Positions 1 through 64,000 are shown, numbered from the stretch's first letter. The stretch: 64,000 nucleotides of DNA from Promethearchaeota archaeon (GCA_014728035.1 WJMJ01000131.1:64001-128000), one strand, 5' to 3'. The notes: a model not told the origin generated them from the letters alone. Numbers and translations: made by a program.

Positions 1-1577
1 GTCGCACGGAAAAGCGGTTCATGTGTTCGAGGAGTACACGATGCGACAACAACACGGTTAAGCTTGTGTTCTTTAATTGCTTCCTTAATCACAACTTGAG
101 CATCTGATGAGCAGGAATAAAGAAGATTATCTGAATGCACGACATCAGGTAAGGCTCCAGCATATTCTGTAACCTCAGCAACATCCACTGTACCTGCAAT
201 ATTGATTCCACAAGAACAAATGAATACTCCTACCCGCGGTTCAGCGGTCATTAGTTCTAAATCACTTTCTGTGAGTGCTTCGGTCTCACTCTTGGGTATT
301 ATAATGTCAAGAGTTGCAAGAGCTGCTGCAGCACTACCTTGAGCGACAGAATCAGGAATATCTTTTGGGCGATTTACGGCTCCACACATCTGGATACCCG
401 CTACGCCTGTTGACACACTGTCGATTGATTCAGGACCTGATACAAAGCCATAATCATCAACCTCAATCCCGAGTGTTTCTAACAATTCATTATTCTCATT
501 AGGAATCATTGCTGGACAAAGAACCACCAAATCGTATCTGTCTTCAAGTACATCATGGCCCTTTGCATCACTATGGCGAATCAGTAAATCACGACTCACA
601 GGATCTTCAAAAATCTCGCTGGGCAATCCCTTGAGATAATTGATACCGTATTCATCCTCACCCCGTACAAGAAACTCCTCAAACCCTTTTCCAAAAGCAC
701 GCATATCATTGTAAAGAATATCTATCTCAACCTCGGGAGTATGTTCCTTAGTAATTATTGCCTCTTTTGTAGCATAAGTACAACATATCCGAGAGCAGTA
801 AGCACAATGATTGACATCTCGACTTCCAACACATTGTATGAATGCAATTCTTTGAGGTTCCCTGCCATCAGAGGGACGCATAACAATTCCACCGGTGGGT
901 CCACTTGCAGACACCATGCGCTCGTATTCTAATGCAGATACAACATTGGGAAATCGGCCATAGCCATATTCTGGAACTGTAGAAGCATCAAGAAGTTTGT
1001 AGCCTGTTGCCAATATTATAGAACCAGCATTAATCTCGACGGTTTCATCAGGCAAGTCGAAATTGATTGCTTCAGCTTTACATGACTTCACACAGGTCAT
1101 ACACTGAATACAGCTCTCAATGTCAATTGTAGCGATATTTGGTACAGCCTGTGGAAATGGGATGTATGTTGCTTTTCTCATCTTGAGACCCATATCATAC
1201 TCATTGGGCACCTCAATGGGACAGACCCGTTCACAATCGCCACATCCAGTACATTTGTCAGGATTAACACGGCGAGTATGTTTGAGAACAGTGACGGTGA
1301 AATCGCCCTGTTTTCCTTTAACATCAGTAACTTCAGAATATGCTAAGATCTCTATATTTGGATGACGAGAGCAATCGACCATCCACGGACCCATGATACA
1401 CATGCTACAGTCTAATGTAGGAAAGGTCTTGTCAAGTTGTGCCATGTGGCCTCCAATGCTAGGCTCTTTCTCGACCATGTAGACTTTAACGCCCATATCA
1501 GCCAAATCTAGTGCTGCACGAATACCAGCTATTCCAGCACCGATTATGACAACGGGTTTTGCTGAGGCATCTGCCAT
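1..1577 (-). CDS. hdrA: Heterodisulfide reductase subunit A-like flavoprotein, tandem/fused form (runs off window start)
   Basis: Not in the ORF track (no stop in window). Manual translation from ATG 1577: MADASAKPVVIIGAGIAG (FAD), LDKTFPTLDCSMC, ferredoxin CxxCxxCxxxC motifs, PKDIPDSVAQGSAAA, then an HdrA N-terminal-type module (PRVGVFICSCGINIAG...VASCTPRTHEPLFR). Confidence 0.93.
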   Translation of the reverse strand, partial: MADASAKPVVIIGAGIAGIRAALDLADMGVKVYMVEKEPSIGGHMAQLDKTFPTLDCSMCIMGPWMVDCSRHPNIEILAYSEVTDVKGKQGDFTVTVLKHTRRVNPDKCTGCGDCERVCPIEVPNEYDMGLKMRKATYIPFPQAVPNIATIDIESCIQCMTCVKSCKAEAINFDLPDETVEINAGSIILATGYKLLDASTVPEYGYGRFPNVVSALEYERMVSASGPTGGIVMRPSDGREPQRIAFIQCVGSRDVNHCAYCSRICCTYATKEAIITKEHTPEVEIDILYNDMRAFGKGFEEFLVRGEDEYGINYLKGLPSEIFEDPVSRDLLIRHSDAKGHDVLEDRYDLVVLCPAMIPNENNELLETLGIEVDDYGFVSGPESIDSVSTGVAGIQMCGAVNRPKDIPDSVAQGSAAAALATLDIIIPKSETEALTESDLELMTAEPRVGVFICSCGINIAGTVDVAEVTEYAGALPDVVHSDNLLYSCSSDAQVVIKEAIKEHKLNRVVVASCTPRTHEPLFRA

Positions 1578-1835
1578 ATTGCGTTCACTCCGGGTGATAT
1601 GGAGCAAAATCAAACTGAATGATAAAACGTTTGTTGTTCGACAATTTCATTGAGAAATCGGACACAATCAAACAAGCCGCCATTATGGAAATGTAAAACA
1701 GTTATGAGGTTAGAATGAATAATTTTGAAGCGTCTTAAATGATTTAGAAGTATTTAATGCGTTATTAATCGTTTAAAATATTCAGCAAATAACTATTTCT
1801 AATTGTCATTAAATATATTCTTGAGAAGCATATTC

Positions 1836-3131
1836 ATGGTGAAATATTTGAAAAGACCAAGCCACCTTGAAAAGAAACTCATGCTTGTTATGGTTTTACT
1901 ACTTCTAACTTCTGTGGTTTTCGTCGGAGCTCAGACAGATGATGATGACGATGATGAAACAGAAGAACAAGATGAGTATGAAGAAGAACACGAACCGGAA
2001 ATAGATAGAGATGATGACGGAACTGCCTGGATTCAAACTGATGTGATGACAGTGATGCTGGATTCAGAAGAACCATCCTATCAATTCTGGTATACAGGAG
2101 ATGCTAATGGCACACAATCCAGATTTCGAGTCAGTTATCTAGCAGTAGTTGAGTTCAATGACACTAATGGTGATGGTGTATTCCAAGCCAATGAGACTAT
2201 CGCATTTGTACCCCTTGAGGCATTCTCATGGAGCATTCAGACAGGATCTGTGACTGATGAACTAGGTCATACAACTGAAGTCTATGCAACCTACATAAAG
2301 GCTGGACTTACAGGAGAAGATTGGGATGATGATTGGTACGAAGATTGGTTACCAGGTTATTCCAATGATGATTTCGATGATGAAGACGATGATGATGATG
2401 ATAGTTATTCAGAAGAGGAAGATGGAGATCTCAACCTAACACAATACGAAGAGATGAATCTCCAATTCTATGCACACCTTTACCTTGAGAACTATTCTGG
2501 AACAGTAGAAGATGATGAAGGAGTCAAGGCAAACTATACAGTAACTGGAGGAGTAGAACTAAAAATTGACATAGAAATCGGAAACTTCCCCTTCCTCAGA
2601 AATGACTCCAAGATCGCAATCTTGAACTTCCTACAAGAAGATATTGCATCAGACGAGTCAAGAAATCATCGGTTTAGAATGCATGAAGACGATGACGACC
2701 ATGAATATGAATCCGAGGACGAATGGGATGATACGGACGAACTCGGAGAAGAGTTTGACGAGGTTGATGAAGATGAGGATTACGAGTCTGATGATGTTCA
2801 AGGTCTATCATTTGAAGAAGCCTCAACGAACGAAACCATGGCATTTTACAAATGGTTAGATAAAGCAGTAATGACCTTGCCAGATTCCTCAAAGCAATCT
2901 GTGGATGTTGGGGCATCATATTGGACAAATGGAGAAGGGCTTCTCCTCTTCTTCGCATATCCGAACTTCGATGGGGGTTCTTTACTTCATGACCCATCAA
3001 TCGTACTTAGAGACGATATTGCATCAAGGCTAACATTCAGCATTCCGATAAACATCCAAACTGTAGCAGTAATAGGAGTCACAGTAGTATCATTATCTGC
3101 AATTGCAGTTTTTCTGAAGAGAAGAAAATAA
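1836..3131 (+). CDS. Asp/Glu-rich secreted protein with C-terminal membrane anchor (paralog of 61011-61943 and 63007-63969)
   Basis: Signal peptide, poly-D/E tracts, EFNDTNGDG, ELKIDIEI, YPNF...HDPSI motifs, TM helix then KRRK. Start set at ATG 1836, about 25 nt after a TATA-like TTAAATA. Confidence 0.8.
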   Translation: MVKYLKRPSHLEKKLMLVMVLLLLTSVVFVGAQTDDDDDDETEEQDEYEEEHEPEIDRDDDGTAWIQTDVMTVMLDSEEPSYQFWYTGDANGTQSRFRVSYLAVVEFNDTNGDGVFQANETIAFVPLEAFSWSIQTGSVTDELGHTTEVYATYIKAGLTGEDWDDDWYEDWLPGYSNDDFDDEDDDDDDSYSEEEDGDLNLTQYEEMNLQFYAHLYLENYSGTVEDDEGVKANYTVTGGVELKIDIEIGNFPFLRNDSKIAILNFLQEDIASDESRNHRFRMHEDDDDHEYESEDEWDDTDELGEEFDEVDEDEDYESDDVQGLSFEEASTNETMAFYKWLDKAVMTLPDSSKQSVDVGASYWTNGEGLLLFFAYPNFDGGSLLHDPSIVLRDDIASRLTFSIPINIQTVAVIGVTVVSLSAIAVFLKRRK

Positions 3132-3138
3132 TCTAAAA

Positions 3139-3170
3139 GAGGGATTCAATATCCCTCCAATTCTTTTTTT
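3139..3170 (+). terminator. Hairpin plus T-tract
   Basis: GAGGGAT/ATCCCTC stem followed by a T-run just after the stop at 3131. Confidence 0.55.
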
Positions 3171-3202
3171 ACAGAAAAAGGTAAATGTAAAGAGGTAAGA
3201 CT

Positions 3203-4228
3203 ATGGCATCGAGTTCGAGAGCAAGATATGTACTATTGGTATTTTTCATATCTATCACTGTCATTAGCTCTTATAATCAACCTATCAATGCATATGCATC
3301 ATCAGATGTCAAGCTTAGCAATGTGGACATGGTAATTAAGAACTTGAATGATGGAGCTAGTTGGATAAATTATTCAGCTCATGCAACCAATGTACAACTT
3401 GATGCGATAGATAAGATAGATCTACGCTTTGACCTAAGAGATATCAATATGGTTGAAAGTACAATCCAAGGAAATCAAGTTGCTGCTACAACCACAATCA
3501 ACGAAAGATATAGCATAGTCACACTTACACTAGCTGATTCTTTGATTCATAATAATGCAGTTGAAATTAATCTGTATTTTAGTACTAATGAGATTCACGA
3601 ACAAATTGGAACAGATGAAGACAACTCGATTATACTTAACGAGGCAATCTATTACTTCAGACCAGGAGCTGCGGTGGAGAATCTTACTCTTTCAATGATT
3701 CTACCGGAGTATTCCCTGCTTAGTTGTAGTTGTGCTTCACCAGTATTTCCAAAACCTGATAAAAACTATACAGATGGCAGAAGGATCGCTTTTGTATGGA
3801 AGAAGAATCTCCTTCTACCAGGACAAGAAATAGCATATATTGTAAAATACAATACTCCAATATCCATAACATCTCAAGAAGAGTTGGTATTAATCAACTT
3901 GGTCTATCTTGGACTAGGAGGGATGATGGGAGTTATTTCGATGATTATTCTCCACCATTATGCGATCCTGCCATACCAAAAGAGTCGGGATTGTATTGAA
4001 AACACGGTAGTAGTTTCCAGTCATGAGAAAATGGTGTTGGACTATATCAGAAAGAGAGGTGGCTCATGTTCTCAACGAGATATCTATCGTGAACTGGGAC
4101 TCTCTCAATCCATGGCCAGTATGGTACTTACAAATCTTGAAGAACGAAAAATAGTAAAACGAATACGAAAAGGGAGAGAAAACAAAGTACATCTATTAGA
4201 CAATCTTGATGAGGGAATTACCAGGTGA
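3203..4228 (+). CDS. Membrane-anchored transcriptional regulator (extracellular beta domain, TM helix, C-terminal winged HTH)
   Basis: Signal peptide, TM near aa 230-250, C-terminal HEKMVLDYIRKRGGSCSQRDIYRELGLSQSMASMVLTNLEERKIVKR wHTH. Confidence 0.8.
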   Translation: MASSSRARYVLLVFFISITVISSYNQPINAYASSDVKLSNVDMVIKNLNDGASWINYSAHATNVQLDAIDKIDLRFDLRDINMVESTIQGNQVAATTTINERYSIVTLTLADSLIHNNAVEINLYFSTNEIHEQIGTDEDNSIILNEAIYYFRPGAAVENLTLSMILPEYSLLSCSCASPVFPKPDKNYTDGRRIAFVWKKNLLLPGQEIAYIVKYNTPISITSQEELVLINLVYLGLGGMMGVISMIILHHYAILPYQKSRDCIENTVVVSSHEKMVLDYIRKRGGSCSQRDIYRELGLSQSMASMVLTNLEERKIVKRIRKGRENKVHLLDNLDEGITR

Positions 4229-4398
4229 AGTTAAATATCACCAAACCACAAAATATAGAGAGAGAGGATGAAAGCGGTAAGACTGTTTACAAAGGCATAT
4301 CTAGCTAGAAATAAAACAAGAACAAATAATCGAGAGATTGAAGACTTCTCAGAAATAGAAGTTCAACCTCAAGATATCTCAAAGGAAAGATTGGATAC

Positions 4399-5322
4399 CT
4401 AACCTTCTGTTTTTATACCAAGCCGTTCCCAGTTTGGCTGGTTTTTCCGTATGGCATATTGGAGATGTGTAGTAAGACCAAATTCATCAGGTTCGTGACC
4501 AAAAGCAAGAGCAAGTAGTTCAACCACATGCAGTACATCAAAATGAAATTCCACATCGAAGTGTTTCTGAATTTCTACCTGACCCAAGTCTAGTTGTAGT
4601 TCACAGAATGGACAGGGAGTAACAATGATATCAGCACCGCCAGCATCCATTATGCTTTCGAATTTCTGCTTGGTAAAATCAAGTGCGACTTTTACATCTG
4701 CTGTCCGAACCGCACCACCTGCACCACAACAGATCAATTCATCTTTGTATGGAACATATTCAGCTCCAGCAGCTTCACATATTTCACGGAAGATATGTGG
4801 ATTTTCTGAATCGTCTTTCTTTTTGATGGCTTTTGGACGCATCCAGTGGCAACCGGGATGGAGAGCCATTCGTACACCTTTAAGAGGGCGTTCAACCCGC
4901 TTCTTGATTTTCTCGATACCAGCTGTGGAGTAGAGTGCATCAACATAATGAGTGACTTCAATAGTTCCTTTGAACTCACGACCAATCTCAGCTAGATTTT
5001 CATTTACTGCTGCTCTCAAAGCATCATCATGTTTGAGCTCATGATTGGCATCCCAAAGACTGGCAAAACATCCATTGCATCCAGTCGTAATAGGAACTCC
5101 TACAGCTTCAGCAATTGTAAGATTTCTTGCTGAAACACTTGCCCATGTGACTCTATCAAAAGAACCGAATACGCCAGGCGCAGGACAACAGGTTGCACCC
5201 TCCATATCTAGCAATTCCATGCCAAGATCTTCAAACACAATTTTAGCCGCGCTCTCAATACTGGGATACCGGTGAGGGATTATACAACCTAGAAAATGCA
5301 TGAATTGAGGTTTCTTTGCCAT
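4399..5322 (-). CDS. hdrB: Heterodisulfide reductase subunit B (copy 1)
   Basis: CCG-domain motifs FLGC, CCPAP, CNGC, HPGCH, CCGAGG, CPFC. Confidence 0.95.
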   Translation of the reverse strand: MAKKPQFMHFLGCIIPHRYPSIESAAKIVFEDLGMELLDMEGATCCPAPGVFGSFDRVTWASVSARNLTIAEAVGVPITTGCNGCFASLWDANHELKHDDALRAAVNENLAEIGREFKGTIEVTHYVDALYSTAGIEKIKKRVERPLKGVRMALHPGCHWMRPKAIKKKDDSENPHIFREICEAAGAEYVPYKDELICCGAGGAVRTADVKVALDFTKQKFESIMDAGGADIIVTPCPFCELQLDLGQVEIQKHFDVEFHFDVLHVVELLALAFGHEPDEFGLTTHLQYAIRKNQPNWERLGIKTEG

Positions 5323-5325
5323 TGA

Positions 5326-5868
5326 TTACTCCTCCTTGTCCTCCACAAGCTTGTCAAAGCCACTTTTCTTTGCCATTTTCATAATCTCTTCTATGGCTTC
5401 GGGATGGCTACTAGCATTTGGAGGAATTGGTTCGAGACCTACTTTTTCTCGGAGCTTTTGCCAAGACTCCTTATCCAATGGAACAGCATGACCAGTTTCC
5501 AGAACTTTCACTGCGACTTTTTGGTGTGGGGTCAGCATATAACCCTCCTGAACAGCAATATTACGTATTGCCTTTATTACATCAGTAGGCTTAACATCTT
5601 GGGGACAGCGATCTGTACAAGTATAACAAGTTGTACAATACCACAACTCTGGTGCGGATATCACTTCTTCTTTCAAACCCATAAGGGCTTTTCTAATAAT
5701 ACCTCTAACAAGATAGTTCGTTCTGGCTCCAGCAGGACAGCTTCCACTGCACGTGCCACATTGATAGCACGACTGAATATTGGGACCTCCGGTCTGCTTA
5801 ATTAACTCGATAAATTCTTTATCAGGCTCGGAAATCACAACAGTAGGTTTTTCCTCAGTACTGGTCAA
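5326..5868 (-). CDS. hdrC: Heterodisulfide reductase subunit C (copy 1)
   Basis: CYQCGTCSGSCP and CTTCYTCTDRCP 4Fe-4S motifs; directly upstream of hdrB. Confidence 0.95.
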   Translation of the reverse strand: MTSTEEKPTVVISEPDKEFIELIKQTGGPNIQSCYQCGTCSGSCPAGARTNYLVRGIIRKALMGLKEEVISAPELWYCTTCYTCTDRCPQDVKPTDVIKAIRNIAVQEGYMLTPHQKVAVKVLETGHAVPLDKESWQKLREKVGLEPIPPNASSHPEAIEEIMKMAKKSGFDKLVEDKEE

Positions 5869-6034
5869 TGTAATCCACCGATAGTTGAGCCATCAAATCC
5901 AGCACTTAAATCCGTTGCCAAATACACCAATTTTTCCAGAGAATTAGCAAAACAATCTAAATTGCCATAACTGAAACTATACATATAAATGAGCCAAATA
6001 ATCGTGAGTTATCAACGGACTCAGAGGTCTTCCA

Positions 6035-6589
6035 ATGACTGATTCAATCAGCAGAGAAACAATAGACTCAGAGGACATCGATCCAACTTTCGTAGACAAG
6101 ATTGTTGAAGCAGGTGCTGATAGAATACGTACCTGTATTCAGTGCGGAACATGTTCAAGTGTATGCCCAAGTGGCAGAAGAACCGCATTCCGTACTCGTG
6201 AACTGATGAGAAAGGCGCTACTTGGTCTCAAAGAAGAAGTATTGAGCAGCCCTGATCTCTGGCTTTGTGCCACTTGTCTTACATGTCTTGAGAGATGCCC
6301 ACGACAGATCAAAGTGACTGACGCAATTGTGATTATGCGTAACATGGCTGTGAAAGAGGGCTTTATGCTTCCTCAGCACAGAAAAGCTTCCAAAAAACTC
6401 ATTCAGACAGGACATGCTGTGCCTATAGATGAAGCAAACCAAGAGATGAGAAAGGAGCTTGGGCTTCAAGAAATACCACCCACAGTCCATTCACATAAAG
6501 ATGCTTTGCAAGATGTCAAGAGAATTATGGAAGAAACCGGGTTCAACGAACTCATTGAGGGTACTGAAAAGGAGATGGATTCAAAATGA
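6035..6589 (+). CDS. hdrC: Heterodisulfide reductase subunit C (copy 2)
   Basis: CIQCGTCSSVCP and CATCLTCLERCP motifs. Confidence 0.95.
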   Translation: MTDSISRETIDSEDIDPTFVDKIVEAGADRIRTCIQCGTCSSVCPSGRRTAFRTRELMRKALLGLKEEVLSSPDLWLCATCLTCLERCPRQIKVTDAIVIMRNMAVKEGFMLPQHRKASKKLIQTGHAVPIDEANQEMRKELGLQEIPPTVHSHKDALQDVKRIMEETGFNELIEGTEKEMDSK

Positions 6590-7482
6590 CTGAATCAAAG
6601 AAGTATTCATTTTTCTTAGGTTGCGTGATGCCCAATAGATTCCCCAACGCCGAAAAATCCATCCGCACAGTTATGCCGGAGTTAGGTGTCCAGTTGGAAG
6701 ACCTTCAAGGGGCAAGCTGTTGTCCAGCACCAGGAGTAATCAGGTCATTCAATGAACCAACTTGGTTAGCATTAGCATCGAGAAACATAGCTCTTGCCGA
6801 GATGCAAGGCAACGATATCGTTACTGGCTGTAACGGTTGTTATGGAACATTCAAAGAGGCTCTTAATATCATTCGGGAGAATCCCGAGAAACTCAAGGAA
6901 GTACAAAGGATTCTAAAGAAATCTAAAATCAAGTACAAAGGAGAAGCTGAGGCAAAACATATTCTAGAACTTATCTTGGAAGTTCCTCCAGAAGAGTTTC
7001 AGAAGAAAGTGAAAAAACCACTAGAAGGACTTAGAGTGGCAGTCCATTATGGTTGTCATCTCCTCAAACCAAGTAAGTTACGACCGTGGGAGAAAACTCA
7101 GAGACATAAATTCCTTGATTCTCTAGTAGAACTGACGGGAGCTGAAAGTGTCAAATATAAAGACAAATACATGTGTTGTGGAGCTGGTGGCGGAGTTAGA
7201 GGAAGCAATGTACCAGTTTCAGTCGACATTGCCAAAGAAAAGCTCGACAATATGTTAGATGCCCAAGCTGATATCTTGATAAATGCGTGTTCATTCTGTC
7301 ATCTTCAATTTGAAGTTACCCAAGCACAGCTAAACAAAGAGCTGGGAGAGAAAAAGTATCAATTACCAGTATTCTATATCACTCAGCTTTTGGGTCTAGC
7401 AATGGGTATCGACCCAGATGAGCTAGGACTACACAAACATGTCGTAAGTACGCAAGAAATTATTGACCGTATTTTGGAATAA
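6586..7482 (+). CDS. hdrB: Heterodisulfide reductase subunit B (copy 2)
   Basis: FLGC, CCPAP, CNGC, HYGCH, CCGAGG, CSFC; ATGA overlap with hdrC. Confidence 0.95.
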   Translation: MTESKKYSFFLGCVMPNRFPNAEKSIRTVMPELGVQLEDLQGASCCPAPGVIRSFNEPTWLALASRNIALAEMQGNDIVTGCNGCYGTFKEALNIIRENPEKLKEVQRILKKSKIKYKGEAEAKHILELILEVPPEEFQKKVKKPLEGLRVAVHYGCHLLKPSKLRPWEKTQRHKFLDSLVELTGAESVKYKDKYMCCGAGGGVRGSNVPVSVDIAKEKLDNMLDAQADILINACSFCHLQFEVTQAQLNKELGEKKYQLPVFYITQLLGLAMGIDPDELGLHKHVVSTQEIIDRILE

Positions 7483-7500
7483 TATTGGTATGAAAGTGGT

Positions 7501-8439
7501 TTAGAACCACTTTCTTGCCACATAATATACTACTATAGCCATGATTCCACTTGATATAATCGCTGCAACAATAAAAGCAGCAGTAATCACATCAGGAGAG
7601 GTAGTAGTTGGGGTTGTACTGGTTGTAGTAGTGGTTGTTTCCGTAGTAGTCGGGGTTATGATAACATCTCCAGCAATGAATGATTCAGAGGTGTCATAAT
7701 TGGAATAAATACCATCTGTAACGCGTACCCGGATTCTATATGTGTCATTCTTTATCAAGCCGGTGGTATTCCATTCAAGTGACATATTCGATAAATCCTG
7801 GGCAATTTCTTGATAGCTTTGACCAGAATCAGATGATAGAAAAACATCAAATGTGAGTGTTTCAGCAATATTTGGATCTGTTGCAGTCCAAGAGATGACG
7901 TTAACACCCGTCCATATCGAACTTCCAGTAGGAGTTAGTAAACTGACACTGGGTACAAAGAAATTTCCAATGAAAATGTCAGAGAACAATTCTGATATTG
8001 CAGTACCATTCGTTAACCAAGCGGTAACATTTACTACGCATGTAGCATTATTTCCTAAAGAACGAGTATCGATTGTTATGGATTCTGATAAGGATTCGTT
8101 GTTCAAAGTGATGGGTATGGCAGGAGCATGCACTTCTATACTAGTATTATCAATCAGAGCACTTGGGACCCATTCTGCAAGTAGTATTACGTGGTCACCA
8201 GAGATGTGTGCACCTGAAGAGATAGGGGTAGGTGTTGTGTTCCAAAGGGAGTAGTAAGATAATGTGACCTGAGGTTCGTCTGCAGCAAAGATATGAGTTG
8301 CATTCCGGGGAGAAAAAGAAGTAGCAGAAACGAATAGAGGCATCATACAGAGATATACTAAAAGTACAACTGAGAAGATTGTTTGAATGGAGATACACAT
8401 TTCGTGTCCATTTTTTATCCGTATACTTCTCGAATTCAT
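7501..8439 (-). CDS. Secreted Ig-like/beta-rich surface protein with Thr-rich linker and C-terminal TM anchor
   Basis: Signal peptide, ISWTATD...FDVFLS...YRIRVRVTDG strand pattern, poly-Thr, TM helix. Confidence 0.75.
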   Translation of the reverse strand: MNSRSIRIKNGHEMCISIQTIFSVVLLVYLCMMPLFVSATSFSPRNATHIFAADEPQVTLSYYSLWNTTPTPISSGAHISGDHVILLAEWVPSALIDNTSIEVHAPAIPITLNNESLSESITIDTRSLGNNATCVVNVTAWLTNGTAISELFSDIFIGNFFVPSVSLLTPTGSSIWTGVNVISWTATDPNIAETLTFDVFLSSDSGQSYQEIAQDLSNMSLEWNTTGLIKNDTYRIRVRVTDGIYSNYDTSESFIAGDVIITPTTTETTTTTTSTTPTTTSPDVITAAFIVAAIISSGIMAIVVYYVARKWF

Positions 8440-8491
8440 TTTTTGTTCATCTTACCTTTGTTTTTTTTTACACATAGTTCTAGTCATAGAA

Positions 8492-8956
8492 CTACTCCTG
8501 ATCTTCAGGAAATGGTTGTTCGTTCCAAACTCTCAATGCTTCATACCAAAGAACGACATCCATAGAAATCAGGAGGAGTAGCAGGATAATTGAATACCAA
8601 TCAAGAAATATCCATAGCATTGTTGATAGTGCAGCTGTGACGGAGGTATAAAATGTCGCATATGTCAAATATCGAGGAACCATCATTCTCCCACGTCCAA
8701 CAAAGAGTTTCAACACTCCTACACGCACATCTCTCTTGATTGTATATTGTCCATGAACATCTTTATCCACAAGGCCTATTTCTTTGAGTTTCTCAAGATG
8801 GTGCATAGACAGAGATGGACTTGAGAGGTCAGTACCCCGTTGTATCTCACGGGCGGTCATTGGTTCAGGATGTCGCAACATGTACCAATATACACGGAGG
8901 GTCTTGCCTTTCAGTTGTTTTGCCAATTCGTCTTCTGAAAGATTCTCATCCGGCAA
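8492..8956 (-). CDS. Winged-HTH regulator with two C-terminal TM helices
   Basis: LKGKTLRVYWYML...AREIQRGTDLSSPSLSMHHLEKL wHTH followed by two hydrophobic segments. Confidence 0.8.
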   Translation of the reverse strand: MPDENLSEDELAKQLKGKTLRVYWYMLRHPEPMTAREIQRGTDLSSPSLSMHHLEKLKEIGLVDKDVHGQYTIKRDVRVGVLKLFVGRGRMMVPRYLTYATFYTSVTAALSTMLWIFLDWYSIILLLLLISMDVVLWYEALRVWNEQPFPEDQE

Positions 8957-9163
8957 AGTCTAGACTTCCTCACTGATAGTCAATCTATTAAGAGACAGAC
9001 TCTTAACTGTGACTCTTTTGTACCTATCACATTGTCCCCCAAGGTAAGGGTTAAGTAGGTGCTTTGTTCGCACCTAATCAAGGCAAACTGAGTATGTCTC
9101 AGCAAACCCCCAAAATACAATCAGGCACACTAAGCATTGTACCCGGGAAAGGAGAAGCCATCG

Positions 9164-9502
9164 ATGTCAGCTGTACGCAAGCCAATAACACCTAAGCCGG
9201 CAAGAAAGCGAGAGAAAGTGCTAGTAATTTTGCAAGAGCAATGTAAACAATGTGGACTCTGTATTGAATTCTGTCCGAAGAATGTACTATGTCTTACAGA
9301 TATTTACAATCGCAAGGGATATCATCCTGTCACAGCATGCGACATAGATGCCTGCGTAAATTGTGAGTTCTGTGAGAGAATTTGTCCAGATATGGCAATA
9401 TTTCTAGCAGACCGAGAAGAAGCAAAGGAAGCTTACGAAAAGGGTGCCCTTCAAGAAGGTACGGTGATTCCAGAATTCGAAGCTGAAAAGGAGGAGAAAT
9501 AA
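9164..9502 (+). CDS. korD: 2-oxoacid:ferredoxin oxidoreductase delta subunit (2x4Fe-4S)
   Basis: CKQCGLCIEFCP and CVNCEFCERICP; abuts the alpha subunit. Confidence 0.88.
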   Translation: MSAVRKPITPKPARKREKVLVILQEQCKQCGLCIEFCPKNVLCLTDIYNRKGYHPVTACDIDACVNCEFCERICPDMAIFLADREEAKEAYEKGALQEGTVIPEFEAEKEEK

Positions 9503-10638
9503 TGCCTGAAAAAATCATGTTTACCATGGGAGATATTGCTTGTGCAGAAGGAGCTCTTGCTGCAGGCTGTAAATATTTTGGCGGCTACCCAATTACTCCC
9601 GCAACTGAAATTGCTGAGTGGATGGCGCTAAAAATGCCAGAATATGGAGGAGCATATGTTCAATATGAAGATGAGATTGCCTCTATTACGAGCGTTATCG
9701 GTGCTTCATGGACTGGAACAAAATCAATGACAGCAACCTCCGGTCCTGGAGTGAGTCTTATGCTGGAAGCAATTGGTCTTGCAGTAATGACTGAAACACC
9801 ACTTGTTCTAGTAAATATCATGAGAGGTGGGCCCAGTACCGGGCAGCCAACTCGAGGGCAACAGGGAGACATCATGCAAGCCAAATGGGGTAGTCATGGG
9901 GACTATCAGATCATTGCCTTGACACCTGCCTCAGTACAGGAAATGTTTGACCAGACTGTTCAAGCATTCAATCTGGCAGAGAAATATCGCACTCCAGTAT
10001 TTGTCCTTGCTGATGAAACTGTTGGCCACATGCGGGAAAAACTTGTAATTCCAGACCCGAAAGATTTGAAACTAGTAACAAGAAAACAACCAACTGGAGA
10101 TCCCACAGATTATTTGCCATTCAAAGCAGATGATGATTTAGTACCACCTATGGCACTTCTCGGGTCTAAGTATCAGTTCTATGCAACCGGCTTGACTCAC
10201 GATGAGAGAGGATACCCCAGTGACAAGGAACACATTCAAATCGAACTCGTTACCAGACTGCAAGATAAAATTCTCAAGAATGCAGACGACATCATTGACC
10301 TTGAGAAATTCATGTTAGACGATGCCAAAATTGCAGTAATTGCATACGGTACTCCTTCACGAAGTGCAAAGAAAGCAATCAAAGATGCAAGAAAGAAAGG
10401 AATCAAGGTCGGTTTACTTCGTCTTAAGACCGTCTGGCCATTTCCAGAGGAAATCGTCGCAGACTTAGCATCAGAAGTCAAACACATCATCGTGCCTGAA
10501 CAAAACTTGGGTCAAGTGTTCCACATGGTGCGTTCTGCTGCAGCACCAACACCAGTACATCTGATGTCTAAACCTGCAGGGATGCCACAACTGCCACACG
10601 AGATTCTGGAAAAAATCAAAGAGATAGACTCGATTTAG
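9502..10638 (+). CDS. korA: 2-oxoacid:ferredoxin oxidoreductase alpha subunit
   Basis: GYPITP, EDEIAS, TATSGPG, RGGPSTG motifs. Confidence 0.93.
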   Translation: MPEKIMFTMGDIACAEGALAAGCKYFGGYPITPATEIAEWMALKMPEYGGAYVQYEDEIASITSVIGASWTGTKSMTATSGPGVSLMLEAIGLAVMTETPLVLVNIMRGGPSTGQPTRGQQGDIMQAKWGSHGDYQIIALTPASVQEMFDQTVQAFNLAEKYRTPVFVLADETVGHMREKLVIPDPKDLKLVTRKQPTGDPTDYLPFKADDDLVPPMALLGSKYQFYATGLTHDERGYPSDKEHIQIELVTRLQDKILKNADDIIDLEKFMLDDAKIAVIAYGTPSRSAKKAIKDARKKGIKVGLLRLKTVWPFPEEIVADLASEVKHIIVPEQNLGQVFHMVRSAAAPTPVHLMSKPAGMPQLPHEILEKIKEIDSI

Positions 10639-10645
10639 TACTTGG

Positions 10646-10672
10646 AAGGACCGAGATAATCGGTCCTTTTTT
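10646..10672 (+). terminator. Hairpin plus T-tract after korA
   Basis: AAGGACCGA-gataa-TCGGTCCTT followed by TTTT. Confidence 0.7.
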
Positions 10673-10725
10673 GACTTCTTTTACGAACTATTTATGTCAA
10701 GTTAATGAGAGCTGTTTTGGACCAT

Positions 10726-11397
10726 TCACCGTTTCCCTTTGACTTTAGCAATGATGAGAATAACAGCACCAACCTCTACACCAATAACTATAGCAGAAAC
10801 TACAATCACGGGGTCAAAAGCGTTTCCACGAGAAACCTGAAGAAATAGTACCTCTGAGTTATCAGAACTATCGGTGATGATATACTCGAAAAGAGTATTT
10901 GCTCCATCTTCTTTTGAAAACACGAATATGGAATTATAGCGGTAGTTAGCTATCCAGCTCTGTTGTTCTACTCCCCATGTCCCTGCATCTTGGAAATAAG
11001 TGGTATCTTGTATGTCATATTCTTCAAAAATCGACTGAATATGAGTCCAATTTCCTACCGGCACAGCTGAAAACAATGGCGAAACGCTCAAAGATTGAAA
11101 TGAAGAGCCATTTTGAAAATAGATTTGAGCGCTAATAATTGGGAAATAGCTAGATGTCATGTCATTGGGAATGTTAGGAACATCCTCAAAAACCGCATAA
11201 AGATCAATTTCTAGTGATTGAGGGATATTTCTGCCAATAAACTGTCCTCCAGGATTCCGAATAATTAGATGGAATTCATAGCGAGTATTTTCTTCAATGC
11301 CCCATTCGATTCCCTGAAGGTTCTGAGCGCTACCGAAGATAGGAGCATAACTAAGAACTAGAAGAAAAAGCACCACTAAGATTTTTTGTCGGGTCAT
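10726..11397 (-). CDS. Secreted/surface protein with C-terminal TM anchor, hypothetical
   Basis: Signal peptide MTRQKILVVLFLLVLS, C-terminal TM then KVKGKR; lies antisense inside the kor cluster. Confidence 0.7.
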   Translation of the reverse strand: MTRQKILVVLFLLVLSYAPIFGSAQNLQGIEWGIEENTRYEFHLIIRNPGGQFIGRNIPQSLEIDLYAVFEDVPNIPNDMTSSYFPIISAQIYFQNGSSFQSLSVSPLFSAVPVGNWTHIQSIFEEYDIQDTTYFQDAGTWGVEQQSWIANYRYNSIFVFSKEDGANTLFEYIITDSSDNSEVLFLQVSRGNAFDPVIVVSAIVIGVEVGAVILIIAKVKGKR

Positions 11398-11598
11398 AGC
11401 TCCTTCACTCAACCTTGACCAATAGCAATCGAACAAAATAACTCTTTTCACAAAATCCATTTGAACCGTATATTATGCCATGAAAGACTACCATCTGTTA
11501 CTCGTAGGATATCAAAGGGAGAGCATTCCTGAACTCGCCACATCAACAAGCCTTTTATCCATCTAATTCTCTCGAAACTTGTCCTCGAACATGAGGGA

Positions 11599-12447
11599 TT
11601 GCCAATGACTGAAACAGCCCCCGTCTTAAAACATCCCATGGCGAAATACATCCGAGAAGACCGCCAACCATGGATCTATTGTCCTGGTTGCTCTATCGGA
11701 ATTGCTACCAACATGATTGCTCGTGCCATCGATAATTTGGGCCTCGACATGAACAATGTCGTTGTTGTATCCGGTATCGGATGCACTGGCCGGGTCTCAG
11801 GTTATTTCAAGACTGGCACCTACCACACCACTCACGGTAGGGCTATCGCCTTCGCGGAAGGCGTGAAAGTTGCCAATCCTGACCTTGAAGTTATTGTTGT
11901 TTCCGGTGATGGCGACCTTGCCGCTATTGGCGGTAACCATCTCATTCATGCCTGTAGACGGAATATTGATATTACAGTCGTATGCCTGAACAACTTCAAT
12001 TATGGCATGACAGGAGGCCAGTTTGGACCCACAACCGAACACGAAAGGTATTCCCAGACAAGTCCGAGACCGATAGGGAACGTAGAACACCCATTCAACT
12101 TGGTGAAATTAGCAGCCTCATCAGGAGCAACCTTTGTAGCAAGATGGACAGCGATACAAGCTCGAAGGGCAACAAGGTCAATTCAGAAAGGAATCGCAAA
12201 AGAAGGATTTTCATTTATTGAGATAATAGGAGCTTGTCCAACTGCGTATGGAAGAATGAATCGGCTCGGAGATGGTGTTGGAATGCATAAGCATCTATTG
12301 GAGGTAGCTGAGATCCAAAATGGATTGCCGCCGCATGAAGCCGAGCTGATATACGATACGAGAATAGTGTGTGGCGAGTTTGTAGATATTGTAAAGCCTG
12401 AATACACTAGGGTTTTGAGAGAAAAAACATCAAAGATGAGGGGGTAA
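11599..12447 (+). CDS. korB: 2-oxoacid:ferredoxin oxidoreductase beta subunit (TPP-binding)
   Basis: YCPGC, SGIGC, HTTHGRA, GDGD...NN TPP motif, YGMTGGQ. Confidence 0.93.
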   Translation: MPMTETAPVLKHPMAKYIREDRQPWIYCPGCSIGIATNMIARAIDNLGLDMNNVVVVSGIGCTGRVSGYFKTGTYHTTHGRAIAFAEGVKVANPDLEVIVVSGDGDLAAIGGNHLIHACRRNIDITVVCLNNFNYGMTGGQFGPTTEHERYSQTSPRPIGNVEHPFNLVKLAASSGATFVARWTAIQARRATRSIQKGIAKEGFSFIEIIGACPTAYGRMNRLGDGVGMHKHLLEVAEIQNGLPPHEAELIYDTRIVCGEFVDIVKPEYTRVLREKTSKMRG

Positions 12448-12451
12448 AAAG

Positions 12452-13003
12452 ATGGGACGATTTGAAGTAAGAATTGGTGGATTTGGTGGACAAGGAGTAG
12501 TCACCATGGCAGTTGTCATGGGAGAAACCCTATCATTGCATGATAACAAGTTTTGTGTGCAGACACAGTCGTATGGACCTGAAGCGCGAGGAGGAGCCAG
12601 TAAGAGTGAGGTGGTCATCTCGGATGAAGAGATCGACTATCCAAAAGTACAAGAGCCCGATGTATTCATCGCGATGAGCCGAGCTGCATACTTGGAATAC
12701 ATAGATGGACTGAAAGAGGACGGCATTCTGATTATTGACCAAGACCTTGTAGACGTAGAGGGAAATCTCCCGGATGGTGTGACGGTGTACAAAGTGCCAG
12801 CGACAAGAATAGCAGATAAAGAAGTTGGAACAAAACTAGCGACCAACGTCGTGATGCTGGGGGCATTTGCCGCAATCACCGGCCAGATTTCTGTCGAGGG
12901 TCTTAAGGCACAGGTTGAAGACCGGTGGCCACGTTTTGCCAAGACAAACCTACTGGCTCTAGAACTTGGTATGAAGGCTGGCGAAAAGGCAAAATCTACA
13001 TAA
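12452..13003 (+). CDS. korG: 2-oxoacid:ferredoxin oxidoreductase gamma subunit
   Basis: GFGGQG and QSYGPEARGG motifs. Confidence 0.92.
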   Translation: MGRFEVRIGGFGGQGVVTMAVVMGETLSLHDNKFCVQTQSYGPEARGGASKSEVVISDEEIDYPKVQEPDVFIAMSRAAYLEYIDGLKEDGILIIDQDLVDVEGNLPDGVTVYKVPATRIADKEVGTKLATNVVMLGAFAAITGQISVEGLKAQVEDRWPRFAKTNLLALELGMKAGEKAKST

Positions 13004-13277
13004 TTTTATTTGGCCCTTCGAAACAGAGAAGGGCACAAGGTATTTTACCTCAGATATGGCCTGTAATTGTAGTAAGCTTTTTGCTTGGTTTGTATTAGAT
13101 TTCACGCGCTCATTCATTCTGGGCAGTATGTTAAATATCATCTTGAATTCAAGTATTCTTCTCGCAGTGCTACCACCTATTTTGGCAAACCGAGAAGAGT
13201 TATTCAAAAAGATTGAGTAGCTGAGATAGGTTTGAATGGTCTCTATTACGCTAGGACGAAAAAGAGGTACAATCAAT

Positions 13278-13321
13278 AAAAAATAGAATATGGAGTCGGG
13301 GGAACGTTTTCGATCCCCGAC
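13278..13321 (-). terminator. Hairpin plus T-tract ending the hydrogenase operon
   Basis: GTCGGGG/CCCCGAC stem just past the stop at 13329, with a T-run downstream on the minus strand. Confidence 0.6.
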
Positions 13322-13328
13322 AAAGATA

Positions 13329-13700
13329 CTAGTAAATGACCATGTCATCTCGACTGAGATATGCCATTTCAAACTCTGCGGAGAGCTCCAATACATCTCG
13401 AGGACAAGATTCAACACATTGGCCACACAGAAGACATCTATCAAAATGGCAGATTGGTCGAAAGCCAGTTTTTGTTTCGAAATCTTCTGGTCTGCACTCA
13501 ATCATTTCGATTGCATTGCTTGGACAAACACGGTCACAAATCTTGCAACCCGTGCAATTCTCTGGAACCTTATAGACCCAACGCCCACGAAGCCCATCTG
13601 GAACATTCAATCCTTCTTTTGTGAAAGGATAGATGACGGTAGCTTGTTTGGAACGTGCACTCTTCAAGAGTTCTCTTTCCATTTTTCCTAAACGTGTCAT
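13329..13700 (-). CDS. Membrane hydrogenase 2x4Fe-4S subunit (NuoI/EchF-like)
   Basis: TVIYPF...LRG, CTGCKICDRVCP, CLLCGQCVESCP. Confidence 0.9.
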   Translation of the reverse strand: MTRLGKMERELLKSARSKQATVIYPFTKEGLNVPDGLRGRWVYKVPENCTGCKICDRVCPSNAIEMIECRPEDFETKTGFRPICHFDRCLLCGQCVESCPRDVLELSAEFEMAYLSRDDMVIY

Positions 13701-13703
13701 TTT

Positions 13704-14804
13704 CTATACAACTCCTATTGCTGGAAATACTAGACTCAGAACAACCTGAATCAACAACATATTCAATAGCGCAATTGGGACCATGACCTTCCATCCTGCC
13801 CGAACGATTTGGTCGATACGCCAGCGAGCAAATAGAGTTCTCATGTTTGCAAGAATGAGTACAATAAGAGCACTCTTGAACACAAATACTAGAGTGTAGT
13901 AAAGTGCTCCAAACCAATTGCCTGCCATAAATGCTCCAAAATCTTGAAAGATGGGTAGAGGAATCAACTCTAGTAAAAAGGGACCGCCAAGAAACATTGT
14001 GGTTGCCATTCCAGCTCCAAACACAAGGAGAATATCTTCAGCCATGTGAATCATTGCTAGCTTTTTACCACTGTATTCAACTTGCCAACCATGTACAATT
14101 TCAGTTTCAGCATGACTTACGTCAAAAGGAATCCTTTCCAACTCAGCTTGAAGGGATATGAGATAGACCACAAAGGGGATAATTAGCAGCCAGCCATATG
14201 CCAGTGAAAGCCCAGAGGCTCCGCCAGTACCCAACATAGTATTCATTATGGTCGATATACTAAGACTTCCAGTTAGAATTGCGGGAGTGATCAATGCAAG
14301 GATTAGAGGAATCTCAAAACTAATGAGAAGCATCCCTGTTCGAGCAGATCCAGTCTGCCCATAGGGACTTGATGAGAAGTATCCACCAAGTACAATAAGA
14401 ATCGCAATCAAAGTGGAGATAAACAGTACTATCAACAAGTCGCCCTCAAAACTAAGTATGCCTTGTACACCTGGTGCAGGATTGAGATCTACAATTGGCA
14501 AAAACATGCAGAGGATTATGCTGAAAATCAGCATTAAAACAGGGACTGCTGCAAAACTCTTCTTATCAGCACGCTTTGGAGTCAAGTCCTCCTTTCCTAA
14601 CAATTTCAAAAAGTCTGCAAGAGGTTGTAGAATCCCACGCCAGCCAGTATGAAGGGGACCCATACGATTCTGTAATCTTGCATAGACCTTTCTATCCATC
14701 CATTCCCAAAGTAAAGCTAAGAATGTGATGAAGAAAATTCCAGGGAATATCAGAATCCAGAAAACAGGATATACCAATTCAACAAGTAAATCAAGCTGCA
14801 TCAT
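13704..14804 (-). CDS. Membrane hydrogenase anchor subunit (NuoH/EchB-like)
   Basis: DRKVYARLQNRMGP, LQPLADFLKLLGKE, RIPFD...AETEI...EYSG, multiple TM helices. Confidence 0.92.
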   Translation of the reverse strand: MMQLDLLVELVYPVFWILIFPGIFFITFLALLWEWMDRKVYARLQNRMGPLHTGWRGILQPLADFLKLLGKEDLTPKRADKKSFAAVPVLMLIFSIILCMFLPIVDLNPAPGVQGILSFEGDLLIVLFISTLIAILIVLGGYFSSSPYGQTGSARTGMLLISFEIPLILALITPAILTGSLSISTIMNTMLGTGGASGLSLAYGWLLIIPFVVYLISLQAELERIPFDVSHAETEIVHGWQVEYSGKKLAMIHMAEDILLVFGAGMATTMFLGGPFLLELIPLPIFQDFGAFMAGNWFGALYYTLVFVFKSALIVLILANMRTLFARWRIDQIVRAGWKVMVPIALLNMLLIQVVLSLVFPAIGVV

Positions 14805-16033
14805 GCAATCCTCCTTGGGTTTGCTGCATGCCACTTATTGGCTCGAATTCGGAATTCATCAAGAGTAATCAATTCCATAGATTCGTCTGCAGAGTCTACT
14901 AACGTAACACGATCAGTACAACTGAAACAAGGATCGATTGCTGCAAGTGTTATTGGCGCGTCGGCAATGTAACCACCACGAAGAGTATGAGCCATACTAA
15001 CCCAATTTGCATGTGTGGGGGCTCGAACCTTCAGACGGTCAGGTTTGGTAGTTCCATTTGTAACCAGATAGTGAATGACTTCTCCACGTGGTGCTTCATA
15101 TCTCGCAAGAACCTCATTGGGTTGAATGCGAGGTCTAACACGTTCACGAATGGGACCATCAGGTAAATTGTTTAGAAGCCAACGGCACATTTCAATGGAT
15201 TGAATTGTTTCGAGAACACGTACTATTGCACGCCCCGCAATATCGCATCGATCGGAGAGAATCATCTCAAATTCACCACTATCTCTAAGATGAACGTATG
15301 CCATTGTTGGGTCGTTGAATCGAACATCAACAGGAACATTACTACCCCGAGCAGTGGGACCCACAGCAGATGTCTTTTTAGCTATATCTGTTGGAAGTAT
15401 TCCAACACCATTAATACGATCCCAGAATGTCTTTTCGTAGATTGCAACATCTCTATAATATTCCATTCGCTCTTCAAGATGATCCAGACCCTTCAAAAGT
15501 CTCAGCTTCAACTCATCTGAAACATCCCTACGAACCCCACCAACTGTATTCATAGCATAATTTACTCGATTTCCACTAAGGTCTTCAAGCATGTCCATAA
15601 CAACTTCTCGGTCTCGCCAAGTGTACATGAAAGCAGTATCAAAACCTACCTCATGGAATGCTACACCTAACCAGAGAATGTGTGAATGAATACGTTCAAG
15701 TTCCCATGTTAGAGTCCTGATGAACTTGGCTCGATCGGAGATGTCAACTTCAGCAGCAAACTCGGAGGCTTGAGCAAAATTGCCATTATGAGTTGCTGAA
15801 CAAATACCACAAATACGTTCAACTAAATAGAGAATCTGTGTGAAGGTTTTCTGTTCTGTTAATTTTTCGATTCCTCGATGATTGTATCCAATATTGACCT
15901 CGGCGTCAATTATTCGTTCCCCTTCAACAGTAAGCTTGAACATGCCTGGCTCTTTTAGAGCTGGATGTTGGGGACCAATCGGGATGGATACACGGGGAGG
16001 AGTAATTGTTTTTCTATCATCAGATGAAGTCAT
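14801..16033 (-). CDS. Group 4 [NiFe]-hydrogenase large subunit
   Basis: GPQHP, HRGIEK, both Ni-binding motifs intact (ERICGIC and DPCFSCTDR), plus a C-terminal extension. Start reassigned to MTSSDDRK (16033). Confidence 0.93.
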   Translation of the reverse strand: MTSSDDRKTITPPRVSIPIGPQHPALKEPGMFKLTVEGERIIDAEVNIGYNHRGIEKLTEQKTFTQILYLVERICGICSATHNGNFAQASEFAAEVDISDRAKFIRTLTWELERIHSHILWLGVAFHEVGFDTAFMYTWRDREVVMDMLEDLSGNRVNYAMNTVGGVRRDVSDELKLRLLKGLDHLEERMEYYRDVAIYEKTFWDRINGVGILPTDIAKKTSAVGPTARGSNVPVDVRFNDPTMAYVHLRDSGEFEMILSDRCDIAGRAIVRVLETIQSIEMCRWLLNNLPDGPIRERVRPRIQPNEVLARYEAPRGEVIHYLVTNGTTKPDRLKVRAPTHANWVSMAHTLRGGYIADAPITLAAIDPCFSCTDRVTLVDSADESMELITLDEFRIRANKWHAANPRRIA

Positions 16034-16034
16034 T

Positions 16035-16595
16035 TTATAGTTCCTCCTTTGGTTTTGGGCCGGTGGTCTTCGATCGTTCCATGAGCCCTCGTGGGTCTTC
16101 CCAGTCTTTTCGTAGTGGGAACTCATTCTCAGGCCAATTTTCAGGTAATTCACATCTTCTCGGATTAGGATGTCCAACTGGAACGATACCATATAATTCT
16201 CTAATCTCATTCTCAACAAATTCAGCCGCTGGAACGAGGTCAGTTATAGATGGATATTCGGGATGTTCTCGAGAAACATTGAGTTTGAATGTAATTGCTA
16301 TCTTTCTGTCATTTAGGAAGAAGTGATAACATGCCTGTAACTCATCTCCAAGGTCACGACCAGATAAAGTCGATAATTGCCACATATCATATTCATCTAA
16401 CATGTACTGAACAACATCGCGAATATTTTCAGTCTTGACTTGTAGAAATAGTCTGCGAGGTTGAACATGCACATAAGATTCAGAAGGTATTACATAATCT
16501 GATAGCTCCTGAAGAAGACTATCAAAGAGGGCATATTCTTCTTGGTATCCAGACTCTCGTGGAGCTGGTCTCATTTCTTTTTCTGCATCACTCAT
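16035..16595 (-). CDS. Hydrogenase NuoC/EchD-like subunit
   Basis: SITDLVPAAEFVENEIRELYGI...GHPNPRR...FPLRKD. Confidence 0.9.
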   Translation of the reverse strand: MSDAEKEMRPAPRESGYQEEYALFDSLLQELSDYVIPSESYVHVQPRRLFLQVKTENIRDVVQYMLDEYDMWQLSTLSGRDLGDELQACYHFFLNDRKIAITFKLNVSREHPEYPSITDLVPAAEFVENEIRELYGIVPVGHPNPRRCELPENWPENEFPLRKDWEDPRGLMERSKTTGPKPKEEL

Positions 16596-17107
16596 ACTTC
16601 AACGACCTCCTCAGCTTTTGCTTCAACTGGCTTGGGTACTTCTGCTATCTCTTTCTTTGGAGGAGCTACACCCAATGTTTCCGCTAAAATCTCAAGTAGT
16701 TTATACGCTCCAAATGTAATTGCGGATGGTTTTGGTGGGCAACCAGGAATATATGCGGTTACCGGAATTGCTTGGTCAACGCCACCTAGTACATTATATC
16801 CGCCTCGAAACACTCCACCGCTACAAGCACAGGACCCGATAGCTACCACAAACTTGGGTTCTGCCATCTGTTCATAGATTCTTTGAAGTCGTTCTTTGAT
16901 CTGCTCAGTAACAGGGCCCGTAACAAGCATGATGTCAGCATGTCGGGGACTGCCTACGAGCTTCATTCCAAATCGCTCAATGTCAATTCTTGGCATAAGT
17001 GCAGCCACTATCTCTATGTCACATCCATTGCAACTTCCACTGTTGAAATGAAAAACATAAGGTGACTTCAACCGCGCCTTGTTAATTAATCGTTTAAGAA
17101 ATCCCAT
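16592..17107 (-). CDS. Group 4 hydrogenase small subunit (NuoB-like)
   Basis: SCNGCDIE, SPRHAD, GSCA, IPGCPP. Confidence 0.93.
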   Translation of the reverse strand: MGFLKRLINKARLKSPYVFHFNSGSCNGCDIEIVAALMPRIDIERFGMKLVGSPRHADIMLVTGPVTEQIKERLQRIYEQMAEPKFVVAIGSCACSGGVFRGGYNVLGGVDQAIPVTAYIPGCPPKPSAITFGAYKLLEILAETLGVAPPKKEIAEVPKPVEAKAEEVVEV

Positions 17108-17119
17108 TGTTCATACCTC

Positions 17120-17461
17120 CTAATCCATGCTCCCTGGAGCCACTGACAGATATGCAGCCGCAACAAGCGTAATGGCAAGATACCCTATGATAACGATGCC
17201 CGTGTTGGCCCATGCAATAAATAGCATGAAACCAATAATATCGAATAACATAAAGTACAGAGCAAAATTGAACAATTCGAGATTGAATTGTACTTTGCCG
17301 CCTAAGAACGCAGGTTCGCCGCAAGCATAAGCGTCAACTGCCGGTCCAGAGGTTCGGGCTTTTGGAGCAACAGCTCTACCAAGGAGGGCAATGACTCCTG
17401 CAAAAAGCAGGCTTAGTACGATTACTAATGTAAATGAAATTATGATGTCCATTTGGGCCAC
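17120..17461 (-). CDS. NuoA-like three-TM subunit
   Basis: YACGE loop motif and FALYFMLFD, typical of NuoA/ND3. Confidence 0.82.
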   Translation of the reverse strand: MAQMDIIISFTLVIVLSLLFAGVIALLGRAVAPKARTSGPAVDAYACGEPAFLGGKVQFNLELFNFALYFMLFDIIGFMLFIAWANTGIVIIGYLAITLVAAAYLSVAPGSMD

Positions 17462-17671
17462 CTATACACCTGCAGATATCAAGTTCGAGCCCTTCAAGGT
17501 CCACTAATAGCCTTAATGGTTGCACACTAATTTCTTAGAGTATGCATCCCATAATAAGGACAAATAATGGGCTCATTTGGGTAGACTTGAGTACTTTGGT
17601 TCAAGTTCACGTTAAAGTATTGTAGAACTCTAATGAACTCTGGTATATCGGACATGATTTTTTTCTGCCGC

Positions 17672-18475
17672 TTAGACCTTTTCTCGAGCAAGGTGGCCGA
17701 GTACAGCTGCTCCTAAAGCACCAGTATATTGTGGAGTATCAGGAATCCAGAGAGAATGCTCCAGACTCAGTTCAAGGTAATGCTTGAATGCAGGATTTAG
17801 TGCTACTCCCCCAGTAAGAGCAATGGGAGGTACGATTCCCACTCGACGTGCAAGAGACCCAACTTTTGATGCCATCGATAGATGAATTCCAGCTGCAATA
17901 TCAGGTGGTTCTTTGCCAGACCCGATATGGCCAATCACTTCACTTTCAGCAAACACTGTACAAGTGCTGCTAATTGTGCAGGGGTTATCGGATTCAAGCG
18001 CAATTTGCCCTAGTTCATCTAGAGACACACCAAGAACCCTTGCCATAACTTCAAGAAATCTGCCTGTACCAGCACTACACTTATCATTCAGTTCAAAATC
18101 ATGTGGTCTTCCGTTTTCACTAACTCTAATCACCTTCGAGTCCTGTCCACCAATATCAATCACCAATCTGATTCCAGAATTGATATAGTGGACACCTACA
18201 CAGTGACAGGTGATTTCAGTTATCACATCAGATGCAAAGTCAACCTGCCGTCGACCATACCCAGTACTGACAACATAAACCTCTGAAAGATTCAAATCTG
18301 AATCAGCAGCTAACGTGTGAAGAATTCCACTGGCAGCTTTTGAGGCGGAAGACCCAGTTACACAAAGATGTTTGGAAATTACTTCGCCCTTGTCAGATAG
18401 TAGAATGCCCTTTGTTGTTGTGGATCCCACATCGATGCCAATAGTTAGTGGGTTGTCATCAGGCATCAAAGTCAC
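17672..18475 (-). CDS. 2-hydroxyacyl-CoA dehydratase activator (HgdC/BadF-type ASKHA ATPase)
   Basis: GIDVGSTTTK, TGYGR, DIGGQDSK, NDKCSAGTG, STCTVFAESE. Confidence 0.95.
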   Translation of the reverse strand: MTLMPDDNPLTIGIDVGSTTTKGILLSDKGEVISKHLCVTGSSASKAASGILHTLAADSDLNLSEVYVVSTGYGRRQVDFASDVITEITCHCVGVHYINSGIRLVIDIGGQDSKVIRVSENGRPHDFELNDKCSAGTGRFLEVMARVLGVSLDELGQIALESDNPCTISSTCTVFAESEVIGHIGSGKEPPDIAAGIHLSMASKVGSLARRVGIVPPIALTGGVALNPAFKHYLELSLEHSLWIPDTPQYTGALGAAVLGHLAREKV

Positions 18476-19687
18476 CTATGTGAACATCTCAAGCAAAGCG
18501 TCTACACGTGTCTGAATTTGCGCATCATTGAACAACCTTGAGTCAACCATATCACCCTCAATGATAATTCCAGGCACTCCGGTTTCTTCAGTAACAAGCT
18601 CCTTAGAAACTAGCTGGCCTAGCGAGTATCGCTTGCAAGAACGTACAGAGAACATTATGAATCCATCAAGATCATAGTCACGAATTAGCTGACACATCTT
18701 CTCAACTTTTGCATCGAGCCCTTTGTTAAGATACACATTGCTATACAATTCAGCCACATTTCGATACAAATCAGCACCTTCGATTGAACCTTGCCATGCA
18801 TGAGTGTATGTATCAGCAGGAAACACCACTCCACGTTTTGCAAGGCCGTTAAAGAATCGGAAAATTTGAAACCAAGGTGGTATGTTATCCCACAATAGAC
18901 GAACCCGTTCATCTCGAATGGCACCTAATCCGTTCTGGACACGGTCTTCGACCTCATCATACAAGGCCTGATAAAAATCAATGATGTAATCAGTACCACG
19001 AAGGGCAACTACAGGAGCCATAGTGAGAAATCGGTCAGCACAATTCAAGGGGCTTGGTTTATTTTTGCAAGCCTGCAAAGACTTCGTCCAGAGATCTATT
19101 GCTTTTGTAGAGTTATGAGCCACCTCTTGTAAACGCTCTTGCTCCATGGAGGTGCCAAAGGTTGTAGATAGAAATTGTATTAGACGTTCTATGCCCCGTT
19201 GTACATAATTGATGTGATGTGGTGTTTGCTCAGCATCAAGAGGGGGAGTATCCAAAAGGAAAACGGGTGCGTGAGTCATTACTGATATTGCATCATACCA
19301 CCGAAGCACCGTACCACAGATATTATTACAAGCCAGAAGAGCCTGAGGTCTAGGGAGTCCTTCCATTGGACTATTTTGAGGTTTGTAAGTAGACCCAATA
19401 CTTGACCTTGCGTATGAGCATAGCTCTTGAGAGTACCCCAATTCCTCCGCATACCCACATAGCTCGGGGCCTACTTTCTGAGAACCTACAACAGCACCAT
19501 ATTGTTCTGGATAGGATGGAGTAATTCCCATTGCGAGGGGTATCTCTACCGGGAATCCAGAGGTTACCCATGCAAGTTTTCCCTCTTCACTAGCATGTTG
19601 TCCTTCAAGCATATATCGAAACATTACTTGTTGAAGATGAGTTTGAGCATTCAGTGCACGATATGCTTTTTCTTTCTTATCAGACAT
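18476..19687 (-). CDS. 2-hydroxyacyl-CoA dehydratase subunit (HgdA/FldB-like)
   Basis: ELCSYAR, NNIC, SCK motifs, IEGDMVDSR...TRVDALLE; operon with activator. Confidence 0.9.
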   Translation of the reverse strand: MSDKKEKAYRALNAQTHLQQVMFRYMLEGQHASEEGKLAWVTSGFPVEIPLAMGITPSYPEQYGAVVGSQKVGPELCGYAEELGYSQELCSYARSSIGSTYKPQNSPMEGLPRPQALLACNNICGTVLRWYDAISVMTHAPVFLLDTPPLDAEQTPHHINYVQRGIERLIQFLSTTFGTSMEQERLQEVAHNSTKAIDLWTKSLQACKNKPSPLNCADRFLTMAPVVALRGTDYIIDFYQALYDEVEDRVQNGLGAIRDERVRLLWDNIPPWFQIFRFFNGLAKRGVVFPADTYTHAWQGSIEGADLYRNVAELYSNVYLNKGLDAKVEKMCQLIRDYDLDGFIMFSVRSCKRYSLGQLVSKELVTEETGVPGIIIEGDMVDSRLFNDAQIQTRVDALLEMFT

Positions 19688-19688
19688 C

Positions 19689-20879
19689 TCAGATTCCTCC
19701 TTCAAGAGTTTCAAGAAAGCTTTGAATTCTTGTTAGAATACGTTGTTCATCAGATAATTCGGGATCCAAAGGAAGCCGAAGTGCCCTGATGCCAGCATCT
19801 TGCGTAACATGTTTCAGAGAAGGAGCTTCAAACTGGTCAGGATCACAGAAAGATTGCTCACATATGATTACACCATCTATACGAAAATTAGTGACAATCT
19901 GTTTCAAAAAATACATTCTCTCTTTGAGACCTTCTTGTGTTGGTTCAGAAGGAGCATTAAGTGTACTCCGAGCTAACTCTGAAAAAGGACTACCATCTGA
20001 TTGAGTTGGTGGTGTGAATACAGTCTTGAATCCAAGTGACAGCAAATCAAGAACAAGATTATGGGGATGCGATGTAGAAATTGAATCAAAAAGAGATGAT
20101 ATAGTAGAAGGAGAAATCATACCGCCAACAACTAAGATACGTGGATTTGTTTCGGTGAAATCAGAGGAAAAATCTTCAAAATTCTTAGTACTAAGACAAT
20201 TATGAACGCTATCGACCAAAGGAGAAGGTAAGTCTTGACCTATCTTTTCTGCTAATTTTTTGGCATCAACTGCTTTTTGATAGGTAGGAGCTCGAAGAAA
20301 ATCGGTTACCATTTCAGCAATACGACCATATGGCAACACATCCGGTTGAATGAGCCGGAATGAGTAAAGAAGCTGCATTCCATTTCGCCACAAATTTACG
20401 AGGTCTATTGCCTCAGAGAATTGTTCTTTGGGCGGATCTGTACCATACAAGTCATGCAGCTGCCTGTCAAGTTGTCTAATCTCGTATGTGAAAAATTCAA
20501 TAGCATCCTTATTGACAGGACCTGCAGGATAGGTTAACCGGAGCACTCGATCTTCAGGAAAACGATATTTCCAGACATCTCCAACATTTTGGAGCGAGTC
20601 ACATGTATTCCCTGGAAAAACTATGCCGACTATGTCATCTAAGTCACCAGCTGCCCGCTGAGCGAATATATTTCGAGAATAGGCACAGGAAAAGGTCTGC
20701 AGGCTTGATTCAAATCCACCAACAATGCCTTGTTTAGCAGTGATAAGAGATGGAATAAGGCCATGAGCTAAAAACAATTCAATCGGAGTGTGTTGGTAGA
20801 TATAACCAATTCTTTGCATATCCAAGCGATCCCGACCTTGTATGAGTTGAGTACATTCGGTAATTTGTCCATTACTCAC
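19689..20879 (-). CDS. 2-hydroxyacyl-CoA dehydratase subunit (HgdB/FldC-like)
   Basis: TPIELFLAHG, TCDS, FCDP, TRIQSFLE. Confidence 0.85.
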   Translation of the reverse strand: MSNGQITECTQLIQGRDRLDMQRIGYIYQHTPIELFLAHGLIPSLITAKQGIVGGFESSLQTFSCAYSRNIFAQRAAGDLDDIVGIVFPGNTCDSLQNVGDVWKYRFPEDRVLRLTYPAGPVNKDAIEFFTYEIRQLDRQLHDLYGTDPPKEQFSEAIDLVNLWRNGMQLLYSFRLIQPDVLPYGRIAEMVTDFLRAPTYQKAVDAKKLAEKIGQDLPSPLVDSVHNCLSTKNFEDFSSDFTETNPRILVVGGMISPSTISSLFDSISTSHPHNLVLDLLSLGFKTVFTPPTQSDGSPFSELARSTLNAPSEPTQEGLKERMYFLKQIVTNFRIDGVIICEQSFCDPDQFEAPSLKHVTQDAGIRALRLPLDPELSDEQRILTRIQSFLETLEGGI

Positions 20880-21077
20880 AGATTCAACCTCTCTGAAGAT
20901 ATATGGCGTAACCTACAGATGCACATAATCGGTCTTATTTCTATCGAATATTAGCAGGTATTTTGCAAAATTTTCCAGTACTTATTTTATAGAAGGAAAT
21001 ATCAGGAAGAAATGCACATTATAGATATTCAGGTTTGAAAATGAAACCAAAAAAAGAGAGAAGTAGAGCGTGAAATA

Positions 21078-22820
21078 ATGGAAGAGATATGGCATAAACA
21101 CAAGTGGCCCGAGGATGTCGCAAAGACTATCGACTATCCCAAAAAACCCTTGTTTGAAATGTTAGATACAACCGCTACAAAAGATGGTGAACTGCCATTT
21201 ACAGTATACGATGGTCAATCATGGACCTTCAATGAGGTTAAGACTGATGCAGATCGTATTGCAAATTTCCTTACAAGTAAAGGAATAGGGAAAGGAGATA
21301 AGGTTGCAGTATTCCTCCCTAATGTACCTCATTATCCATCTGTATTTTTTGGAGTATTAAAAACAGGTGCAACAGTTGTAACGTGTAATCCCTCGTATCG
21401 TTCAAACGAACTTAACTTTCAATTACAAGACTCTGGAGCAAGTGTAGTGTTTGTTTTTGACCACCCTAAAATTACTCCTACCTGTTATGAAGCGGTCAAA
21501 AACACTGATGTTAACATGGTAATAGTCTGCAGTATCAAACGATATCTACCAAAAATAAAGGCCATTATCGGAGGTTTAGCAAAGAAGATTCCAAAGAGTC
21601 CGTACTATGAGGAGGATATAACATACTTCTATGATGATATCGTGGAAAAATACGAAGCAAAAGCTCCTCAAGTGGATATTGATTCTGAAGACCTGGCTTT
21701 GATACTCTATACAGGAGGGACAACTGGCACTCCAAAAGGTGCATCCCTCAAGCACAGTAATCTCTATTCAAATGTACTTCAGATTTATGAGTGGGTGAAT
21801 CTTTCACCAGAAGATATTGATGCTCCACAAAAAATCGTTTACGGAAAAGAGGTTTTTGTTGGTGCATTACCATGGTACCATAGTTATGGTCTTACTCTAA
21901 CCATGTTGATGTCCACGAAATATGCATGTCAGCTGGTATGCATTCCAGACCCGAGAGCTGGCGATCCACCCCTATCTGAATTGCTAAGAGACCTTGAGAA
22001 GTACAAAGGCACGGTTCTAAACTGTGTACCCGCACTCTATGCAGGAATTGTCAACCATCCCAATGTTGACAAATATGACTTGAGTTCCATCAAGATTTGT
22101 AGTTCTGGGGCAGCTCCATTACCCCCAGAGCTAGCAAAGAGTTTTGAAGATGTGACAGGTGCCATCCTCTTCGAAGGTTATGGACTATCTGAAACCTCAC
22201 CAGTAACACATATCAATCCGACTAACAAACGAAACAGAAAATTCGGTTCAATTGGTCTTCCAGTTCCAGATACAATAGCTAGGATAGTAGATATCGAAAC
22301 TGGAACGAAAATATTAGGAGTGGGAGAAACAGGAGAGATTGCAATTCATGGACCACAAGTAATGGAGGGTTATTGGAACAAACCAGAGGAAACAGACAAT
22401 GTAATGCGAAACATTGACGGACTTCGTTTCTTCCTTACAGGGGATATCGGTCATATGGATGAAGAAGGTTACTTCGTTATTAGTGACAGAAAGAAAGACA
22501 TGGTCAATGTAGGTGGCCTGAAGGCATATCCAAGAGAGATTGAGGATATATTCTATGAACACCCCAAGATTGCAATGGCTGCAGCAATTGGTGTGCCTCG
22601 AGAAGATGATCCAAGTAATGAGTTTGTCAAAGCTTTCATTGTTCTAAAAGAGGGTGTGACTGCCACTCCAGAGGAATTCATTGAGTGGGCTAGAGATAAG
22701 ATGGCAGGGTACAAGAGACCAAGAGAGGTTGAACTTGTTGATGAGTTACCCTTAAGCCAGGTCGGAAAAGTTCTACGACGTGAACTTAGAAGAATGGAAT
22801 TAGAAAAGCGAAATGTATAG
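21078..22820 (+). CDS. Long-chain fatty-acid--CoA ligase (AMP-binding family)
   Basis: YTGGTTGTPKG, EGYGLSETSP, TGDIG, GKVLRR. Confidence 0.93.
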   Translation: MEEIWHKHKWPEDVAKTIDYPKKPLFEMLDTTATKDGELPFTVYDGQSWTFNEVKTDADRIANFLTSKGIGKGDKVAVFLPNVPHYPSVFFGVLKTGATVVTCNPSYRSNELNFQLQDSGASVVFVFDHPKITPTCYEAVKNTDVNMVIVCSIKRYLPKIKAIIGGLAKKIPKSPYYEEDITYFYDDIVEKYEAKAPQVDIDSEDLALILYTGGTTGTPKGASLKHSNLYSNVLQIYEWVNLSPEDIDAPQKIVYGKEVFVGALPWYHSYGLTLTMLMSTKYACQLVCIPDPRAGDPPLSELLRDLEKYKGTVLNCVPALYAGIVNHPNVDKYDLSSIKICSSGAAPLPPELAKSFEDVTGAILFEGYGLSETSPVTHINPTNKRNRKFGSIGLPVPDTIARIVDIETGTKILGVGETGEIAIHGPQVMEGYWNKPEETDNVMRNIDGLRFFLTGDIGHMDEEGYFVISDRKKDMVNVGGLKAYPREIEDIFYEHPKIAMAAAIGVPREDDPSNEFVKAFIVLKEGVTATPEEFIEWARDKMAGYKRPREVELVDELPLSQVGKVLRRELRRMELEKRNV

Positions 22821-22823
22821 TAC

Positions 22824-22854
22824 AAGCTCGGGAAATCCCCGAGCTTCCCTTTTT
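22824..22854 (+). terminator. Hairpin plus T-tract
   Basis: AAGCTCGGG/CCCGAGCTT stem then TTTTT directly after the stop. Confidence 0.7.
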
Positions 22855-22972
22855 GTAAATGTATCATTTGCTTAAGATTAAAAAAGAAAACATATCCGAC
22901 TTGAATGATACTACTGCGCGGTTTGATAGCTAACAAGTCAAATGAACACTCGAATGCTGAGATGATCAACTA

Positions 22973-24178
22973 GTGATTAATAGAACTGCAAATAGAATGG
23001 TCAGTAAATCTTTTGCATCCCTTGAATATGAATACTGTAAAATTGATTGGGATCATTTTACGACAAGAGAGATTGGAATATACATACATGTTCCATTCTG
23101 TCCTAGATTATGTGCATTTTGCCCATTTCATCGTGTATTGTACAACAGACAACAGAAGGATAGATATCTGAAGGCTTTACTAAAGGAAATCGATTTGAGA
23201 GGAATATATGGAGAGGTTGAATGGGTCTATATTGGGGGAGGAACACCAAACCTATTGAAGCCCGATGAAATCTGTATGATTCTAGACAAACTCAAAGAAC
23301 ATGTGAATATAGAAGACATCACAATAGAAGGGAAACCACGATACTTCACTAGAGAATATCTCGAACAATTATACGCTTGTGAAATAAGTAAGCTAAGTAT
23401 TGGTGTTGAATCTTTGAAAGAAGAAAGTCTTGATATCGTGGAACGAGATAAAACAGGGGTCTCATTGATAGAAGAAATTGTCAATGATGCGCATGATTTA
23501 GGAATGGTAGTTAATGCTGATCTTATGGTAGGTCTCCCGAAACAATATAGCAAAGATGTTATCAGAGATGTGAAAAAATTGGCTGATTTGGAGTTGGATC
23601 AGATGTCCACATATCCATTTACAAAAGCACCAGGTGCTAAGAATAGAAGACGGACCACATCAAAACATATCTTTGAAATGATCGAGAAGGCTGCAGATGT
23701 GATTGAAGAAACAGGATATGTAAGGGAGAATGTCTGGGTGTTTTCAAGGCCAAAGCTAGCAACCAAATCTCTTACTGAAGATCCAAAAGAATACATCGGG
23801 TATGGCCCTTCAGCGTTCAGTGTTGTTGGCAATCTACAGGTAGTAAATCCCCACATTGAGAACTATATTGATGCAATCCTCCATGGTAGAACGATGGGAT
23901 TCAAAATTGATTTTGATGAGGGATTTAATGCTTGGCGACGATTTGCTCATCGACTTTATGATTTGCGTATCAGTGATGACTTTATCAAAAGTATGCCAAG
24001 AAGTATAAGGTGGGTGTCAAATATGTTGAAATTAATGGGATATATAAAAGATGAAAGAGTTACACGAAAAGGTCGATATTTCATTCATGATTTGACCACA
24101 ACAGTAATTGAGAAACTGCCATTTCCATTGGGCAATCCGGTATCTCGCGGAGTAGCTTGCATGAATATTTTCTTCTGA
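22973..24178 (+). CDS. HemN-like radical SAM protein
   Basis: YIHVPFCPRLCAFC (CxxxCxxC), YIGGGTP, DLMVGLP. Confidence 0.88.
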   Translation: MINRTANRMVSKSFASLEYEYCKIDWDHFTTREIGIYIHVPFCPRLCAFCPFHRVLYNRQQKDRYLKALLKEIDLRGIYGEVEWVYIGGGTPNLLKPDEICMILDKLKEHVNIEDITIEGKPRYFTREYLEQLYACEISKLSIGVESLKEESLDIVERDKTGVSLIEEIVNDAHDLGMVVNADLMVGLPKQYSKDVIRDVKKLADLELDQMSTYPFTKAPGAKNRRRTTSKHIFEMIEKAADVIEETGYVRENVWVFSRPKLATKSLTEDPKEYIGYGPSAFSVVGNLQVVNPHIENYIDAILHGRTMGFKIDFDEGFNAWRRFAHRLYDLRISDDFIKSMPRSIRWVSNMLKLMGYIKDERVTRKGRYFIHDLTTTVIEKLPFPLGNPVSRGVACMNIFF

Positions 24179-24246
24179 ACAGCAATCTACGAGGAGTTCT
24201 TTAGGAAGAGTACAGGATATTTCTCAGTCAAATTCAGGTGATTCTA

Positions 24247-26001
24247 ATGACAATCCGAACCAGATATCTCTCACTTATTGTACTTACAGGAATAGTTGTA
24301 GTTTCTCTATTTGTTGCAGGCGCCGGAGAGAGAGCCTTTGGCGAGATAACAGTGGAGAGAACACAGATAACAAGAGAGAATGGTCGTATAGTGCATTTTT
24401 CAGTGTATAAGTCAAGGGCACCAAATTACGGAGAACCAATGCCTGCGATTCTAACAATACATGGTATATCTGGTTCTCGTGAGGCTATGGAAGCATACAA
24501 TATAGAACTAGCTAGAAGAAATTTCACTGTAGTATCAGTAGATATTGCTGGACATGGAGTATCCGTTGAGAGGTTCGGATTTTCAACATTTATGGAAGCA
24601 ATTACAGATGCATATGAGGCAGTCCGCCATGTTCAGATGTCTGATCCTTTTACTAACGAAAATATCTATGGAGTTGTGGGACATTCCTTGGGAGCAGGAA
24701 TGGCTTTGCTCTTTCAAGAGATGCCAATACTACCAAATGCAACAGTAATCATTGGAGGGGGAATGGGAAGTGAATTTGGTGGAATTCTATTACCACTTAA
24801 CCAGACAAATCCTGCCAACCTTCTAATCGCATCTGGTGTCTATGATGAATTGGTAGACCCAGAAGTTGCATTCGATACATTGAGAATTGCAACTGGACAA
24901 GAAAATGTAGAAACGAACATTATCTATGGAAGTTTTCAGAATGGAACAGCTAGAAAACTAGTTCTCAGCAATACGAACCATCTATTTGAAATAACAGATC
25001 ATCTTCTGGTAACTAATACCATTGATTGGATGGAACGTGCACTTCAAGAAAACAAGTATTCAATGAATCGATATCCCCCAGATATACATCTGTATCAGTA
25101 TAGGGGATTTTCGAATTTCATAGCAATTGCGGGAATTGTTCTCTCCATCATTCCAATTATCCTAATTACATATTCGAACCTTCCAAAACAATTCAAACCA
25201 AAACAACAAGTCATACGAGAATTCCCCATCAATCGAAACGAGTCAGTCAGACTAAGTTTGTTACTGAGTATAATGGGAGGTGTTGTTTTGCTCAGCGTAG
25301 TATTCGTTGGTTTTGGACTCGATTTCAGTGGAATCTCATTGCTCCCAATTTCATTTGGTACTACAATCATCCTCTATTCAGTTATTATGTTTCTCTTGAA
25401 CAAATTTGTACTGAAAAGGGAATTGGGTGATGATTTGGATCTCTATCAAGGCACAAGAGGAAACAACCTATCATATTTGAAAGAGAATTTGCCAAGAAGT
25501 ATTATGCTAATTACACCAATTATTGTTTGGATAATTTCTTGGTCATTATTATCTACATATGTAGTTAAAACAAGACTGCCACTGATGTGGCCTGTTGAGG
25601 GAATCTCAGCTGTATTTCGCTCAATCTACCTATTCATATTACTATTGGCATTAGTACCACTCTTCTATAGTGAGAAGATTTGGTTCAATGTAACAATAGG
25701 GGCAAATAAAGAATGGAGAGGTTTCAAAGACTTTGGGAAAGACGTATTGGAATCGTTACTATACCGACTTGGTGGATTTGTCATTTTGCTCCTAATACTA
25801 TATGGTCCATTCATGGTAGGCATCAGATTTGGTTTCATCATGTTCGTTGCGCTACTGATGCTACCATTTACTTTGATAATCGGAATATCAGCAGTAATGA
25901 ATCTCTGGACGGGAAGAGTCACGAAGAACGACTTCACATCAGCAATTGTAGCTTCGTTGCTACTTGCATTGGTAATTGCAGGAACCTTTCAGTTGCTATA
26001 G
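24247..26001 (+). CDS. Membrane-bound alpha/beta hydrolase with multi-TM C-terminus
   Basis: TIHG, DIAGHG, GHSLG nucleophile elbow, several C-terminal TM helices. Confidence 0.82.
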   Translation: MTIRTRYLSLIVLTGIVVVSLFVAGAGERAFGEITVERTQITRENGRIVHFSVYKSRAPNYGEPMPAILTIHGISGSREAMEAYNIELARRNFTVVSVDIAGHGVSVERFGFSTFMEAITDAYEAVRHVQMSDPFTNENIYGVVGHSLGAGMALLFQEMPILPNATVIIGGGMGSEFGGILLPLNQTNPANLLIASGVYDELVDPEVAFDTLRIATGQENVETNIIYGSFQNGTARKLVLSNTNHLFEITDHLLVTNTIDWMERALQENKYSMNRYPPDIHLYQYRGFSNFIAIAGIVLSIIPIILITYSNLPKQFKPKQQVIREFPINRNESVRLSLLLSIMGGVVLLSVVFVGFGLDFSGISLLPISFGTTIILYSVIMFLLNKFVLKRELGDDLDLYQGTRGNNLSYLKENLPRSIMLITPIIVWIISWSLLSTYVVKTRLPLMWPVEGISAVFRSIYLFILLLALVPLFYSEKIWFNVTIGANKEWRGFKDFGKDVLESLLYRLGGFVILLLILYGPFMVGIRFGFIMFVALLMLPFTLIIGISAVMNLWTGRVTKNDFTSAIVASLLLALVIAGTFQLL

Positions 26002-26011
26002 GGACAGCATT

Positions 26012-26530
26012 TCATCTATCGGATTCAGCCTTGTGCTGTCGTCCTAACTCAATGTATAGTTCAGCGTTGCTCTTGAACGAATCACGAAGAGTTTCAGGAA
26101 CTTCTTTGACAACTTTTCCAGGGATTCCAAGAACCAAAGAGTTTGATGGAATTTCCGCACGTTCAGTAACTACAGCTCCAGCACCAATCACACTACCCGA
26201 CCCAACTTTTGCTCCAGATAACACAATAGAGCCAATTCCTACAACTGCATAATCACCAATCTCAGCACCATGAATGACACTGTTATGTCCTGCTGTCACA
26301 TAATCACCGATTACAGAAGGATTCATGAAGTCTGTGTGTACTGTAGCATTATCCTGAATCGAAGTGCCTTTTCCAATACGAATGTAATTCATATCTGCAC
26401 GTAATACTGCAAATTCCCAAACACTAGAATCTGGACCAATCTCAATATCTCCAATCAAAGATGCCCTAGGAGAAACATAAGCTTCAGAGTCGATTTTTGG
26501 TAGTTTTCCTTCAAATGGATGCAATCCCAC
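26012..26530 (-). CDS. Gamma-carbonic anhydrase family hexapeptide-repeat protein
   Basis: VLRAD, IQDNATVH, GHNSVIHG. Confidence 0.92.
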   Translation of the reverse strand: MGLHPFEGKLPKIDSEAYVSPRASLIGDIEIGPDSSVWEFAVLRADMNYIRIGKGTSIQDNATVHTDFMNPSVIGDYVTAGHNSVIHGAEIGDYAVVGIGSIVLSGAKVGSGSVIGAGAVVTERAEIPSNSLVLGIPGKVVKEVPETLRDSFKSNAELYIELGRQHKAESDR

Positions 26531-26589
26531 GTTTCACACCATGTGTACTTCTAGCTTGTCAGACTATAAGCCTATTGACAACTAACCAA

Positions 26590-27630
26590 CTAGAAAAATG
26601 TAGACACAACTCTTTGAAAGATCAAAGGAAATTCTTTAGAAACTTGATGAATCTCTTCTGTTAATTTGGGACTAGCTCCAGAGAGACCACATTGAGTTGA
26701 AACCATACAATTTCGTGCTAACAAATTTCCAGACACCCCACTTGAAATAAGACTTGACAAAGTCGTGGTCAGTCCTCTCTCTAATGTGTCCATTATTGAT
26801 GTCTGAAATCCAGCATCAACATTTGGAAGAATACCTAATGCAAGTCCACCGCCAGACTCAAGAAACTTGTTGAGCTTTTCAGCCTGACCAGAATCAACTG
26901 ATGCTTCATATCTAGCGCAATCAATGTGGGCTAGCTTTGGTAATGTTTCCCATAGTAGATGTTGACCATCATACTCTAATTCTCGCCAATCATCGCAGTA
27001 ATGATATGCGGGTATTATTTCATTGGGATAAATCTGATTAATTGAACGAAGAATCTGTTTCACTTCAAGACCACCAGTCTTGCCCTGTTCGATCGAGTTG
27101 ATTACGAAACGAACTGCAGGATCATCCTGGCTTAGGATAAGTTCTGTACAGAAAGGAGAGAGATGATTGACAAGTCCTTTTGCAACACGTTCCATCAGAG
27201 AAGTGAAAAATCGAAGCATCTGCTCAGATACCAATTGACGACCATCAGATCCACGAATACTGAAACACATCGTTGCAGGAGCAGTTTGTTGGGTCTTCAG
27301 AACATCATAGGGCCCATGTTTTGGTAGAAGGTAAAGACTATGTGCGTGAAACTCATCTGGAAGAAGAGGACCGTCATTGGACACAATGTCGTGATAGGTA
27401 TACATATCAACATCAAGTATAAAATCACCATCTTCTTCAAAACCATCAATGATACTAGCAAACTGGCGAACCATGTCTTCCTCACGTAATTTTGGGACTT
27501 GATAGGTATATGGCAGTTGAAGGCTAGTCACATAGTCTAAGGGGGTATCTGGTTCTTCTGTTCCTACACTGCCAACAGCGAAAAAAGCACCAACCAAGTG
27601 TTCGGGTAATAAAGACTTCACTTCTTTCAT
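26590..27630 (-). CDS. Cobalamin-independent methionine synthase-like protein (MetE catalytic domain only)
   Basis: N-terminal AVGS, QDDP, putative Zn ligands HYC and TQCGL, LGILP; divergent from ahcY. Confidence 0.65.
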   Translation of the reverse strand: MKEVKSLLPEHLVGAFFAVGSVGTEEPDTPLDYVTSLQLPYTYQVPKLREEDMVRQFASIIDGFEEDGDFILDVDMYTYHDIVSNDGPLLPDEFHAHSLYLLPKHGPYDVLKTQQTAPATMCFSIRGSDGRQLVSEQMLRFFTSLMERVAKGLVNHLSPFCTELILSQDDPAVRFVINSIEQGKTGGLEVKQILRSINQIYPNEIIPAYHYCDDWRELEYDGQHLLWETLPKLAHIDCARYEASVDSGQAEKLNKFLESGGGLALGILPNVDAGFQTSIMDTLERGLTTTLSSLISSGVSGNLLARNCMVSTQCGLSGASPKLTEEIHQVSKEFPLIFQRVVSTFF

Positions 27631-27693
27631 ACTCCTATTGTCCAAGACTGATTCTCTAAATTCATACTAATGTAGATGCCTATTGGATATGTT

Positions 27694-28641
27694 TCACAAA
27701 CGAGGGGCTGGAATGTACCATTCTTCAAGAGATATCTGTGATTGTGTGTCGAGAATATCTTGATTCCCATATACCGAACGAATGAATTCGTTGTACTCTC
27801 GTACACTTGAAACACGTACAGTGGCAAATAAGCTGAATTCTTCTCCAACTCTATGAAGATCCCACACCTCATCCAGGGATACTATCTGTTGAGCAACCTG
27901 TGATACTTTTCCAGGCCTTGGACGAATCCTCAAAAAGAATTTGATAGGTAAATCAACATACGAAAAATCGATGTCAATAGAGTATCCAATGATGCATTTC
28001 TGTCGCTCTAATCGTTTCATCCCCTTTGAAATAGCAGGCTGACTTAGAGGAACTGATAGAGACTCACCAATCTCCTGCTGAGTTGGAGGATATGGCCTCT
28101 CTGGAGTGGGTGCAGTTCGACGGAGCGTATTTAATAAATCCCAGTCGTTTTGAGATATAATAGGTGTACCTACCTTTATAGGAGGTACTATTAACCCATG
28201 TGTCTTGTAAGTTGCTAAGACTTGAACGATATTGTATGTTTGTGAAAGCGACTTAGCAGTAACAGTGTCCACTACGTCAAGAAACTTCTCAAATGCATGA
28301 GCATCTCTAAAACGAAAAAGTCCAATGAGAGAATGGTCACCAGTCAACCCATCCAGCCACTCTAAGTCAGGCATGGCAATCAAGGCCTTGCTTATGTCAA
28401 TCTCACGAGGATTGGTCTTTAATAACAAAAGACTACTCCGTTCTGCATACACATATGCAGGATTCAGGATTGCTAGATATGAACGAATAATACCCCATTT
28501 TACTAATTTCTTGATCGTTCTTGAAACCCAATTCCTTCCCTTTTTCTTTTCCATCTTCTTTCCAAGTGATGAAATGCTAGTACGGGAGTCGGTAAGAAGT
28601 AAAAAAAGTAAGTTCTTTTGACTATCAGTAATTTTTTGCAT
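27694..28641 (-). CDS. Lrp/AsnC family regulator with duplicated HTH+RAM domains
   Basis: Two HTH regions (DSRTSISSLG...; TQQEIGESL...ISKGMKRLE), each followed by a RAM-like domain (LTGDHSL, VGEEFSL). Confidence 0.85.
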   Translation of the reverse strand: MQKITDSQKNLLFLLLTDSRTSISSLGKKMEKKKGRNWVSRTIKKLVKWGIIRSYLAILNPAYVYAERSSLLLLKTNPREIDISKALIAMPDLEWLDGLTGDHSLIGLFRFRDAHAFEKFLDVVDTVTAKSLSQTYNIVQVLATYKTHGLIVPPIKVGTPIISQNDWDLLNTLRRTAPTPERPYPPTQQEIGESLSVPLSQPAISKGMKRLERQKCIIGYSIDIDFSYVDLPIKFFLRIRPRPGKVSQVAQQIVSLDEVWDLHRVGEEFSLFATVRVSSVREYNEFIRSVYGNQDILDTQSQISLEEWYIPAPRL

Positions 28642-28672
28642 ATAATACTAAATGAATTAATGCAAAATATTA
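28629..28672. promoter_or_regulatory. 13-bp inverted repeat (candidate Lrp operator) between divergent lrp and ahcY
   Basis: TAATTTTTTGCAT (28629-28641) and ATGCAAAATATTA (28660-28672) match 12/13 as an inverted repeat with an 18-nt spacer. Confidence 0.5.
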
Positions 28673-28728
28673 TTTACGGTGATGGAGGATTGATATAGAC
28701 GCATAGCAACGATTGTTTTGTGATTACA

Positions 28729-30016
28729 ATGGCAGATTACAAAGTCAAAGACATCGACCTTGCTGAAGAAGGAAGGATGTTAATTGAATATGCAGAGAAA
28801 CACATGCCAGTCCTCATGCATCTTAGAGAGAAATATTCCCAATCAAAACCTCTCAAGGGTATGAGAATAGCTGGGTGCCTCCATGTCACTAAAGAAACAG
28901 CTGTTCTTGTAGAAACACTCCAAGCAGTTGGAGCAGAAGTGGCTTGGTCAGGTTGTAACCCATTATCTACCAACGATAAAGTTGCAGCTGGATTAGCCGC
29001 GAATGACGTTCCGGTGTTTGCATGGCATGGACTGAATACAGAAGAATATTATTGGTGTATTGAAGAAACCCTGAAGAGAGAACCAACTCTTACTCTTGAT
29101 GATGGTGCGGATCTGATTTTCACATTGCACAACAAACATCAAGACCTTATCCCAAATTTGTACGGTGGCTCGGAAGAAACAACTACAGGTGTGATTCGTG
29201 TTAGAGCAATGGCAGAAGATGGTGCACTGAAGTACCCGATAATGGCAGTAAATGATGCGGACACAAAACACCTGTTTGATAACAGATATGGAACTGGACA
29301 GAGCGTCTTTGATGGGGTTCTTAGAGCATCAGCAATTCTGATTGCTGGAAAAACAGTGGTTATTGGAGGATATGGCTTCTGCGGCAGAGGTATGGCTGAA
29401 CGTGCAAGAGGCCTTGGTGCAAATGTCATCGTTACAGAGGTTGATCCTGTAAGAGGTTTACAGGCAAGAATGGACGGATACAGAGTCATGAAAATGGATG
29501 AGGCAGCTTCTGAAGGTGATTTGTTTCTAACAGCAACTGGAATGAAGGATGTCATAACTGGCGAGCATATGAAAGTCATGAAAGATGGTGCATTGATGGG
29601 AAATGCAGGACACTATAATGTAGAAATTAACGAACCGCACCTGATTGAGCTAAGTACAGGTAAACGCCGTGTTCGACACGCTCTTGACGAGTACAAGATG
29701 AAAGATGGCCGACGCCTCTATCTACTAGGCGAAGGTCGACTAGTCAATCTTGCGGCTGCCGAGGGTCATCCTAGTGAGAGGCAAGCATTTGGTGCTGCTT
29801 CCTAGAAAAGTGATGGACCTCTCGTTCGCAGGACAACTCAATGCAATGATCTGGATGGCAAAACACGGTAAAGACCTGAAACCAGCTGTCTATGAGTTTC
29901 CAGAAGAATTAGACAAGCAGACTGCAATGGCAAAACTTGAAACCATGGGAATCAAAATCGACAAGTGGACTCCAGAACAAGAAGCATATGCTAAAGCCTA
30001 TGCAGAAGGAACTTGA
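28729..30016 (+). CDS. ahcY: S-adenosyl-L-homocysteine hydrolase, join(28729..29776,29808..30016), 418 aa after removal of a 31-nt intron
   Basis: GCLH, SGCNPLST, LDDGAD, EETTTG, KHLFDNRYGTGQS, GYGFCG, GRLVNL...EGHPS in ORF 28720-29805; continuation VMDLSF...KWTPEQEAY in the +1 frame (ORF 29750-30016). Confidence 0.95.
29777..29807 (+). other. Putative BHB-type pre-mRNA intron (31 nt) in ahcY
   Basis: CTAG(29771-74)/CTAG(29802-05) 4-bp helix flanked by 3-nt bulges TGA(29775-77) and AAA(29806-08). Inner stem GAGGC-a-AGCA/TGCT-GCTTC. Excision gives AGT GAA GTG ATG = S-E-V-M. Confidence 0.85.
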
Positions 30017-30067
30017 TAGATGAGTTCCAAGCGGCAGAGTCTAGCCAAATCCGGTACAGGAGTGCCC

Positions 30068-30367
30068 TTAAGCTCTCCTGTACTCTTTTACTTTCATCAT
30101 AATTTTGTAACCATCAATTCCCATAGCACGAAGATATGCATCCAAAGGAAGAATATCTCCTTCATCAGAACGGATACCAACAAGGTATTCTGCTACCACC
30201 TGTGTTACTTCACGAATCAACCGTTTCTCTTTTCCAAATAATTTTGCAAAGAATCCCCAATCAAATATTCGCATATGCTTCTTCATCGCAGATGGGTCTT
30301 GTTTAATTTTTTTCTGAACTTCCTTGACAACATAGTCAACGAGTTCCTGTCGAGAGGATTTTGTCAA
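30068..30367 (-). CDS. Hypothetical protein
   Basis: 99-aa ORF with protein-like composition filling the gap; no recognised motif. Confidence 0.6.
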   Translation of the reverse strand: MTKSSRQELVDYVVKEVQKKIKQDPSAMKKHMRIFDWGFFAKLFGKEKRLIREVTQVVAEYLVGIRSDEGDILPLDAYLRAMGIDGYKIMMKVKEYRRA

Positions 30368-30566
30368 AGGATATCACTGAAAGAATGTGCTTTCAAGAGA
30401 ATATAAGGAATCGTTGTTCAGAAGAAGTCGAAAGATGGAAAATAAATCAATGAGAACTTATTGTCAAGCAAACTTACCGAAATGTAACTTCAAGCATTCA
30501 AGAGAAAACAGATAACAAAGGACTTTTCAGGAATGAAAATGAAATATAGTTAATGAGGTTAGAAAT

Positions 30567-30818
30567 TTGGACGATAAAAAGATAGGTGAAATTTCACAAT
30601 ATTTCCACAACATCAGTGTAGCCGCAATCATGCTTAGTGACGAACTCAAAGAAGGAGACCAAATACACATCAAAGGTGCAACCACCGACTTTAAACAAAA
30701 GGTCAAGTCCATGGAGATAGAACGCGAGTCTGTTGAAAAAGGAGAAAAAGGACAGGAAATTGCAATCAAAGTCAAAGATCGTGTAAGAGAGAATGATGAA
30801 GTCTTCCTAGTCGAATAA
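30567..30818 (+). CDS. Small translation-elongation-factor-like beta-barrel protein
   Basis: IGEISQYFHNISVA...LKEGDQIHIKG...VKSMEI...KGQEIAIKVKDRVRENDEV. Confidence 0.8.
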   Translation: MDDKKIGEISQYFHNISVAAIMLSDELKEGDQIHIKGATTDFKQKVKSMEIERESVEKGEKGQEIAIKVKDRVRENDEVFLVE

Positions 30819-30875
30819 CATTACAAACTTATTCTGATTGTCAGGAGAGGGAAGGATTTCTTCCCTACTCCAGTT

Positions 30876-32522
30876 CTAAAACATAGCAAATAGAACACCT
30901 TGCGGGAGCACTAACAGCTGTAAGAGAAAAGCTTGGAATACAGCAGTCAAGATAGTTCGATTCCCCAATCTCTGGATAATGTTACCACCGACCATTACCA
31001 AAGCTAGAATCAACAGACCTTGAAGAGACCCAATCATTCCAGATGTTGATCCAAGAGCGTACCATAATCCGGTCAAAAAGAAGAAGGGAAGGAATCCTAT
31101 CAAGGTGTTCCATATCAACAGACGAGAGCCTTCAACCTCTCGTTTCAAGGCAATCTGAAATTCAACTTGACCAACATAGAACCCAATTGTGGTAAATATT
31201 GTAAAGATAATCAACCACACAAAACGCTCATTCAGAGGGAAAATGAAGTATATACCAGACCTACCAAATATCGCAGACCAGAGTATGATAGCCGATGCAA
31301 CAACAAGTGCTAGAAGGAATTTTGAATTGGTCAAAGAAGAGATATCGAATTGCATATCCAACTTGAAGTTTCCTTTAGTTCCTCCTACTTTTCCCTGCCA
31401 ATAGAGAATCATGAAGAGAATTCCATAGCTGCCTATGAAACCAACATATACTATATTGAATACAGGAATACCGATAGGAATCATGAAAAAGACCATTGCA
31501 AGTAAAATGAATATGGGAATCGCACCTAGCCACAGAACTAATTTTCGCGTGAGGAACTTTCGTTCATCAACTATTTCAATTCCATACTCCCCGCGTCCGG
31601 AATCATAAGTGCTCATAAGGGGATCAGCAAATCCAAGCAGCAAGAAGATACCGATTATCCCTGTTAGCCAGAGTGCTTTTCGAACAACTGCAGTATTTGG
31701 ATAACTTGGAGGAGATATGGAAAATGTGTCAGCGATAAAATTCTTTGAGATATCTATTGCCTCGGGATTGTAAACCTCATAGTTATGAAACAGCCACGGA
31801 AGAATAACTAATTCTCGTGAATAAGTAGATGTGCCACCTTCTGTGAGATTATTGAGAAGCAGTTGTGCAGATTCAGGTGGTAAGATATCATCGAATTCTC
31901 CAATTAGTAGAAGTATGTCTGTGGACGGAGTGGAACCGTTCAAAGACTGTACCCATTCAAGATTTGCATCTTGCACACCAGTAAAGAACTCAGATTGTAC
32001 ATTTGTTGCCAGACTCACCTGTGTTCCAAAAAGAACCAATCCTGCAACATTTGCGGTATCAATTACCGCAGATTGTAATGCCACTCTAGATCCCATACTA
32101 TGCCCGAAGATAACAATTTGCGAGTCGCCTAGCCCGGATAATGTTTTGAATTGCTCTTTAGCTTCAAGGGCTTGCAATGCTAATCTATCGGTTGCTGCGT
32201 TATCAAATCCAAGTGCTCCTGGAGACCTACCATGACCCGAGAAGTCAAAAGTGAAAATATGAAGGCCCATCCGGTAGTATTCAGAAACCAGACTTTGTAA
32301 TGCAGTCTGGTCACTTCCAAATCCCTCAAGTAACAATACACCTGCTTCTTCTGAACCTTCGTAGTATGAACCGACCAGTAAGTCGTGATTCTCATCATAG
32401 AATTCAATTTTTTGAGGGGGAACAATATCAGAATCTAATGCAACAAGACCGATAACAGAGGAAATTGCCAACAGTCCACCAATCATGGTAATAACAATCA
32501 AAGATTTCTTAGAAACATTCAT
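30876..32522 (-). CDS. Membrane-bound alpha/beta hydrolase with multi-TM C-terminus
   Basis: DFSGHGRS, GHSMG, GEFDD, H motif; same architecture as 24247-26001. Confidence 0.82.
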   Translation of the reverse strand: MNVSKKSLIVITMIGGLLAISSVIGLVALDSDIVPPQKIEFYDENHDLLVGSYYEGSEEAGVLLLEGFGSDQTALQSLVSEYYRMGLHIFTFDFSGHGRSPGALGFDNAATDRLALQALEAKEQFKTLSGLGDSQIVIFGHSMGSRVALQSAVIDTANVAGLVLFGTQVSLATNVQSEFFTGVQDANLEWVQSLNGSTPSTDILLLIGEFDDILPPESAQLLLNNLTEGGTSTYSRELVILPWLFHNYEVYNPEAIDISKNFIADTFSISPPSYPNTAVVRKALWLTGIIGIFLLLGFADPLMSTYDSGRGEYGIEIVDERKFLTRKLVLWLGAIPIFILLAMVFFMIPIGIPVFNIVYVGFIGSYGILFMILYWQGKVGGTKGNFKLDMQFDISSLTNSKFLLALVVASAIILWSAIFGRSGIYFIFPLNERFVWLIIFTIFTTIGFYVGQVEFQIALKREVEGSRLLIWNTLIGFLPFFFLTGLWYALGSTSGMIGSLQGLLILALVMVGGNIIQRLGNRTILTAVFQAFLLQLLVLPQGVLFAMF

Positions 32523-32612
32523 GTCGAGTCACTTGACCATTGATGAAACTATCACTATTTGTTTATTGTCTATGAAAAAATAGTTTATAGGACGTTGTTT
32601 AAGGGAGAGAGT

Positions 32613-33008
32613 ATGAGTGTTTCATCAAGTATGAGAGTAGCATTTGTAATCATTATACTTAGTTTTGGATTGCCGTTTGTTTTTCTATTCTTTCTCTTCG
32701 AATATTTGGGGATAGCAGAATACGTTTTTCCGACCCTCTTACCAATTATTGGTTTTACATTTCTATTGTTAATTGTCATCTTTGGACTTGTATTTGGAGC
32801 AATTAGATGGTCAACTGGAAAGATTGGTACCGTATACTCACAACAATATTCAACATATACAACACCGAAACAAAAGAGATACTACTTGGTTCCGGTCCAA
32901 TGTCCACACTGTGATAGAGAGATAGAATTGGGACGTGCAGAATGGAGAGATAACAGAACGATGATTTGTTCACGTTGCTTTACAGATATACAAATCCAAA
33001 GATCATAG
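32613..33008 (+). CDS. Two-TM protein with C-terminal zinc ribbon
   Basis: Two hydrophobic helices then CPHC...CSRC. Confidence 0.7.
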   Translation: MSVSSSMRVAFVIIILSFGLPFVFLFFLFEYLGIAEYVFPTLLPIIGFTFLLLIVIFGLVFGAIRWSTGKIGTVYSQQYSTYTTPKQKRYYLVPVQCPHCDREIELGRAEWRDNRTMICSRCFTDIQIQRS

Positions 33009-33018
33009 TTAACAAATC

Positions 33019-33061
33019 AAAAAAAGAAGATTGTGTATCTGGAAGAATCACAGATACACAA
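33019..33061 (-). terminator. Hairpin plus T-tract
   Basis: TTGTGTATCTG/CAGATACACAA 11-bp stem with an A7 tract on the plus strand, 3' of the 33071 gene. Confidence 0.7.
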
Positions 33062-33070
33062 AAGACCAAA

Positions 33071-34024
33071 CTAACCTACTCCAACAACTTCAAAGTCATC
33101 AAAGTCCTCTGGGCCCGAGTTGCGTTTTGCCAACATTACTACAACCGCAATGATAACAACTGCACCAACCACACCGATTCCAATAATCATAACTGTACTC
33201 ATATCAAGTGCAACCGGGGGCGCATCAGAACTTGTAGTAGTAGTTTCATCTCCTCCACCAGATCCGAGAGTAATATCAATACCATAGGAAATCGTTACGG
33301 TATCGCTTTGTTCAAGAGCTGAGAAGACACAATACCAAGTTCCAGAGGTTGGTATCTCAAATGGCCCAATTGAGGCTTGATGGAAATCATCTTTAATGGC
33401 ATATCCACTTGCACTGCCACCAGTAGTCCAAGAATTATAATTACTTGAATCACAGATGAAAAAGTTGATTCCATCAGTTGAAAACCAAGTTGAGAAATGA
33501 CCCTCTATTTCATCTCCAGCATCCAGATTGAACGAAATATATGCCCATTCATCAGTTTCAAGAGTTTCACCATTTTCGGTATAATCCCAATTTGAGGTCG
33601 AGTAGAAGGGAGAATTATCGTCATCAATGTCAATTCCAATATCCAAGCTCACACTAGATGAACCGTCTGCATTACTGAAGACAATATGCCATGTGTCAGA
33701 GCTGGGAATAGAAAAGGAAATTCCCAACGTATGCATATCTTCATTGAGTTCATATACCGATGCGCTTCTACCAGCTTCCCACTCGCCCATGTTATAATCA
33801 TCAGCTATGAAGAAGTCAACACCTTGAGTTGCAGAATGCGTTTCAAAGAATCCAGAGATATCGGTACCGACAGACAGGGACCCTGAGACATCATACCATT
33901 CCCCAGCATTTAGTGAAACATTGGTATATTCTTCAGTCCAATCAGCAGCAGCCACATTTTGCGTAGTGCTAGACGATACAAGAACAAATGCAAAAAACAA
34001 AAGTATAATTTTCTTTTTATCCAC
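33071..34024 (-). CDS. Type I membrane protein with two tandem GOLD/p24-like beta-sandwich repeats
   Basis: Signal peptide; repeat G..I.G.F.T....G(V/I).FFI.D..N...W..G...F.IP.S.TW..VFS occurs twice; TM helix; acidic tail. Confidence 0.65.
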   Translation of the reverse strand: MDKKKIILLFFAFVLVSSSTTQNVAAADWTEEYTNVSLNAGEWYDVSGSLSVGTDISGFFETHSATQGVDFFIADDYNMGEWEAGRSASVYELNEDMHTLGISFSIPSSDTWHIVFSNADGSSSVSLDIGIDIDDDNSPFYSTSNWDYTENGETLETDEWAYISFNLDAGDEIEGHFSTWFSTDGINFFICDSSNYNSWTTGGSASGYAIKDDFHQASIGPFEIPTSGTWYCVFSALEQSDTVTISYGIDITLGSGGGDETTTTSSDAPPVALDMSTVMIIGIGVVGAVVIIAVVVMLAKRNSGPEDFDDFEVVGVG

Positions 34025-34181
34025 GGTGTTGTCACCTTTTGTATTCTACAGTAGAAACCTCAAGCCACAAATAGATTTTGGATATTATATTATCAATATA
34101 AAAGAGAAATCGGCTATTGTTTGTAAGGAATTCAGACACGTAAGTTGTATTAATGACAAAACACATGATTTCATGGTTGCA

Positions 34182-36398
34182 ATGAGTGAAATTCCTCCAG
34201 TATGGCAGATGATAAAGGATGCAATTGATGCGCTCGATGGAAGAGCGACTCACGCGGAAATCCGGGAACACATCCAAACAAAATATGGTGACATTTCTGA
34301 TGCTATGATTAAGACCGAGATTAACTTCTGCTCGGTTAACAGCCCAACTAGGATATACGGACCGGAAAATCAAGACCCGCGAAGTACCAGAAATCCAGAT
34401 GAGCGGTACGATTTTTTATTCCGAGTTGAACGCGGGACTGTAATGAAGTATGACCCCCATATTCATGGATACTGGGAGATTGCTCAAGATACGGATGGGA
34501 GAATGGTAGTTAGACAGGACGTAATGGATGATGCTGACGTATTCCTGGAAACTAGAGATCCAGAGGAACTTAGAAGAATCGGAGACCGTCTTGAAGAAAG
34601 ACGAAGATATGTAGAAGCAGAGCTCATGTACCGAATGGCAATCGACCTAGATGAGGAATATCATGCAGCATGGAACAATCTTGCCCTCGTACTGGAGAAA
34701 CAAGGGAGATATGAAGAAGCAAAGGAAGCCTATGAAAAATCTATTGCAATCAATCCAGAAGACCCAGCAACTTGGAGCAATCTTGCTGACGCCTTAATCG
34801 AGATGAAGAGCTTTTCCGATGCTGAAAAGGCCTACAAAAGAGCATTGGACCTTGATAAAGAGAATCCAGTCACGTGGAACAACTATGGACTGGCTCTTGA
34901 AGAACAGGGATTCTACGAAGACGCGGAACGTGCATTCCGAACATCAGTTAGACTAAATCCAAATGATGCGGTCGCATGGGGAAATCTTGGTGATTTGTTA
35001 GAACGAGATGATAGGTTAGATGAGGCTGAAAATGCCTATAGGCGTTCTGTGGACTTAGACCCAGATCATTCGGATGCATGGTACATGTTAGGATGGATAC
35101 TGGAACAGATGGAACGTTATGATGAGGCAATTGAAGCATATAGATGGTCATCAGATATTGATCCAAATGACATAGAAATTTGGAAGAAGCTTGGGGAAGT
35201 GCTGCAATACGAGAACCGCTTCTCAGAAGCGTCGGAAGCATATCGAAGAGCAATTAGGATAGATCCAAATGATCCACATTTGTGGAGGTCTTTTGGATGG
35301 GTTCAGTTGATGACAAACGAGTCGAACACAGCTGAGAAATCATTTCTCAAGGCAATCAGTTATGATTCTAAAGATGTGCTATCACGTATTGGTATCGCAG
35401 TAATTCAAACAGAGGAAGAATATTATAGTCGTACCATAAAGACTTGCGACCAAATTTTATCAATTGAACCAGAGAATCCATATGGATTGGTATTGACTGC
35501 TATCGCAAAATGGAAACAAAACCACATTGAAGAAGCTGAAACACTTCTTGAGAAATCTACAGGTATCCATCCCGATTTCTACCTTGGATGGAGACATTTG
35601 GCTCTGTTTTATCAGGAGCAGAAAAAGCATGAAGAAGCAGAAGAAGCATTCAGAATGGCTCTGGATCTTGAACCAGATTATGCAGATCTCCACTATGAGC
35701 TTGGAGTACTCTTAATGGATTTGGGGAGAAAGAGGGAGGCTCTAGAAGAATTCAAAGAAGCTGTTACTATTGATGGTAAATTCGTGCAAGCATGGGCAAG
35801 ATTAGCGCTTCTAGCTGAAGAATTGGGAATTACAGATCTCATGGAATCAGCAAAGAACACCTACAATGAGGTATCTAAAAAACACAAGAGAAAACGTTCA
35901 CCAGTTCTTATTCCACCGGAAATAGCGGATTATGATGAAGAAGATATGGAAGAGATAGAGTCCAGAAAACGCATTCGTAGGACACACGAGATTCAAGAAC
36001 TAGTAGAAGCAGGACCCTCTCAGACGTTTACAACTGAACTTATTGAGAAATTTGTGAAATGGTTAGAAGAAAAAGGAATTGCTTCAAAACAAGAACCAGA
36101 TCATGTAGATATAATATTCCAAATGAAAAATCGAACTTATGCAACAGAAGTGAAATCTCTAAGAAATGAAATTGAGGACATCAGAGACGCAGTGGGTAGG
36201 TTACTTCAATACAATCTTCTTCCAGACAGAAAACCCGCAGACGTATGGCTCATTCTAGCTGATGAAAAACCAACTGAGGCAGGTCTTGTATGGATAAGCA
36301 ATTTACGTCAAAGAATGAGTGAAGAGAAGTTTCCAGTATACATTGGATGGCAAAAGGATGCAGATTTCATCTTTGATGGTATTGATTTAGGATTCTAA
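34182..36398 (+). CDS. N-terminal wHTH-like domain, TPR array and C-terminal PD-(D/E)xK nuclease-like domain
   Basis: About 12 TPR repeats (AWNNLALVL..QGRYEEA..AY..); C-terminal VDIIF...ATEVKS...IRDAVGRLLQY. Start reassigned to MSEIPPVWQ. Confidence 0.8.
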   Translation: MSEIPPVWQMIKDAIDALDGRATHAEIREHIQTKYGDISDAMIKTEINFCSVNSPTRIYGPENQDPRSTRNPDERYDFLFRVERGTVMKYDPHIHGYWEIAQDTDGRMVVRQDVMDDADVFLETRDPEELRRIGDRLEERRRYVEAELMYRMAIDLDEEYHAAWNNLALVLEKQGRYEEAKEAYEKSIAINPEDPATWSNLADALIEMKSFSDAEKAYKRALDLDKENPVTWNNYGLALEEQGFYEDAERAFRTSVRLNPNDAVAWGNLGDLLERDDRLDEAENAYRRSVDLDPDHSDAWYMLGWILEQMERYDEAIEAYRWSSDIDPNDIEIWKKLGEVLQYENRFSEASEAYRRAIRIDPNDPHLWRSFGWVQLMTNESNTAEKSFLKAISYDSKDVLSRIGIAVIQTEEEYYSRTIKTCDQILSIEPENPYGLVLTAIAKWKQNHIEEAETLLEKSTGIHPDFYLGWRHLALFYQEQKKHEEAEEAFRMALDLEPDYADLHYELGVLLMDLGRKREALEEFKEAVTIDGKFVQAWARLALLAEELGITDLMESAKNTYNEVSKKHKRKRSPVLIPPEIADYDEEDMEEIESRKRIRRTHEIQELVEAGPSQTFTTELIEKFVKWLEEKGIASKQEPDHVDIIFQMKNRTYATEVKSLRNEIEDIRDAVGRLLQYNLLPDRKPADVWLILADEKPTEAGLVWISNLRQRMSEEKFPVYIGWQKDADFIFDGIDLGF

Positions 36399-37606
36399 CT
36401 TTTACGAATAGCAGCCAAGGGTATGTTTCGAACATAACTTTGGTCTGTTTTCCATCCATTTTCATCATGGTTTTCATGGTAAAAGTAGTATGTGAATGCT
36501 GAGTCAAATTGCAGTTGAAGTATTGAAACATCGTCTGCATGTTCCCAGATGAATTCAGATAATTCGGGTGCAAAAGATGGAGAGGATGTGGAAAAGAGAA
36601 CAAATCCATCGTCATCCGATACGAGCTGGCATTCAAAAGGTATTATTTTTGATTTGATAAAATAATGTAGAGTGGAATTATCCAAATCACTATCAGGCCT
36701 GAAGTGCCCCAATATTGCTTGAGGATACGTCAAATCAAATACTGAGCGGTCATAGTATAATTGCTCACCAGGAGCTACTGAATCGCGTATTTTCCTTACT
36801 CTTCGAGAGATTGTGGTAGGATCTCGGTCATGATATTTGCCTAAGTCTTTCTTGGCAATCTTGGAATTGATTGTTAGTTCGCGGAGCAATAATTTGTCGA
36901 GACGATCAAGATCCAATTCATCGTTTAATCTAACTGGCTCAAGTGAGGGATTTTTGTCAAGGGTTTCTAACATTTGGTCCCACATGGTATCGAGAGCACT
37001 CTGTTTAGATCCACGTTCTGATTTCAAATCCGATTCTATTCTCCACGTATTTGATTTCTTATCCCACTGAGAGAAATCTGCAGGAGTTTTAGAAATGTAA
37101 CTAGAATTCTGACACCGGAAACTTTTGAACAAGTCTTGGTCCTGAAGATCTTTGAAGAGTAGATTCATAGAGTCTTCTGTGGAGGGAGGAATGTCGAATT
37201 GAACGTATAATACAGCGCCTTGCGAGTAGGCAACTGTTCGATAATGAGTATATGGATGCTCATCACATAGCATCTTTAGCTTATTCAAACTTTCACGGTT
37301 TGGAACCTGATTGAAAAATACGTGTTTTCTAACAAGACCGAGTCTTTGTGGCAAATACACAGCCTCAATCTCTGTTTGGGTGCGGTTGCCTAGAATAGGA
37401 TCTTTAATCTCTCTATCAACGCGAAGAAATCCCTTTTCTTTCATGTGCATCAATCTTGTACGCACAGTTTCAATAGAAACTGAAATATCAGAATCCTTTG
37501 TCACCGCTGATGCAATCTCATGTAATTTAGATGATGGGTCATTCTTCAATTTGAGAAAGATTTCGTAATCTTTCATGTCGAGATTATAACCCCTCCAAGC
37601 AACCAT
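36395..37606 (-). CDS. Double-HTH (Lrp-like) transcriptional regulator
   Basis: LHEIAS...SIETVRTRL and LDRLDKLLLREL...DPTTISRRVRKI HTH segments. Confidence 0.7.
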   Translation of the reverse strand: MVAWRGYNLDMKDYEIFLKLKNDPSSKLHEIASAVTKDSDISVSIETVRTRLMHMKEKGFLRVDREIKDPILGNRTQTEIEAVYLPQRLGLVRKHVFFNQVPNRESLNKLKMLCDEHPYTHYRTVAYSQGAVLYVQFDIPPSTEDSMNLLFKDLQDQDLFKSFRCQNSSYISKTPADFSQWDKKSNTWRIESDLKSERGSKQSALDTMWDQMLETLDKNPSLEPVRLNDELDLDRLDKLLLRELTINSKIAKKDLGKYHDRDPTTISRRVRKIRDSVAPGEQLYYDRSVFDLTYPQAILGHFRPDSDLDNSTLHYFIKSKIIPFECQLVSDDDGFVLFSTSSPSFAPELSEFIWEHADDVSILQLQFDSAFTYYFYHENHDENGWKTDQSYVRNIPLAAIRKS

Positions 37607-37661
37607 TCAATTTCACCTTTTTATCTTTGTTTTGTCGTTCTTCTGTATCAATGTGTTGTCT

Positions 37662-38165
37662 TTAGTATACTATCAGTGTTGGCTCTCCACCAGAAGATCC
37701 ACCAGGTGGGTCAAATGTGTGACTAACCGTATCGGAATCCCAATATGGAGAGATGAGTAATGCGTCAACATGAATGGTATAATCACCACTCTCAGTCGCA
37801 TAGTCATAGAATACATTTCGTAGGTAAATCGTATCCGCCCATGCAAACACGTGAACTTCATAGCAGAATGCTTTACCAGAGGGCAACTCCAAAGTAATCC
37901 AATAGTAGTACTCGTAAATCAAAGAGCTCGATAAATCGAACCGTATCAATGAGAAGACATCGTTTTCTATCCCATCTCCATCAAGACAGTCATAATACGC
38001 AGCTTCAATTGAAACTTTGATTTCTGGCTCATATAGATAGCTTGCAGGATAAGCACTTACACCAGATACTGAAGACATAACAAATAATAGTGAAAGAAGA
38101 ACACCGAATAAGGCGACTCTAGGACGTATTTTCATACCAGAGCCAATCTTTTTCATCTTTGTCAT
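37662..38165 (-). CDS. Secreted hypothetical protein
   Basis: Signal peptide, DCLDGDGIEND, C-terminal FDPPGG. Confidence 0.7.
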   Translation of the reverse strand: MTKMKKIGSGMKIRPRVALFGVLLSLLFVMSSVSGVSAYPASYLYEPEIKVSIEAAYYDCLDGDGIENDVFSLIRFDLSSSLIYEYYYWITLELPSGKAFCYEVHVFAWADTIYLRNVFYDYATESGDYTIHVDALLISPYWDSDTVSHTFDPPGGSSGGEPTLIVY

Positions 38166-38359
38166 GTTTCCCAGCTCTATTGTGCAGGAAATGCAATGCA
38201 GTATATATATTGTTTCCGGAAAATCCTGCGTGCAGTATTTTCAACACATTTATATATAATATTTGACATTCGTGCAACACAACTAACTGACCTGATTGGG
38301 GCCACCAAGACGGTCTAGCCCTAAGTCAACGAACGACGAACGGGCAATCGGTGATAAGA

Positions 38360-40201
38360 ATGAAGAAACACAAAGTGGTGTTTTTTGCAGCCGTATTGGC
38401 AGCAGTGCTTGTTTTACCAAATATATCAGCAATGCCCAGTGCGACTGTTACACCAAATACGAGTTTTGTTGATGCTGTGATTATGTTTAATCCCAGTGCC
38501 AATATAGATTTGCAAAATTTTGATATCATTCGAGAGTATGATTCATTGAATGGTATAGCAGCAAGAATTCCCCTTCCGTTCTACCGGATACTTGAAAAAT
38601 CATGGTTTGTTTCTGCAATCCAGATCGACCATGATGTAACAATCTTCCAAGACACACTAGATTGGGGTGTCGATGATGTTGAAGCAGAACGAGTATGGGG
38701 CGGCATTGAAAATGCAGCTGATGTTGTCAGTGGAAATGTTGATGGAACTGGTGTGAAGGTAGCTATACTCGATACTGGTATTGATTATAACCACCCCGAT
38801 TTGAATGACATCTATGCCGGTGGATACGACTTTGTCCAAAATGATAACGACCCAAAGGACGAAAATGGTCATGGAACTCACTGTGCGGGTATCGTAGCTG
38901 CTGAGGATAATGGTGAAGGTGTTATTGGAGTAGCACCACATGCTTCAGTATATGCAGTACGTGTTCTTGATGCCCAAGGTTCAGGTTCTATCAGTGACAT
39001 TGTTGCAGGAATTGACTGGGCAATAGATAACAATATGGATGTGATTTCGATGAGTTTGGGTGCAAGCTCTGGAGATTCCACATTGGAGTCAGCAGTCAAT
39101 CGAGCGTACAATGCAGGTTTAGTAGTGGTTGCTGCTTCTGGAAATGACGGCCATAATGGTATATCATATCCCGCAGCATATTCCAATGCTATTGCCGTTG
39201 GAGCAACTGATTCAAGCCATAATCTAGCAAGCTTTAGCAACTACGGAGCTGAACAAGAAGTTGTAGCTCCTGGAGTAGACATCTACAGTACCATGCCAAC
39301 CTATCGAGTGACTTTGAACTCATGGTGGTATGGAGGACTTAGCCAAGATTATTCAGAGATGGATGGTACATCAATGGCCTGTCCAATGGTTGCAGGAGTT
39401 GTTGCACTAATTCTGGATGCAGACCCAACACTCACCCCTTCGGAAGTGAGAGATATTCTACATACCACTTCTGTAGACCTTGGTTCCACAGGATGGGACA
39501 GTACATTTGGCTATGGTCTTGTTGATGCAGAGATGGCGGTAGAAGAAGCGGATAGCGGAGGAACTCCTTCTGACGAAAACCCAACAGTCACAATCGAAGA
39601 TCCTACAAATGGTGAAACCGTATCAGATACCAAGAGAGTATACATCTCTGCAAGTGATGACAATGGTGTGTCAAAAGTAGAGCTGAATATTGACTCTGGA
39701 ACCTGGATCGACATTACTAACAACTTTGATGGTACATACTACTATTATGACTGGGATACAACTCAGGAATCAGATGGTAGTCACAATATCAATGCCCGTG
39801 CCACGGATACTGCAAGTCAGACTGACACGGATTCGATATCTGTAACTGTAAACAATGGCGGCACCATCACAGACACCATGCATGTTGCATCAATTGCAAT
39901 GAGCTATGAAGAAGTAAGATGGTGGTTCTGGGTCATAGGTTATGATGTCTATACAGAGATAACTGTTCATGATGGGAATGGAAACCCACTCGAAGGCGTA
40001 ACAGTCTATCTCGAAATGACTCTCCCTGATGGCTCCACTGCTACAGGTAATGCAGATACTGGAACTGATGGTACTGTAACTTTTGTTTTAGAACAAGGCG
40101 ATTCTGGAACCTACACATCTACAGTCACAGACCTCCAGAAGACAGGATACAGCTATGTATCTTCAGACAATGTAGAAACCTCGGAGTCTCTTACTATCTA
40201 A
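38360..40201 (+). CDS. Extracellular S8 subtilisin-like serine protease with C-terminal Ig-like domains
   Basis: Catalytic triad ILDTG, HGTH, GTSMA; signal peptide, propeptide, Ig-like region. Confidence 0.95.
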   Translation: MKKHKVVFFAAVLAAVLVLPNISAMPSATVTPNTSFVDAVIMFNPSANIDLQNFDIIREYDSLNGIAARIPLPFYRILEKSWFVSAIQIDHDVTIFQDTLDWGVDDVEAERVWGGIENAADVVSGNVDGTGVKVAILDTGIDYNHPDLNDIYAGGYDFVQNDNDPKDENGHGTHCAGIVAAEDNGEGVIGVAPHASVYAVRVLDAQGSGSISDIVAGIDWAIDNNMDVISMSLGASSGDSTLESAVNRAYNAGLVVVAASGNDGHNGISYPAAYSNAIAVGATDSSHNLASFSNYGAEQEVVAPGVDIYSTMPTYRVTLNSWWYGGLSQDYSEMDGTSMACPMVAGVVALILDADPTLTPSEVRDILHTTSVDLGSTGWDSTFGYGLVDAEMAVEEADSGGTPSDENPTVTIEDPTNGETVSDTKRVYISASDDNGVSKVELNIDSGTWIDITNNFDGTYYYYDWDTTQESDGSHNINARATDTASQTDTDSISVTVNNGGTITDTMHVASIAMSYEEVRWWFWVIGYDVYTEITVHDGNGNPLEGVTVYLEMTLPDGSTATGNADTGTDGTVTFVLEQGDSGTYTSTVTDLQKTGYSYVSSDNVETSESLTI

Positions 40202-40215
40202 AGAGGTGTTCCAAT

Positions 40216-40244
40216 AAGCCCGATTCATTCGGGCTTCTTTTTTT
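40216..40244 (+). terminator. Hairpin plus T-tract
   Basis: AAGCCCGA/TCGGGCTT stem followed by a T-run. Confidence 0.7.
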
Positions 40245-41721
40245 ATTCAAATTGTGGTTTCTTTTTCTTCCTCAAGGCTTCTTTAACACCATCAAGTGGA
40301 AGCTGTAGTGTGTGTCGTAGTCCATCTACAGTGGATAAGTTTCTTACATTTCGGCGTGTTTCAGCAATGATTGCATCAATGACCACCTTTTCATCCACTT
40401 CCCCTTGTTCCTCGACTAACGCAAGTCTATGAACTGCATAGATTCCGATTAGCACAGAGAAAAGAAATAGGAAGTCAATACCTGAAAGATAGATAGTATT
40501 GAATACAATCTGACCAGCTGGATTATTCCAAGTGAATGTGAGGATGAGTTCATGACTTGCCAAAATGTCAGCAAGTATTCCACCAATAATGGGGGCTACA
40601 GATGCTGCGGATGATATAACTACACTTCGAGTTGCAATATATCCAGGAGCTTGTCCACGAGGTGCAAGTTTCAATCCTATATTGGCCGAAGTGAGATTAA
40701 CACCAGCTGCAGATAATCCAGTTAGAAGATGAATAACAACCAGCAAAGGAATCCCCAGAGAGATATCTTGAGCTACAGTAGAAAATGCCCAAAGAAGAGT
40801 CCCTATGAGGAAGAGGGGAGCTGTTATTTGAAGAACCGATTTATTGGTAAATCGATCAGATAGAGAACCCCAAAATCGGAAGAACATAATACTAACAATC
40901 TGTGTTAGTGCAGAAAGGCCAGTTGCAATAGGCAGGTCTAGTCCTAAACGCGTTAGAAGATATACTGTGAAAAAAGGAGCCACTAAATTAGTACTAAAAC
41001 TCCAAAGAATAGAGAATACCATCAGATTCCTGAAATTGATATTTCCGAAAGGATGACGAATCTGGTCAACAAAGCTCAGCCTTTTTTCGGGTTCCTCCAT
41101 TTTTGGCTCAGGAATGGAACGAGTAATGAAAAGCGAAACCATTCCAAAGAGAAATGCCAAGAAGAACAAGAAACTATAACTGAAAATTGTGGGACCTAAT
41201 CCCCAATTAGCCCATTCACCGACAAGAATGCCACCAAAAAAGGTAACAACTACAGAAACTATAGCATTAAGAGCCATTCTTCGAGAAAAAAACTGCCCTA
41301 GTTTGTTTAATGGTACCAAATCGCGGAGCCAAGAATTCCAGCTTGGTGAACCAATTGCGACGAAGGCCGATTGAATCGCTATACTTCCGATGAAGAAGAC
41401 CAAAGCCAATTCCGAATCGTATAAAAAAGGAATAACAGCCATGAAGAGGATGGTCAGTCGACTTCCAATCGTGGTAATGGTATTGATACGCTTACGTGTT
41501 CGATATTTTTCAACAATATAGATTGAAGGGATTTGTAAAAACTGAGAAATGGATGGAGTAGCAGCTAGAAATCCAATGACCGTATTCGAGGCCCCTAATA
41601 GAAGAGCAAATGCAACTAGAAAGACTCCCTCTGTAAGAGTGATTTTTACCTGAGACGTAATGCCTTGATGAAGAACTCTTCTAAGAGTTTTATCAGATGT
41701 TTCTGATTTCTGATCACTCAT
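40243..41721 (-). CDS. MFS transporter
   Basis: About 12 TM helices, WNSWLRDLVP..LGQFFSRR, FWGSLSDRF. Confidence 0.9.
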   Translation of the reverse strand: MSDQKSETSDKTLRRVLHQGITSQVKITLTEGVFLVAFALLLGASNTVIGFLAATPSISQFLQIPSIYIVEKYRTRKRINTITTIGSRLTILFMAVIPFLYDSELALVFFIGSIAIQSAFVAIGSPSWNSWLRDLVPLNKLGQFFSRRMALNAIVSVVVTFFGGILVGEWANWGLGPTIFSYSFLFFLAFLFGMVSLFITRSIPEPKMEEPEKRLSFVDQIRHPFGNINFRNLMVFSILWSFSTNLVAPFFTVYLLTRLGLDLPIATGLSALTQIVSIMFFRFWGSLSDRFTNKSVLQITAPLFLIGTLLWAFSTVAQDISLGIPLLVVIHLLTGLSAAGVNLTSANIGLKLAPRGQAPGYIATRSVVISSAASVAPIIGGILADILASHELILTFTWNNPAGQIVFNTIYLSGIDFLFLFSVLIGIYAVHRLALVEEQGEVDEKVVIDAIIAETRRNVRNLSTVDGLRHTLQLPLDGVKEALRKKKKPQFE

Positions 41722-41825
41722 TTTATCCTACTCCAAACAATCGACTGATACATTGCTCATTCCTCTATATGAACACTTCAATCGGTTAAAAAGATACGAG
41801 ATTAAATTGAAAGATTAGAATAAGG

Positions 41826-41913
41826 AGGTAGGCTTCTAGCAAGGCTCACTATTTGGGTGTGGTAACTGCTTTGGAACATGTGTTACCATAATGTCCCTGC
41901 AAGTTGCCTACCT
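41826..41913. ncRNA. Candidate structured RNA (nested stems)
   Basis: AGGTAGGC/GCCTACCT, GCAAGG/CCCTGC and TGGTAAC/GTTACCA nested inverted repeats in an intergenic region. Confidence 0.4.
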
Positions 41914-42021
41914 AGTACATATTCTAACTTGTATGCACTAAAATATTTTGACTCCGATGGATACGTAAATTTTTGACTACCACATGATAATGTTTAGATG
42001 TGGTTTCCGTACGCGATGCGT

Positions 42022-42312
42022 ATGTCAAGGTGCAATTCAATGGGTTGGTGCAATATGGTCAGAGGCCCCTGCAAAGGGAATAAATGCGATTTCTGGGCAA
42101 GAGCTAAGCTCAAGAAAATGTCAGTTGATGATATTGTTCAGCAATTACAAGAGGGATTAACTGAATGCGACCCAAACAACGGGAAAGCATTTGATGAAGC
42201 ACTAGATGAATTTTGGGCTGCTTTTGGTATCAAAGACATGGATGCCCTACAAGAAGAAGAGATAGGACTGTTCTCCAAAATCCAAAAGGCTGAAGAACAA
42301 GTCCGAACTTAG
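42022..42312 (+). CDS. Small Cys-rich hypothetical protein
   Basis: C-x5-C-x6-C-x4-C-x2-W N-terminus, helical acidic C-terminus; start uncertain. Confidence 0.65.
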   Translation: MSRCNSMGWCNMVRGPCKGNKCDFWARAKLKKMSVDDIVQQLQEGLTECDPNNGKAFDEALDEFWAAFGIKDMDALQEEEIGLFSKIQKAEEQVRT

Positions 42313-42314
42313 CA

Positions 42315-43958
42315 TTAGTTCACCGGATTTGGAATCATATTTCCTGGATTGATAATCCAATTTGGATCTAAAGCACGTTTTACTTCCTGCATCTCCTGAA
42401 TTCCTTTTTGACCATACATGACGGTCAGAAAATCGCGTTTTAGTTTACCTATTCCATGTTCTGCTGCTACAGTACCACCAAGTTCAACTGCACGTTTTGC
42501 AAAGATCATATAGTTATCCATGCCCTGTTTTACTTCTTCATTGTTACGAGGAATCATATTGACATGAACATGATTATCACCTATGTGACCGAAGATGACA
42601 TATTCCATTCCTTGTTCCTCGAGTATATCCCGATAGTATTTCAAATATTCACGAAATGCCTTATCCGGAACTGCCATGTCAGTGCCGATTTTGTGAACCT
42701 CATGATATTTCTGTTTTCGAGATGCAATGAGACCATTTACCGTTTCAGGGACAAAATGTCGAACAGTCTTCATCTTTTCCAATTCGGAACGATCCAGCCC
42801 AGCCCAGCTTGACTCTGATGATGAGTTGTGCTTATTCAATATCATCTCAAGACCCATGATTTTTTCCTCCATTGTTTCTTCAGTATATGCAAACTCGAAG
42901 AATACAATTGCCTGAGTGTCATCTGATAAAGCGGGTATCCTGATACCAGCAGAACTAGCCTTTTCACGAATCATCTTCAAAGCATTCGGACCAAAATATT
43001 CAAGAAAGTCCATCTGAACAGGAGTGTCTTCAGCTCGAATATCATACACAAATCCTACCGCATCGTCTTCACTAGGGAAGAATGCCATGACGGTCATGAT
43101 GTTTTCAGGAAGTGCAACAAGTCCTAATTCAACCATAGTAATTACACCAAGAATTCCTTCAGAACCAATAAATAGGTCAATCAAGTCCATATCGGGTTTA
43201 GCAAAGATACCAGCTGCATTCTTTGTTTCAGGCATTTGGTAAGAGGGAATTTGAATTTCAACAACCGAGCCATCTGAGTGGACAATTTCGAATTTGCCAT
43301 TCTTGGCTTTGCATTTTCCACGTTCGATATCCAATATGTCACCATTAGCTAGAACTACTCGAATTCGGTACACCCAATCCCTAACAGCTCCATAGTGGAA
43401 TGTACGTGCACCTGAAGCATTACAGGCAGTGATGCCTCCAATCCACGCACTCATCTCAGTAGGATCGACGGGGAATGTCATATCGACTGATTCCGCTAAA
43501 AATCGTTCAAGAGCTGCTTGATGCTCACCAGATTCTTTATCCTTCAAAGAATCCAAGTTCTTCTTGCTCACAGCATCAACCAAGTCTTCAAGCAAAACGC
43601 CGGACTCGGCTGCAATGGAATATCTATCTTCAGCCTCCGAGTAATTCATGTAAAGGAGGTCGTTCATTCTCTCAAGATTAAGAGCTATCCCACCCAAGGG
43701 AACTGCAGCTCCAGTAAGTCCAGTACGACCACCTTGAATTGTGACTGCCGTGCCGTTTTGATGAGCTTCCTTCAAAATAGAAGCAACTTGAGCTTCAGTA
43801 GAAGGGAATAGCAATTTTTCTGCTTTCCCATCAAACGAATGACTCTCATCATCCAAATATAGTGCATAGGTATCCATAATCTCAGCCTGATCTTCTATCA
43901 CTTTGACTTCTGATAAGTCAGCAGATTCAGGGGAAATAGCTTCAATTCGATTTGTCAT
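42315..43958 (-). CDS. FAD-linked oxidoreductase (GlcD/D-lactate dehydrogenase family)
   Basis: GGRTGLTG, NASGART, FIGSEGILG, FGHIGDNHVH, AEHGIGKLK. Start reassigned to MTNRIEA. Confidence 0.92.
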   Translation of the reverse strand: MTNRIEAISPESADLSEVKVIEDQAEIMDTYALYLDDESHSFDGKAEKLLFPSTEAQVASILKEAHQNGTAVTIQGGRTGLTGAAVPLGGIALNLERMNDLLYMNYSEAEDRYSIAAESGVLLEDLVDAVSKKNLDSLKDKESGEHQAALERFLAESVDMTFPVDPTEMSAWIGGITACNASGARTFHYGAVRDWVYRIRVVLANGDILDIERGKCKAKNGKFEIVHSDGSVVEIQIPSYQMPETKNAAGIFAKPDMDLIDLFIGSEGILGVITMVELGLVALPENIMTVMAFFPSEDDAVGFVYDIRAEDTPVQMDFLEYFGPNALKMIREKASSAGIRIPALSDDTQAIVFFEFAYTEETMEEKIMGLEMILNKHNSSSESSWAGLDRSELEKMKTVRHFVPETVNGLIASRKQKYHEVHKIGTDMAVPDKAFREYLKYYRDILEEQGMEYVIFGHIGDNHVHVNMIPRNNEEVKQGMDNYMIFAKRAVELGGTVAAEHGIGKLKRDFLTVMYGQKGIQEMQEVKRALDPNWIINPGNMIPNPVN

Positions 43959-44115
43959 TGTCCAATACTCCAGAACGACTTTGCATACAGAGTAGGTTCT
44001 GAATATCAAAGTTACCAAATACCTAAGAAAGTCAACGGTAGTGTTATCAATAGGATAGGATGCACGATATAGTACATTGATTGAATTATACAGAATCCAG
44101 TAGAAGGAATAAAAG

Positions 44116-45018
44116 ATGAGAATAGCAGCAGTTTCCGACATTCATGTGGCTTCAGATGGGAGCGATGAAAAGCTACTAGAGGAAATTCGGAAAAGAATAG
44201 AGGATTTGAGCCCAGACGTTTTCATTCTCGCTGGAGATGTGAGTGACAATATAGAGATTCTTTCTCATACATTATCGTCCTTGAAAGTGAATGACTGTGC
44301 TAGTCTATATGTCCCAGGCAATCATGATATTTGGTTTGAAAAAGAAAAAGGATTAAGCTCTCTAGAGAAGTATAGTGAAGTAATTGGAGCGGTCTGTAAC
44401 AAGACGGGATTTGTCTTTTTGCCTGACGAACCAACCATCTTTTCAAACATCGCATTTGTAGGGAGTATTGGATGGTATGATTACTCATTTCAAAGTGACG
44501 AATTTGATATTCCCGAAGAGTGTTTTGAAAATAAAGAGTTTAAGGGAAACATATGGTATGACGTGTTCAGTGTTGATTGGGAATTTTCAGATCAAGAGGC
44601 AACAGACCTGTTTAATCAAAAGCTACAATACGACTTGTCAACATTTCCACAAGATATTGAAAAAGTCGTGTATGTATCACATCATTTACCTTTTCGAGAG
44701 ATGACGCTCTACAAGCATTTTTTGCCATGGGATTTCTTCTCAGCTTTCATGGGATCAAGCTCGACAGGGAAGATTCTACTTGATGACGATAGAGTTGTTT
44801 TAGCAATCGCAGGCCATAGTCATATCAGAAAAATAACAAGAATTGGTGACATCACAGCGATGACTGTGCCTATTGGATATGGACGTCCTGAAGATAATGA
44901 TTGCAAGTCATTTGTAGAATCAGCTATAGCATTCATAGAAATCGGAGAAGAAGTAGAAATTCTAAAGTTTGTAGAGGGCGATATCTGTGAAGGGCTGCCT
45001 TATCTAAGTTTCAGATAA
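44116..45018 (+). CDS. Calcineurin-like metallophosphoesterase
   Basis: SDIH, AGD, GNHD, HH, GHSH motifs. Confidence 0.92.
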   Translation: MRIAAVSDIHVASDGSDEKLLEEIRKRIEDLSPDVFILAGDVSDNIEILSHTLSSLKVNDCASLYVPGNHDIWFEKEKGLSSLEKYSEVIGAVCNKTGFVFLPDEPTIFSNIAFVGSIGWYDYSFQSDEFDIPEECFENKEFKGNIWYDVFSVDWEFSDQEATDLFNQKLQYDLSTFPQDIEKVVYVSHHLPFREMTLYKHFLPWDFFSAFMGSSSTGKILLDDDRVVLAIAGHSHIRKITRIGDITAMTVPIGYGRPEDNDCKSFVESAIAFIEIGEEVEILKFVEGDICEGLPYLSFR

Positions 45019-45124
45019 TATGCAGATTGAAATGCGAAGGATTAATGAGGAGGAACAATAACTAATTGGAACTTACAGGAAGAGTGTAGATTTGAAAAAT
45101 AGATAGATATGGGGACATGAAAGA

Positions 45125-46432
45125 ATGGATGCATTGGGAACAGCAATTCTAATAGTCTTTGTTGGAACATACTTGGTTATTTCCACAGAGAAAGTAAATC
45201 GCACCGGAATGTCACTATTAGGAATGGCAATTGCGGGTATTGTGTTGTGGATTGCTGCGATTATGGAAATCCCAGGTGGTACTGACTTTGCACACTATGC
45301 AGAACAAATAGAATGGAGCACCATACTATTTGTATTGAGTATGATGATCATTGTAGGTGTGGCAGGAGCTTCGGGTATGTTCCAATATATTGCACTAACA
45401 CTGTCAAGACCTAGTGGAGGAGATCACAAACAGCTGTTCATCACATTTTTGGTATTTGTTTTTGGTATATCACTCTTTTTCGATACTGTTTCCACAATGC
45501 TGATTATGGCACCATTAACGATTGAAGTCTGTAAGGCACTTGATATCGATTTCAAACCTTTTCTCATTTGTGAGTCTATCACGTGTAATTTCGCTTCAAT
45601 TCCCTCGATTGTAGGTGCAGTTCCCAACCTTGTTATTGCTCAAGCAACGAATCTGAATGCTGGATTCCTTTTCATCTGCTTTCTTCCACTATCAATCATT
45701 CTTTTTCTTGTAACACTTCCATTATTTCTCAAATGGTATAAGGACTCATTCGGAGTGACCGAAAAATACAGGGTTGAAGCAGTATTTGATATAGACCCAA
45801 CAGTGATGATCAAGTCGCGACGTGATTTTTATGCTGCAGTAATAGCAATTGGAGTCTTAGTAGTTGGATTCTCACTAGGACCTACCTTCGGATTAGAACC
45901 ACCATTGATTGCCTTGGGGATAGCTGCATTCATGCTTCTTTTATCGCATGAGAGAGCAAATGAGTTTTTGAGCAAAGTTGGATGGGATACTGTATTCTTT
46001 TTAGTTGGTCTCTTTGGATTAGTTGTGGCTTTAGAATTAACTGGTCTGATTCACGAGCTAGGTATTGCTATTGAAAACTTCATAGGTGATGACGCAGCGG
46101 TAGCAACAATTTTCATGGTTTGGATTCCCGCTATGTTATCAGCATTTCTAGATAATCTTCCAGTGTCAGCTGTTCTATCACCAATAGCACTTCAATTTGC
46201 ATCTGTTAGTCCAATGATACCATTAGCTCTAGTTTTTGCTGTGAACATTGGAGGGTATATTTTTACTCCACTCGGCTCACCAGCAAATATGATAGCTATC
46301 GGGTATTCTGAAGCTGAGCATGATGGGATTTCTTTTGCTGAGTTTGTTAAACTAGGAACCATTGCAGGGATTATACATCTTACAATTGGTTCGCTTTGGC
46401 TACTGGGAATCGGGGTTATACTAGGAGTATAG
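45125..46432 (+). CDS. ArsB/NhaD/SLC13-type ion transporter
   Basis: Many TM helices; GAVPNLVI, SAFLDNLP, TPLGSPAN. Confidence 0.88.
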   Translation: MDALGTAILIVFVGTYLVISTEKVNRTGMSLLGMAIAGIVLWIAAIMEIPGGTDFAHYAEQIEWSTILFVLSMMIIVGVAGASGMFQYIALTLSRPSGGDHKQLFITFLVFVFGISLFFDTVSTMLIMAPLTIEVCKALDIDFKPFLICESITCNFASIPSIVGAVPNLVIAQATNLNAGFLFICFLPLSIILFLVTLPLFLKWYKDSFGVTEKYRVEAVFDIDPTVMIKSRRDFYAAVIAIGVLVVGFSLGPTFGLEPPLIALGIAAFMLLLSHERANEFLSKVGWDTVFFLVGLFGLVVALELTGLIHELGIAIENFIGDDAAVATIFMVWIPAMLSAFLDNLPVSAVLSPIALQFASVSPMIPLALVFAVNIGGYIFTPLGSPANMIAIGYSEAEHDGISFAEFVKLGTIAGIIHLTIGSLWLLGIGVILGV

Positions 46433-46447
46433 AAGAAACAATTTAAG

Positions 46448-46512
46448 TGGCGCCCTGTCCCGTGCATGCCGTTGCCGCCGGGAGGACGAACAACTACGGA
46501 GACTAGACGCCA
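46448..46512 (-). ncRNA. Candidate GC-rich structured RNA
   Basis: 65 nt, about 66% GC in an AT-rich intergenic region; continuous hairpin with several G-U pairs only on the minus strand. Confidence 0.45.
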
Positions 46513-46681
46513 TTATTAAATACACATTCTTTCTTTAATTATGTTACGTATTGTGACTTTCTATTACTAATTTGTTAAACTAATAGCCCCCAATTTTGAG
46601 TAAAGAAAAAGGTTGCCTGTGATAGACCAAGATGTTTTTCAACACGTTAAAAGTGAATGTACATACGGATTGTGTTCATCT

Positions 46682-47179
46682 ATGCCAAAACGGACAAGAT
46701 GCCCTCATTGTGACAGACTTTTCAGAAGAGACCAGATCGATGAACACATTCTGAAATGTCGATATCGCGAACGAGAGAAACGTGCTAGGAAACGAGTTGT
46801 AAGAAGAAAAAAAGTAGTAATCGATGGAAATAATTTGGCATACTATTTATCTCCTAACGGACTTCCAAGATGCTCGAATTTAGTCAAAGCTCGAAACAGC
46901 CTGATCAATGCAGGATATAGACCTGTGATTATAGTATCTGCTGCGTTGAAACACAAAATAGACAACACAGAAACACTACGAGCAATGATTAGAAATGGAC
47001 AGGTAATCGAGGCAAGAAGAGGCACCAGTGACGACCTAGCCATTATCAACTATGCTCAAAAGTACAATACAGATATAGTATCTAATGATAGATTTCTTGA
47101 TTGGCTTGATAGATACCCATGGCTGCCTGATCGTCTGAAGAAATACCGTATGACTCCCTCAGGTCTCATTCTCATCTGA
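46682..47179 (+). CDS. C2HC zinc finger fused to NYN/PIN ribonuclease (Zc3h12a/Regnase-like)
   Basis: CPHC...H...C then VVIDGNN, SDD, IVSNDRF..W. Confidence 0.82.
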   Translation: MPKRTRCPHCDRLFRRDQIDEHILKCRYREREKRARKRVVRRKKVVIDGNNLAYYLSPNGLPRCSNLVKARNSLINAGYRPVIIVSAALKHKIDNTETLRAMIRNGQVIEARRGTSDDLAIINYAQKYNTDIVSNDRFLDWLDRYPWLPDRLKKYRMTPSGLILI

Positions 47180-47266
47180 GAAAGAACTTCAGTATTGTAC
47201 TCTTCGAAAGCATTAAAATTACTAATGAAAATCATTCTTGAAAAGGCCTAGCGGTAAGGGAAGAAA

Positions 47267-49051
47267 ATGAAGACTAAAGAATTACGACAGAAATATCTTG
47301 ACTTTTTCAAAGAAAAAGACCACAAAGTCATAGGCTCAGCATCATTGATGCCTGAAAACGACCCTACAGTACTCTTCACCACCGCAGGAATGCATCCACT
47401 TGTACCGTTCTTACTAGGACAAAGACACCCGCAAGGAAAACGATTAGTAGATGTACAGAAGTGTATTCGAACTACAGATATCGATGAGGTGGGAGATACA
47501 ACACATCTAACATTCTTTGAGATGCTGGGAAATTGGAGTCTTGGAGATTACTGGAAAGAAGAAGCTATAACATGGAGTTACGAGTTCCTTACCTCAAAAA
47601 AATGGTTGGGAATAGACCCTGAAAGCCTCTCTATAACAGTTTTTGAAGGTGATGATGATGCTCCACGCGATGAAGAATCGGTAGAGGTCTGGAAGAAGGT
47701 GGGAATTCCTGAAGATAGAATCTATTATCTTCCGAAGAAAGACAATTGGTGGGGGCCAGCAGGCCAGACTGGTCCATGTGGACCTTGCACAGAAATGTTC
47801 ATTGAAATAAAGGGAATTCCAAAATGTAGTTCTGACTGTCAACCTGGTTGCAACTGTGGACATTTTGTGGAAATTTGGAATGATGTCTTCATGGAGTATA
47901 ACAAACAAGAGGATGGTACATATATCCAACTCAAACAAAAGAATGTTGACACAGGAATGGGAGTGGAAAGAACCGCAGCTATTCTACAAGGCGTTCCAAC
48001 CGTATATGATACAGATTTGTTTGTACCCCTAATAGACAAGGTCCGAGAATATATAGAAAAAGAGGATGAAACAGAACAAGACATCAGATACATCCGGATA
48101 ATTGTAGACCATGTAAAATCAGCAGTAATGATCATGTCGGATGATAGAAAAATATCTCCTTCCAATGTTGAACACGGGTACATTGTTCGACGTTTGCTTA
48201 GGAAAGCAATCCTAGGTTTAGACAAACTCGGAATAGAGAAGAACATAATGAAAGAGCTCGCCGAGATTGTTATTGATATGTACAAAGGCATCTATGAGGA
48301 AGTAGAACGAAATCGTGAATTTGTGATGGATAATTTAGAGCGTGAAGAGAAAAAGTTCAGACGAACATTGAGAAAGGCACTCAGAAAATTCAATCGTATA
48401 TATGATAAGAAGGGAAAAATCACTGGAGAAGATGCATTTCTACTATTCACTAGTTTTGGATTGCCGATTGAGATGACAAAAGACCTTGCAGAAGAGAGAG
48501 GATTCAGAATCGACATGAAGACGTTTCGAGAAGAATTCGAGCAACATCGAGATATTTCAAGAAGTGGAAGCGATAAGAAGTTTAAAGGAGGTCTCGCAGA
48601 TCATAGTGAGATTATTACCAAGCTGCATACTGCAACTCATCTTTTGCAGGCTGCTTTGCGAAAAATATTAGGGGAAACTGTAAAGCAAAAAGGAAGCAAT
48701 ATCACCAAAGATCGTCTGAGATTTGATTTCACGTTTCAGAGAAAACTCACAAAAGAAGAATTAGAACAGGTTGAGCAATTAGTAAACGAGGTCATTGAAA
48801 AAGACTTGAAAGTGACTCAGGAGTTCATGTCAATCGAGGAGGCTGAGGAAAGGGGAGCACTTGCATTCTTCACCGAAACCTATGGTGATGAGGTGTCGGT
48901 CTATTCGGTTGGTGACTTCAGCAAAGAAGTCTGTGGTGGGCCACATGTTGAACACACGGGAGTATTGGAACATTTCAGAATCAAAAAACAAGAAAATATT
49001 GGTGCGGGATTGGTAAGAATTCGAGCTATTGTAGAATCAAAATCATCGTAA
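47267..49051 (+). CDS. alaS: Alanyl-tRNA synthetase (short form, no C-Ala domain)
   Basis: LFTTAGM, FFEMLGNWS, VDTGMG, editing motifs HTATH and CGGPH. Confidence 0.96.
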   Translation: MKTKELRQKYLDFFKEKDHKVIGSASLMPENDPTVLFTTAGMHPLVPFLLGQRHPQGKRLVDVQKCIRTTDIDEVGDTTHLTFFEMLGNWSLGDYWKEEAITWSYEFLTSKKWLGIDPESLSITVFEGDDDAPRDEESVEVWKKVGIPEDRIYYLPKKDNWWGPAGQTGPCGPCTEMFIEIKGIPKCSSDCQPGCNCGHFVEIWNDVFMEYNKQEDGTYIQLKQKNVDTGMGVERTAAILQGVPTVYDTDLFVPLIDKVREYIEKEDETEQDIRYIRIIVDHVKSAVMIMSDDRKISPSNVEHGYIVRRLLRKAILGLDKLGIEKNIMKELAEIVIDMYKGIYEEVERNREFVMDNLEREEKKFRRTLRKALRKFNRIYDKKGKITGEDAFLLFTSFGLPIEMTKDLAEERGFRIDMKTFREEFEQHRDISRSGSDKKFKGGLADHSEIITKLHTATHLLQAALRKILGETVKQKGSNITKDRLRFDFTFQRKLTKEELEQVEQLVNEVIEKDLKVTQEFMSIEEAEERGALAFFTETYGDEVSVYSVGDFSKEVCGGPHVEHTGVLEHFRIKKQENIGAGLVRIRAIVESKSS

Positions 49052-49080
49052 TCAATAGAGTATCGGTGAGAGATGAATCT

Positions 49081-49959
49081 CTATGATAGTGTATTGTATG
49101 CCTCAAAGAAACTACTAGGTCCGTCAACAATGGTCTGGACCAATGTAGCACGCCCAAGTTCCTTATCGATGCGTTCGGCCATATGTGCTCCAGTGATATA
49201 CCAGAGGCGTTTATCACGTCCACTCATGACCTCTAGAATCTCGAAGTCCTCTTCTTCAAGTTCTCTGTTCTGTGTGTTTGCGAGCTTTTCATAGATTTCA
49301 AAAAATTCACTAATTCGTTTTAAACGAGTTTTAGAGTCAAAGAGGGCCTGATAGTCCTCATGCTCCATTCCTTTTTGCTCAAGACGCAATTCTAAGGGAG
49401 CATATACTGCAAGTCCTTCAAGATGAGTTGCATACTGTATGACTGCAATCAGGTCAGATATTCGCTTCAAATCATGAATTGAAAATATAGGATTGTGTAA
49501 GGTGAATCCAACATGATGTAGTTCATGCATGGACATAAACAGGAGTTCTCGGTGATCCTGTTGGAAAAAACTATGACCGAGATTAATTAGTGCTGAATCT
49601 TCCGAAACAATTCCGATATCATAACCAAAATTGGCGTAAAGATGGAATGTGGATGAATTCATTGATGGAAGATAGTGCATTAAAGATTTGAACATGCTTT
49701 GAAATGCATCTTTTCGTGTTTCAATATAATTAACACATTCTCTAATTGCGTGAACTACCGTTTCATCATCTATATGACGATTCAAGATATCAGTCCAGAA
49801 TTTCCGAATATCGCTATCAGTGTTCCCAAACCGTTTTGCATGCGAATAGGTAAGTCTTGCAGCAGGATGGGCTATAATCGATTCAATAGCCATCGAAGAG
49901 GAGAGACTCTCGATCACTAATTCAGCGAAAGAGAGGTCTATTTCGATGCTGGAACTCAT
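49081..49959 (-). CDS. Putative Zn-dependent protease (gluzincin-like)
   Basis: HELHH...EGLAVY motif. Confidence 0.7.
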   Translation of the reverse strand: MSSSIEIDLSFAELVIESLSSSMAIESIIAHPAARLTYSHAKRFGNTDSDIRKFWTDILNRHIDDETVVHAIRECVNYIETRKDAFQSMFKSLMHYLPSMNSSTFHLYANFGYDIGIVSEDSALINLGHSFFQQDHRELLFMSMHELHHVGFTLHNPIFSIHDLKRISDLIAVIQYATHLEGLAVYAPLELRLEQKGMEHEDYQALFDSKTRLKRISEFFEIYEKLANTQNRELEEEDFEILEVMSGRDKRLWYITGAHMAERIDKELGRATLVQTIVDGPSSFFEAYNTLS

Positions 49960-49973
49960 AAAGATTCACAAAC

Positions 49974-50714
49974 CTATTGATAACCGGGAATACCGTGGAT
50001 AAGAATGTAATCTTTTGCCAAAGAGCCTGCTTTTATTGCTTCGTCACGGCACAAATGAACTCTGCGAGAGGTTTCTGGTAATTCGTCATGTGTGGCTTCA
50101 ATTATTGCAATATCCGCATCGCGCACACCAGTTTCAAGGGATTCGCAATATCTAGTATCACCACTATATGCTACAATAGTCTGCCCAATGCGAATTCTAT
50201 ATCCTAATGCAGGCATGAAAATATCATCTTCAGTAACGTTCTCAAGACCATAATGCTTTACTTCAAAAGCTCTTGTCTTGAAAAAATCGGTATCGAATCC
50301 TGAGCCATCAAAGAGTTCATGAAACCACAAATCAAAAGGCAATGACTCTCTATAATTAGAACGGAAAAAAGAAACAATTTCTTCTACTTCTTTACAACCT
50401 TTTGGGATGAGAATATTTAATGGGAGAGACCTTCCCATCATCCGCATGTATCCCAACAACGTATAGAGACCGCCCATATGATCGAAATGCCCATGACTAA
50501 TAGCGATGACATCAACCTCGTTAACTATCTTATCGCCATATAGATCTAGAAGATCTCTAGTAGATCCATCTCCAACATCAAGAAGCATCATCTTTCCAGT
50601 AAATTTCGAGTATAACACGACAGTGTTGCTAATTCCAGCAGCACTATATGGAATTATAACTTTTACTTCATCATTTTCCCATTCCGACTTGATAGCAGGT
50701 TCGTTCTTCGTCAT
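49974..50714 (-). CDS. MBL-fold hydrolase, RNase Z-like
   Basis: LDVGDG, SHGHFDH, YSGDT, IEAT, H motifs. Confidence 0.82.
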   Translation of the reverse strand: MTKNEPAIKSEWENDEVKVIIPYSAAGISNTVVLYSKFTGKMMLLDVGDGSTRDLLDLYGDKIVNEVDVIAISHGHFDHMGGLYTLLGYMRMMGRSLPLNILIPKGCKEVEEIVSFFRSNYRESLPFDLWFHELFDGSGFDTDFFKTRAFEVKHYGLENVTEDDIFMPALGYRIRIGQTIVAYSGDTRYCESLETGVRDADIAIIEATHDELPETSRRVHLCRDEAIKAGSLAKDYILIHGIPGYQ

Positions 50715-50834
50715 GATTATCACATTGTAAGTGGAATATAACTCGTTGAATTGAAAGGAGTATCAAGAAAAGAAGAGGCATAAGGTAACAAAAACGTGTC
50801 GAATGCCACGTAATTATTACCTATGCAGAAGGGA

Positions 50835-52094
50835 TTATTCATAACCAAGTTCTGGAATTCTTGCAAGCCAGTTCATGAAGTATCCAATTAGTACGGATAT
50901 AACAAGTCCAGCTGTAGTAGTTAGAAGTACGTCAACCCAAGAAGGAGTTGCGCCGCCGAAGATTTGCATCCAGCTCCAATACGAAGAAGCCAAGGTCAAT
51001 CCTGAAAATGCAACTTTCTTAAGTGGGACTTTGACAGTTTTGGTCTGAAATACACCCATATCAGTAAGAGCTGCAGCCAAAGCACCGCCCTTGTCAGGTT
51101 TTAGCTTCAATGCTTTCGAAAACTTACCCACTGGCACTTTGGATTTTGGTTTTACAACGCGAAGTGCTTTTGGTGCATATTCAGCAATATCTTCTGAGAA
51201 GTATTGCACAGCATCTTGTTTTCCAATATGGCATTTTGAGCATTCCATTGCATCGGACTTCCACTTTTTACCACACTTTGGGCAACGTTTCCCATCCCAT
51301 GCAGATTTTGCTGCACTGCTAACTCTTGATACAAGTTCGTCCTTACTGATTTTATCCGCATCTTTCTTTGGCTTCCGCCGAAGTATTACTGCCTTTGGAA
51401 ATATTCCAACATCAGATGCAGTGTCTGCACCTCTAATTTTTCGTGCTGCGAGTATTCCTTGCTGGAAATCATCAAGTGCCAACAGCAATGAGAAAACAGA
51501 CATGACTGTAAACCCGACTGTAATCATACCAGCAACAGATGTGATGGCACCGATTCCGGTTTCACCAACATACAAAACAACACTATCCTGAATTGTCTTG
51601 TTTGTATCGGATACTGTTGATTCAGTGAAATTAGCAGTCGCATAGGTAATCAAGATGGTTCCAACTACGGTTCCACTGATGAGATTAACTCCACCCCCAG
51701 CTAGGCTACTAAGGGGAAAACTGAAGTTGAAAACATTTCCAGATGCAGAAGATGGTAGAATCTGCGACACATTTTCTTTTTGGTTGACAATCGGAATTGC
51801 CAGATATTCGACTAGGAATTCCATCGAATAAAACATAACATCTTCCAGTGGATCAATAGTAAGACTAAGAGATATGTTTTCAGACGGGCTCACTGGAATT
51901 GGATTTTCACTATTGGAGTCAGCTGCTGAAACCCCATTAGCAGTAAAGAGAAAAGCGAAGTTCTCATCACCACTCCACCCTGCAGGTGGTTGTGCAAAAA
52001 TGGGAGTAATAGAAGCTGAACAAAGAACACAAGTAATTGAGAGTACAAGTAGCAAATTAACGGTCTTCCACTGCAAACAATCGGACCTCCTCAA
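50835..52094 (-). CDS. Membrane protein (extracellular domain, TM, cytoplasmic zinc ribbon, 2 TM)
   Basis: Signal peptide, CPKC...CSKC, C-terminal hydrophobic helices. Confidence 0.7.
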   Translation of the reverse strand: MRRSDCLQWKTVNLLLVLSITCVLCSASITPIFAQPPAGWSGDENFAFLFTANGVSAADSNSENPIPVSPSENISLSLTIDPLEDVMFYSMEFLVEYLAIPIVNQKENVSQILPSSASGNVFNFSFPLSSLAGGGVNLISGTVVGTILITYATANFTESTVSDTNKTIQDSVVLYVGETGIGAITSVAGMITVGFTVMSVFSLLLALDDFQQGILAARKIRGADTASDVGIFPKAVILRRKPKKDADKISKDELVSRVSSAAKSAWDGKRCPKCGKKWKSDAMECSKCHIGKQDAVQYFSEDIAEYAPKALRVVKPKSKVPVGKFSKALKLKPDKGGALAAALTDMGVFQTKTVKVPLKKVAFSGLTLASSYWSWMQIFGGATPSWVDVLLTTTAGLVISVLIGYFMNWLARIPELGYE

Positions 52095-52139
52095 AGAGAT
52101 TGGCTAAGTAGTACATCTAATGATTTAACACTTTGGAGC

Positions 52140-52508
52140 TTAAGTGTCTGCATCGAGTAATTTCCGAATTTGCTGCTCAAATAACTCGTCATCTTCTTCA
52201 AGATCAAAAATCACTCGTCTATTAGGTGTGTTTTTTTCGGTTGGTGCCCAATTTATTACGACTCCAAAAAAAGAGCCACCAAACGCTGAAAGGAGTGCAA
52301 TAATTAGGTCATAAGGGCCAAGTGAAACAAAAATGTAGGTCAAAATATAAGCCATAACTCCAGCAAACATAGTAAAAACAAATAGGTATATCAACCGATT
52401 CAATAGACGAAACTTCTTTTTACTTCCTATGACATATCCGATGATAATTCCAAATATAAATCCAATAATTCCAACAAATACGTTAATGGATGAAACTGTT
52501 GCCTGCAT
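52140..52508 (-). CDS. Small three-TM hypothetical protein
   Basis: Three hydrophobic segments with an acidic tail. Confidence 0.65.
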   Translation of the reverse strand: MQATVSSINVFVGIIGFIFGIIIGYVIGSKKKFRLLNRLIYLFVFTMFAGVMAYILTYIFVSLGPYDLIIALLSAFGGSFFGVVINWAPTEKNTPNRRVIFDLEEDDELFEQQIRKLLDADT

Positions 52509-52618
52509 ACAATTATCACCATTTATTCAACATGATGCGTTCTAATACTGTTTGAATAGTACATCAGCAACTAGAAAAAGGTTTACTCCATAACTTCAGA
52601 CATATTGAAGTGAACGAT

Positions 52619-53176
52619 ATGGCTGAAGGAAATCTGATATTGGACGAGATTGTAAGAAGAAGGAGTGGAAGAGCATTCTCCTCAAGACCTATTGAAAGAG
52701 ACAAAGTTCACTCGATACTTGAAGCGGGTAGATGGGCCCCATCTTGTTCAAATACCCAAGCATGGCAATATATTGTCATACAAGAACATGAAGATCTTGC
52801 AAAAGCACATGATGCGCTAAGTAGAGGAAATGCATGGGGGAAAAATGCACCATTAATGGTCGTAGTAGCAGCAGCAGAAGATGGAGGATGTCCTGCACAT
52901 AATCTACCATATTTCATGATGGATGTTGGTCTAACGGTACAAAATATGCTAATACAAGCAGTGCATGTAGGTCTCATGGGACACCCTACAGCAGGATGGG
53001 ATGAGCACAAACTCAAAGAAATATTGGCGATTCCAGAATCCTATCGCATTGTTACCGTGGTTTTCTTTGGATATGAAGGCAACATCGAGGATCTAGATGA
53101 AAGAACAAGAGAAAAAGAAAAGAAAAGGTCTTCACGAAGACCCTTAGAGGAAATTGTACATTGGGAAAAATGGTGA
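52619..53176 (+). CDS. Nitroreductase family protein
   Basis: RRSGRAF, WAPSCSNTQAW, DVGLTVQNM, RRPLEEIV. Confidence 0.92.
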   Translation: MAEGNLILDEIVRRRSGRAFSSRPIERDKVHSILEAGRWAPSCSNTQAWQYIVIQEHEDLAKAHDALSRGNAWGKNAPLMVVVAAAEDGGCPAHNLPYFMMDVGLTVQNMLIQAVHVGLMGHPTAGWDEHKLKEILAIPESYRIVTVVFFGYEGNIEDLDERTREKEKKRSSRRPLEEIVHWEKW

Positions 53177-53194
53177 TACCAGTATTGAAACGTA

Positions 53195-53362
53195 TTAGGC
53201 CTTAACAGCCATCTGCGCACCACAATGCTCTGGAACATCTTGATGTCCGCAAGCAGGGCCCATCCAGCATACAAGCTGATCACCCTCTTGGTGCATATCT
53301 TTTCCACAATGAACGGGAACATCTACTTCTTTTCCACATTTTTCGCATACTAATTTCGCCAT
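53195..53362 (-). CDS. 55-aa Cys/His-rich metal-binding protein (tandem desulforedoxin-like repeat); absent from ORF track
   Basis: MAKLVCEKCGKEVDVPVHCGKDMHQEGDQLVCWMGPACGHQDVPEHCGAQMAVKA; GAGGTGA Shine-Dalgarno upstream. Confidence 0.8.
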   Translation of the reverse strand: MAKLVCEKCGKEVDVPVHCGKDMHQEGDQLVCWMGPACGHQDVPEHCGAQMAVKA

Positions 53363-53451
53363 ATCATAATCACCTCAAGAGCGAACGGTTTATAACTATA
53401 GTTAATTCTGAGAGTATATTAATCTGACTCTCTGGTAGTGGTTACTAACAA

Positions 53452-54720
53452 TCATTCTGGCAGATATTTGTCAGCAGATTCACGATAGACCTTCTCTTCG
53501 GTCTTGTGAGCTCCTGGAGTATCCAACTCAACATCTCTATAATCAGATCTGTCCTGAGATAAGATACTACGGAATACTTCGTGTTGGATTATCATTCTCT
53601 GCACCTCATTACTACCCGTCCAAATTGTAGCAAGTCTAGCATCGCGATATAAGCGTTCTATAGGATAGACATCTGTATACCCGATACCACCCAAAATTTG
53701 CATTGCTTCGTGTACAGCCTTAAAGCCTGCTTCAGTTGCATACACCTTAGCTTGTGATACCTCTTTTCTGCACCATGCTCCCGTATCAGCTACTTTTGCG
53801 GCATGATATACAAGGCCACGAGCAGCATCAAGTTCAGTAACACAATCAGCAACTTTGAAACTAATGCCTTCGTATCTACGAATAGAATGTCCAAAGGCTT
53901 CACGCTTATCAGCATATCGAGCCGCTATTTCTATCGCTGCACGACCCATACCAATTGGCCCAGCTGCTGAAGTGAGTCTTTCTGGAACCATCATGGCATT
54001 GAATACATCCGCTCCCTCGTTCAGATTACCGATGATTCGAAACGGAGGAATCTCAATATTGGACATGACAATTCTTGCAGCACCCATCCCCCTACATCCC
54101 ATTAGTTCATATTCTTCTTCGACCTCCACTCCATCATCACGTTCGACTACAAATGCCGTAAGGGATTTGTGGGGTTTTGCATCAAAATCAGTTTTTGCAT
54201 AAATGAGAAAATAGTCTGCTCCAATTCCTCCGGCTACAAATCGTTTCTGGCCGTTTATGATATACGAATCACCATTTTTGATAGCAGTTGTATTTGTGCC
54301 GAAGAAATCAGATCCACCCCTAGGTTCTGTCAGTCCCTCACCACAAATCAACTCACCTTTTATAGTAGGAGCCAAGTATGTTTTCTTTTGTTCTTCAGTG
54401 CCAAATTTGTTAATACCTTCTCCAATTATACTTGGGAGAGAGTATGCACATCCGAGCGCTATACCAAGAACCCCTATCTCTTCGATCGCTAGCATTTCGG
54501 AAACCCATCCAAGACCACGTCCACCATAATCTTTTGGAAAACGGAGGCCTAGAATATTTGCCTTGCCAGCATCTCTAATGAATTCATAAGGATACTCTTT
54601 CTCTTTAGAGTCCATTTTTAGCAGTAAAGTTCGGTCTACATTATCGCGCACAAAAGTACGGATTTCATCACGTATCTGTTTCTCATCTTCAGAGAGCAAT
54701 ACTTCAAACATCTTTCTCAT
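53452..54720 (-). CDS. Acyl-CoA dehydrogenase
   Basis: LTEPRGGSD, INGQKRF, REAFG, QILGGIGY, IWTGSNEVQR. Confidence 0.95.
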   Translation of the reverse strand: MRKMFEVLLSEDEKQIRDEIRTFVRDNVDRTLLLKMDSKEKEYPYEFIRDAGKANILGLRFPKDYGGRGLGWVSEMLAIEEIGVLGIALGCAYSLPSIIGEGINKFGTEEQKKTYLAPTIKGELICGEGLTEPRGGSDFFGTNTTAIKNGDSYIINGQKRFVAGGIGADYFLIYAKTDFDAKPHKSLTAFVVERDDGVEVEEEYELMGCRGMGAARIVMSNIEIPPFRIIGNLNEGADVFNAMMVPERLTSAAGPIGMGRAAIEIAARYADKREAFGHSIRRYEGISFKVADCVTELDAARGLVYHAAKVADTGAWCRKEVSQAKVYATEAGFKAVHEAMQILGGIGYTDVYPIERLYRDARLATIWTGSNEVQRMIIQHEVFRSILSQDRSDYRDVELDTPGAHKTEEKVYRESADKYLPE

Positions 54721-54736
54721 CCCACAAGACTTAGAA

Positions 54737-55078
54737 TTATGCACCACGTAGTAAAGAATCTAGTGTCTCTGATGAGCCACTTTCTCGTTCTATATGAATT
54801 GCATTTCTTGGACAAACAACTTCACAAACAAGACAAAGAATGCAATCAGCATCTCGAACAGGGTCTACCACACGACCATGATCAGGAGAAAGCCATACTG
54901 AAAATACCTTTGTTGGGCATGCAGGAACACATTTCATACATCCATTGCAGGAGGCAAGATGTACTCCAGCCGTTTTGCCATGAATGCACTCTGAACCATC
55001 AGGGCTAACCCATACAGGATGCCCACTATGTTCGCCCGTACAGTTCCATCGTTTGCGGAATTCCTTGTCAATTGGCAC
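54737..55078 (-). CDS. 2x4Fe-4S ferredoxin
   Basis: CNGCMKCVPACP and CILCLVCEVVCP. Confidence 0.9.
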   Translation of the reverse strand: MPIDKEFRKRWNCTGEHSGHPVWVSPDGSECIHGKTAGVHLASCNGCMKCVPACPTKVFSVWLSPDHGRVVDPVRDADCILCLVCEVVCPRNAIHIERESGSSETLDSLLRGA

Positions 55079-55124
55079 ATCAGGATAATGTGTTCCTGAA
55101 CTTATAGTCTATTTGGGAAAATAC

Positions 55125-55550
55125 TCAAAAGTCACCTAGACGATTTTCACCTTCTATCTGTTGGAGCGGAGTCAAATTAATGCTAGCCTCCAATGTCCCA
55201 AGATATGCTCCTTCACTGTCACGAATTGCAATGTACCGAATCAAAACTTTCCTTGGTTTATCACCAACAGGAAGGTCTATCCAGAAATCAATTTGGTCTC
55301 GTTCACCAGATTTAAGCTTCTTGAGTACTTTTTCTACCTTATCTAGACTATCGGATGGATGGCACATTCGAACATTTCGTCCAATCACACCAGGGCCTCT
55401 TTTAAATATCCGAGTGCCGTGTTTGTTCCAAAAGAGAACATCATCCTCTGCATCAATGACTGAAAATTCCACTGGAAGTACATCTAACATACTCGCCAAG
55501 AAATCAGTGTTCATTTCATCAAGTGCGTGGATAAGCGGTTTAATTGTCAT
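55125..55550 (-). CDS. Stand-alone PAS domain protein
   Basis: LPVEFSVID, IFKR...IGRNVRMCHP, IRDSEGAYLGTLE. Confidence 0.88.
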   Translation of the reverse strand: MTIKPLIHALDEMNTDFLASMLDVLPVEFSVIDAEDDVLFWNKHGTRIFKRGPGVIGRNVRMCHPSDSLDKVEKVLKKLKSGERDQIDFWIDLPVGDKPRKVLIRYIAIRDSEGAYLGTLEASINLTPLQQIEGENRLGDF

Positions 55551-55722
55551 AGTATAATAAAGTGAAAACCATCACTTATTGTTCTTTTCACTAATCAATC
55601 TTTTCAGATCAAGAGTATATTATTTGAGATATTGTAGATTCAATACGATTCTTCTCAAAGAAATAGCACCTTTTGCATCTATAACATATAGGAGTGTTTC
55701 ATATAATAAAAACACGATACCG

Positions 55723-55974
55723 TTGTCCTATAGATTAGATCCTAATCCTGATAAATTATCACGAGAAGATATTCTTTCATTAGTTTCATTTTGTCCTCTT
55801 TGTGGAAATAAATGGCCAAAGAAACAATACATTTGTTCAAATGGCCACTGTGGAGTAAAGGTACGCATTGAGCCCAAAGCCCATAACTGGTTTCTATTTT
55901 ATCCGAAGCATAATGGATGGGTGTATCTGGAAAGACGACTGCCAAGGATTTCGGAGGGAGAAAACAAGAGTTAG
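55723..55974 (+). CDS. Small zinc-ribbon protein
   Basis: FCPLCG...CSNGHC; start (TTG 55723) uncertain. Confidence 0.55.
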   Translation: MSYRLDPNPDKLSREDILSLVSFCPLCGNKWPKKQYICSNGHCGVKVRIEPKAHNWFLFYPKHNGWVYLERRLPRISEGENKS

Positions 55975-56045
55975 TGAGAAGACTAATTACATGGATTTTA
56001 TACAATATCACAATCAATAGCATGGGATGTGCAAGGTGAAGATAA

Positions 56046-56534
56046 ATGACTGACGTTTTCATCCGATATCAAACAACAACAGGAATAGAAAAGACAGTCA
56101 AATTCGATACGGCAGAAACCAAAATCAATTTAGACCTTCGGGATATCCAGTCAATTGACCTTTTACCACTTATTTGGTGTACAAGTTTGCAGGACTTGAG
56201 CCTTAGAAATAACCAAATTGTTCATCTTGACCTGACACCATTAGCAAAATGCAAAAGCCTCATCTGTTTAGCTCTGAATAATAACAAAATAGAATCCATT
56301 GATTTTAGCCCATTGTCAAGTTGTAAGAAGCTTGAGGAGATTTTCCTAAAAAAGAACAATCTCTCACGCATAGATATATCGCCACTCTTTCAGTGCAGTA
56401 ACCTTCAGACATTTGAAATCGACGAGTCAGTTTCAATGACAGCAAATATGCTACTAAGATCAATCGGAAATTGGCCATCAGTACTAGTACAACAATATGG
56501 GAAGATACTCTGGAAAGTTCCACGAAAAAGCTGA
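56046..56534 (+). CDS. Leucine-rich repeat protein
   Basis: Repeats LxxLxLxxNxIxxLDLxPL. Confidence 0.85.
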   Translation: MTDVFIRYQTTTGIEKTVKFDTAETKINLDLRDIQSIDLLPLIWCTSLQDLSLRNNQIVHLDLTPLAKCKSLICLALNNNKIESIDFSPLSSCKKLEEIFLKKNNLSRIDISPLFQCSNLQTFEIDESVSMTANMLLRSIGNWPSVLVQQYGKILWKVPRKS

Positions 56535-56539
56535 TGGTA

Positions 56540-57574
56540 TCAAAATATTGGAAGTATAACTAAGAATGCGAATACCATCAGACCAAAAATAGCTGATATA
56601 GGTACGGTAATAATCCAAGATATAACGATAGAACGAATCTGATCTTTTTTGATTGGTGTCTGCGAAATCCATCCCACAGCTATCAATGCGGCAACGAGAA
56701 CATGAGTACCACTTAGCGGCAATCCAAAATACGTCCCGACAAACATAACCATCGAAACGGAAACACTTGCAGATAATGCAGAAGAGGGGGAGAGCGTAAC
56801 TACTTCTGTAGAGAGTGTTTTGATAACCTTTCGGCCAACTACTACTAACCCGAAAGCCATTCCAACTCCTCCAACTAAGAGAGGAATCACAATACCTGGA
56901 AACACAAATGGGCCAAAGAAGACAGGCTCTTGAAAATCAGGTAGAGCAGTTAAGGGAGCTACTGCATTAGCAACATCATTCCCACCTCTACTTAGTGAGG
57001 TGATAATCAAGAAGACTGCAAGACCATAAGCAGCCAGTTCTTCTTGACGCTCACGCTGTGCCAGACCTGGCGCTCTAGATTGGATTCGCCGAACTCCTTT
57101 GAATACCACTGCAGCAATGCCAAAACCAACAACGGGAGAAATGACCCATCCAGCAAGAATCTCGACAATCACATTCCAAGAAATTATCTCCATGCCCCAA
57201 CCAGTCAACCCAAAAAACGGAGCGGATGCAGCCACACCAATAACTGAGCCGACTATACATTGTGTTGTGCTAATCGGAAGTCCTTTTGTTATAGAAGCAA
57301 GTAGAAGCCAAATTGCCATTGAGATAAGAACTGCAAACATCATTGTAGTCGTTAATTGTTGACCACTAATCAAATCAGACCCTACTTTCTCAGAGACCCC
57401 ACCACCAAGTGATAAAGCTCCGATAATATTGATGACCGCACCTATTGCAACAGCTGTGGTTACTGAAAAAACCTTAGCCCCAACAGCGGGACTCATTGTT
57501 TCATCATTGCTTCCAATCGCAAAAGCCACAATAAAGCCAATGACCAGTAATAGAAGAAGAATGACTAAATCCAC
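56540..57574 (-). CDS. pit: PiT family inorganic phosphate transporter
   Basis: GSND, PISTT, GGNDVANA, PLSGTH. Confidence 0.92.
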   Translation of the reverse strand: MDLVILLLLLVIGFIVAFAIGSNDETMSPAVGAKVFSVTTAVAIGAVINIIGALSLGGGVSEKVGSDLISGQQLTTTMMFAVLISMAIWLLLASITKGLPISTTQCIVGSVIGVAASAPFFGLTGWGMEIISWNVIVEILAGWVISPVVGFGIAAVVFKGVRRIQSRAPGLAQRERQEELAAYGLAVFLIITSLSRGGNDVANAVAPLTALPDFQEPVFFGPFVFPGIVIPLLVGGVGMAFGLVVVGRKVIKTLSTEVVTLSPSSALSASVSVSMVMFVGTYFGLPLSGTHVLVAALIAVGWISQTPIKKDQIRSIVISWIITVPISAIFGLMVFAFLVILPIF

Positions 57575-57598
57575 TAGAATGTCACACTCTTATCTTTT

Positions 57599-58258
57599 CT
57601 AGGAATATTTGGTAGCTAATGCACGAATGTAATCAGCAGTTGCTTCTGTGCGTTCCGCAACCAGTAATATTCTATGAGACATTCCATGAAACAGAAGTAG
57701 ATTAGGAGCTTCGTGGTTTTGTTCAGTAAGAAGTGCTCCCAACAGATCGAATTGTATGTCCCGTGCCTCTTCTCTTACATCTTCAACTTTATGACAGAAC
57801 TCAACCGATTTAGAGAAATTGGTGAAAAGGAACTTGACTGCGTCTTGAAGTAAATCAGTACAATTCCAACATTTCTCAGCAATTTTGACAATTGCTTCAG
57901 GAGGTTTAGACTTTCGACCAATCGCCATCATTCTTACAGCTTCTTCAGCAGCATCGACAATATCATCCATCATCTCGACAAGTTTGTGGCGTTCTTGGGT
58001 CTGTTGAGGGAGATAGGCATGTTTGGGAAAGATGGATTCGACTAGCTCGTCCTTCAGTTCGTCCGCATGTCTTTCTATTGTGATTATCTCTTCTTCTCGA
58101 GCTAATAGAGTTTCTAGATCTCCATCGAACCAAGCCTGTGCACTCTGGTGTAATTTGGCACTAGCAGCTTGAAGGGCTTTGCTAATTTTTAGCATTAATT
58201 CATCTGCTTGTCTTCTTAATTCCTTATCGCCGCCACGGAATATTTTGGAAAACGCCAT
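57599..58258 (-). CDS. DUF47/PhoU-like phosphate transport regulator
   Basis: IERHADELK, MDDIVD, EEARD; upstream of pit. Confidence 0.88.
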   Translation of the reverse strand: MAFSKIFRGGDKELRRQADELMLKISKALQAASAKLHQSAQAWFDGDLETLLAREEEIITIERHADELKDELVESIFPKHAYLPQQTQERHKLVEMMDDIVDAAEEAVRMMAIGRKSKPPEAIVKIAEKCWNCTDLLQDAVKFLFTNFSKSVEFCHKVEDVREEARDIQFDLLGALLTEQNHEAPNLLLFHGMSHRILLVAERTEATADYIRALATKYS

Positions 58259-58320
58259 GATAACCACAATGTAACACGATTATTGGTATCCTCACTTATA
58301 ATCTTCATCCAAGCATAGTT

Positions 58321-59319
58321 CTATAGTTCAACTGCACCAATAGAATCCATATCACCAACGACTTCAAGTCCAGCATTTGTTCCTGTGCCTTCAAATAGCA
58401 GCTTGCGGCTGGTTTTTGTGAGCTCATAAAATCGAATACTAATCTTAGAAGTAAGACTCTCAATAATTCGTCCGGACATCGAGCCTTGGACTGGAGACCT
58501 AAGTGTTGCACCATCAGCACGTGAGGCATCAACCATAATAGCATATTTTTTATCACGTACTTGAAATCTAACGTTTTTTTCTGATACACGAATTTGAGAT
58601 ATCCGAGCCCCAGTGTAAGTTGTGAATCGGTATATTGTATTATCATAGAGAAGTCCAATTAGAAATCCAGGAAATTGAGAGCCAAACCAAGGAATCGTAG
58701 CAATTGATGATGAAAATGAAACTCTAGGTTCTTGAAAATGATTAGATTGCATCCAGATCCAAGAGCTAGGGAAACCTTGACCCCAGTCCTTCTCTAAATA
58801 TCCACGACCATCAGTGAAATCAATCTTGCTTCCATTGATCGTCAGAACTCCTTCTATGGAATGATCGAAGCTAAGTATACCATGAAGGCATTGTAATCCA
58901 GGAACAAAACGAAATATTCCCATAGCCCCTGGAGAAAATGTTGTTACAGGCCAAGGAATAATGTTTTTGAAAATCAGGCTCCCTTCAACATGTTGGTCAT
59001 CATTTCTGATTGCTAGTTTGATTCCATTTAGTGAAAATCTGCTATTCTCAACTTGGATGTCAAAAGAATGCTTAGCACTTGAGAAAGAATCTAGTGGGTA
59101 GCGATGGTAAGTAGCAGAGGCATCATTTCCAGTCAACACCTGGATAAAAGAATGTCGTGAGCCATCAAGCCCTCCAAAACTCACACCAGGAATAATGGCA
59201 TACGAGTGCTTCCGGGATTTATCAACTATTTTGAAATACCATCCCTCAAAGTAACCATTCATTTCCTTTTTCCCCTGATACATCTCAGGTTTCCAATAGG
59301 TACGCAAAGCATGAAACAT
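58321..59319 (-). CDS. Tocopherol cyclase family protein
   Basis: YFEGWYFK, C.HG..S, GYLEKDWG..FPSSWIWMQSN. Confidence 0.88.
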   Translation of the reverse strand: MFHALRTYWKPEMYQGKKEMNGYFEGWYFKIVDKSRKHSYAIIPGVSFGGLDGSRHSFIQVLTGNDASATYHRYPLDSFSSAKHSFDIQVENSRFSLNGIKLAIRNDDQHVEGSLIFKNIIPWPVTTFSPGAMGIFRFVPGLQCLHGILSFDHSIEGVLTINGSKIDFTDGRGYLEKDWGQGFPSSWIWMQSNHFQEPRVSFSSSIATIPWFGSQFPGFLIGLLYDNTIYRFTTYTGARISQIRVSEKNVRFQVRDKKYAIMVDASRADGATLRSPVQGSMSGRIIESLTSKISIRFYELTKTSRKLLFEGTGTNAGLEVVGDMDSIGAVEL

Positions 59320-59427
59320 TTAACCACCAGTTAGTCAATAAATAAGGACTAGATGCATATCTATCATTAGGTCATGCCGAATTCTTCATAGGTAACCTCA
59401 CAGAATCCTATACGAAGAGGTATTAAC

Positions 59428-60243
59428 TTGAAAACAGGTCTGAAAGGTAAGCATGCTGTAATCACGGGTGCAGCAAGTGGAATAGGTTTTGAAACTACCA
59501 AAAGACTCCTTGCAGAGGGGGTCAATATCACAGGAACATACCATAGTTCCAAGAAAGGATTAGAAGAGTTAATCGAACATTGGCAGGATCATCTTCAAAT
59601 AATCCAAGCTGACGTCAGAGATGAAGCAAGTGTACAAAATCTGTTTCGCCTAGCAAACAAAGCATTTGGAAGAGTTGATATTTCCATCGCAAATGCAGGT
59701 ATTGCCAATCACGAAGGAGTAGCAATTCAAGATATGACTCTTGAGCAATGGGATAGAATAATTTCTGTAAATCTGACTGGCGTGTTTCTTACTGCAAAGT
59801 ACTTCTTCAAAAACCTAGAAACATATCCTGAGGAACAAGCATCGCTTATACTTATCGGATCAACTGCTGGTATCTTTGGTGAAGCTTGGTATTGTGATTA
59901 CGCATCAACAAAAGCAGGTCTCAAAGGTCTCATGCTAAGTCTGAAGAACGAGATAGTCCATCTTGCAAGAAAAGGGAGAGTGAATATTGTGAACCCAGGT
60001 TGGACTGTCACACCAATGGCAGAAGAAGCTCTAACCGAAGAAGAAAGTGTAACCCGAATCCTTCAGACCCTCCCTATGAGGAAAGTTGCATTACCAAAAG
60101 ATATAGCGAACGCAATTCTGTACTTGGCTTCAGATGAATTAGCAGGTCATGTGAGTGGACAGTCCATAACAGTAGCAGGAGGTATGGAAGGTCGTCTACT
60201 ATTTGTCCCGTCAGACATAGATCCATCACGCGCAAGAGGTTAG
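59428..60243 (+). CDS. Short-chain dehydrogenase/reductase
   Basis: TGAASGIG, NAGI, YASTK. Confidence 0.93.
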   Translation: MKTGLKGKHAVITGAASGIGFETTKRLLAEGVNITGTYHSSKKGLEELIEHWQDHLQIIQADVRDEASVQNLFRLANKAFGRVDISIANAGIANHEGVAIQDMTLEQWDRIISVNLTGVFLTAKYFFKNLETYPEEQASLILIGSTAGIFGEAWYCDYASTKAGLKGLMLSLKNEIVHLARKGRVNIVNPGWTVTPMAEEALTEEESVTRILQTLPMRKVALPKDIANAILYLASDELAGHVSGQSITVAGGMEGRLLFVPSDIDPSRARG

Positions 60244-60247
60244 ATTC

Positions 60248-61003
60248 TTGAGTTTTGATGAAATTGCTATAGCATATGACAATGCAATAAACTGGGAGAG
60301 CAGACTAGATAGAGAGATTCCATTCATCATCAAATCACTCAAAGATGAAGAGGCGGCAAAAATCCTAGACATAGCATGCGGATCTGGGCGTCATGCAATA
60401 GAACTTGCATCCAGAGGTGCATATGTGATTGCATTTGACAACAGCAGCTCTATGATACAACAAGCAAAGAATTTTGCAGACTCGGCAAACTCAAGTCCAC
60501 GTTTTCTCATTTTGGAGATGCTTGAGATGGAAAAGGAGGTCTCTGAATCCTTCGACCTAGCTTTGTGTCTAGGAAATTCTTTAGCTCTACTAAATGATTG
60601 GAATGAAGTAGAACATGTAATTCGAACGGTTCGAAACCTGCTAAACCAAGAGGGAAAATTCATATTTCAAACTCTCAACTTCACAGAGATAATTAAAAAC
60701 GATTTTCGACTCTTTCCACTGAAAAGAGGATATACACCTAGTGGAAAAGAAATTGTTTTTGGCAGATTCTTTGACCACGATACAAATAGCCAACAGACTC
60801 ATCTGATTATGTCATCTTTTGTTAAAACTGGTAAAGAGTGGACAGTAACTTCCTCCAAACAAAAGATTCTAAGAATACAGAAGGAGAATATCGAAGAAAT
60901 ATTACTAAGAGCAGGATTCAATCAAGTAGAATTCTACTCTGATTATAACAAATCCTCTTTTGTACCTACAACTAGTCGAAGTATGATTGTACGAGCTCAA
61001 TAA
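60248..61003 (+). CDS. Class I SAM-dependent methyltransferase
   Basis: LDIACGSG, FDLALCLGNSL. Confidence 0.9.
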   Translation: MSFDEIAIAYDNAINWESRLDREIPFIIKSLKDEEAAKILDIACGSGRHAIELASRGAYVIAFDNSSSMIQQAKNFADSANSSPRFLILEMLEMEKEVSESFDLALCLGNSLALLNDWNEVEHVIRTVRNLLNQEGKFIFQTLNFTEIIKNDFRLFPLKRGYTPSGKEIVFGRFFDHDTNSQQTHLIMSSFVKTGKEWTVTSSKQKILRIQKENIEEILLRAGFNQVEFYSDYNKSSFVPTTSRSMIVRAQ

Positions 61004-61010
61004 TTGGTAT

Positions 61011-61943
61011 TCAATCATTATTTGATTGAGTCTTGACAACAATAGCGATAATAATTGTAACCCCAACACCAACAGCTAGAATTCGAGTAGAATCAAATAA
61101 TGAAGGAGGTGAAGTAGGAGTGGGACTGGTCGGAGTAGTTGTAATGGAAGATATTTCAATCAATCCAATTGTCGGATCGTATGTGAGAGTTTCATTGAAA
61201 TAGGGGAAACAGAAGTAGATTTGTTCACCATTGTTTTGTGGATTCGCACCATTTACACTCGCAGTTACTCCGACTGTCTGAGAGCTGACCTCAGCAGTAG
61301 AGGGGTAAGATAGATATCCATTATCAAAGGAAACATTTCCTGCACCAGTAGCAACTGTGGGTCTATTCAACTGGCCGCTAGAATGCTGACCAATACTAAT
61401 CACTATTCCAACTGCAAGACTATTGTTGGTATTATGCCAATTCCATCCAGAGAGAATTACATCAAATTTCAAAGATGCATTTTTTGAGACTTCAATGTGA
61501 TTTACCAATACTATCTGAAGACTGGGTTGTTGCGGCCCGAAACTTCCCGGAGAACTGGCAAGTTCAAAGTCTAATTGAACCACCTCACCAGATTCTTCTT
61601 GAGTTACAAAGTTACTAAAAGTCCAAGTTCCAGACTGGAGTGCTATAACCGAACCAACAACTACATCACTGTCATGGGTATAACCACCATCGCTATTGGT
61701 ATCGGTATATTCAAACATTCTTACGAAGAGAACATGATAATCAGTCGTGTTCTCAACTATATCATAGAATCTATAATGTGGTGATTGGGAACCCATAAGA
61801 AAAAGACCAAACGATCCATTGCGTACATCAAGTCCAGTTGCATCTAATGTATAATCAATACCAAATGGAGAAGCAGCTGCCCAAGAGAGAGAAACCAGTA
61901 AGGTCAATACCGCAATAGTACACACTGATATAGGTCTGGACAT
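61011..61943 (-). CDS. Secreted surface protein with C-terminal TM anchor (paralog of 1836-3131)
   Basis: FEYTDTNSDG, LKFDVILSGWNW, FPYF...YDPTIG, Thr/Pro linker, TM. Confidence 0.78.
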   Translation of the reverse strand: MSRPISVCTIAVLTLLVSLSWAAASPFGIDYTLDATGLDVRNGSFGLFLMGSQSPHYRFYDIVENTTDYHVLFVRMFEYTDTNSDGGYTHDSDVVVGSVIALQSGTWTFSNFVTQEESGEVVQLDFELASSPGSFGPQQPSLQIVLVNHIEVSKNASLKFDVILSGWNWHNTNNSLAVGIVISIGQHSSGQLNRPTVATGAGNVSFDNGYLSYPSTAEVSSQTVGVTASVNGANPQNNGEQIYFCFPYFNETLTYDPTIGLIEISSITTTPTSPTPTSPPSLFDSTRILAVGVGVTIIIAIVVKTQSNND

Positions 61944-62008
61944 AGCTATACACAATTCAATATTGCACAAATGCATATAATAAGACTGCTTCCTGCGTTC
62001 ATTAGGAG

Positions 62009-62857
62009 TTGAATTCACTGGATCAAGATACCATAATGGACAAGATGTTCAATGCGCTTGCTCATAAAATCAGACGGAAAATAATCGTCATGGTTGGTAA
62101 TCAGGGCTCCGTCACCTATACGGATCTTACGAAACTAGGTCTTGAACCAGGCACTCTCTATCACCATCTTGATATCCTTGTAAAATCCGAAGCTGCTATT
62201 CTCATACAGGGAAAGAACAAGCAATACTCTCTTACTGATCTAGGAGAAGCAGCTCTTAGTGTTATTTCACAGGGAGAAGACCAAACATCTTGGACCATAA
62301 GAGAACATAATACTTCTGGAACAATTCCTAAAAAGATAGCAGATTATGTTGGGATGAAGCCTTTGACCATTCGGATACAAAGAGACCCTTGGAGATTTGT
62401 TATTGAGGTGATTCTCTTCCTAAGTGTATATGGGTATCTTGCATCTGAAGTGGCACTTCTGCCTTTTCTATTGTTCTTTCTTGAGGGGACTTTTATTTCA
62501 GGGATAACAATCATAGCAGCACTAGCTTCATGGATAATCACATATCTGCTTGTAGAAATTCTTTCGATGATAATCCTGAAGAAACGAGAGCCATCTCGCG
62601 GGTTATTTATGGCAATACCACTTGCATTTGTTCCTCATTTCTTGATAGAACTGTTATGGTACATTGCACCTGCAAGCGCACCATTCACAGGTTGGCCTCT
62701 CACAATTGTTCTAACAGGAATAATTTCATGGAGTACGTATATACTCACAGTGGCAGTAGCGAGAGCAAAAAAGGTGAGACTATCACGAGCAGCAATGATT
62801 ACACTAATTATTACAAACCTTAACCTGTTTCTTTTGGCACTAATTACGGGATTCTAA
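62009..62857 (+). CDS. ArsR-type wHTH regulator fused to a multi-TM domain
   Basis: FNALAHKIRRKII...YTDL...GTLYHHL...YSLTDLG then about 5 TM helices. Confidence 0.82.
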   Translation: MNSLDQDTIMDKMFNALAHKIRRKIIVMVGNQGSVTYTDLTKLGLEPGTLYHHLDILVKSEAAILIQGKNKQYSLTDLGEAALSVISQGEDQTSWTIREHNTSGTIPKKIADYVGMKPLTIRIQRDPWRFVIEVILFLSVYGYLASEVALLPFLLFFLEGTFISGITIIAALASWIITYLLVEILSMIILKKREPSRGLFMAIPLAFVPHFLIELLWYIAPASAPFTGWPLTIVLTGIISWSTYILTVAVARAKKVRLSRAAMITLIITNLNLFLLALITGF

Positions 62858-63006
62858 CAATCAAAGTAGTAAATAGTCAAAGTGGTACTACATCTGAAGA
62901 ATGATGCGGTCGCTAAGAGAAATCGAAGTCAGTTCGGTAAATCCCGAAGTGGTATTTCCACAAACGCGGAATAGAACTATTATATATCCATTTGAGTAAA
63001 CCATTC

Positions 63007-63969
63007 ATGGTGTACAACCTTATGAAAGATAAGAAAATATTAATCGCCTTTGTAGCATTCGTGCTTCTGGCAACTGTTCCATTTGTTGCAGCTCAACAGA
63101 ATGGACCAGATTATGGTCATAGTAATGGTGTGGCTTCGGTGACCACAGATAACATTGGTCTCAAAGTCACAGCTACTAATCAAGTTCCACATTTCCACTT
63201 CTGGGATGCAAATGATAGCACACCAGGAGCTGATTATCATGTCATGTTTAGCAAGTTTTTCGAAGCTAATGATACTGATGATGACGGTACATACACACCA
63301 GGAACTGATCAGCGAGTATACGACCCCTTGACACTTCCATCTCTTGGTTGGGAATTTAGCGGATTCGAAACAGAAGGCAATCCAACTGAGAAGATCCACT
63401 TCAACTTCACATCAACAGAAACATTTACACCACAAGGACCCCCAACTCTTGCGGATACTGGACCCCCAACAAGCATGGACATAACCATTAAGATTCTCGT
63501 ACACATTGATTTGGCAAACGATAACGAAATGAAATTCGATATCATGCTCGATGGCTGGGATTGGACATACGACGATTCAATTCTTGTATTCCAATTTACA
63601 ATTTCTGAGAGCCAACATGGAGAAGAAAATGGTACAGCAGAACCAACTAATTTCCAGGGACAGAACGGAAACTTCACGTTTGGTAACGCATACATGGAAA
63701 CTGCTCAAACTGCCACTGCAGGAAATGAAACTGCTCCTCAGACAATTCAGGTCAGAGCTAGTCATGGAAGTTCAGAAGCTGGTGAAACCGGTGAATCCGT
63801 ATATATTGCCTTTGAGAACTTTGGAAACGAATCGTTATACTACGATCCCACTCTAGGTATTGAATCGGACGGATTTACTGGAATCATAGACTACAATACA
63901 CTCCTAATCATTGCTGGCGGTGCAACTGTTATTGTATTGATAGCAATCGTGCTCAAGATGAGAAAGTAA
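63007..63969 (+). CDS. Secreted surface protein with C-terminal TM anchor (paralog of 1836-3131 and 61011-61943)
   Basis: FEANDTDDDG, MKFDIMLDGWDW, FENF...YDPTLG, TM then KMRK. Confidence 0.8.
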   Translation: MVYNLMKDKKILIAFVAFVLLATVPFVAAQQNGPDYGHSNGVASVTTDNIGLKVTATNQVPHFHFWDANDSTPGADYHVMFSKFFEANDTDDDGTYTPGTDQRVYDPLTLPSLGWEFSGFETEGNPTEKIHFNFTSTETFTPQGPPTLADTGPPTSMDITIKILVHIDLANDNEMKFDIMLDGWDWTYDDSILVFQFTISESQHGEENGTAEPTNFQGQNGNFTFGNAYMETAQTATAGNETAPQTIQVRASHGSSEAGETGESVYIAFENFGNESLYYDPTLGIESDGFTGIIDYNTLLIIAGGATVIVLIAIVLKMRK

Positions 63970-64000
63970 TTTTCTTGAACAACAGATAGATAATGTTATG

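What the first reader, a model, noticed from the sequence alone, without database searches (positions are those of the whole stretch)
29764..29819. Bulge-helix-bulge pre-mRNA intron interrupting SAH hydrolase (ahcY)
Seen: ahcY reads normally to ...EGHPS, then enters non-homologous codons and a TAG (29803-05). The conserved VMDLSF...KWTPEQEAY resumes 31 nt later in another frame. The insert folds as a 4-bp central helix CUAG(29771-74):CUAG(29802-05) with 3-nt bulges UGA(29775-77) and AAA(29806-08) on opposite strands. The intron hairpin is GAGGC-A-AGCA[UUUGG]UGCU-GCUUC, and the exon-exon stem is imperfect (C.A mismatch, then U-G, A-U, C-G, U-A, G-U). Established: archaeal splicing endonuclease EndA cuts after the second nucleotide of each BHB bulge. 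Applying that rule independently removes 29777-29807, exactly 31 nt, giving AGU-GAA-GUG-AUG = S-E-V-M and an intact 418-aa AhcY. Geometry, length, frame and conserved residues all agree, which a random frameshift would not produce. The well-characterised archaeal mRNA intron is in crenarchaeal cbf5; I know of none in ahcY, but cannot search to confirm novelty.
Basis: partly seen in the sequence, partly recalled or inferred. Interest (0 to 1): 0.96.

Follow-up and report, generated by a model that had tools for sequence, protein, structure and literature searches.

The report
tRNA-type mini-intron splitting Asgard ahcY
The only S-adenosylhomocysteine hydrolase gene of this Thorarchaeota (Asgard) archaeon is interrupted by a 31-base insert shaped like a tRNA intron, and related genomes show it almost certainly has to be cut out of the mRNA by the tRNA-splicing enzymes, a process published so far for a single archaeal protein-coding sequence (cbf5).

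Summary
ahcY reads 28729-29776, is broken by 31 nt (29777-29807) holding an in-frame TAG, and resumes at 29808-30016 in the +1 frame.

[quoted passage not shown] Cutting after the second base of each bulge gives an intact 418-aa AhcY.

No RNA data could be obtained, so the case is comparative:
- An insert sits at this exact site in 13 of 86 Thorarchaeaceae genomes (31, 32 or 59 nt), in Atabeyarchaeum (34 nt), in Freyarchaeum (191 nt) and in a third family (20-22 nt).
- Intronless relatives, including the same genus, read exactly the predicted junction.
- The helices covary, including an exon wobble base with an intron base.
- Synonymous sites are constrained only in the BHB-forming codons, and only in intron-bearing genes.
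- Exon 2 is under strong purifying selection.
- ahcY is single-copy, and the genome has EndA alpha and beta subunits plus RtcB.

Two further results:
- Freyarchaeum ahcY carries three BHB introns.
- In two near-identical gene pairs, the intron state travels with a short, highly diverged exon tract, which points to recombination.

This scan has already noted many such Asgard mRNA introns on other DNA. The papers I could search report only cbf5 and one 5' UTR.

Verdict: a real intron, and a new member of a known kind.

The parts
28729..29776 (+). ahcY exon 1: 349 codons plus the first base (G) of the Glu350 codon
   Evidence: ORF list. Pfam AdoHcyase and AdoHcyase_NAD, E 1.6e-61 and 1.5e-53. About 93% identical to the same-genus AhcY.
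29765..29770 (+). 5' strand of the outer exon-exon helix h. It pairs with 29809-29814; C29770.A29809 is a mismatch in this genome.
   Evidence: Sequence. In 13 of 14 aligned relatives this position is a C-G pair (pair 10-52).
29771..29774 (+). Central 4-bp helix, exon strand: CUAG, made of the Pro wobble base plus AG of the Ser codon
   Evidence: Pair 12-47 is U-A in 7 sequences and C-G in 6.
29775..29777 (+). 5' bulge UG|A. The predicted cut is between 29776 and 29777.
   Evidence: Unpaired in the minimum-energy fold. The junction matches intronless genes.
29777..29807 (+). The 31-nt intron: 1 nt, a 24-nt hairpin, the 4-nt complement of the upstream exon, and AA
   Evidence: Exactly the stretch missing from 13 of the 20 aligned relatives. 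Intron lengths are listed.
29778..29801 (+). Inner intron hairpin h': 5 bp, a bulged A, 4 bp, and a 5-nt loop
   Evidence: Five of its 8 scored pairs show changes on both sides.
29802..29805 (+). Central helix, intron strand (CUAG). It also supplies the in-frame TAG that ends the unspliced ORF.
29806..29808 (+). 3' bulge AA|A. The predicted cut is between 29807 and 29808.
29808..30016 (+). ahcY exon 2: the last two bases of the Glu350 codon, 68 codons, and the stop TGA at 30014-16
   Evidence: Translation. Pfam AdoHcyase profile positions 225-291. dN 0.019 against dS 1.1 versus G001.

Best explanation
The 31 nt at 29777-29807 are a bulge-helix-bulge (BHB) intron in the ahcY pre-mRNA of a Thorarchaeota (Asgard) archaeon.

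How it most likely works:
1. In the transcript, four exon bases (CUAG) pair with four bases near the intron's 3' end. This places a 3-nt bulge on each strand, flanked by an intron hairpin and a weak exon-exon helix.
2. The heterotetrameric (alpha-beta)2 splicing endonuclease EndA cuts after the second base of each bulge.
3. RtcB joins the exons and probably circularises the intron.
4. This restores the reading frame and the invariant GHPSEVMD motif, giving a 418-aa enzyme.

Shown here:
- the motif itself
- its exact agreement with the junction in intronless genes
- covariation of the helices
- selection on the BHB-forming exon codons and on exon 2
- presence of the enzymes

Inferred, not observed:
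- the cleavage and ligation themselves
- the timing of splicing relative to translation

Evolution: the site is occupied patchily in four Asgard families. In two near-identical gene pairs the presence or absence of the intron coincides with a short, strongly diverged tract around the site. Recombination with a diverged allele is therefore one route by which the intron is gained or lost.
For: Anatomy
- The anatomy and frame are as described.

Distribution
- Names on related contigs place the organism in Thorarchaeota.
- In its family, 13 of 86 genomes carry an insert at the identical site. It is 31 nt in G000, G015, G002, G022, G007, G045, G059 and G012; 32 nt in G046, G049, G079 and G003; and 59 nt with two hairpins in G050.
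- The others, including same-genus G001, are intronless and read ...CCN (AGY/TCN) G|AR GTN ATG GA.
- A pattern search of 400 Asgard genomes found 17 carriers and none with the reversed control pattern. G050 and G210 carry inserts too long for that pattern.
- Carriers outside the family are Atabeyarchaeia-1 and a congener (34 nt) and three genomes of family f31 (20-22 nt).
- Atabeyarchaeia-1 and Freyarchaeum are manually curated complete genomes, identified by their exact lengths (with PMC11291895).

The cut rule works everywhere
- After BHB-rule removal, all 15 alleles give intact 418-419-aa proteins, or open frames to the contig end in three truncated loci.

Selection for the structure
- 85.7% of cells are paired, against 23-47% when partners are slid. 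Six pairs change on both sides. No shuffle of 500 reaches the observed covariation score.
- The exon Pro wobble base covaries with an intron base: U-A in 7 sequences, C-G in 6.
- Synonymous third-position identity rises to 0.62 (31-nt class) and 0.88 (32-nt class) only in the 4 codons before and 5 after the junction, and only among intron-bearing genes. Intronless genes show 0.34-0.42 there. Elsewhere the value is about 0.4.

The gene is functional
- Exon 2 has dN 0.02-0.09 with dS about 0.4-2, the same as exon 1 and as intronless genes.
- ahcY is single-copy in a genome estimated 97.9% complete.

Enzymes
- An EndA alpha subunit with Tyr/His/Lys candidates at the expected motif positions, read by eye and not aligned to a solved EndA; a beta subunit lacking the His; and an intact 483-aa RtcB frame.
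- Asgard (alpha-beta)2 EndA with the L1 loop is the broad-specificity type (PMC5829648).

Generality
- Freyarchaeum ahcY has three BHB inserts of 56, 29 and 191 nt. Removing them gives one open frame with all motifs intact.
- The actin gene on the same contig of this genome has a 30-nt BHB insert. G001 and others lack exactly those 30 nt.
Against: - No RNA evidence: no sequencing run was listed for this stretch.
- Folding energy alone is unremarkable (z -1.63).
- In this genome the outer helix starts with a C.A mismatch, and the minimum-energy fold prefers a 6-nt 3' bulge. The motif here is therefore relaxed rather than strict hBHBh'.
- In the 32-nt class, three of four sequences have a G.A in place of the fourth central pair.
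- Stop codons do not exclude a single ribosomal frameshift in 14 of 15 alleles.
- A genome-wide BHB descriptor scan gave no excess over shifted-cut controls (132 against 107-122 hits). Structure alone therefore does not single out such introns.
Confidence: 0.88

Rival explanations
1. Programmed ribosomal frameshifting or translational bypass reads through or over the insert, and no RNA splicing takes place.
For: In 14 of 15 alleles the target frame is open before the first stop in the exon-1 frame, so a single shift is not excluded by stop codons.
Against: - The shift required differs between orthologues: +1 for the 31- and 34-nt inserts, -1 or +2 for the 32- and 59-nt inserts. One allele (G103) has no path at all.
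- Read-through would insert 7 to about 60 residues into the invariant GHPSEVMD motif.
- I saw no shared slippery sequence in the aligned inserts, by eye only.
- Inner-hairpin sequences are unrelated between families, while the BHB geometry and cut positions are kept.
- Covariation of an exon wobble base with the intron's 3' end has no role in frameshifting.
Confidence: 0.03
2. The gene is truly split. A 361-aa N-terminal fragment and a separately initiated C-terminal peptide of about 67-88 aa assemble into an active enzyme.
For: - Both ORFs are open: 28720..29805 and 29750..30016.
- An ATG (29813) lies just inside exon 2.
- Public annotations already list truncated 353-359-aa 'adenosylhomocysteinase' proteins.
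Against: - This reading does not explain conservation of a BHB whose cut sites always restore the frame.
- It does not explain the class-specific constraint on synonymous sites at the junction.
- One f31 allele has a 21-nt in-frame insert; by my hand translation of the sequence it has no stop, so that gene is not split.
- Near-identical genes differ only by the presence of the insert.
Confidence: 0.04
3. The gene is a pseudogene, or the insert is an assembly or sequencing artefact in this metagenome-assembled genome.
For: - The genome is a 173-contig metagenome-assembled genome with 8.5% estimated contamination.
- Annotation pipelines call a truncated protein.
Against: - The same insert class is present in 13 family genomes. 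Contig names of Thorarchaeota records found show several different projects, but I did not map those records to the 13 carriers.
- It is also present in two curated complete genomes that were validated with long reads.
- Exon 2 keeps an open 68-codon frame with dN/dS of about 0.02-0.08 in every carrier.
- ahcY is the only copy in the genome.
Confidence: 0.02

Closest known systems
BHB intron in the cbf5 (pseudouridine synthase) pre-mRNA of Crenarchaeota (Watanabe 2002; Yokobori 2009, PMC2738675)
   Same: A short BHB intron inside a coding sequence, removed by the tRNA-splicing endonuclease. Presence is patchy among relatives, with gains and losses. The host has the broad-specificity heteromeric EndA.
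   Different: - A different gene (a core methyl-cycle enzyme) and a different phylum (Asgard).
- One site is shared by four families, with intron lengths from 20 to 191 nt.
- A single gene can hold up to three such introns (Freyarchaeum).
- cbf5 splicing was shown by RT-PCR and in vitro cleavage. Here splicing is inferred from comparative data only.
BHB intron in the 5' UTR of HVO_1309 mRNA, Haloferax volcanii (PMC7714728)
   Same: An mRNA substrate of EndA found beside the tRNA and rRNA substrates.
   Different: That intron lies in an untranslated leader, so it does not interrupt a reading frame. That paper states cbf5 was then the only other mRNA case.
Non-canonical tRNA introns of Asgard archaea and Thermoproteales (PMC11291895; bioRxiv 10.64898/2026.10.13.758758)
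   Same: The same mini-intron build: 1 nt, a hairpin, 4 nt complementary to the upstream exon, then two bases that are usually AA. Presumably the same enzymes act. The lineages rich in tRNA introns (Atabeyarchaeia, Freyarchaeia) are the ones that also carry ahcY introns.
   Different: The host RNA is a translated message. Frame restoration and the race with ribosomes therefore matter. Neither paper mentions mRNA introns.
Unconventional HAC1/XBP1 mRNA splicing in eukaryotes (IRE1 cleavage, ligation by RtcB or Trl1; general knowledge, e.g. PMC6592678)
   Same: Spliceosome-independent removal of a short intron from an mRNA. Both cuts fall in small stem-loop or bulge structures, the ligase is of the tRNA type, and in XBP1 excision of the intron shifts the reading frame.
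   Different: The nuclease is IRE1, not the tRNA-splicing endonuclease. That splicing is a regulated stress switch. Nothing here shows regulation.

Membership tests
Archaeal bulge-helix-bulge (BHB) intron | Two 3-nt bulges on opposite strands separated by a 4-bp helix | tested here: met
   CUAG 29771-74 pairs with CUAG 29802-05; the bulges are UGA and AAA. Of the four central pairs across 14 sequences, two are invariant, one shows compensatory change, and one is G.A in 3 sequences.
Archaeal bulge-helix-bulge (BHB) intron | Flanking helices h (exon-exon) and h' (intron) as in the strict hBHBh' form | tested here: inconclusive
   The inner helix is strong, with 91% of cells paired and 5 covarying pairs. 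The outer helix is weak, with 74% paired. In this genome it begins with C.A, and RNAfold prefers another register. This is a relaxed motif, which the (alpha-beta)2 EndA type is reported to accept (PMC5829648).
Archaeal bulge-helix-bulge (BHB) intron | Cutting after the second bulge base on each strand yields the functional mature RNA | tested here: met
   The cut gives the junction found in intronless orthologues and an intact AhcY in 15 of 15 alleles. It also does so in three Freyarchaeum introns and, by my hand reading of the sequences, in three f31 introns.
Archaeal bulge-helix-bulge (BHB) intron | The host encodes the splicing endonuclease and an RNA ligase | tested here: met
   Two PF01974/PF02778 proteins are present. 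One has Tyr/His/Lys at the expected motif positions by eye and the other lacks the His. RtcB scores 591.7 bits.
Archaeal bulge-helix-bulge (BHB) intron | Excision seen in RNA (spliced junction, circular intron) or by in vitro cleavage | not testable with these tools
   No sequencing run was listed. The metagenome scan for the junction returned only unrelated ahcY genes, all at 77% identity or less.
Group I / group II self-splicing intron, or any known RNA family | A ribozyme core recognisable by covariance models; size of hundreds of bases | tested here: not met
   No Rfam match in the window at gathering scores. None in the Freyarchaeum introns at E up to 1. Most of these inserts are only 20-59 nt.
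Programmed frameshift site | The same shift direction and a conserved slippery or stimulatory element in orthologues | tested here: not met
   The shift needed is +1 in some orthologues and -1 in others, and one allele has no open path.

The most novel reading that the evidence does not exclude
BHB mini-introns in Asgard mRNAs may be exchanged between lineages by recombination that co-converts flanking exon sequence, rather than being only passively inherited and lost. They may also be held by selection beyond mere pairing.

Observations that leave this open:
- The 31-nt class is 86% identical on average, and 100% identical between two genera, while four-fold sites of the host gene are saturated at 31%.
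- The gene tree rejects a single clade of carriers.
- Two gene pairs that are 96-98% identical outside the region differ 4- to 8-fold more in a tract of about 110-360 nt around the intron site, and the intron state goes with the tract.
- The same codon boundary is occupied in four families by unrelated hairpins.

If true, the closest prokaryotic relatives of eukaryotes would offer a working model of intron gain, loss and site preference in protein-coding genes.
Probability: 0.35. Interest if true: 0.9.

Novelty: new member of a known kind. Interest (0 to 1): 0.8.

Why it matters
Splicing of protein-coding messages by the tRNA-splicing machinery is reported, in the papers I could search, for only one archaeal coding sequence (cbf5) and one 5' UTR.

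Here an essential single-copy metabolic gene of an Asgard archaeon cannot yield its conserved protein unless its mRNA is spliced. The same codon boundary carries such introns in four Asgard families, and one species has three introns in this gene.

Consequences if this holds:
- Annotation of Asgard genomes is affected. Public databases already hold truncated 353-359-aa versions of this protein.
- It raises the question of how splicing is coordinated with coupled translation.
- It gives a tractable system for studying intron turnover in the archaeal relatives of eukaryotes. There are many presence/absence pairs, and visible recombination tracts.

Tried and rejected
- **RNA evidence:** The look-up of sequencing runs listed no run for 29300-30016 (none was listed), so read laying could not be used.
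- **Spliced junction in metagenome contigs:** The best match to any Thorarchaeota or Atabeyarchaeia gene was 77% identical, so it was uninformative.
- **Spliced cDNA in the protein collection:** the search found only intronless genomic relatives and truncated forms. The Logan contig L280 is a 2.5-kb stretch with three called genes and is only 90% identical to G007, so it is not evidence of splicing.
- **Genome-wide BHB scan of G000 with an ORF-restoration filter:**
  - 1714 loose and 132 strict hits, against 107-122 strict hits with the cut sites shifted.
  - There is no usable excess, because same-strand gene boundaries dominate.
  - ahcY was recovered by the scan. I did not see actin among the hits that were printed; that output was cut.
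- **A multi-copy intron family within G000:** blastn-short and a search for the hairpin-apex motif found no second copy. Mobility by transposition within this genome is not supported.
- **Known RNA families:** no Rfam match in the window or in the long Freyarchaeum introns.
- **Contig break in G054:** two G054 contigs end near the site, but they overlap and that gene is intronless there. This is an assembly break, not an intron.
- **RNA polymerase lead:** I only checked that two overlapping ORFs on C25 (353-2209 and 2055-3419) can be joined by removing 2071-2101. I made no comparison with relatives.

Full report
**1. The observation**

The window holds an S-adenosyl-L-homocysteine hydrolase gene on the + strand.
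- From ATG 28729 it reads normally to ...AAAEGHPS. It then runs into ERQAFGAAS and a TAG at 29803-05.
- The conserved C-terminal 68 residues (VMDLSF...AYAEGT) follow in the +1 frame, up to TGA 30014-16.
- Pfam places exon 1 on AdoHcyase and AdoHcyase_NAD. It places the exon 2 product on AdoHcyase profile positions 225-291.

RNAfold reproduces the 4-bp CUAG:CUAG helix, the 3-nt 5' bulge and the inner hairpin, but shifts the weak outer helix by three bases. The energy is not unusual, with z = -1.63. The sequence facts are therefore confirmed, and their significance has to come from comparison.

**2. The organism and its enzymes**

The window is contig C103:64001-128000 of a 4.33-Mb, 173-contig genome estimated 97.9% complete. 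The closest named ahcY contigs are all 'Candidatus Thorarchaeota' or 'Promethearchaeota' metagenome-assembled genomes.

The genome has two splicing-endonuclease paralogues.
- One has Tyr/His/Lys at the expected motif positions, judged by eye.
- The other lacks the His.
- Both carry PF01974 and PF02778.

This is the (alpha-beta)2 arrangement. PMC5829648 reports that arrangement for Asgard archaea, with the L1 loop that goes with broad substrate range. RtcB is present and intact. ahcY is single-copy.

**3. Relatives**

A DNA search of the family (86 genomes), a protein search and a pattern search of 400 genomes of the phylum agree.

| Insert length | Carriers in the family |
|---|---|
| 31 nt | G000, G015, G002, G022, G007, G045, G059, G012 |
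| 32 nt | G046, G049, G079, G003 |
| 59 nt, two hairpins | G050 |

All thirteen inserts sit after the first base of the Glu codon of GHPS-E-VMD. All other family genes that cover the site lack it, including same-genus G001. They read the junction that the BHB rule predicts.

Outside the family, the same site carries:
- a 34-nt insert in two genomes of family f13
- inserts of 20-22 nt in all three genomes of family f31
- a 191-nt insert in one genome of family f21

Exact contig lengths identify three of these genomes as the curated complete genomes of PMC11291895.

| Genome here | Length (bp) | Identity | State at this site |
|---|---|---|---|
| G036 | 2,808,651 | Atabeyarchaeia-1 | 34-nt intron |
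| G102 | 2,756,679 | Atabeyarchaeia-2 | intronless |
| G210 | 3,576,204 | Freyarchaeum | 191-nt intron |

Assembly error is therefore excluded. The reversed control pattern matched nowhere.

**4. Is it a BHB intron?**

In every case the boundary demanded by the protein lies two bases after a 4-bp helix on both strands.
- 31-nt class: CCUAG UG|A ... CUAG AA|A
- 32-nt class: CCCAG UG|U ... (A/C)UGG AA|A
- Atabeyarchaeia: CCAG UG|U ... CUGG AC|A
- f31: CCAG CG|U ... CUGG AA|A
- Freyarchaeum: CCAG UG|A ... CUGG UA|A

Removing the inserts by this rule gives intact 418-419-aa proteins in all 15 alleles tested.

On a 14-sequence alignment:
- 85.7% of cells pair, against 23-47% when partners are slid.
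- Six pairs change on both sides.
- No shuffle of 500 reaches the observed covariation score.

The most telling pair joins the wobble base of the exon's Pro codon to an intron base: U-A in seven sequences and C-G in six.

**5. Selection**

Synonymous third positions are at background identity (about 0.4) along the gene. The exception is the four codons before and five after the junction, and only among intron carriers. There the identity is 0.62 within the 31-nt class and 0.88 within the 32-nt class. Between the two classes it is 0.23 in the four codons before the junction, where the classes differ systematically, and 0.68 in the five after it. Intronless genes show 0.34-0.42 there. This is what selection for the exon strands of a BHB predicts.

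Exon 2 of carriers has dN 0.02-0.09 against dS 0.4-2. Its amino-acid identity (0.79) is close to that of intronless genes (0.83). It is therefore translated in the frame that splicing creates.

**6. Rivals**

- **Frameshifting.** Stop codons do not forbid it in 14 of 15 alleles. But it would need +1 in some orthologues and -1 in others, and it would put 7 to about 60 extra residues into an invariant motif.
- **A truly split gene.** This does not explain the BHB covariation, the junction-specific synonymous constraint, or a 21-nt in-frame allele in f31 that, by my hand translation, has no stop.
- **Pseudogene or artefact.** This is excluded by sections 3 and 5.

**7. Generality**

Freyarchaeum ahcY has three BHB inserts.

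| Length | Boundaries | Position |
|---|---|---|
| 56 nt | CCGG AA\|U ... CCGG AA\|U | in EETTTG-I |
| 29 nt | UGGG AA\|A ... CCCA AA\|U | between TKWE and FDN |
| 191 nt | (as in section 4) | the GHPS-E site |

Removing all three gives one open frame with every motif intact. The middle site is also occupied in G215 (30 nt; its congener G212 gives the same tblastn alignment) and in G209 of another family (23 nt).

In G000 itself, the actin gene on the same contig (C103:997-2130, minus strand) has one in-frame TAA. This comes from a 30-nt insert, CCAG AA|U, a 9-bp hairpin, CUGG UA|A, at C103:1052-1081. G013, G015 and G009 keep it. G001 and about ten others lack exactly 30 nt.

Earlier notes of this scan list an RNA-polymerase intron in this genome and many Asgard mRNA introns elsewhere, two of them with RNA support. 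Of those leads I verified only actin.

**8. Turnover**

- On the ahcY tree, carriers are scattered. Well-supported branches force at least 7 changes, and parsimony gives 11-12.
- AU tests reject a single clade for the 31-nt class (p about 1e-51) and for all carriers (p 0.014).
- The 31-nt class is 86% identical on average, and 100% identical between G015 and G045. Four-fold sites of the host gene are at 31%.
- No second copy of the intron exists in G000.

Two near-identical pairs are informative.

| Pair | Divergence outside the tract | Divergence within the tract | Tract (codons from the junction) |
|---|---|---|---|
| G049 (32 nt) vs G023 (none) | 4.3% | 18.9% | -90..+30 |
| G012 (31 nt) vs an intronless NCBI MAG, L279 | 1.6% | 13.5% | -25..+12 |

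- In the first pair's tract, G049 is nearest to the carrier G046 and G023 is nearest to the intronless G080.
- The second pair's tract includes an AGT/TCG serine codon switch.

Loss of constraint after intron loss can explain changes in about five codons on each side, but not tracts this long. Exchange of the intron state by homologous recombination with a diverged allele is the simplest reading. The direction, gain or loss, is open.

**9. Literature**

Full-text searches found BHB introns in archaeal mRNAs only for cbf5 (PMC2738675) and the HVO_1309 5' UTR. The latter paper states that cbf5 was then the only other case.

Papers on Asgard tRNA introns and EndA do not mention mRNA introns. The library lacks most subscription journals, so a report there cannot be excluded.

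**10. Verdict**

- A genuine BHB intron in a core metabolic gene, supported by strong comparative evidence and lacking only RNA-level proof.
- A new member of the cbf5 kind. It extends that kind to Asgard archaea, to a site shared by four families, and to multi-intron genes.
- Interest is high for the field. It is tempered by the fact that this scan has already met the phenomenon repeatedly on other DNA.

Noticed in passing
L144:1052-1081 (-), = G000 contig C103, about 63 kb upstream of the window: The actin gene of the same genome has a 30-nt BHB insert (CCAG AA|U, a 9-bp hairpin, CUGG UA|A) between TFQ and MWVS, with an in-frame TAA. G013, G015 and G009 keep it. G001 and about ten other relatives lack exactly 30 nt.
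   Followed up: yes
L137 (-): 2067-2012, 1928-1900, 1394-1204: ahcY of the complete Freyarchaeum deiterrae genome carries three BHB introns of 56, 29 and 191 nt. Removing them gives one intact open frame. No Rfam family matches the long introns.
   Followed up: yes
L138:1030-1110 (+), L140:1735-1810 (-): A second ahcY intron site, between TKWE and FDN, is shared by families f21 and f7. Inserts are 30 nt (G215; in frame, but with a stop) and 23 nt (G209).
   Followed up: partly
G389:C81:2061-2103, G390:C24:7258-7302, G391:C182:3358-3401: Family f31 (small genomes of 1.4-2.0 Mb) has very small introns of 20, 22 and 21 nt at the GHPS-E site, with only a 4-bp inner hairpin. By my hand translation the 21-nt one is in frame and has no stop.
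   Followed up: partly
L028/L042 (G049 vs G023) and L040/L279 (G012 vs NCBI GCA_053582745.1): Near-identical ahcY genes that differ in intron presence show a short tract of 4- to 8-fold higher divergence centred on the intron site. This looks like a recombination or co-conversion tract.
   Followed up: yes
G006:C1:191972-192112; G048:C3:38340-38491; G059:C67:3993-4134; G085:C4:104411-104551; G015:C1:188439-188514: Several Thorarchaeota genomes have a second match to the 3' end of ahcY (the exon 2 region) 1-2.5 kb downstream of the gene. G000 has none. This may be a partial duplicate or a related gene.
   Followed up: no
Proteins P0011, P0013, P0042, P0046, P0050, P0068, P0069, P0080, P0091, P0101: Public databases (NCBI, JGI, Logan) hold many 353-359-aa 'adenosylhomocysteinase' entries from Thorarchaeota. 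Their length is what the unspliced exon-1 ORF would give; I did not inspect their sequences. Gene callers probably truncate the protein at the intron.
   Followed up: partly
G000 contig C25:2071-2101 (+): The RNA polymerase largest-subunit gene is in two overlapping frames (353-2209 and 2055-3419). Removing a 31-nt candidate BHB insert would join them. I checked only the ORF geometry.
   Followed up: partly
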